This document shows positions 1-20,000 of a stretch of 20,000 nucleotides of DNA, piece after piece. Numbering within the stretch: position 1 is the stretch's first letter; the number at the start of each line of letters is the position of its first letter. Origin of the DNA: an uncultured virus (IMG/VR IMGVR_UViG_3300012005_000005) (taxonomy: Duplodnaviria; Heunggongvirae; Uroviricota; Caudoviricetes). The stretch lies in IMG/VR virus record IMGVR_UViG_3300012005_000005, one strand, 5' to 3'. Position numbers and translations under genes: made by a program. A model generated the notes under the pieces. The model saw only the letters and a list, made by a program, of their open reading frames with translations. It did no database searches and was not told where the DNA came from.

Positions 1-74
1 TGGATTGGAAGCAATATAATGAAAAAGTAGGAATGTCCAAAGCGGAATTTCTTGCCTATCTTGACAAAAAATAG
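1..74 (+). CDS. 3' end of a CDS entering from the left edge (...DWKQYNEKVGMSKAEFLAYLDKK*)
   Basis: Open frame from position 3 to TAG at 72-74 with protein-like composition; partial. Confidence 0.55.
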   Translation, partial: DWKQYNEKVGMSKAEFLAYLDKK

Positions 75-89
75 GTAAGTAAGATAATG

Positions 90-880
90 AAGGCTTTATG
101 CCTTTCAGGGCAAGAGGAATGTAAATTAATATCCTTTGCCCTACTATATAGGTTTTCTGTTATAATTAGCAGCAGCCTTTATAAAATACAGATAAAGCCA
201 TTTTTATGAGCTTTTGAACAGGTAAAGAATGTATTATGTACTTTGGCATACATTAACCCCGTAAGGTTAAATAATACATATCTTTGGTAACTTGCTTAGC
301 AATCCTGAATAGTGTAGTGTAGCGCACTCTAAAAATACTACTGTTCAACCCTAAGCAAACGTAGGGGTGCAAATGCGAAAGCCAATGCATTGAACGTGTA
401 AATCGCTGAAATTACAGTAAGCGTTTCTTTCAATTCTATGTAATTGAAGAAAATCTCTTGAATAGTTTGTATGGGATATATCTATATCCTTACATAATGT
501 GCAGTGCTATGAATAGGCGGATATTGTATTATTCATAGGGCAGCTAATAACATCGGTTATTAGTAAAGTAAAGAGTCGGGCATTTCTTGAAACGGTTAAT
601 AGACTTTTAAATCTATCCGTCCCTCTAAAGTTATGTTTAGTTATAGCGAAAGTTTGCCATAAGTGAAAAGGTAAAGTATGTGAATACGTATATCCCTCAG
701 TAACAGGCGCCAAAGAACGGGCAAAACAAGTTTTTAAGGCTGTTTTATCGGTTGGATAGACAGATTGATGGGTACTTCGTGCAATGTGTAGTGATATTGC
801 AGCATTTTAAAGGATAAAATGTGGGCTTACTTAGGTCGGGTAGTATTATGTCATTCACTTAAATTTAAACCGTTCCCTTC
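90..880 (+). ncRNA. Candidate large structured non-coding RNA (family unknown; strand assumed from neighbours)
   Basis: No convincing ORF. Back-to-back helices: AGGGCAA 107-113/TTGCCCT 136-142; ATGTATTAT 229-237/ATAATACAT 271-279 enclosing TTAACC 253-258/GGTTAA 265-270; TTCAATT 429-435/AATTGAA 442-448; CTATGAATA 507-515/TATTCATAG 530-538; CTAATAAC 544-551/GTTATTAG 556-563; TGCAATGT 780-787/ATATTGCA 794-801. Confidence 0.5.
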
Positions 881-1099
881 CAAAGGAGAAAAAAGAGTTA
901 TTATTTTACTGTTTATAATTAAGGTTATAAATAGTGCGCTCAACTCCAATAAAACAAATAAAGTTTTTATTAGTTTTGTATACTTTAACAAAATTAATGT
1001 TCATATATTAAAGAGAATTTTAATAGTCATGCCAAAAGTATGGTTGTTTGTGTATCGGTTTGCACATATATGAGCTTGTATAATGGTTATTTAGAGGAT

Positions 1100-1134
1100 A
1101 GGGCAATAGTATTAATTTATTATTGCCTTTTTTT
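1100..1134 (+). terminator. Rho-independent terminator
   Basis: GGCAATAGTA...TATTATTGCC stem followed by a T run. Confidence 0.7.
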
Positions 1135-1155
1135 ATGCCTTAAATTATAGCATTT

Positions 1156-1296
1156 ATGATAGTATTATATGAAAATAAATGGTGCAAAATATGTTCAAAG
1201 GGTACTATTTATGTACTGATTAGTAAAAGTAATAAATACAATGATCAATATTTTACAACATTTAGCGCTGCTAAAATATCAATTGGTATATTATGA
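1156..1296 (+). CDS. Small hypothetical protein (46 aa, MIVLYENKWCKICSKG...)
   Basis: Read by hand, below the ORF-track cutoff; its TGA overlaps the next ATG (ATGA coupling). Confidence 0.45.
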   Translation: MIVLYENKWCKICSKGTIYVLISKSNKYNDQYFTTFSAAKISIGIL

Positions 1297-1362
1297 AAAA
1301 GTTTAAAATGTGGCTTAAAACCTTTTTTAATATTGAAGGTTATTCAAACTTTCAATGGATGT

Positions 1363-1530
1363 ATGAATAAAAATTTTTATTCCCTTGCTACTATCTATTT
1401 AATAGATAAGAAAAAAGACAAGATTAAGAATAAAGAGGAAAATTCTATTATTGAAAGTGCAAAGTTACTGTCATCCATTAAAAAAGAAATACATAAAGTT
1501 TATGAAAATATGCTTAAGATGGGTATATAA
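1363..1530 (+). CDS. Small hypothetical protein
   Basis: ATG at 1363 within track ORF 1333-1530; part of a chain of overlapping small ORFs. Confidence 0.45.
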   Translation: MNKNFYSLATIYLIDKKKDKIKNKEENSIIESAKLLSSIKKEIHKVYENMLKMGI

Positions 1531-1801
1531 TGATAATACAACTATCATTAAAAATACATATGCTTTGTATGTAAATGTGCCGCCTAAAGTAAATTTGAAG
1601 TGGAAAATTGCATTAACAAAGCAAATAGAACCTTATTGTAGAAAAGATAGGAAATGTATTGCTTCATTTGGCGGTCAAAACTATCAACTATCTTCACGCA
1701 GTCCTAAAAATTTAGTTACAAACATTGCTAAAATTATAATTGACAATAAACCAAATAAATTGAATATTGATAATATTACACAAAACTATGTGAAGTATTA
1801 A
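1502..1801 (+). CDS. Hypothetical protein
   Basis: Track ORF 1451-1801; ATG at 1502 overlapping the upstream ORF is the more likely start. Confidence 0.5.
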   Translation: MKICLRWVYNDNTTIIKNTYALYVNVPPKVNLKWKIALTKQIEPYCRKDRKCIASFGGQNYQLSSRSPKNLVTNIAKIIIDNKPNKLNIDNITQNYVKY

Positions 1802-1846
1802 TCTATAAATAGGTATCTATATTTTATCACAATTTAATTTTTCATT

Positions 1847-2326
1847 ATGAAAAATGTAATTATGGCCGTATTTGCACAGCATTTAACATCTGTTAATAAA
1901 GGTGGTAATGTTGTTACATTTGATGAAGAGCAAAAATTTGTTGGAGAAACTGAACAGGCAATGACTGCAAATGCAGTTTCACTGTGGTTACTCGGACAAG
2001 TTAAACACTTTGTCAAATTGCAAAGGTTGCAAGGAAAAACAGGCTTTAAAATGAGCAAGCCTATTGACCTGACTTTAACAGTTAACAAAAAAACTGAGAA
2101 GTTTGGCTTTAAATTCTCCTTATCTTTGGAAAGGATTGAAAGACTTATTGAACGTACACCTGAATTGGTGCAGGAAGCCTTCACTCCGGCCCGTACACCT
2201 TCACAGGTTATTGCATCATTGGAAGGTGCGAAAAGTTACCTGCTTGAAAGAGGTAACAGTGTTATTTGCCCCGCTGTAAAAGCAAAAAAAGTGGTGGCTG
2301 TTATTGAGGAAGTTGCTGCAAATTAG
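1847..2326 (+). CDS. Hypothetical protein (159 aa)
   Basis: A/T-rich leader, protein-like composition, followed by a terminator. Confidence 0.85.
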   Translation: MKNVIMAVFAQHLTSVNKGGNVVTFDEEQKFVGETEQAMTANAVSLWLLGQVKHFVKLQRLQGKTGFKMSKPIDLTLTVNKKTEKFGFKFSLSLERIERLIERTPELVQEAFTPARTPSQVIASLEGAKSYLLERGNSVICPAVKAKKVVAVIEEVAAN

Positions 2327-2345
2327 CCCACTTCGTTTTTTTATT

Positions 2346-2382
2346 AAAAAGCACATTCATTAATTTGGGCGTGCTTTTTTTA
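2346..2382 (+). terminator. Rho-independent terminator (possibly bidirectional)
   Basis: AAAAAGCAC...GTGCTTTTTTT. Confidence 0.8.
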
Positions 2383-2479
2383 TTCTCTCAATTATTCATC
2401 ATGAATATTCATCTTACTTTATTTGGTTATCTAATAATCATTTATTTGCACTCTTATAAATTTTCTAAAAACTTATACC

Positions 2480-2608
2480 ATGCTAATCACAATGACAAAC
2501 GGTGAAAAATACACTGTTAAAATTGCATCTTTTGCACAAGGTTTTTGCTATGCAGATAGTTTAAAACTACCTGTAAAAGATATAATGGCTATCACACCCG
2601 TAAAATAA
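2480..2608 (+). CDS. Small hypothetical protein (42 aa, MLITMTNGEKYTVK...)
   Basis: Read by hand; ATG after an A-rich leader, TAA at 2606-2608. Confidence 0.55.
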   Translation: MLITMTNGEKYTVKIASFAQGFCYADSLKLPVKDIMAITPVK

Positions 2609-2641
2609 TAATATTGATTTTTAACTATTAAATATAAAATA

Positions 2642-2878
2642 ATGAAAAATTCTCGCATTCCAGGCACACGGGAACAAATTAATGGTGTGCGCAAAACTCC
2701 TAATGGTGTAAGGATTGAGTCTGGCATTGCTAATTTTGATGCAGCATGGGAAAAAGCCAAAAAATTGGAACGCAATGCTAAAAATGGAGAAACCTTTAAC
2801 GTTTCAGGCTTTGCGGGTAATTATTGCCTGTTAAAATATGGAGCAAAATTGGAAAATGATTACATTCACATGACTTAA
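2642..2878 (+). CDS. Hypothetical protein (78 aa)
   Basis: ORF with an A-rich initiation region. Confidence 0.75.
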   Translation: MKNSRIPGTREQINGVRKTPNGVRIESGIANFDAAWEKAKKLERNAKNGETFNVSGFAGNYCLLKYGAKLENDYIHMT

Positions 2879-2884
2879 TCTAAA

Positions 2885-3090
2885 TGCAGTTCAAAAGCTG
2901 TAAATTTGTATTGTGTAGCCTGTCATTCACAATAGGCTATTCATATAAACGGCTATATGGTGAACAGGCGTTAAACCTGCAAAGAATAGCTATATAAAAT
3001 CAATACAAGTTATTTTGATGACAATTAATAGTGTTCCCTTTGACTAATAGGGTGAGTCCCCACTCAAAGAGGATTAAAAGCTTGTCTGCC
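2885..3090 (+). ncRNA. Structured intergenic element(s): candidate small RNA or regulatory leader
   Basis: 11-bp closing stem AATTTGTATTG 2903-2913/CAATACAAGTT 3001-3011 with nested hairpins; second stem CTTTGA 3038-3043/TCAAAG 3064-3069. Confidence 0.4.
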
Positions 3091-3113
3091 TATTATTTGT
3101 AAAAACTATTTAG

Positions 3114-3536
3114 ATGAATAACTTAGAAGAAATTTACGAAAATAATTATGTAAGTGTTGAAACATTTAATGCTGAAGATAAAAAACCTTTTAAATTTGCA
3201 ATATGTGTTGAAATTCATGAGGTTGAGAATAATAAATTTTTAGTGATTGTAAACGCTGCAAAGTTACCCAAGTATTTAACAAAAAGTAAATTAAAATCCA
3301 TTGCATCTTCTATGTGTATAGAACCAAAAGAAGTTAGTGTGACTGATGTTTCTCAATATGGATTAAGTGCACCTTTAGATAGTTATTTAATTAACGAAAA
3401 TGAGATAGAAAGTAAATTAAATAAGATAGATAAACAAATACCTATTTATGATAAGCTTTGTGGATTTTATTTTGATAGGCAAGCAAATAGAGTAGGTAAA
3501 ACAGGATGGGATTTTTTAAATGGCAATATAAATTGA
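3114..3536 (+). CDS. Hypothetical phage protein (C-terminal GFYFDRQANRVGKTGWD)
   Basis: 140-aa ORF in the + strand gene run. Confidence 0.8.
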   Translation: MNNLEEIYENNYVSVETFNAEDKKPFKFAICVEIHEVENNKFLVIVNAAKLPKYLTKSKLKSIASSMCIEPKEVSVTDVSQYGLSAPLDSYLINENEIESKLNKIDKQIPIYDKLCGFYFDRQANRVGKTGWDFLNGNIN

Positions 3537-3549
3537 TTAATTATCATTT

Positions 3550-3723
3550 ATGAAAATTACTTTTATTAACTATTGGAAAAGAAAAGACCATTTTTCTTCT
3601 GTAAATAATTTGGTTCAAATTGAGCTGATTAGAATGGGTAATTGTAAAGGGTACAGAGATGTATTTTATTTTGTTATTTTTAATATTGGATTTGTAATAT
3701 ATTTTAAATCACATAAACTATGA
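3550..3723 (+). CDS. Small hypothetical protein (57 aa)
   Basis: Read by hand; ATGA overlap with the ORF starting at 3720. Confidence 0.55.
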   Translation: MKITFINYWKRKDHFSSVNNLVQIELIRMGNCKGYRDVFYFVIFNIGFVIYFKSHKL

Positions 3724-4055
3724 AACACACACAAAAAATTGTAAAGATTGCATTGCTATTGCAAAAAAAATTCGGGTGGGATGAACTGCAAATTAACTGT
3801 TTTATTAATCGTGTTTCTCAATTCACAAGCAGTTTAAGAGAACTTAATGAACTGGTAATTGCTAACCCTAATGCAATTTTAAGTTTGTCTAAACAAAGAA
3901 ATTTGCAAACTTATTACGCTAAATCCTTTATTATAGAAAAGGGAATAGAAGAAATAACTTTTTCTAAAGATCCATCTGATTGTCCTATAAAAATGAATTT
4001 AGGAAAAGAGTTTGCTAATTATGCGGATGACAAGTCTTTTGTAGTAGACCTTTAA
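3720..4055 (+). CDS. Hypothetical protein (111 aa)
   Basis: ORF track; coupled start. Confidence 0.75.
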   Translation: MKHTQKIVKIALLLQKKFGWDELQINCFINRVSQFTSSLRELNELVIANPNAILSLSKQRNLQTYYAKSFIIEKGIEEITFSKDPSDCPIKMNLGKEFANYADDKSFVVDL

Positions 4056-4080
4056 ATTTTAAATTATTAAATTAATTATT

Positions 4081-4179
4081 ATGTTTTTACTTGGTTTACT
4101 TGCAGGCATATTTATATGTATTATCATTATAGGCATTTTAATAAAAAAAGCTTTAAACTCTTATTGGGATAAATTTTAA
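4081..4179 (+). CDS. Small single-TM membrane peptide (32 aa, MFLLGLLAGIFICIIIIGILIKK...)
   Basis: Hydrophobic run followed by KK; A/T-rich leader. Confidence 0.5.
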   Translation: MFLLGLLAGIFICIIIIGILIKKALNSYWDKF

Positions 4180-4261
4180 TTATTTGATTATGACTGAAAT
4201 AATATTAGAAGGTAATACAATTAGTGTTCTTTATCTTGAACATGAAATTTAAATCTATAAT

Positions 4262-4486
4262 ATGTATGCTTCTCAAATTGTTGCTGTTTATAAGGGTATA
4301 ATTATCACAAGAAGTGAGGGGTTATATTCCTGTTTATTAGACTTCACTTTAGAAAGTGAATGTTTTTCTGATATAGTTTACTTTATAGATAATTATTTAT
4401 ATACACCAATGCCTGAACCTATAGTAGATAACTACATAATTGGTGAATATGTTTTTAGGTGCAATATGTCTAATCTTAAAAATTAA
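4262..4486 (+). CDS. Hypothetical protein (74 aa)
   Basis: ORF track. Confidence 0.65.
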   Translation: MYASQIVAVYKGIIITRSEGLYSCLLDFTLESECFSDIVYFIDNYLYTPMPEPIVDNYIIGEYVFRCNMSNLKN

Positions 4487-4491
4487 TTTTT

Positions 4492-4629
4492 ATGTACTCC
4501 CTTAAAAGAATCTTTGACAATAAATTTGAATTGTATCATAATGATAAATACAAAGGAACTTTGATTATGCTTGAAGCAGAGGCAAAGTTAATTGTACAAT
4601 GTTTAAATACTCACCCTTTAATTGATTAA
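4492..4629 (+). CDS. Small hypothetical protein (45 aa)
   Basis: Read by hand; fills the gap between the flanking ORFs exactly. Confidence 0.55.
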   Translation: MYSLKRIFDNKFELYHNDKYKGTLIMLEAEAKLIVQCLNTHPLID

Positions 4630-4630
4630 T

Positions 4631-5110
4631 ATGAGAAAAGATATAATTAATTCTTATATTATAAAAGTTAAAAACACTAAAGGTATAGAATTTGAAGTAG
4701 GTGAAACTGTAGAACTATCTTCTATGGGAGATAGAGGTACAATAGTAGGGTTTGGTACTTATAAGGGTATTACTTATGTGGTTTTTGATAATGAGGAATT
4801 TGGTGAGTGGAATATAAATGATAAAGAGATTTATAAAATAACAAAAAACATTACAGAGTTGCCCACAGCAAAAGAAATGGTTAAAAAGTGGGATGAAGTA
4901 GGTTTTTTAGAAGATAGATTTATAGAATTTGCAAAACTACATGTTAAAAAAGCTTTAGAAAAGGCTGCTAAAAATGCTTATGTAGAGTATATAGATTTAA
5001 CATCAGATGAAGTTTTCGATTATACTGATGTTATTACAGATGATAATGTTGGAGCAAATGTTAATAAAGAATCAATTCTTAACGCTTATCCTTTAAATAA
5101 TATAAAATGA
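4631..5110 (+). CDS. Hypothetical protein (possible SH3-like N-terminal part; C-terminal EFAKLHVKKALE...SILNAYPLNNIK segment)
   Basis: Track ORF 4622-5110 with ATG at 4631. Confidence 0.8.
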   Translation: MRKDIINSYIIKVKNTKGIEFEVGETVELSSMGDRGTIVGFGTYKGITYVVFDNEEFGEWNINDKEIYKITKNITELPTAKEMVKKWDEVGFLEDRFIEFAKLHVKKALEKAAKNAYVEYIDLTSDEVFDYTDVITDDNVGANVNKESILNAYPLNNIK

Positions 5111-5271
5111 AAAAAGTTAAAACTGTTTTTAAAATAAATGGAGCTTCTTACACTGTAGAAGCTGTAGGACAAGACGCTATAAACGCTATCCGTAAAGGAT
5201 TTAGAGGTTCCTCTATATTCTTATCTGGCTTTTATGTGAATGATAAATTCATTCCTGTTAATTTAAACTAA
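5107..5271 (+). CDS. Small hypothetical protein (54 aa)
   Basis: ATGA overlap with the upstream stop; read by hand. Confidence 0.6.
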   Translation: MKKVKTVFKINGASYTVEAVGQDAINAIRKGFRGSSIFLSGFYVNDKFIPVNLN

Positions 5272-5281
5272 AATCATTTTT

Positions 5282-5581
5282 ATGGAAAACCTATTCTTAG
5301 GAGCAGACCTCTCAAAAAAAGCAGCCTTTGAAAAATTTGCTGCTTATAAAAAAGAACGTCCTTACAAGTATACAAAATCATTTACAGAAAAAGAATGGAA
5401 TGAACATTTGTATGGAATGTGGAAAGGTATGAATGTAGATATTCCTATTCTAAGAGATTACATTGCAATAACCAAAAAAGGTGTAAGAACTGAGGTACAG
5501 GCATCTAATTATATAGATGCAAAATTATCTGCTTCCAAAGTCCTTAATGTGCGCTTTTCAGAAATAGAAACTGTACTCTAA
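5282..5581 (+). CDS. Hypothetical protein (99 aa)
   Basis: ORF track. Confidence 0.8.
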   Translation: MENLFLGADLSKKAAFEKFAAYKKERPYKYTKSFTEKEWNEHLYGMWKGMNVDIPILRDYIAITKKGVRTEVQASNYIDAKLSASKVLNVRFSEIETVL

Positions 5582-5604
5582 TATAAATTTATAAAAAATT
5601 AAAC

Positions 5605-5955
5605 ATGAAATTGACCATTTCCTACAAAAACTGTGAACAAAGAATTGTTAACCTGCATCCTACATTTTTTACATCTGACGTGGATGTTGCTTTTAACCAC
5701 AAAAATAATCGTTTAGAAAAACGTATTTTAACACCTTCTGACAAAGCAATGGTACTTTCAGGAAGTTTTGGTACACATCCGCACACTATTTTATTAGAGC
5801 GTAATGGTTCTATTCAACTGAATAAAATCATTCGTGAAAATGCTCCTGCTGCAAAGGTTATGGTAGAAAAAATAAATGAGAAAAAAGTGAAGAAAGATTT
5901 AAAAAAAGAGTGCAAAGGACAAATTTTACACACATTAACGCATGTTTCCTTTTAA
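5605..5955 (+). CDS. Hypothetical protein (116 aa)
   Basis: ORF track. Confidence 0.8.
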   Translation: MKLTISYKNCEQRIVNLHPTFFTSDVDVAFNHKNNRLEKRILTPSDKAMVLSGSFGTHPHTILLERNGSIQLNKIIRENAPAAKVMVEKINEKKVKKDLKKECKGQILHTLTHVSF

Positions 5956-5982
5956 TATTGAAGAAGCATTTAAACGTATACC

Positions 5983-6147
5983 ATGAAATATAAATCAAAA
6001 TTAATAGGGTTATTTTTGTTCTTTTGTGCTCTATTAATTGTAATGTTCTTTCCAATATTTTATACTTTTCACACAAATAATGGAAATTGGTTATTCTTAT
6101 ACATTCCTGAATTTCTTATGATTGCATTTGTAATCAAAAATGATTAA
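5983..6147 (+). CDS. Small membrane protein (54 aa, two hydrophobic stretches)
   Basis: Read by hand: MKYKSKLIGLFLFFCALLIVMFFPIFY... Confidence 0.55.
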   Translation: MKYKSKLIGLFLFFCALLIVMFFPIFYTFHTNNGNWLFLYIPEFLMIAFVIKND

Positions 6148-6149
6148 TT

Positions 6150-6503
6150 ATGAAAGTTATTATACAAGGTTTAATTATAGACCTCAGTTTGGTTTATATG
6201 ATTTCAGAATTAAAAACTAAGAAAGAAGGTGGAGGCTCATTTACTATTTATATTTTAAATACAGAATCACTTATCCATATAAACCAGACTGGGTTAGATT
6301 TTTCAGAATTCTATAGATATGAAAACTCTTTTGAAAAAGATCCCATCATAATAGCCAAAATTCAAAGAAGCATTTCTAATATAACAAACGCTTATAATGA
6401 ATTAATTGCTTATTGGAACACAAGTGAAAAACCTTTTCCTAAAATATCTTTAGAAGAAGTGTTTCCTGCTCCTGTATTAAATACTTTTTATGAAAATGAT
6501 TGA
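6150..6503 (+). CDS. Hypothetical protein (117 aa)
   Basis: ORF track. Confidence 0.75.
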   Translation: MKVIIQGLIIDLSLVYMISELKTKKEGGGSFTIYILNTESLIHINQTGLDFSEFYRYENSFEKDPIIIAKIQRSISNITNAYNELIAYWNTSEKPFPKISLEEVFPAPVLNTFYEND

Positions 6504-6770
6504 TAAAATTTAGACACAGATTATTAACAAAGGTGAGAAAACGAAAGTCTACCCCTTACCCCTTAGAAGGAATAGACTTAAAATTTTCACCTGTTAGACA
6601 CGAGTTACTACCTGTAGGCTGTTGGTTACGCAAGTCTTGAAGAATACCAACATTTAAGAGAAAACCATTATACAATTTTACTTGTTCTTGTAGTGATGTT
6701 GGCTTACCATGTCCTAAAAAGAAAATGCAAACTTACTAAAATAATTTCAAATAACCAAATAAATTTTAAA

Positions 6771-7106
6771 ATGAGTAACAAAATCAAAGTGGATGAACTT
6801 ACCATAGATGGTACAGTTTATGTTCCAAAAGAATATGTAAAAGCAAGTTTTACAGGAGATGTAAAAATTGTAATTCTTCAACGTGGGTGGGTTTACATTG
6901 GAAGATTTTCAAGAATTGGAAATGATTGTAAGTTAGAAAATGCTTACAATATCCGCACATGGGGAACAACAAAAGGACTTGCTGAATTGGTAAATGGGGC
7001 TACTAATAATACGAAACTTGACAAGTGTGAAGGAATAGTGGAGTTTGATTGGTTAACAGTAGTTCATACTATCACCGTAAATAAAGAGAAATGGAGTCAA
7101 ATATAA
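6771..7106 (+). CDS. DUF6948-like small beta-barrel phage protein
   Basis: Motifs IVILQRGWVYIG and LENAYNIRTWGTTKGLAEL resemble, from memory, the phage family found upstream of Gly-X repeat genes; ATG at 6771 follows an A-rich leader. Confidence 0.6.
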   Translation: MSNKIKVDELTIDGTVYVPKEYVKASFTGDVKIVILQRGWVYIGRFSRIGNDCKLENAYNIRTWGTTKGLAELVNGATNNTKLDKCEGIVEFDWLTVVHTITVNKEKWSQI

Positions 7107-7417
7107 GAATAGGTGGTAATTTTGAAGAAAGCCAAAATACCTATGGCAATGGCAGTGGCGATGGCAATGGCTATGGCAATGGCAATGGCAATGGCAGTGG
7201 CTATGGCAGTGGCAGTGGCTATGGCAATGGCAGTGGCGATGGCAATGGCAGTGGCTATGGCAATGGCAGTGGCTATGGCAGTGGCGATGGCGATGGCAAT
7301 GGCAGTGGCTATGGCAATGGCAGTGGCTATGGCAATGGCAGTGGCTATGGCAATGGCAGTGGCGATGGCGATGGCAATGGCAGTGGCTATGGCAATGGCA
7401 ATGGCAGTGGCTATTAA
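7091..7417 (+). CDS. Glycine-rich (Gly-X)45 repeat protein, X = N/S/Y/D
   Basis: 18-aa unique leader followed by 45 G-X dipeptides; start overlaps the end of the upstream gene. Confidence 0.75.
   Translation: MESNIRIGGNFEESQNTYGNGSGDGNGYGNGNGNGSGYGSGSGYGNGSGDGNGSGYGNGSGYGSGDGDGNGSGYGNGSGYGNGSGYGNGSGDGDGNGSGYGNGNGSGY
7142..7414. repeat. Hexanucleotide tandem repeat GGC(AAT/AGT/TAT/GAT)
   Basis: Directly visible 6-nt periodicity with recurring 18-nt higher-order units. Confidence 0.95.
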
Positions 7418-7437
7418 ATATTTCTAAACTTTTTTTT

Positions 7438-7650
7438 ATGATAAAGAGATTATTCGCTGTTCCTGTACTTGTATTTTGTATATTACTTGCTGTTTTATAT
7501 ACACTTAGTTGTGTATGGTTTTTATTATGGATGATAACAGGCAAAACTTATTTTGAAAGCGTGGTCTGTTTCTTAACAGAAGTTTCTTTTCCTTTTTTCG
7601 GAATTATTGGAAGTGAAAAAAATTACTATCCTGACTACAAAGAAGAATAA
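7438..7650 (+). CDS. Small membrane protein (70 aa)
   Basis: Hydrophobic N-terminal segment. Confidence 0.65.
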   Translation: MIKRLFAVPVLVFCILLAVLYTLSCVWFLLWMITGKTYFESVVCFLTEVSFPFFGIIGSEKNYYPDYKEE

Positions 7651-7913
7651 AAAGTTTATTATGTTTGCTTTTGTGGTTTTTACTGTACTGTACACACTGA
7701 CAATGAGATAAAAAAGGGAATTTATTCTCTAATTTTCAATATGGCTAAGGTTATTTACAACGGTAAGAAATGGCTTAGGTTAATTGTAATGATACACTTT
7801 TAGTGTGTTCCTAACATCTAAAATCCTTTAATAATAGGTTATTCCTATAAAATGGAAGTAAAGGCTTATTATTTTGTATAAGGTGTGGGTGAAAGTTAAA
7901 TGTAATAATGGTT

Positions 7914-8001
7914 TGTCTTGTGGCGCAACTGGATAGCGCGCCATGCAGCCATGCAAAAGTATGGCTCATGGAGGTTGAAGGTTCAACTCCTTTCAAGACA
8001 A
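7914..8001 (+). ncRNA. tRNA-like RNA with canonical acceptor, D and T arms but an elongated anticodon arm and no 7-nt anticodon loop
   Basis: Acceptor TGTCTTG 7914-7920/CAAGACA 7994-8000; D arm GCGC-AACTGGATA-GCGC; T arm GAAGG-TTCAACT-CCTTT; CCATG 7941-7945/CATGG 7967-7971 encloses 21 nt that fold as AGCCATGC-AAAA-GTATGGCT. Confidence 0.85.
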
Positions 8002-8011
8002 CATGAATAAT

Positions 8012-8151
8012 GGGATTGTATAATACAAATGTCCAAAATTTGTATAATAGTGGCGGAGTTTACTACGTGTGACTCTAAAGGAAGATTAAAAAAACAACCG
8101 CAAGTTGAGAGTTATCTATCCGAATGGTGTGTTCGATTCCACCCAATCCTG
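8012..8151 (+). ncRNA. 140-nt tRNA-like RNA (acceptor stem plus T arm, expanded multi-hairpin interior)
   Basis: GGGATTG 8012-8018/CAATCCT 8144-8150, directly preceded by GGTGtG-TTCGATT-CCACC; internal hairpins 8023-8045 and 8048-8065. Confidence 0.65.
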
Positions 8152-8153
8152 CT

Positions 8154-8314
8154 AAATTAAACCTGCTTGAAATTAACAGTAGAATCGTCCTCTTAAAAGG
8201 CTTAATGCAGCTATCCAAATAGCGTTGTTTAATGGAGAGATAAAAAGATGAGAGTATTACTATCCACTGTTTTAGTCAGTTAAGTTATTCCGATGGTAAG
8301 GACAGGTTTAATTT
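8154..8314 (+). ncRNA. Rod-like structured RNA of about 160 nt (possibly 6S-like)
   Basis: Perfect 12-bp closing stem AAATTAAACCTG 8154-8165/CAGGTTTAATTT 8303-8314; inner AACAGT 8175-8180/ACTGTT 8266-8271; apical GCTAT-CCAA-ATAGC. Confidence 0.5.
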
Positions 8315-8427
8315 TTTAAATTCATTTCAGTGGCATAAACAAGTGCAATAATTCCAACGAATTATGAGTTAACGGCGGAGCGGCACAGTCGGCACGAATA
8401 CGCACCACTATTTTTAAATTTTTTCTT

Positions 8428-8727
8428 ATGAAAAGAAAAGTAAGTAGTTTATGGTATAAACTGTTCTCTTATGTAAATGGAGAGCATACTAAATATGAGT
8501 ATGTTAAACATTTTAAAGAACAATCCATTTTAACTGAAATAGAACTTAAACAGTTTAACCTATGGATGAAAAAGGTAGGAGTATCTAAGTTATATACGAC
8601 TTTTGTATCTATAGAAGATCCAAACATTATTTTAGATGTTCCTTCTATTGCTACACAACTAAAAATTGAAAGGATAAAGGAATGCCACAGGCAATATGAA
8701 AAATCTAAAGAATCAAATATGGGGTAG
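8428..8727 (+). CDS. Hypothetical protein (99 aa)
   Basis: ORF track; its TAG lies in the 5' acceptor strand of the tmRNA. Confidence 0.7.
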   Translation: MKRKVSSLWYKLFSYVNGEHTKYEYVKHFKEQSILTEIELKQFNLWMKKVGVSKLYTTFVSIEDPNIILDVPSIATQLKIERIKECHRQYEKSKESNMG

Positions 8728-9112
8728 AAAAGGCAATCGACTGCCAAGAATCAGATTTATAGGCACATAAGCAAAAAGTATGTTATCTGCTTACTCAAGA
8801 ATACATATAAAAATAAATGTAAACGATTTATCGAATACATCGCTGGAAAATGATGTTGACGCTATGTTAACCTCTCTTTTCCCTGTAGAATTGGAAATGG
8901 CTGCATAAGCAATCATAAGATTGTTCTAATTTCTATGGCTCAGTTGTTCGCCATGCCTTAGTTTAATACTTTGGTAAACTTATGACGCTTTTTTGTTAAT
9001 TAGTTGATGCATTAAATAAATTAACTATTGCTAATAAAAATTAGCTAAGATGTGTAAGAAAACTATGCTTTTTTATCTTGGCAAGACCAGGGTTCGACTC
9101 CCTGCTACTCCA
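8721..9112 (+). ncRNA. ssrA: tmRNA (SsrA), phage-encoded
   Basis: Acceptor GGGGTAG/CTACTCC with G3:U70 and discriminator A; T arm CAGGG-TTCGACT-CCCTG; P2 TGCCAAGA 8742-8749/TCTTGGCA 9076-9083; internal tag frame 8819-8908 after AAATAAAT reads VNDLSNTSLENDVDAMLTSLFPVELEMAA*. Confidence 0.95.
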
Positions 9113-9159
9113 CTACTCCACATTAAATGTGGTTATGTCCATACAATCATAATAATAAA

Positions 9160-9690
9160 ATGAAGACAAACACATTAAACAGAAAAGCAATTGAACACCT
9201 TCAAATTATTGGTTATAAATTAACTGACTCTGTAGAAAAAATAATTGATTCACCTTTTTTATTATTTACAGAAAATGAAATAAAGACTTGCTACTCTGCA
9301 AAGGAATTTAATAATTATGCAGGCAAATTAAAAACACAAGAGCAGCTTTTAAAACTTCGTCCAAAAAATGAGGTAAAAGAATTTTCTAACTTATCAAAAA
9401 GGGAACAAGAGTTTTATAAGTTACTTAACTTATTGAATAATGCAAAAAATAATAAAATAGCTGGTTATGATGTTTCTTGGACTATTCAAAAGAAAAGGTA
9501 TGCGGATTATCGTTGGGAAATTTTACCAATAAGCCCTTTCGCCTGTGGTTCCATTTCAATGGAACACTTAGGAATAGTTTTAAATTTTGCAAAAGAACAC
9601 CAGTGGCACAATATTTCAATTTCTTATACAAATTGGTCACAGGAAAAAGAAAGGTATGGAACTTACACACCCTGTATAATTATTTCTTAA
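9160..9690 (+). CDS. Hypothetical protein
   Basis: Track ORF 9127-9690; ATG at 9160 follows an A-rich leader. Confidence 0.75.
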   Translation: MKTNTLNRKAIEHLQIIGYKLTDSVEKIIDSPFLLFTENEIKTCYSAKEFNNYAGKLKTQEQLLKLRPKNEVKEFSNLSKREQEFYKLLNLLNNAKNNKIAGYDVSWTIQKKRYADYRWEILPISPFACGSISMEHLGIVLNFAKEHQWHNISISYTNWSQEKERYGTYTPCIIIS

Positions 9691-9709
9691 ATTAAAAAAA
9701 ACAAAACAT

Positions 9710-10000
9710 ATGAGCCTCTTATCTAAAATTTTCAGAAAAAGAAAAAAAGAAGTACTTCCTGCTAATCCTAAAGACGATGCAAAAGCAGCAAAAGTGTTTG
9801 ATGTTGAAGAAACTAATGTTCCTCTCCTTGCGCATGAAATTAAAAATTTGCGGAAAGGAGTAACACCTAATAAGCATTTTAGCAAGAGGCCAAGTTGGAA
9901 CAGTCAGCAATCTAAATGGATTGCCCGCACTAAATACAACGAACCTAAAGCTATTACAGCTAAACAAAGAAGGGAATCCATCACATTAAAAAACGCTTAG
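9710..10000 (+). CDS. Basic hypothetical protein (96 aa)
   Basis: ORF track. Confidence 0.7.
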   Translation: MSLLSKIFRKRKKEVLPANPKDDAKAAKVFDVEETNVPLLAHEIKNLRKGVTPNKHFSKRPSWNSQQSKWIARTKYNEPKAITAKQRRESITLKNA

Positions 10001-10009
10001 TAAAATAAA

Positions 10010-10041
10010 TTTGGTGAAATGAATAATTCTTTGTAGCTTTG
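10010..10041 (+). promoter_or_regulatory. Bacteroidota primary-sigma promoter (-33 TTTG / -7 TAnnTTTG)
   Basis: TTTG 10010-10013, 20-nt spacer, TAGCTTTG 10034-10041; ATG at 10046. Confidence 0.7.
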
Positions 10042-10045
10042 AATT

Positions 10046-10447
10046 ATGAAATTTTGCCCAAACCATAAAGGGCTTCAAATAAGGGTTTTTTCAAAAGGGT
10101 TATGTGCAGCGTGTTACAAAATAAAATATTCAAAGCCGCTTAAAAGAACTCCCCTAAAGAAAAAGCCCTTTTTTATTAAACCTATTGCCGACAAAAGAAA
10201 AAAGCAATTAAAGCTATATTCTTCTCTAAGAAAACAATTTCTTACAGATCATCCACTTTGTCAAATAAAAGGGCTACATTGTCAGATAATAGCCACAGAA
10301 TTACACCATTCAGGTGGTAGAGAGAATGAATTGTTATTAGAAGTTTCTAAATTTAAAGCAGCTTGTCACAATTGTCATACAGAAACTACAGATAATTCTA
10401 AAAAAGCTATTGAGGAAGGTCATTCTATTTCACGAATTAAAAAATAA
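10046..10447 (+). CDS. HNH-type zinc-binding nuclease (Ref/NinG-like)
   Basis: HPLCQI...C...ATELHH...R...ACHNCH pattern; N-terminal CPNH...CAAC and a basic linker. Confidence 0.7.
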   Translation: MKFCPNHKGLQIRVFSKGLCAACYKIKYSKPLKRTPLKKKPFFIKPIADKRKKQLKLYSSLRKQFLTDHPLCQIKGLHCQIIATELHHSGGRENELLLEVSKFKAACHNCHTETTDNSKKAIEEGHSISRIKK

Positions 10448-10451
10448 TTTT

Positions 10452-10610
10452 ATGTTACTACTATTAGGTTTGCTTAGTGTAATAATTTGGGATAGATATA
10501 GACCAACTTTTTTTATTACAGATGAGGGTGATTTACTTATGTTTTTTTGGAGATATAAAAAACTTCAAAAACAACGTACTTTTATAATTCTATTTAAACT
10601 CATGGAATAA
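10452..10610 (+). CDS. Small hypothetical protein with hydrophobic N-terminus
   Basis: ATG at 10452 within track ORF 10410-10610; TAATG coupling to the next gene. Confidence 0.6.
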   Translation: MLLLLGLLSVIIWDRYRPTFFITDEGDLLMFFWRYKKLQKQRTFIILFKLME

Positions 10611-11080
10611 TGGCAATATATTTTAAAGGAGGAGAATCAGCAAAAACTTTAGAAGAGTTATTCTGTTTAGGCTTTACCTTTAGGAGTCATTTTGATTATT
10701 TTGGAGATATTAAAAAGTTTGTTCCAACATTTCTTGATGCAGAGTGCACTATTCCACAAGATTTTGGTTCACGTAGGAGTTTCTATGATCTATTAAAAAT
10801 AGCTAAAACATATTTTCCTAAAACAACAGAAGAAGGTATTGCTTATTTTCTTTTTTATAAATTAGAAAATATGTTTGCAAGATACTGTCCTGATATAGAC
10901 AGGGTGGTTTTCTATGTAAGAAAAAACCCTTTTACTAATTGGTGTAATGATTCTATAGAATTTGTTCCTGAAGATACAGAAGATCCTACAGGAATTTCTT
11001 TTTCTAAAGTAAAAAAATTAGCGGAGAATGTACAAAATAGACGTGAAAGCTCATGTAGACCGAGAAGGCATTCATTTTGA
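10610..11080 (+). CDS. Hypothetical protein (156 aa)
   Basis: ORF track. Confidence 0.8.
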   Translation: MAIYFKGGESAKTLEELFCLGFTFRSHFDYFGDIKKFVPTFLDAECTIPQDFGSRRSFYDLLKIAKTYFPKTTEEGIAYFLFYKLENMFARYCPDIDRVVFYVRKNPFTNWCNDSIEFVPEDTEDPTGISFSKVKKLAENVQNRRESSCRPRRHSF

Positions 11081-11360
11081 TAATGAAAATCTAATATCAA
11101 AATTAGAGTGGGGAAATTATGTTGCCACTTTAGTAAAGGAACGTGAATTAAAAACTATTGATGAATATAGAGCTGAATATTTTGCTAAAAGAGATATATT
11201 AGCAAATGATACAGGCAATTCTAAAAAAGATGTACATGAGGAAGCAAAGAAAAGATTTTTAGACGGTTCTTCCACTACTTCTTTATCATTAGAAGAATGG
11301 GTAGAATTTATTAATAAGTTTAAAGAATGGAGTTTTGAATATTTTAATTGTTATTTATGA
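11028..11360 (+). CDS. NinB/Orf-like recombination protein
   Basis: YF...LANDTGNSKKDVHEEAKKRFL...STTSLSLEEWVEFINK pattern typical of NinB-like proteins. Confidence 0.6.
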   Translation: MYKIDVKAHVDREGIHFDNENLISKLEWGNYVATLVKERELKTIDEYRAEYFAKRDILANDTGNSKKDVHEEAKKRFLDGSSTTSLSLEEWVEFINKFKEWSFEYFNCYL

Positions 11361-11545
11361 ATACATACGAAAACCAATTGCCCTTTATGAGTTTAGAAAA
11401 GGTGCTGTTGCTTAGAAAAGCAACTAAATTGATGCGAAAAAACGCATACTCTGCATCAGGTAGAACATATTCAGAGAAGTGTCTTAGTCTTATAGATAAA
11501 AGACTAATGGAACTTGTGCATGCTGCAATGAGTTCAGCAGAATAA
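11357..11545 (+). CDS. Hypothetical protein
   Basis: ATGA overlap with the upstream stop. Confidence 0.65.
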   Translation: MNTYENQLPFMSLEKVLLLRKATKLMRKNAYSASGRTYSEKCLSLIDKRLMELVHAAMSSAE

Positions 11546-11566
11546 TAGGATAATTAAAACTAAACA

Positions 11567-11932
11567 ATGAAAAAAATCTTTGGGGTATATGGTACTCTTC
11601 GCAGAGGCTATGGAAATAACAGGTGTTTAGGAGATGCTAAGTTCTTAGGAGAATTTAAAACAGAACCAAACTACACCCTCTTTGATGGGGGGTTTCCGGT
11701 GTGTGAAAGAGGTGGAAATACCTCTATTCATATAGAACTATTTGAAACAGATAACCCTGAAATAATTTCTGATGTTAACTCATTAGAAGGCTGTACAGGA
11801 ATAAAAGGCCATCCAGCTAATTGGTATGACGTGGACTATATAAACAGTCCCTACGGAATAGCAACCATATTTGTTATGAACAAAGGAACAAGTGGCAGAA
11901 ACAAAATTTTAGAAACTGGTAAATGGAACTAA
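11567..11932 (+). CDS. Gamma-glutamylcyclotransferase (GGCT/AIG2-like)
   Basis: N-terminal VYGTLRRG..N motif and LEG carrying the catalytic Glu. Confidence 0.9.
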   Translation: MKKIFGVYGTLRRGYGNNRCLGDAKFLGEFKTEPNYTLFDGGFPVCERGGNTSIHIELFETDNPEIISDVNSLEGCTGIKGHPANWYDVDYINSPYGIATIFVMNKGTSGRNKILETGKWN

Positions 11933-11933
11933 A

Positions 11934-12158
11934 ATGACTATAAAAATAACTAAAAGAAAACTGGGAATTGGTTTGTGGGTACTCCTAATCTTAGGGTTTT
12001 TATTCTTTATTACTTATCCGTTTTATGTTAAGTTTGGATGGGGTTTCCTTATTATTCCAGGAAGTGTTATTTGTTTTGCTCTTTTATGTTTGTTAGCAGA
12101 CTATTTAACAAGCTCAGTGGGTCCTTATGGAACAGATAATTGGCATGACTATGAGTAA
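11934..12158 (+). CDS. Two-TM membrane protein (74 aa)
   Basis: Two hydrophobic segments. Confidence 0.7.
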   Translation: MTIKITKRKLGIGLWVLLILGFLFFITYPFYVKFGWGFLIIPGSVICFALLCLLADYLTSSVGPYGTDNWHDYE

Positions 12159-13146
12159 AATATATTACAAAGCATCTGAATTTTACGATGATATTAAAAT
12201 TCTAAGGGAAGAAGGTGTACACAGGGGTATAAACGTAGGCTTCTCAACATTAGATGATTTCTATAATAAGAAATTAGGGCGTTGTACATATATCTATTCT
12301 GCTCCTTTTTCAGGTAAGAGTCAATTTGCTTTTGAGCTTTCTATCAATTCTGCTTCTGCTTATAATTGGATTACTGCTGTATACTCACCTGAGAGTGGAA
12401 CCAAAGAGGAGATAGTTGCAAAGCTTGTGTTTATGATAACAGGAAAACAGTTATATGCTAAACACAAAAATTCAATAGATGAAGAACTGTTGAAAAGTGC
12501 CATGTCTTTTATAAATGATCACTTTATATTTATTGACCCAGATAATCCTCATGTAGATGATATATATGAAAATGCAATGCTTACACTTTTAGATTTTTAC
12601 AGATGTGTTAAGCAAGCAGAGTCATATTATGGTATCTCTATTCAAGAAACATTAATTGATCCTTTTAATGAACTTGCTCATGATTTTTCTAAAGATGAAG
12701 GTAGACAAGATCTTTACATAGAAAGAATGTTAGGGATTGCTCGTAGAGATGCTAAAATAAATCTTAGACATAACACTATAGTAACACACGTAGTAGACCA
12801 ACAAATAGAACGCAAAGGAGATATAAGATATTATCCTCCTGCCATGCCAAGAGAATTAGCAGGTGGACAAGCATGGTATCGTAAAGGAGATATGATGGCA
12901 TCATTATGGAGACCTCCATTTGGTTTAAAAGATGCAGAAGGCAGAGATTGGGAAGAAAATGAAATGCACGTTATAATTCAAAAAGTAAAGCCTGAATATT
13001 GTGGTAAAAGAGGAACTGTACCTCTTTTCTTTGATGTAGATACAGGCAGATACTATGAAAAGATAAATGGAAAAAACTATTATGCTTTTCAATATCAAAA
13101 ACATATAGGTGCATTAGAAAAACAACATCAAATTTTAATAAAATAA
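12151..13146 (+). CDS. SF4 (DnaB/T7 gp4-like) replicative DNA helicase without a primase domain
   Basis: GFSTLD, Walker A APFSGKS, YSPE, Walker B LIDPFNEL, H, IQKVK...G motifs; start at 12151 overlaps the upstream stop. Confidence 0.9.
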   Translation: MSKIYYKASEFYDDIKILREEGVHRGINVGFSTLDDFYNKKLGRCTYIYSAPFSGKSQFAFELSINSASAYNWITAVYSPESGTKEEIVAKLVFMITGKQLYAKHKNSIDEELLKSAMSFINDHFIFIDPDNPHVDDIYENAMLTLLDFYRCVKQAESYYGISIQETLIDPFNELAHDFSKDEGRQDLYIERMLGIARRDAKINLRHNTIVTHVVDQQIERKGDIRYYPPAMPRELAGGQAWYRKGDMMASLWRPPFGLKDAEGRDWEENEMHVIIQKVKPEYCGKRGTVPLFFDVDTGRYYEKINGKNYYAFQYQKHIGALEKQHQILIK

Positions 13147-13182
13147 CTGCCTTCAAAGGTTGTTAGTTTGGCTACTAAATAT

Positions 13183-13210
13183 AAGCCCTGTCTTTACAGG
13201 GCTTTTTTAT
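13183..13210 (+). terminator. Rho-independent terminator
   Basis: AAGCCCTG-TCTTTA-CAGGGCTT followed by a T run. Confidence 0.85.
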
Positions 13211-13339
13211 TTGGAATAGCTGATAGCGGGTGCGAGTTACATGGCTGCGGTAGCTGTCCAAAGGCATAAATCCAAATCAACCTCCCGAAGGTCGGAAGAT
13301 ACTCAAGAGCAATATCGGGCAAGGTAACTTATTCCAAAT
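13209..13339 (+). ncRNA. Candidate multi-stem structured RNA of about 130 nt
   Basis: ATTTGGAATA 13209-13218/TATTCCAAAT 13330-13339; AGTTAC 13235-13240/GTAACT 13324-13329; inner hairpins; GC-richer than its flanks. Confidence 0.6.
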
Positions 13340-13356
13340 TTTTTAAATAAACTCTT

Positions 13357-13596
13357 ATGGATTATAAACTAAAGAAGATAGCTAAAATAGGAGACAGTAT
13401 GATGTTAGAGTTAGGTATAGTGGAGCCTAATATTGTAAGAGATTGGTATACAAAAGATTTTGTTTATATAGAAACTTCTATTTTAGTATATAGAAGAAGA
13501 ATAAATGATGAGGCACAAAAGAAAAGTGAAGAAGTTGAAAAGATTAATGATGTTAAAAATCGTAGCCAGTTATCAAACGTTGTACCTTTAATTTAA
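13357..13596 (+). CDS. Hypothetical protein (79 aa)
   Basis: ORF track. Confidence 0.7.
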   Translation: MDYKLKKIAKIGDSMMLELGIVEPNIVRDWYTKDFVYIETSILVYRRRINDEAQKKSEEVEKINDVKNRSQLSNVVPLI

Positions 13597-13606
13597 AATC
13601 AAGCAA

Positions 13607-14323
13607 ATGAAACTACGCTCAATGATAGGAGATGATTGGTTTATTTTTTTCCAATCATTTTTAACATCAGGATTCTTTAAAACATTAGAAGCAGGTCTTT
13701 TAGAAGAAATTAAAAAAGAAAATTCTGTTTTAGTTCCTTCACTGTCTTATGTGTTTGAACCATTTAAAAGCTGTTCTTTAAAAGATTTAAAAGTAGTTAT
13801 ACTTAATGATATGCCTTTTAAAGATTTAAAAGCAAATGATGGGCTTGCTTTTTCTATTCTTCCTACTGTAGGCTTAATGAGTTCACCATTAGAAGGTATG
13901 GTGTTTTGGGAAGGTATAGAATTAGATATGTATGATGGTTTTCATATTCAAAAAGACTATGACCATCATAAATTAGCAGGACAAGGGGTTTTATTATTAA
14001 ACTGTTCACCCACACTATCTTATATAGATAACAAAACAGATAAACCTTATTGGGAAACTCATTATGATTTATGGAAACACTTCATAAAATATGTTATTCA
14101 CACTATCAGTAAAAACTGTACAGGTGTAATATTTGTCACTGTAGGTATTAAACCAAGAGAGTATATAAGCTCTATTATAAAATCTGATAACTATTTGCTA
14201 TCTGTAACACATCCGAGAAACTTTGTTCATTCAAGAGATACATGGGATTGTGCAGGAGCATTTTCCACAATAAATAAAATACTAAAAGCAAATAATAATT
14301 TAGAAATCACTTGGTTAAATTAA
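13607..14323 (+). CDS. Uracil-DNA glycosylase family-1-like protein with divergent active-site motifs
   Basis: LKVVIL, ANDGLAFS, QGVLLLN, H..W..F and HP motifs in UNG order; GQDPY is replaced by NDMPF. Confidence 0.8.
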   Translation: MKLRSMIGDDWFIFFQSFLTSGFFKTLEAGLLEEIKKENSVLVPSLSYVFEPFKSCSLKDLKVVILNDMPFKDLKANDGLAFSILPTVGLMSSPLEGMVFWEGIELDMYDGFHIQKDYDHHKLAGQGVLLLNCSPTLSYIDNKTDKPYWETHYDLWKHFIKYVIHTISKNCTGVIFVTVGIKPREYISSIIKSDNYLLSVTHPRNFVHSRDTWDCAGAFSTINKILKANNNLEITWLN

Positions 14324-14329
14324 AAAATT

Positions 14330-14680
14330 ATGGCAGAAATTACAGGTACACAATGCTGCGCTCTATTCCAAATAAGCGACATAGGTAATGATTCTACATT
14401 AAGAGAGATTGAAAACGCAATTTATGATATTATAGATGATGATGATAATCATGGAAGAGCAGCTTTTGTGATAACAATGAAAGAAGAAACTAATTTAGTA
14501 AAAAACCTAAAAACATTAGGCTTTAAGAAAATCACTACCTTTCAAAGAAAGTATATGTATGCCCAAACAGGTCTTACAATGTGGCTCAAAAAACTTAATT
14601 ACAGAAAAGAATATGACCAATACGTAAAAGATCAAGAAGAGGATGATGAAGGCTGCTATCTTGCAAACGATGACTATTAA
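14330..14680 (+). CDS. Hypothetical protein, possibly a minimal GNAT-like fold, with an acidic tail
   Basis: TQCCAL near the N-terminus; LKTLGFKKI...LTMWLK resembles the GNAT C-terminal motif (weak). Confidence 0.6.
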   Translation: MAEITGTQCCALFQISDIGNDSTLREIENAIYDIIDDDDNHGRAAFVITMKEETNLVKNLKTLGFKKITTFQRKYMYAQTGLTMWLKKLNYRKEYDQYVKDQEEDDEGCYLANDDY

Positions 14681-14701
14681 TAACAAAAACAAATAATATA
14701 T

Positions 14702-15538
14702 ATGACTAAGTTAATTAACAATCCTTTGTTAGGAACGGATTTTGAATTGTTTCTAAAGCACAAAGAAACTAATGAGATAGTATCTGCTGAGGGGCTTATA
14801 CAAGGAACTAAATATGCTCCTTTTAACTTTGATAAATCCAATCAGTTCTTTTCTACTTCTCTTGATAATGTACTTGCAGAATGTTGTATTCCTCCTGTAA
14901 ATAATGTAGAAGGGTGGCTTGCTAACATAAAAAAATCAAGAGATTATATAGAATCAATACTCCCTGCACATTTATGTACAGCAGCTACTCCTGCGGCTGT
15001 TTTAGATGCTAAGTGGCTTTCCACTATTAACGCTAAAACATTTGGATGCGATCCTGACTTCAACGCTTGGCTAAAATTAGCTAATGAAAGCCCAAAAGCA
15101 GACAATCCAAATCTTAGAAGTGCGGGTGCTCATATTCATGTAGGATATGATTTGCACCTTCTTGAGGATGGTGAAGTTGATTGGGAAAAGAAAATTTCTC
15201 TTGGAGAGAATATTATTAAAGCAATGGATTTGTTTGTTGGTGTACCTTCTGTTATTCAAGAACCTGAGAATGATAGAAAGAAGCTATACGGAAAAGCAGG
15301 TGCTTTCAGATTTAAAGACTATGGTGTAGAATATCGTACAGCGAGCAATTATTATTTAGAAAGTGAAAAGCTTACAAAATGGGTATTTGGAGCAACCATA
15401 AAAGCTTTGGATTTTGTAAATGAGGAACGCATAGAAGAAGTAGATAGTGTTGGAGGCTTTATTCAGTCTGCTATAAATGAAAATGATAAGAACTTAGCAT
15501 GGCAACTTATAAGACAATTTGATTTGGAATTGGCATAA
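14702..15538 (+). CDS. phiEco32-like COOH-NH2 ligase type 2 (glutamine synthetase-like amidoligase)
   Basis: GTDFELFL, DNVLAE, GCDPDFNAW, RSAGAHIHVG and RKKLYGKAGAFRFKDYGVEYRT.SN motifs. Confidence 0.9.
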   Translation: MTKLINNPLLGTDFELFLKHKETNEIVSAEGLIQGTKYAPFNFDKSNQFFSTSLDNVLAECCIPPVNNVEGWLANIKKSRDYIESILPAHLCTAATPAAVLDAKWLSTINAKTFGCDPDFNAWLKLANESPKADNPNLRSAGAHIHVGYDLHLLEDGEVDWEKKISLGENIIKAMDLFVGVPSVIQEPENDRKKLYGKAGAFRFKDYGVEYRTASNYYLESEKLTKWVFGATIKALDFVNEERIEEVDSVGGFIQSAINENDKNLAWQLIRQFDLELA

Positions 15539-15572
15539 ATCTTAAATTAGTGTAATTAACAAATATTAAATA

Positions 15573-16415
15573 ATGAAGAGACTAATTGTATTTTCACGCC
15601 ATCCTTCTCATAATATGTTAAGGGAGGCAGGTTTGCTTTTTGAAAAAAGGACACTCATAAGATTTGGCTCAGAAACAATACCAAAACGTAAGTTTGATGT
15701 AGAGATAAATTCTCCTAACGCTGTTAAAGATTCTGCTAATAAACTACTAATGAAGCAGGATTTTACGAGGGCGGGTGTGAAAACAACAGATTGGTATATT
15801 TGGTTAGAAGAGGGTTTAGTAAGACCTGTTGGCATTGAAAACGGATGGATGTTAACCACAGATGGTTGTGAATTGAATAGATTGAATTATCCTATAATAG
15901 CTAAACATATTTATGGAAGCAGGGGAACAGGAAATTATAAACTTGATGATGAAATAACTTTAAAAAACTGGATTTACAAACCTAACAGAGATTTATCTAA
16001 ATTCATATTTGAAGAGTTCTTTAAGAAAGGTCGTGAATATAGACTTCATGTAACAAAGGATGGGTGTTTTTACACTTGCCGAAAACTGCTTAAAAATGAT
16101 GCAGTAGAACGCTGGCACAGACATTCAAGTAATTGTATATGGCTTTTAGAAACTCATCCTAAGTTTGATAAGCCTGTTAATTGGGAATTGATAGAAGCAG
16201 ATTGTGTGAAGGCATTAGAGGCGATTGGCGCAGATGTTTTAGCTTTTGATGTAAAGGTACAGTTTAGTAAAAATAAGAATGGGAAGGTACGTGAAAATCC
16301 CAAATGGGTGATAATTGAATCATGCTCTGCTCCTTCATTCGGTGACATCACTCTTCAAAAATATATTGAAGAAATTCCTAAAATTTATAAAAGTAAAACA
16401 GATGGTAAGTTATAA
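15573..16415 (+). CDS. ATP-grasp ligase (RimK-like, phiEco32 type)
   Basis: NKL..K, YPIIAK...GSRGTG, FEEF, EYRLHV, FDVK and IIESCSAPS motifs. Confidence 0.85.
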   Translation: MKRLIVFSRHPSHNMLREAGLLFEKRTLIRFGSETIPKRKFDVEINSPNAVKDSANKLLMKQDFTRAGVKTTDWYIWLEEGLVRPVGIENGWMLTTDGCELNRLNYPIIAKHIYGSRGTGNYKLDDEITLKNWIYKPNRDLSKFIFEEFFKKGREYRLHVTKDGCFYTCRKLLKNDAVERWHRHSSNCIWLLETHPKFDKPVNWELIEADCVKALEAIGADVLAFDVKVQFSKNKNGKVRENPKWVIIESCSAPSFGDITLQKYIEEIPKIYKSKTDGKL

Positions 16416-16962
16416 ATTGTTTTCAGGAAAAAGACTTGTTAAAGACCATGAACAAACAACTTGTTTTGTTTACATTACCCAATTTAGTTTTTCAAAAGAA
16501 ATAGACAAAGTAGTTATTTATCCACACTTGTATCAGATGCAAAATTTTACAGAAGAAGAGATTAAAATATGGATAAAGACTATTAACCTTTGGGGGTTTA
16601 AGTGCCACTACGATGGCAAAGATAATCTTCGTTACTATTTTAGTATAGATTTAAAAAAGATGTATAACAAACCACATTTAACATCTACGCTAATATTAAT
16701 TAGATATTTGTGGGAACAAGAAGAAATATTGAAAAAATATTTTTCTCTTAGAGAAGATAGGAGAAACAAATTTAAAGCAATGTTAGAGGCTCATAATATT
16801 AACGTGCCTTATATTAATTCTAACCACACTCTAAGAGATTATAGAAAACAAACACTTACTTCTCACAAAGAAATACTAAAAAGGATAAAAGAATGTGAAA
16901 TACCTGTTCATGGAGAATCATCCAGGTATGATAATTTAATAAGTAATTTATGGAGAAACTAA
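16402..16962 (+). CDS. Hypothetical protein within the ligase cluster
   Basis: ATG at 16402 overlaps the end of the ATP-grasp gene (track ORF starts at 16315). Confidence 0.75.
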   Translation: MVSYKLFSGKRLVKDHEQTTCFVYITQFSFSKEIDKVVIYPHLYQMQNFTEEEIKIWIKTINLWGFKCHYDGKDNLRYYFSIDLKKMYNKPHLTSTLILIRYLWEQEEILKKYFSLREDRRNKFKAMLEAHNINVPYINSNHTLRDYRKQTLTSHKEILKRIKECEIPVHGESSRYDNLISNLWRN

Positions 16963-16979
16963 TCAATAAAAAATAGAAT

Positions 16980-17618
16980 ATGAATAAAAGAAAAATCTAT
17001 GTTGTAGGAAACTCATTTGAGTACGCAAATTGGATGGAAGGCAAACTAACTAATGTGCTTGAAGAATCAGATTTAATTGTATTTACAGGTGGTGAAGATG
17101 TTTCTCCTGTTTTATATGGAGAAAAACCACATCCCACCACAGGTTTTAATATTAGAAGGGATACTAATGAAATGCAGATTTACTGTAAAGCACTTCAGCA
17201 CAAAAAACATATTATAGGAATCTGTAGAGGTTCTCAATTTTTATGTGTAATGAATGGTGGTAAACTTGTACAGCACCAAAACAATCCTAAATACATACAT
17301 CCTATCTCTCTTAGAGACGGAACAGTGATTAATATTACTTCTACACATCATCAAGCTGCTTATCCTTTTAATCTTTCAAAAGAAGATTATATTATAATAG
17401 GGTGGGGAGATGGATTGTCAGAGTTCCATTTAAATGGATATGGAGAAGAACTCAGTGACATTCCTAATTTTAAAGAATGTGAAATAGTGTATTACCCGCA
17501 CACTAAATGTTTAGGTATTCAAGGGCATCCTGAGCATGAAAATTATAAATATGAAGATGGCCTGCCATATCTTCAAAACTTATTAAATGATTTTTTAAAC
17601 GATAAAATAAAAGTATGA
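16980..17618 (+). CDS. Class I glutamine amidotransferase / peptidase C26 (gamma-glutamyl hydrolase-like)
   Basis: FTGGEDVSP..YGE, GICRGSQ nucleophile Cys, STHHQ and QGHPE triad motif. Confidence 0.92.
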   Translation: MNKRKIYVVGNSFEYANWMEGKLTNVLEESDLIVFTGGEDVSPVLYGEKPHPTTGFNIRRDTNEMQIYCKALQHKKHIIGICRGSQFLCVMNGGKLVQHQNNPKYIHPISLRDGTVINITSTHHQAAYPFNLSKEDYIIIGWGDGLSEFHLNGYGEELSDIPNFKECEIVYYPHTKCLGIQGHPEHENYKYEDGLPYLQNLLNDFLNDKIKV

Positions 17619-19966
17619 TAACATTATTTGCAAGTCTTTATTTTCTTTCATATATATTACGAATAGTTCGTGGTGGTAAGTTAAACACATTGTCTTGTGG
17701 GTTATTTGGATTTTGCGGCTCTGAACCACCTGATATGAACAAGATTAAAATCTTAGGAATCTTGAATGAGATAAGAGGCACGCACTCTTGTGGGATATTT
17801 TATAATGGAAAAATTATAAAAGGTGTTGGTAAAGAAGCAATATTTACTAACTTTTTAACATATAACACTATTAATGCTGTAAAAGGAGCTAATATTTTTA
17901 TAGGGCATACAAGATCTGCTACTTATGGGGAACATTCGGAGGAAAACGCTCATCCATTTTCAGTAAATGATGAGTTAGTATTAGCTCATAATGGAACTCT
18001 TACTAATTCTTGGGCTATGTGTAATAAATATAACATAGACCATACCAAAATAAGAGTGGACAGTTTAGCACTTGCTTGCTTATTACATCAGGAAGGGGAA
18101 AAGATTTTAAATGAGTATAAAGGAGCGGCTGCACTACTTTATTGTAAAAAAGATAGTCCTGATAGCTTATTTGTATATCATGGATCGTCTAAGAAAAAAC
18201 CTAATGAAAAGGAAGAAGAGGAAAGACCTTTATATTATATGAAAACTAAAACAGGTTTTTACTTTAGCAGCTTAGTGTATGCTTTAGAAGTTATAAGAGA
18301 AAATGAAAGAGAGTATCCACTTCTTGTGCCTTATAACAGAGTTTTAAAGTTTACTAATAATAAACAAGAAAAGTCTACTATTATAGTAGACAGGGGAGAT
18401 TGTAATGTTGTATATCCCTCGCCAGTTTTTAATAAAAATGCGGATATTAGAACTTGTGTTGGCTATCCTAAAGCGTCTGACTACAACGGTAAAGGTACTG
18501 CTGTTTTGGCTTCAAGTAAAGAAGAGGAGTCACTAATTTGGAGGGAATCTTTGCCTAAGAAATCTTTTGATACTGAGTGTGACTTCTTATATTTTCATAA
18601 AGGAAGGTACTGGAAAGTTGAAAATACTAAAGTGGCTCAGGTCACTACTTATGCAGATGGTTGTTTGAAGCTTTCAAAGAAAAGCGGGCATATAAATGAA
18701 GATGGGATAGCTTTTTACTTTTATAAAGGAGTGTTATTAAAAGGTTCAGGCTCATTAGATATTGTAAACCTTCCTGAAACTCAGGAAAAGTTGAAAAAAA
18801 TGAACTTTGCTGCAATAATAAGCAAATATTCAAGGTATCCTGTTACAAATCTTGAGGATGAAAGTACGTTTGTACCTATATCAGATGTTAGGTTCTGCTG
18901 GTATAGCAATGGCAGACCAGAAAAATCTGGATTCACTCCTCTATTTTCTAATAGAACTTATACCTTTAAAGAAGGAAGGCTGGTAAAAATAACATGTCAT
19001 GATAAATTAGAAGAACCTTTGATAATTGAGCCTGTAATAAAAAAAGAAGGGGCTCCTGTAATAAAAAAAGAAAAATCAGATATTGTAAAGCAAGCTACAC
19101 TCTCTTTCTCTACAGACAAAGAAAAAGACAAAAAAGAAAACTTAGCTGCTTTAGAGGAAGAGTTGAAATTCTTTAATAAGAGAGGTTGGATAACTGAGGA
19201 AACTGTACAAGCACATATTTCTTCTGTAGGAGAAAATGCTTTAGATTCTTATATACGAGATGCAAGTTGGGCGCAGTCAGAAGCTACCATATGTAAAAAA
19301 GATGTAGATGAAAGAATATCCACAATATTTACAGATGCTGTGTTAAATCATACTTCTATATTAGAAGAGCTTCCGAATATTGGATGCTTTACTGATTATT
19401 TAGAAGATGCCATAGAAAGCCAACAAACTGTAAACGCAATCATAAGAGATGTTAAAAAGAATGGAACAACTGCTTCAAGAAAAGCAATTTCTTCTGATTA
19501 TGAACAAAACTCATTAGGAATTTGGGTTCCCAAAAATAAAGATGATTTGCCCTTTGATGGAAAAGTAATAGAACTTTGTAAAGTATGTGCAGGATATGGT
19601 TTAGATTTAGATGATGAAAGGATTCTTTGTGATCATTGTGATGGCACAGGCAAAGAACCATTAGTTAAACTATTTTCTGATCCAGAATTAAACAAAGAAC
19701 CTTTTCTAACAGAATTAGAGGAAGAAGTTATTTTAGAAGAGGCTTATGCCAAAGAGCTTTTAGAAGAGTTTGTAGAAACAATTAGAAGTTTTGACTCTAC
19801 AATAAATTCGTTGGAAGAACTGAAAAAAACAGAATTAGCAACTGATGCTTGTAAAATATTAAATGAAGAAATACTAATTATTAAGAGACGACTTACGGAA
19901 GTAGGAAGCAGATTTGGATTAGAAAAATTCACAAACCAAATAAATAAAAAATCATTACTATGTTAA
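17615..19966 (+). CDS. Class II (Ntn) glutamine amidotransferase domain fused to a long C-terminal region with a CxxCxGxG zinc finger and acidic helical tail
   Basis: CGLFG, RGTHSCG, GHTRSAT, NAHPF, HNGTL and VDS motifs; CKVCAGYG...CDHCDGTG. Confidence 0.88.
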   Translation: MITLFASLYFLSYILRIVRGGKLNTLSCGLFGFCGSEPPDMNKIKILGILNEIRGTHSCGIFYNGKIIKGVGKEAIFTNFLTYNTINAVKGANIFIGHTRSATYGEHSEENAHPFSVNDELVLAHNGTLTNSWAMCNKYNIDHTKIRVDSLALACLLHQEGEKILNEYKGAAALLYCKKDSPDSLFVYHGSSKKKPNEKEEEERPLYYMKTKTGFYFSSLVYALEVIRENEREYPLLVPYNRVLKFTNNKQEKSTIIVDRGDCNVVYPSPVFNKNADIRTCVGYPKASDYNGKGTAVLASSKEEESLIWRESLPKKSFDTECDFLYFHKGRYWKVENTKVAQVTTYADGCLKLSKKSGHINEDGIAFYFYKGVLLKGSGSLDIVNLPETQEKLKKMNFAAIISKYSRYPVTNLEDESTFVPISDVRFCWYSNGRPEKSGFTPLFSNRTYTFKEGRLVKITCHDKLEEPLIIEPVIKKEGAPVIKKEKSDIVKQATLSFSTDKEKDKKENLAALEEELKFFNKRGWITEETVQAHISSVGENALDSYIRDASWAQSEATICKKDVDERISTIFTDAVLNHTSILEELPNIGCFTDYLEDAIESQQTVNAIIRDVKKNGTTASRKAISSDYEQNSLGIWVPKNKDDLPFDGKVIELCKVCAGYGLDLDDERILCDHCDGTGKEPLVKLFSDPELNKEPFLTELEEEVILEEAYAKELLEEFVETIRSFDSTINSLEELKKTELATDACKILNEEILIIKRRLTEVGSRFGLEKFTNQINKKSLLC

Positions 19967-20000
19967 GTTACTCAGAAGATTCTACTTTACCAAATAAAGT
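19960..20000 (+). CDS. 5' end of the next gene (MLSYSEDSTLPIK...), truncated by the window edge
   Basis: ATG overlaps the upstream stop region and the frame is open to the edge. Confidence 0.55.
   Translation, partial: MLSYSEDSTLPNK

Follow-up and report, generated by a model that had tools for sequence, protein, structure and literature searches.

Two non-decoding tRNA-derived RNAs beside a long-tag tmRNA in an uncultured soil phage: a probable stable-RNA island

What could a phage gain from RNAs that keep the top half of a tRNA, namely the acceptor stem and the T arm, if none of them can decode? The question is raised by a 20-kb window (the whole stretch of DNA that was analysed) from an uncultured soil phage, which forms part of a phage contig of at least 121,587 nt with a genomic G+C content of ~30%. 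A preliminary description had reported an array of tRNA-shaped and structured RNAs in it, and had interpreted them as tRNA mimics without a decoding function. This observation was partly confirmed: the array is derived from tRNAs, keeps their top half, does not decode and includes a tmRNA that is of the rescue type by its identity, whereas for two of the five proposed units the statistics give no support for a folded RNA. In our opinion, the array probably represents an island of phage stable RNAs such as those annotated in the T5 genome, made up of an alanine-accepting long-tag tmRNA, two non-decoding tRNA-derived RNAs and possibly a third, stem-closed RNA.

Setting of the array

Neither ARAGORN nor Rfam found a decoding tRNA in the 20-kb window, and a related record (G001; 42 kb, beginning at window position 10892) is likewise without a tRNA, so that the earlier statement that no decoding tRNA is present holds for these two stretches and reaches no further. 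On the + strand, no ORF of at least 50 aa lies within 7651-8427 (777 nt). It is here that the two tRNA-derived RNAs, termed units 1 and 2 in the following, are located, between an upstream gene block and a unit formed by an ORF and the tmRNA, all on one strand. The ORF (8428-8727, + strand) encodes a conserved 99-aa protein with homologues at 77% and 61% identity, which has no Pfam or PHROG match and for which only low-confidence models were obtained (AlphaFold pLDDT 58; Atlas pTM 0.27). Its stop codon (8725-8727) overlaps the tmRNA, lying in the initial 7 nt of the latter. Enrichment of the Bacteroidota-type -7 box TANNTTTG was not seen in the window (46 observed vs 36 expected), and scans of the window for sigma-70 promoters and terminators gave results at chance level or lower. 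The phage helicase is closest, at ~30% identity, to helicases from phages of Flavobacterium and Riemerella.

Searches of phage, viral and metagenome sequences found no relative that covers 7914-8330. In particular, when 7600-9200 and 7914-8151 were compared by blastn with the GenBank phages (50,697 records), nothing relevant came up, and exact 21-24-mers from the 3' ends of unit 1 and the tmRNA had 0 matches in viral contigs. Neighbouring genes were no better as anchors: the 187-aa ORF at 9127-9690 gave no syntenic relative, an alignment of the 99-aa ORF gave none in metagenome or viral contigs, and a spurious minus-strand ORF across unit 1 yielded no candidate. The helicase led to three loci, one of which begins downstream of the array while the other two (40% identity) carry neither tRNA nor tmRNA, and the ORF at 6693-7106 led to seven loci that have only that gene in common and also contain no tRNA or tmRNA. 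The stretch is present in four DNA sequencing runs from one soil study, and no RNA run containing it was among the listed runs. Contigs of a co-occurring variant strain cover 8348-8421, 8614-8900 and 9089-9121, with nothing over 7914-8330, and this strain has diverged by ~12% nearby, with 34 differences and 4 indels over 287 nt of adjacent DNA. A literature search found no primary papers on short phage tRNA introns, phage tRNA-like decoys or the stable RNAs of T4 and T5.

Anatomy of the units upstream of the tmRNA

Unit 1 (7914-8001, + strand) is an 88-nt RNA that scores 47.5 bits against the Rfam tRNA family (RF00005), well above the family cut-off of 29, and that folds with a z-score of -4.58, a value that none of 200 shuffles reached. 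The earlier description of this element as an anticodon-less tRNA was therefore accurate. Its acceptor stem (7914-7920/7994-8000), D arm (7923-7939), variable loop (7972-7976), T arm (7977-7993) and discriminator A (8001) are all in place, no CCA is encoded, and the 29 bp of the fold contain not a single mismatch; U8, A14, G18G19, the G53-C61 pair and the T loop are likewise intact. The exception is the anticodon region, where an outer anticodon stem (7941-7945/7967-7971) is followed by a bulged C at 7946 and an 8-bp extension (7947-7954/7959-7966) that is capped by AAAA (7955-7958). In the Rfam alignment, 20 nt thus stand at 6 loop positions, and 21 nt separate the strands of the stem. Since the anticodon loop has been swapped for a helix and its AAAA cap, unit 1 does not decode: it has no loop of seven nucleotides with U33 from which an anticodon could be read.

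As to its origin, a 21-nt sequence comprising the D arm has exact matches at 32 genome loci, and among the 15 of these that were examined, 13 are tRNA-Arg, one is a tRNA-Ser and one received no call. The AGGTTG variable loop is common to unit 1 and those tRNA-Arg, and the T arm together with the variable loop recurs exactly in the tRNA-Arg(ACG) of a 359-kb phage contig as well as in one tRNA-Thr. The D arm with A20, the variable loop and the T arm hence point to a tRNA-Arg lineage for unit 1, judged from its sequence. Arginyl-tRNA synthetase reads the anticodon bases C35 and U/G36, both of which are missing from unit 1.

One could imagine that unit 1 is nevertheless a working tRNA, from which a 14-nt intron is removed to give a decoding molecule. 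ARAGORN misses unit 1 at its default settings and, with introns allowed, calls a tRNA-Gly(GCC) with a 14-nt intron and an A at position 33. Moreover, a tRNA-Leu(UAA) on another tmRNA-bearing contig carries a 21-nt hairpin insert between nucleotides 35 and 36 that is absent from its orthologues, from which it also differs by three compensatory pairs in the acceptor stem. However, any contiguous deletion of 14 nt leaves A33 and none restores U33, the body of unit 1 is that of a tRNA-Arg and not of a tRNA-Gly, and 14 nt is far below the size of a group I intron, the core of which has ~200 nt or more. Intron families had no Rfam match in the window at E-values up to 1, and we know of no protein splicing endonuclease in bacteria that would act on such inserts. 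We accordingly regard splicing as very improbable.

Unit 2 (8012-8151, + strand) is a 140-nt RNA in which only the top half of a tRNA can be recognised. A 7-bp acceptor stem (8012-8018/8144-8150), with a single G-U pair (the G1-U72 wobble), is directly abutted by a T arm (8126-8143) of 5 bp with a bulged U at 8130, the loop UUCGAUU and the G53-C61 pair. U8 and A9 are present and the discriminator is G (8151). The interior consists of an 11-bp hairpin (8019-8049, loop GUCCAAA) and two more hairpins; there is no D arm, no encoded CCA and no anticodon arm at the position where a tRNA would have one. A strict scan for top halves over both strands of the 20 kb returned units 1 and 2 as the sole matches, while shuffled windows gave a mean of 0.029 matches per window, with one or more in 27 and two or more in 2 out of 1000. 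The top half of unit 2 is thus far beyond chance, and two such elements lie next to each other on one strand. The remainder of unit 2 is a different matter, as it matches neither the tRNA nor the tmRNA model of Rfam at E-values up to 10 and its whole fold (z = -1.52) is not better than that of shuffled sequences; of the 140-nt tRNA-like RNA that had been proposed, the acceptor stem and T arm stand and the tRNA or tmRNA body does not. The loop GUCCAAA had also been considered as an anticodon loop of the tRNA-Trp type, an idea that was dropped given that such a loop pattern is common by chance and that the same heptamer forms a stem strand in an element of another phage.

The two further folded units that had been proposed downstream were not borne out. 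The first, a candidate 161-nt stem-closed RNA (8154-8314, + strand), has a perfect 12-bp closing helix (8154-8165/8303-8314) followed by a T run, and shuffling of the 777-nt region produced a closing stem of this length in 20 out of 1000 cases; its whole fold (z = -0.96) is no better than that of shuffles. The second is a G+C-rich stretch upstream of the 99-aa ORF (8329-8409, + strand), whose fold (z = -0.83) is unsupported and which has no other support either. The variant strain retains 8348-8421 with six differences and two gaps, a divergence similar to that of the neighbouring coding DNA.

From the above, it might be argued that units 1 and 2 no longer do anything and are what is left of a former tRNA cluster next to a tmRNA that still works, with the anticodon arm of a tRNA-Arg wrecked by a duplication and a second tRNA having lost its body. 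Within the helix extension of unit 1, GCCATGCA recurs as an exact tandem copy and the 3' strand as a near-copy, as might arise from one or two slippage events, and the tandem copy could therefore mean that a gene on its way to decay has recently undergone a duplication. Decay would also fit with an interior of unit 2 that matches no model, with downstream stretches (8154-8314 and 8329-8409) that resemble ordinary spacer, with the fact that conservation in relatives was not seen, and with the T5 record, which itself contains one tRNA pseudogene. On the other hand, the 29 pairs of unit 1 are unbroken and the bases for its tertiary contacts intact, although a co-occurring strain is ~12% diverged nearby; its G+C content is 50% in a genome of ~30%; and without selection one would hardly expect two complementary duplications to produce a flawless helix. 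In another phage, moreover, RNAs of a comparable kind are preserved through compensatory change. Taken together, we consider decay a serious but doubtful explanation.

A long-tag tmRNA

The tmRNA, previously placed at 8721-9112, was called by ARAGORN at 8721-9113 (+ strand), and the Rfam tmRNA model (RF00023) aligns over its full length with 44.7 bits and an E-value of 4.9e-16, which is 2.3 bits below the cut-off of 47; the pseudoknot region is aligned with low posterior probability. The acceptor stem GGGGUAG/CUACUCC contains G3-U70, which together with A73 constitutes the alanine identity. The T arm (9088-9104, CAGGG-UUCGACU-CCCUG) abuts the acceptor, and no CCA is encoded. The tag frame (8819-8908) comprises 29 codons that read VNDLSNTSLENDVDAMLTSLFPVELEMAA before the stop, ending in MAA-stop, and the resume codon is GUA in the window and GCA in the sister strain. 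The frame conforms to the tmRNA pattern of a resume codon behind an AAUAA-type motif and a hydrophobic tag end with two alanines before the stop.

Eleven full-length relatives with tags of 18-28 aa were found on contigs of 35-39% GC. They score 68.6-110 bits against Rfam, their tags end in LAA, VAA or IAA, and they share the acceptor GGGGUAG/CUACUCC. When 16 proteins from six of the contigs that carry related tmRNAs (L009, L010, L015, L018, L020 and L025) were tested, 8 matched PHROG phage families. By sequence, the tmRNA of the window is a member of a long-tag family that resides on low-GC, phage-like metagenome contigs. In the sister strain, C8745>T in helix P2 is accompanied by G9080>A at its partner, a compensatory change if the two contigs are assumed to represent one genome, C8741>T creates a pair, and there is no indel across 8819-8900 of the tag frame.

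Phage-encoded tmRNAs are found in Bxz1-group mycobacteriophages, Bacillus phage G and huge phages, as stated in PMC4131195 and PMC7162821, and the tmRNA described here resembles them in that a phage carries a complete molecule, with a tag frame and the identity elements for alanine. The most common tag length is given as 10 aa in PMC11915505, compared to which the 29-codon tag of the window differs from other phage tmRNAs.

Comparable phage RNAs and possible roles

These data make clear what units 1 and 2 and the tmRNA are and how they are built, and all three keep the tRNA top half as originally described, unit 1 by its Rfam match, unit 2 by the top-half scan and the tmRNA by an acceptor that abuts the T arm. 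The close spacing of the first four proposed units is equally correct, with measured distances of 10, 2 and 14 nt. The closest parallel is provided by phage T5, whose record (AY543070.1) contains RNA1 (144 nt), RNA2 (125 nt) and RNA3, annotated as "tRNA-like stable RNA with unknown functions", along with the stable RNAs RNAI, RNAIII, RNAIV and RNA2H. RNA1, RNAI and RNAIII are only 0-4 nt apart, and the T5 RNAs fold either with an acceptor and T arm or with long closing stems. As in the window, these are non-decoding RNAs of ~70-170 nt that are tightly packed in a phage tRNA-type island: RNA1 has the body of a tRNA, but a large insert in place of the anticodon arm, like unit 1; RNA2 has an acceptor and T arm that enclose a foreign interior, like unit 2; and RNAIII, RNAIV and RNA2H have long terminal closing stems in a layout like that of 8154-8314. 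Units 1 and 2 fit the T5-type architecture of acceptor and T arm, non-tRNA interior and tight packing. As blastn detected no similarity in sequence between the array and the RNAs of T5, they are alike in architecture alone. The two loci also differ, in that about two dozen ordinary tRNAs surround the T5 RNAs whereas the window has none, in that the T5 stretch examined has no tmRNA, and in the host group of the phages. Stable RNAs of ~120-140 nt with unassigned function, "species 1" and "species 2", are also made by phage T4, where they are co-transcribed and processed with the phage tRNAs.

The evidence against the reading as a T5-type island is that 7914-8330 has no found relatives, that unit 2 corresponds to no RNA model and its whole fold does not surpass shuffles, that the stretches at 8154-8314 and 8329-8409 are weak or unsupported, that the tmRNA stays below the Rfam cut-off with a poorly aligned pseudoknot region, that T5 is matched in architecture and not in sequence, and that unit 1 contains the tandem copy mentioned above. 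In its favour, the tight packing is as expected for a co-processed tRNA-type cluster, and the T5 record has the same layout. Units 1 and 2 and the tmRNA would be transcribed rightward together with the 99-aa gene and excised by the host tRNA-maturation enzymes, with RNase P acting at the 5' ends, trimming at the 3' ends and addition of CCA, the last of which is expected because none of the RNAs encodes it. The products would accumulate as stable, L-shaped RNAs. The phage tmRNA, a ribosome-rescue RNA as judged by its identity elements, would act with host SmpB, and units 1 and 2 may act, if at all, via their top halves. We favour the view that they occupy proteins that read the acceptor/T-arm half (SmpB, enzymes or toxins that modify the CCA end, or processing enzymes), rather than that they take part in decoding.

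The same half is recognised by RNase P, and units 1 and 2 could alternatively serve as processing marks in cis, i.e. as sites for RNase P and 3'-end cutting like the t-elements of plant mitochondria, which would set and stabilise the ends of neighbouring transcripts and release the tmRNA and the mRNA of the 99-aa protein. Such a function would suit their position, with a gene block before them and the ORF/tmRNA unit after them on the same strand. Nevertheless, two adjacent elements and a possible third exceed what is needed for one cut site, and the counterparts in T5 accumulate, according to their annotation, as stable RNAs. We therefore judge this role to be unlikely.

Phage tRNAs can counter tRNA-cleaving defences, and it has been proposed that RNAs like units 1 and 2 soak up host effectors of tRNA-directed defence. 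That three RNAs retain just the acceptor/T-arm half is in line with such a decoy. So is a precedent from mycobacteriophage DS6A, whose RNA consists of the tmRNA head only (TLD-only, CDS-less) and is reported, in PMC4131195 and PMC11915505, to inhibit the host tmRNA, perhaps by titrating SmpB. However, anticodon nucleases such as PrrC, RloC and PARIS are presumably poor candidates, since they act on the anticodon loop, which is absent here, and only readers of the CCA end or the elbow are plausible as targets; in addition, none of the genes next to the array could be recognised as serving defence or anti-defence. All in all, a decoy function seems rather improbable to us. As for DS6A itself, the likeness lies in a phage RNA with a tRNA-like top half only and no anticodon. 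Units 1 and 2 as head-only tmRNAs of this type were rejected, given that unit 1 has U3-A70 and unit 2 G3-C70 instead of G3-U70, that neither matches the tmRNA model, and that unit 1 retains the full D arm and stem of a tRNA-Arg.

An unrelated 49-kb phage carries 3-5 tandem, anticodon-less mini RNAs that resemble the tmRNA head and keep the top half, and their compensatory changes indicate that selection maintains such RNAs in phages. Together with the window, this suggests that anticodon-less top halves recur in phages. One could speculate that the phage makes its top-half mimics and the tmRNA as one module that captures readers of the elbow and the CCA end (SmpB, EF-Tu, the CCA enzyme or toxins that modify the CCA end) and thereby redirects ribosome rescue to the phage tmRNA or blunts defence directed at tRNA ends. 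Although we would not expect this to be correct, it would provide a first function for the T5 "stable RNAs of unknown function" and would make the arrays of the 49-kb phage an instance of a convergent or shared strategy. The window alone is an added example and supplies no mechanism. What it adds to the T5-type reading is that the T5 architecture recurs in a very different, uncultured soil phage, joined to a tmRNA and with no ordinary tRNA nearby, and that one member of the array can be traced to tRNA-Arg.

YrlA RNAs, which associate with the TROVE protein Ro60, offer another example of a non-decoding RNA that bears a tRNA-like module. They differ in that their ends form the Ro-binding stem and not an acceptor, that Rfam gave no such match here at E-values up to 10, and that the window has no TROVE gene. 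A TROVE protein is encoded upstream of the related tmRNA on one of the metagenome contigs (L015).

Sealed and top-half RNAs in the array

The Rfam tRNA model covers unit 1 (7914-8001) over its full length at 47.5 bits (cut-off 29); where the model has six loop positions, the unit has 20 nt. Read directly, it combines a perfect 7-bp acceptor stem, U8, a D stem (GCGC/GCGC) with the loop AACUGGAUA, a variable loop of 5 nt, a canonical T arm and discriminator A, and its anticodon stem (CCAUG/CAUGG) is prolonged, beyond a single bulged C, by an 8-bp helix with an AAAA cap; none of 200 shuffles was equally stable (z = -4.58). The 21-nt string of its D arm recurs exactly in 32 loci of a species-genome collection, and the 15 loci examined comprise 13 tRNA-Arg, one tRNA-Ser and one without a call. 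The alignment further revealed a common AGGTTG variable loop, which lay outside the search pattern, and variable loop plus T arm occur exactly in two viral contigs, namely in a tRNA-Arg(ACG) of a 359-kb phage and in one tRNA-Thr. Taken together, the D-arm, variable-loop and T-arm matches indicate that the body of unit 1 is that of a tRNA-Arg whose anticodon arm is sealed. ARAGORN gives no call at default settings and, with introns allowed, a tRNA-Gly(GCC) with a 14-nt intron and A at position 33 of the loop. A spliced tRNA is implausible, as no contiguous removal of 14 nt brings back U33, and hence unit 1 cannot decode as it stands. In its extension, the 5' strand repeats GCCATGCA exactly and in tandem, which makes duplication a likely origin of the extension; the same repeat speaks for a reading of the units as pseudogenes, which we regard as rather unlikely.

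In unit 2 (8012-8151), GGGAUUG pairs with CAAUCCU, including one G-U, and is followed by U8 and A9; the T arm GGUG(U)G-UUCGAUU-CCACC, with G53-C61 and one bulged U, lies immediately 5' of the acceptor 3' strand CAAUCCU, and the discriminator is G. The interior, an 11-bp hairpin right behind A9 and then two further hairpins, is not a tRNA. No tRNA or tmRNA model matched the unit at E up to 10, and the fold as a whole does not stand out (z = -1.52). When top halves of this type, i.e. acceptor stem plus T arm, are scanned for loosely, chance hits are frequent (mean 1.42 per shuffled window). The strict version (G53 and C61 required, one bulge at most, 7-bp acceptor, span of at most 160 nt) returned units 1 and 2 only in the window, with a mean of 0.029 in shuffles, at least one hit in 27 and at least two in 2 of 1000.

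Unit 3 (8154-8314) has a perfect closing helix of 12 bp, which 20 of 1000 shuffled versions of the region also reached, while its whole fold is not above shuffles (z = -0.96), and the fold of unit 5 (8329-8409) reaches z = -0.83. From the array of structured RNAs proposed in the preliminary description, the tmRNA, the sealed tRNA-Arg and the top-half RNA can consequently be retained, whereas the periphery had been overstated: unit 3 is a weak candidate RNA, and unit 5 is unsupported as a folded RNA.

Unit for unit, the layout is that of the tRNA region of phage T5 (GenBank AY543070.1), in which RNA1 (144 nt) and RNA2 (125 nt) are annotated as 'tRNA-like stable RNA with unknown functions', RNA3 as 'putative tRNA-like RNA', and RNAI, RNAIII, RNAIV, RNA2H and RNAX as 'stable RNA with unknown functions', with RNA1, RNAI and RNAIII spaced 0-4 nt apart. 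When folded here, T5 RNA1 has a tRNA body with a large insert within the anticodon arm, RNA2 encloses a foreign interior by acceptor and T arm, and RNAIII, RNAIV and RNA2H form long terminal closing stems. However, searches against phage records gave no sequence similarity between the T5 RNAs and the window. The array belongs among T5-type stable-RNA islands, rather than being a new kind of element. From our point of view, its RNAs are probably made, matured by host tRNA enzymes and non-decoding. For units 1 and 2, three alternatives can be imagined, namely (i) a putative top-half mimicry of SmpB-, EF-Tu- or CCA-end-binding partners; (ii) a putative use as cis processing marks; or (iii) no function.

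The tmRNA, its variant and its relatives

ARAGORN calls a tmRNA at 8721-9113 with the tag VNDLSNTSLENDVDAMLTSLFPVELEMAA. The full Rfam model aligned at 44.7 bits (cut-off 47; E 4.9e-16), strongly in the tRNA-like domain and resume region and poorly in the pseudoknots, and the acceptor carries the alanine identity set G3-U70 plus A73. At 9106-9121, the last 8 nt of the tmRNA (TACTCCAC) recur immediately 3' of it, and a variant strain's contig has one more CTACTCCAC slightly further on.

The window's stretch is present in four DNA runs of one soil study, and no RNA run containing it was among the runs found. Two of the four (X1, X2) carry the variant strain as contigs, and the comparison presumes that its two contigs come from one genome. 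In the variant, C8745>T coincides with G9080>A on the facing strand of the P2 helix, a C-A mismatch becomes a pair through C8741>T, and 9082 C>T yields G-U. Its resume codon changes to GCA, and within the tag frame, the part covered by the contigs (8819-8900) shows six substitutions and no indels, compared to three indels in the 98 nt upstream. A relative spanning 7914-8330 was not found among phage records, viral and metagenome contigs or soil-run contigs.

Upstream of the tmRNA lies a conserved 99-aa ORF (8428-8727, + strand) with homologues at 77% and 61% identity. Since an identical protein is on a record from a 121,587-nt contig, the phage is large. The stop codon of the ORF is inside the tmRNA acceptor strand (8719-8727), so that a non-stop mRNA would be left if RNase P matured a transcript shared by both; both relatives of the protein stop three residues sooner, ahead of the tmRNA.

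When metagenomes were scanned with the acceptor strand and T arm of the tmRNA, leaving one base free, 18 loci emerged, comprising 11 full tmRNAs, five head-only forms, i.e. the tRNA-like end of a tmRNA, one locus cut by a contig end and one tRNA-Ala. The full tmRNAs (68.6-110 bits) have tags of 18-28 aa, e.g. AEDIMSIPTSLTRGESVFARNAELALAA, on contigs of 35-39% G+C. Within six of these contigs (L009, L010, L015, L018, L020 and L025), PHROG phage families match 8 of the 16 proteins tested, and these eight come from four contigs. The tmRNAs closest in sequence to the window's are on L015 and L020. Immediately upstream of the most similar one, L015 encodes TROVE (Ro60-like) and RNase H-like proteins (138-1682), and a Y RNA could lie in the 476-nt gap behind the TROVE gene. 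Contig L009 also contains a tRNA-Leu(UAA) (1449-1555) whose anticodon is interrupted between positions 35 and 36 by an inserted 21-nt hairpin that is absent from the orthologues on L010 and L026. Three compensatory pairs distinguish the acceptor stems, so that the interrupted tRNA may still be under selection.

Anticodon-less RNAs in other phages and contigs

The T arm of unit 2 (bulge left out) plus acceptor strand is found exactly in five viral contigs of one lineage, one of them a complete genome (49,118 nt, terminal repeats) in which no protein matched the window's at E up to 1e-3. Each contig of this lineage carries three to five tandem, tmRNA-head-like mini RNAs of 69-122 nt (L071:1225-1679; also L072, L073 and L066-L070, records G002-G006). 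The elements combine the acceptor GGUU[CG]UG/CA[CG]AACC and discriminator A with an A[AC]AGG motif like that of the tmRNA 5' region, a variable body and a canonical T arm, and lack both an anticodon and alanine identity (U3-A70). Their heads score 24-31 bits against the tmRNA model. In the mini-RNA genome, ARAGORN finds no tRNA and Rfam tRNA scores reach only 25-27 bits; records G002-G006 contain neither a tRNA above the Rfam cut-off nor a full tmRNA. Among ten distinct mini-RNA sequences, acceptor pair 5-68 is C-G in five and G-C in five, T-stem pair 50-64 is U-A in five and G-C in five, and T-stem pair 51-63 is G-C in seven and U-A in three. These compensatory pairs (one acceptor, two T-stem) argue that selection keeps anticodon-less top-half RNAs in at least one other phage lineage.

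Phage-borne tmRNAs are already known, and PMC7162821 gives huge-phage examples. For mycobacteriophage DS6A, PMC4131195 and PMC11915505 describe a tmRNA-head-only form, reported as an inhibitor of the host tmRNA, perhaps via SmpB titration. The five head-only loci of our scan (L012:887-967, minus strand; L014, L016, L017 and L022) are an 81-nt element on contigs of 61% G+C, with an acceptor identical to that of the window tmRNA, G3-U70 included, a hairpin that closes the P2 helix, and Rfam tmRNA scores of 56-57 bits.

Setting of the window

The window is phage DNA of about 30% G+C with almost every ORF on the + strand; its recognisable genes include an HNH endonuclease, and its helicase shares about 30% identity with Flavobacterium and Riemerella phage helicases. 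No + strand ORF of at least 50 aa was found at 7651-8427. Another RNA may lie at 60-820, a second region poor in ORFs that spans about 760 nt, has patches of higher G+C and gave no Rfam match at E up to 1. A tandem repeat of elevated G+C at 7091-7417 can be read without stops in two + frames (GNGSGY-type, AMAV-type) as well as in the minus frame (HCHS-type), its sole match being a weak, sub-threshold Pfam TrAA12-like one. Lastly, 11567-19966 encodes a peptide-modification-type cluster with a gamma-glutamyl cyclotransferase, a phiEco32-like COOH-NH2 ligase, a RimK-like ATP-grasp protein, class I and class II glutamine amidotransferases and a 783-aa fusion protein.

Follow-up and report, generated by a model that had tools for sequence, protein, structure and literature searches.

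The DNA analysed here is a stretch of 20,000 nt (the window) from an uncultured soil phage with a genome of ~121 kb (IMG/VR record IMGVR_UViG_3300012005_000005), the host of which is probably a soil member of the Bacteroidota. A cluster of RNA genes in this window comprises the following features.

7914-8001, + strand: tRNA gene neighbouring the element, with a 20-nt insert in its anticodon arm (Rfam tRNA, 47.5 bits; gathering score 29)
8012-8151, + strand: the tRNA-like element, 140 nt
8721-9113, + strand: phage tmRNA gene (ARAGORN; Rfam tmRNA, 44.7 bits, E 4.7e-16)

The neighbouring tRNA gene was seen by ARAGORN in intron mode only, as tRNA-Gly(gcc) with a 14-nt intron in a model that lacks U33, and inside its anticodon arm GCCATGCA occurs twice in tandem (an 8-nt repeat, 7940-7955). 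The gap between the end of this gene and the start of the element is 10 nt, which is typical of the spacing in tRNA arrays. The tmRNA gene, whose score is slightly below the Rfam gathering score of 47 and which carries G3.U70, lies 570 nt away, the element being on its upstream side. Early-type small ORFs flank the element on one side, and an ORF at 8428-8727 and the tmRNA gene on the other. All of the genes listed around it are on the + strand, no terminator-like sites were found on that strand between 7400 and 9400, and promoter-like sites were fewer than expected by chance (4, compared with 9.8 in shuffles). Four soil DNA runs contain the element, with zero variants in it, and no RNA runs containing the stretch were listed.

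The two ends of the element are built as in a tRNA.

8012-8018, + strand: 5' strand of the acceptor stem, GGGATTG, with 7/7 pairs to 8144-8150
8126-8143, + strand: T arm, GGTGTG-TTCGATT-CCACC, whose stem has one extra U (8130) on its 5' side
8144-8151, + strand: 3' strand of the acceptor stem, CAATCCT, followed by the discriminator G (8151), as read from the sequence

A reading of the element made earlier from its letters and open reading frames (the sequence-only reading) had described an acceptor stem with G as discriminator and a T arm with a TTCGATT loop and one bulged base in the stem, and each of these was found in its place. The 7-bp acceptor stem begins with a G.U pair, its third pair is G8014-C8148 (G3-C70), and the discriminator G is unpaired; CCA is not encoded at the 3' end, where CTA comes next. 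The TTCGATT loop is closed by a G-C pair, and the T stem contains the extra U at 8130. In the predicted ensemble the acceptor stem has pair probabilities of 0.89-1.0 and the T stem of just 0.27-0.48. Local alignment of the variable region and T arm to the tRNA-Tyr of phage T5 gave z 4.97 (0/300 shuffles), the sole significant local similarity of the element to any known tRNA.

We scanned both strands for a T loop and T stem (bulge allowed) joined to a 7-bp acceptor stem within 60-250 nt. At least one match was present in 265 of 1000 shuffled windows, with a mean of 0.31 matches per 20 kb, and the real window contained two matches only, namely the neighbouring tRNA gene and the element. By arithmetic from this shuffle scan, a chance match that starts no more than 30 nt from the end of a tRNA has a probability of ~2e-4. 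Because of the 10-nt spacing to the tRNA gene, and because the 18-nt T arm is found in identical form in other viral contigs, we consider the tRNA-like ends to be real.

Between these ends the element departs from the tRNA plan. There is no D stem directly after position 9, the D-like arm (8050-8066) coming after a 29-nt hairpin, and the usual anticodon stem of 5 bp and its 7-nt, U33-bearing loop are missing, an 8-bp stem and 31 nt standing in their place. The Rfam gathering score for tRNA (29 bits) was not reached, there being no match to the tRNA model at all. Searches with the Rfam models for the tRNA clan, tmRNA, permuted tmRNA and YrlA at E<=10 gave no match to the element, whether 1801 nt or 152 nt alone were searched, and ARAGORN returned nothing for it in either default or intron mode. 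The earlier impression that the element falls outside the catalogued families was thus borne out by both searches. The parts of the interior, named by their cloverleaf counterparts, are as follows.

8019-8049, + strand: palindromic hairpin insert that separates tRNA positions 9 and 10, TATAATACAAAT/ATTTGTATAATA with a loop of 7 nt
8050-8066, + strand: D-arm-like hairpin GTGG/CTAC (8050-8053/8063-8066) with a 9-nt, GG-containing loop, CGGAGTTTA, from the cloverleaf search
8069-8115, + strand: analogue of the anticodon arm, with an 8-bp stem GTGACTCT/AGAGTTAT (8069-8076/8108-8115), from the cloverleaf search and the ensemble
8116-8125, + strand: variable region CTATCCGAAT, 10 nt, from the cloverleaf search

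The first insert (29 nt) can be counted as 8021-8049 or as 8019-8047, since a UA dinucleotide is present at either edge. Its core is the 8-bp hairpin ATACAAAT/ATTTGTAT (8023-8030/8038-8045; pair probability 0.92-1.0), which extends to an inverted repeat with 12-nt arms (8019-8030/8038-8049) that are 92% complementary. On both sides of the insert lies a copy of the 10-nt direct repeat TTGTATAATA (8016-8025 and 8040-8049); words resembling TTGTATAATA are commoner in the window than expected (16 compared with 6.8), and no further copies of the 8019-8049 palindrome are present in the window. The D-arm-like hairpin, which has TA (8048-8049) just 5' of it and a loop without the usual A14...G18G19...A21 spacing, competes with a helix of the minimum free energy (MFE) fold at 8055-8076. 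The 8-bp anticodon-type stem encloses 31 nt (8077-8107), of which one part is an A-rich strand and the other the hairpin CAAC-CGCAA-GTTG (8095-8107; ensemble pair probability 0.75-0.77). The MFE fold instead joins 8080-8086 to 8114-8121 (GGAAGAT/ATCTATCC; probability 0.68-0.89).

The sequence-only reading had presented the interior as a series of hairpins, and while all of them are present in the sequence, the TAGTGG/TTACTA helix (8048-8053/8060-8065) is unpopulated, with a probability of 0.0, because GGAGTT/GACTCT (8055-8076) outcompetes it. Two predicted folds thus compete for the interior, both derived from one sequence for which no homologue was found for comparison, and of these the nearest-neighbour energy model favours the multi-hairpin fold (-30.0 kcal/mol) over the cloverleaf (-26.1 kcal/mol). 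The MFE of the whole element (-30.0 kcal/mol) is itself not unusually stable (z = -1.52), with 16 of 200 shuffles being equally stable.

The cloverleaf skeleton used for a shuffle test runs from U-purine through a 4-bp D stem, the loop of which contains GG, and a linker of 1-2 nt to a second stem of 8 bp or more, whose end lies 4-21 nt ahead of the T arm. This skeleton was present in 5 of 5000 dinucleotide-shuffled interiors (109 of 5000 with the minimum for the second stem lowered to 5 bp), a statistic that was defined post hoc, after the structure had been seen. A looser version, with a D stem of 3-4 bp and a second stem of 5 bp or more, was satisfied by 1231 of 2000 shuffles and is therefore uninformative. 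On these structure predictions a tRNA cloverleaf body interrupted by two insertions is a better reading of the interior than a set of unrelated hairpins; the putative body would consist of UA at positions 8-9, the D arm, the long anticodon-type stem and the variable region, with inserts of 29 nt between positions 9 and 10 and of 31 nt in place of the anticodon loop. Since a 7-nt anticodon loop is absent from both folds, the element cannot decode.

Homologues of the element as a whole were sought in several collections. A blastn search of 50,697 phage records, run for 1301 nt and again for the element's 140 nt alone (E<=10), returned chance matches of 19-31 nt only; the contig of the nearest record (G001, 42 kb) begins ~2.7 kb downstream of the element, and exact element patterns gave no homologue in IMG/VR. 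When neighbouring genes were used as anchors, the helicase-like gene led to 3 loci with no homologue of the element (two of them, L002 and L003, being without a tRNA), the 187-aa ORF to 0 loci, and the 99-aa ORF to 3 weak matches of 25 residues, and a profile of the 99-aa protein gave 314 pattern matches but 0 relatives in the metagenome collection. Relatives of the 99-aa protein are known from two short contigs, namely P0002 (77% identity; 1117-nt ENA contig) and P0003 (61%; 1227-nt Logan contig). A 19-mer spanning T loop and acceptor had 8 matches in 185,579 species genomes, all of them coding-like and 0 of them tRNAs. Among 401 Bacteroidota genomes, 42 had short blastn matches, the best of which were on the 3' end of the tmRNA; five matches of 26-31 nt fell on the element, which is chance level, and the extra-U pattern of the T arm was found in 2 places only, both protein-coding.

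The T arm, on the other hand, is shared with other viral genes. The exact 18-mer sits in tRNA-shaped genes at 4/4 IMG/VR loci and at 8/34 metagenome loci (it is present in L024-L027, L034, L036, L040, L045 and L055), and when the T loop was relaxed ~15 of 22 distinct sequences, from 28 IMG/VR loci with one per contig, were tRNA-shaped. Like the element, these genes have acceptor stems of 6-7 bp and an extra-U T arm of the form GGTGTG-TTCRANT-CCACC; they have been grouped here by this one shared arm and are not a described family. The extra-U T arm of the element is a recurrent form and not a private lesion. Some members are near-normal tRNAs, among them L040 (46.7 bits, the Rfam tRNA model aligning the same T arm with the u as an insert), L091 (44.6 bits), L090 (41.3 bits) and also L065. 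In several others, which like the element are missed by the Rfam tRNA model, the anticodon-type stem encloses 29-80 nt, and large inserts within this stem are present in L045 (145 nt), L080 (146 nt), L087 (126 nt), L069 (106 nt) and L067 (98 nt), these lengths being those of the sequences as cut for the cloverleaf search. ARAGORN reads some of the extra-U genes as containing introns, for example L080 as tRNA-Val with a 52-nt intron, again in a model without U33, and L086 has a weak match to YrlA (31.4 bits, E 0.0011) that is below the gathering score of 69. Most of the group differ from the element in having an ordinary D arm right after positions 8-9 and a variable region of 4-8 nt; none has the palindromic insert, and the interiors are unrelated. 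L045, which matches the element in its T arm and nearly in length, was considered as a relative and rejected, its interior being dissimilar (z about 0). A literature search, which covered few subscription-journal papers, turned up nothing on a T arm with the extra U or on tRNA-like genes of phages that bear inserts.

Several explanations of the element were weighed. Its acceptor and T-arm top half, large interior and position upstream of a tmRNA gene recall tmRNA (RF00023, RF04321) and the tmRNAs that consist of the tRNA-like domain only, which likewise have an anticodon-less tRNA-like top half and are phage-encoded, and the tRNA-like module with a T arm recalls YrlA, the bacterial Y RNA (RF02553); the sequence-only reading had seen in the element an architecture of tmRNA or Y-RNA type. 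A miniature RNA of either kind would be in keeping with the A-rich run ahead of a GCA codon in the interior and with the weak YrlA match of L086. However, alanine charging of tmRNA requires G3.U70, which the window's own tmRNA possesses and the element, with G3-C70, does not, and neither tmRNA nor YrlA models match it at E<=10. The only tag frame, GCA-AGT-TGA (8100-8108), comprises two codons and was rejected as meaningless, in agreement with the earlier remark that no tag ORF could be seen. YrlA carries its tRNA-like module internally and has a Ro-binding stem at its termini; in the element this arrangement is reversed, the termini being the acceptor stem, and the Ro60/TROVE domain was found neither among 31 ORFs of the window, searched with Pfam, nor in G001, the 42-kb relative. 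Neither architecture is supported by these comparisons, and we regard a miniature tmRNA or Y-RNA-like RNA as barely credible. It is also very improbable that the element is an interrupted but functional tRNA, both inserts being intervening sequences removed after transcription. While the cloverleaf skeleton is complete save for the anticodon loop, and ARAGORN does call introns in the neighbouring tRNA gene and in L080, the absence of U33 from those models counts against this proposal, as does the empty ARAGORN intron search for the element itself. Removal of two segments in 33,120 variants gave 0 ARAGORN tRNAs at default thresholds; with relaxed thresholds, or with the extra U dropped, it gave thousands with contradictory anticodons, so that nothing can be decided by this test. 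The Rfam searches matched neither a group I intron nor a ribozyme family, and inserts of 29-31 nt are far below the size of self-splicing introns. To our knowledge there is no tRNA splicing endonuclease in bacteria, and we know of no bacterial intron site at positions 9/10.

A decaying phage tRNA gene, disabled by slippage-type duplications and insertions and in the course of being lost, with any transcript a by-product, is the main rival, though a rather unlikely one. The short direct repeats at the first insert and in the anticodon arm of the neighbouring gene, which also lacks U33, are the pattern that replication slippage in decaying genes would give, and the extra U in the T stem, the non-canonical D loop, the empty Rfam and ARAGORN searches, the lack of homologues found and the modest z score are all in keeping with decay. 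On the other hand, the T loop and the pairs of the T stem are preserved, as are all seven acceptor pairs, both inserts form hairpins, and the persistence of a 4-bp D stem together with an 8-bp anticodon-type stem is unexpected after much neutral decay. Moreover, the extra-U T arm recurs in many viral contigs, in some of them within genes that score as tRNAs (L040, L091, L090), and phage genomes usually purge useless DNA. Lower still is the probability that we attach to a processing signal only, in which the element would mark a long + strand transcript for cutting by RNase P and RNase Z, as the t-elements of plant mitochondria do, and the excised RNA would be functionless. The + strand genes all around, the lack of + strand terminator-like sites between 7400 and 9400, the position between the early-type small ORFs and the ORF at 8428-8727 with the tmRNA gene, and a fully canonical appearance limited to the top half are consistent with such a role, but the tRNA gene 10 nt away would already give the same cut, and a cutting mark has no need of a D arm, an 8-bp anticodon-type stem and 60 nt of structured inserts.

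The explanation that we favour, and to which we would give an even chance, is that the element encodes a non-decoding, tRNA-derived stable RNA that would be cut out by the tRNA-processing enzymes, comparable to RNA1 of phage T5 and species 1 RNA of phage T4. It would be co-transcribed on the + strand with the preceding tRNA, which lies 10 nt away. Since the acceptor/T-arm half is the part by which a tRNA is recognised by RNase P, by the CCA-adding enzyme and by the enzymes that trim its 3' end, the element RNA should be excised and given CCA. The predicted product is a stable RNA of ~140-143 nt that would accumulate as T4 species 1 RNA and T5 RNA1 and RNA2 do. Its role is perhaps tRNA mimicry, the mature RNA conceivably occupying a tRNA-binding protein, for which a host tRNA-targeting defence nuclease and a modification or charging enzyme are speculative candidates; alternatively, the tRNA body might be a stable scaffold on which the inserted hairpins are displayed.

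A broader and decidedly doubtful conjecture takes in the extra-U genes as well. According to this proposal phages, many of them large, would carry one gene each of an undescribed class of tRNA-scaffolded RNAs marked by the extra-U T stem, in which processing and stability would come from the tRNA body and lineage-specific cargo hairpins would have taken the place of the anticodon loop. The element, with its second cargo hairpin at positions 9/10, would count as a divergent member. The extra U and the cargo might serve to bind or evade a specific protein that recognises tRNA, for instance a defence nuclease of the host that cleaves tRNA, and the class might be a device for counter-defence or for the takeover of translation. 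Were the extra-U T arm a real class mark, it would be a handle with which to gather members for covariation analysis and to pick candidates for experiments.

The reading of the element as a non-decoding stable RNA places it among RNAs that have been known in T4 and T5 for some fifty years, to which it adds one example, and as a single copy without relatives it is by itself a modest addition. It shares with these RNAs a position next to a phage tRNA gene, a length within 120-145 nt, tRNA-like ends and a non-tRNA interior. In phage T4, species 1 RNA (rnaC, NC_000866 70908-71046) is 139 nt long and directly follows tRNA-Arg and rnaD with spacers of a few nt. Like the element, it ends in a canonical T arm and then a strand of the terminal stem, but its terminal stem is imperfect, its interior is unrelated, and its fold is far beyond chance stability (z -4.57, compared with -1.52 for the element). 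Sequence similarity of the element to rnaC was not detected (z -0.7), and Rfam has no entries for the species 1 (rnaC) and species 2 (rnaD) RNAs, the roles of which are given as unknown in a review of T4 (PMC3014915).

The resemblance to phage T5 extends to the plan of the interior. In AY543070, RNA1 (144 nt, 30501-30644) and RNA2 (125 nt, 32959-33083) are annotated as 'tRNA-like stable RNA with unknown functions'. Local alignment of the element to RNA1 (z 2.09, 12/300 shuffles as good) and RNA2 (z -0.59) gave no significant similarity, and the T5 RNAs differ from it in having regular T stems and no hairpin between the acceptor stem and the D arm; T5, moreover, infects E. coli, whereas the phage considered here is probably one of soil Bacteroidota. 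Both T5 RNAs nevertheless lie inside the phage tRNA region and have an acceptor stem, a D arm and a canonical T arm, with a long structured insert in place of the anticodon loop, and RNA1 has in addition a hairpin in the variable arm. On the favoured reading, the element would thus represent the stable-RNA design of T4 and T5 in an unrelated soil phage, beside a phage tmRNA.

Every helix that the sequence-only reading had listed for the tRNA-like element at 8012-8151 (+ strand, 140 nt) is present in the sequence. Seven pairs make up the acceptor stem, the first of them G.U. The T arm has a TTCGATT loop closed by a G-C pair, and its 5' strand carries one extra U (8130); the discriminator is G 8151 and CCA is not encoded. 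Two nested folds compete for the interior. The multi-hairpin picture of that reading is essentially the minimum-energy fold (hairpins at 8019-8049, 8055-8076 and 8080-8121, the last enclosing the CAAC-CGCAA-GTTG hairpin, and then the T arm), save for its TAGTGG/TTACTA helix, which has a probability of 0.0. The other fold is a tRNA cloverleaf:

8048-8049, +: TA, after the palindromic hairpin
8050-8066, +: D arm, 4-bp stem GTGG/CTAC and 9-nt GG-containing loop; two linker bases follow
8069-8076/8108-8115, +: 8-bp stem GTGACTCT/AGAGTTAT, enclosing 31 nt
8116-8125, +: variable region, 10 nt, running into the T arm

Enforcing the cloverleaf pairs gives -26.1 kcal/mol, which is 3.9 higher than the minimum, in nearest-neighbour terms that omit tRNA tertiary contacts. 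A skeleton as good was found in 5 of 5000 dinucleotide-shuffled interiors (109 of 5000 for a stem of at least 5 bp), a strict test that was defined after the structure had been seen and is thus supportive, not conclusive; a looser definition, satisfied by 1231 of 2000 shuffles, was uninformative. Among known tRNAs, the element significantly resembles T5 tRNA-Tyr alone (z 4.97, 0 of 300 shuffles); the resemblance lies in the 3' half (anticodon-stem 3' strand, variable region and T arm), and the T arm contributes much of it. Given the rarity of the strict skeleton and this similarity, we read the element, short of proof, as an entire tRNA body into which two pieces are inserted:

between positions 9 and 10 (tRNA numbering; 8021-8049 or 8019-8047), +: 29-nt palindrome, with the direct repeat TTGTATAATA on both flanks
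anticodon-loop site, +: 31 nt replacing the loop

Since neither fold has a 7-nt anticodon loop, the RNA as modelled is unable to decode as it stands.

The element is one of two RNA genes between an ORF end at 7650 and an ORF start at 8428, and a tmRNA gene lies beyond:

7914-8001, +: tRNA, Rfam 47.5 bits against a gathering score of 29, 20 extra bases in the anticodon arm
8012-8151, +: the element, starting 10 bases past this tRNA
8428-8727, +: ORF of 99 aa between the element and the tmRNA, its last 7 bases overlapping the tmRNA 5' end
8721-9113, +: tmRNA found by ARAGORN, Rfam 44.7 bits, E 4.7e-16, slightly below the gathering score of 47

ARAGORN detects the tRNA in intron mode only, as tRNA-Gly(gcc) with A at position 33. 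Its anticodon arm is 11 pairs long, interrupted by a single bulged C, and closes in the 8-nt loop GCAAAAGT; it includes GCCATGCA, an 8-nt unit repeated in tandem (7940-7947 and 7948-7955); because no single-intron placement yields U33, this tRNA too is probably non-decoding. The acceptor of the tmRNA has G3.U70, and ARAGORN predicts a tag of 29 residues ending MAA. The window DNA occurs in four soil-metagenome runs, all from one study, and a variant ~88% identical over 8614-8900 in two of them indicates that the tmRNA is common to a related phage. The 99-aa ORF is, on comparative grounds, a real gene, since its differences from a related contig of the same runs fall for the most part in third codon positions and relatives exist with identities of 77% and 61%, the C-terminal half being conserved; no family was assigned, the weak DUF5712 match having an E of 0.0074. 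Just past the element (3 nt) begins a perfect 12-bp inverted repeat, AAATTAAACCTG / CAGGTTTAATTT at 8154-8165 and 8303-8314, which encloses 137 nt, is followed by a T run, and might form the stem of a further RNA or resemble a terminator; the enclosed fold is no stabler than shuffles (z -0.36). Separately, a short contig from run X1 matches the window only over non-coding 8348-8421 (6 differences, 2 gaps) and departs from it on both sides, which suggests a conserved element immediately upstream of the ORF at 8428.

The window appears to belong to a large uncultured phage. Its sizeable ORFs are nearly all on the + strand, and PHROG and Pfam matches include a primase/helicase-like protein, a phiEco32-type COOH-NH2 ligase, glutamine amidotransferases and a gamma-glutamyl cyclotransferase. 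The 99-aa protein is recorded as encoded on a 121,587-base contig, and the nearest record, a 42-kb relative (G001), starts ~2.7 kb downstream of the element. Flavobacterium and Riemerella phage proteins are closest to the helicase-like protein (30% identity), from which a Bacteroidota host is a weak guess. A cluster at 11567-19966 (+), a predicted phage amidoligase module, comprises the following, all on the + strand:

gamma-glutamyl cyclotransferase-like protein
phiEco32-type COOH-NH2 ligase
ATP-grasp-like protein, PHROG 'S6 glutaminyl transferase'
class I amidotransferase/peptidase C26
783-aa protein with an N-terminal class II amidotransferase domain

Of the small probability that the explanations weighed below leave over, the larger part goes to chance. 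The fold stability of the element is unremarkable (MFE -30.0 kcal/mol, z -1.52; 16 of 200 shuffles fold equally well), and an acceptor plus T-arm top half is not rare by itself, at least one occurring in 265 of 1000 shuffled windows (mean 0.31 per window). It is position that argues for a real tRNA-derived gene, as we judge the element to be: the only two such motifs in the real window are the Rfam tRNA and the element, on the same strand and 10 nt apart, and the T arm recurs elsewhere. The family had not been recognised at first sight, and Rfam searches agreed: with the 152 nt by themselves and matches admitted up to E<=10, none came from the tRNA clan (tRNA, tRNA-Sec, tmRNA) or from YrlA, introns or ribozymes, and the three listed are noise. 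The proposed tmRNA or Y-RNA architecture did not survive. Alanine charging of tmRNA requires G.U as the third acceptor pair and that of the element is G-C; the possible tag amounts to two codons, the sequence-only reading having seen no tag ORF; and a TROVE domain was found neither in G001 nor among the 31 ORFs of the window that were scanned. Together with the absent model matches, these results led us to reject membership of both families, and a mini-tmRNA or YrlA-like RNA is the least credible of the named alternatives, at the edge of consideration. A functional tRNA restored by splicing is very improbable: ARAGORN does not detect the element in default or intron mode. Deleting the candidate inserts in silico, two at a time in every combination (33,120 variants), produced no ARAGORN tRNA at default thresholds and contradictory calls at relaxed ones, and does not discriminate.

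Our main reading, a non-decoding stable RNA derived from a tRNA, is held with about as much doubt as conviction. It starts from what is observed: a tRNA-derived anatomy, no anticodon loop, and a place within an RNA-gene cluster. In established tRNA biology, RNase P, 3' trimming and CCA addition all depend on the acceptor/T-arm half of their substrate, so the RNA would be excised from a + strand transcript and stabilised at ~140-143 nt, by analogy with T4 and T5. The mature RNA might then mimic tRNA and occupy a tRNA-binding protein or, equally speculatively, the tRNA body might be a scaffold for the inserted hairpins. That the element is a mere processing mark seems improbable. A decaying tRNA gene is somewhat unlikely and still a serious contender: slippage-type repeats are present in the element and in the neighbouring tRNA, and conservation gives the element no support, no homologue having been found in the phage records, IMG/VR, the metagenome collection, or the species and Bacteroidota genomes, and no variant in the four runs that contain it. 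This lack of homologues is the chief weak point of all the readings, ours included.

The chief interest lies in the recurring extra-U T arm, which the search for relatives of the element uncovered. The exact 18-mer GGTGTGTTCGATTCCACC occurs at 4 loci in IMG/VR, all flanked by 6-7 pairing acceptor bases and two sitting in tRNA arrays (10 and 7 genes). Among 34 loci in the metagenome collection, eight were judged tRNA-shaped by reading (L034, L036, L040, L045, L052, L055, L056 and L059, of which L056 and L059 repeat IMG/VR loci), 21 lie inside open frames of >150 codons and look like coding coincidences (L028-L032, L035, L037-L039, L041-L044, L046, L047, L049-L051, L053, L054, L057), and five are uncertain (L033 and its duplicate L058, and L048, L060 and L061). 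With the T loop relaxed to TTCRANT, IMG/VR yielded 28 loci, one per contig, with ~15 of 22 distinct sequences tRNA-shaped; in 401 Bacteroidota genomes the pattern matched twice, both times within protein-coding repeats. In tRNA-shaped genes the arm (GGTGTG-TTCRANT-CCACC) recurs across many unrelated viral contigs, one per contig (viral and metagenomic loci L024-L027, L034, L036, L040, L045, L052, L055, L065-L092). The extra U keeps returning in viral tRNA-derived genes and is no lesion peculiar to the element. We found no description of it in the literature searched.

These genes range from near-normal tRNAs (L091 44.6, L090 41.3, L065 33.4 bits; L040 46.7 bits, the Rfam tRNA model placing the extra u as a T-stem insertion) to ~100-145 nt with large inserts. 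Four loci share a CTCATAA anticodon loop (L026, L036, L078, L091), and the first acceptor pair is a U-U mismatch in L026, L078 and probably L091. An anticodon-type stem holds 29-80 nt in L067, L069, L087, L045 and its homologue L080 (as cut, 98, 106, 126, 145 and 146 nt; L080 lies on a 548-kb and L087 on a 354-kb contig). L071 (~114 nt) has the arm, and the cloverleaf script found no cloverleaf there. Like the element, L069, L070, L071, L080 and L087 have no Rfam tRNA match at E<=0.5. None is homologous to the interior of the element (L045: z about 0), and most have an ordinary D arm directly after position 9, whereas the element does not.

Several of these loci deserve separate mention. L045:793-937(-) and L080 (around 401-418, - strand), on different contigs, are homologous tRNA-shaped genes with an ordinary acceptor stem, D arm, ~80-nt insert with shared conserved blocks and extra-U T arm, a candidate conserved family suited to covariation analysis. 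In the 10-tRNA phage array, L026:1204-1288(-) is an 85-nt RNA with encoded CCA; the tmRNA model aligns to it at the model's two ends only (20.6 bits, E 4.2e-05), and it resembles a tmRNA pared down to the tRNA-like domain. L055 carries a full tmRNA at 272-643(+) (91.4 bits) and, 110 nt past it, an extra-U tRNA-shaped gene with a GTA anticodon loop at 754-826(+). On the marine contig L036, 519-599(-) and 679-755(-) match the tRNA model (39.8 and 30.6 bits), each with 4 nt replacing the 15-nt D arm and a long extra arm; these are D-armless tRNA-like genes adjoining an extra-U gene. The arm at L086:372-489(+) lies within a weak YrlA match (31.4 bits against a gathering score of 69, E 0.0011), and part of the carriers may therefore be Y-RNA-like instead of tRNA-like.

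The element is not a new category of RNA. In T4, rnaD (119 nt) and rnaC (139 nt, species 1 RNA) lie directly behind tRNA-Arg, and the 3' part of rnaC has a canonical T arm and terminal stem strand; Rfam has no family for either, and a passage of a T4 review gives RNAC and RNAD without known roles (PMC3014915). T5 has RNA1 (144 nt) and RNA2 (125 nt), which its annotation lists as tRNA-like stable RNAs of unknown function, and in RNA1 an acceptor stem, D arm, variable-arm hairpin and T arm surround a long insert at the anticodon-loop site. While no sequence similarity to any of them was found, the element is like them in design and size, and on this evidence we place it as a member, so far unique, of an old and unexplained kind, the phage tRNA-like stable RNAs.
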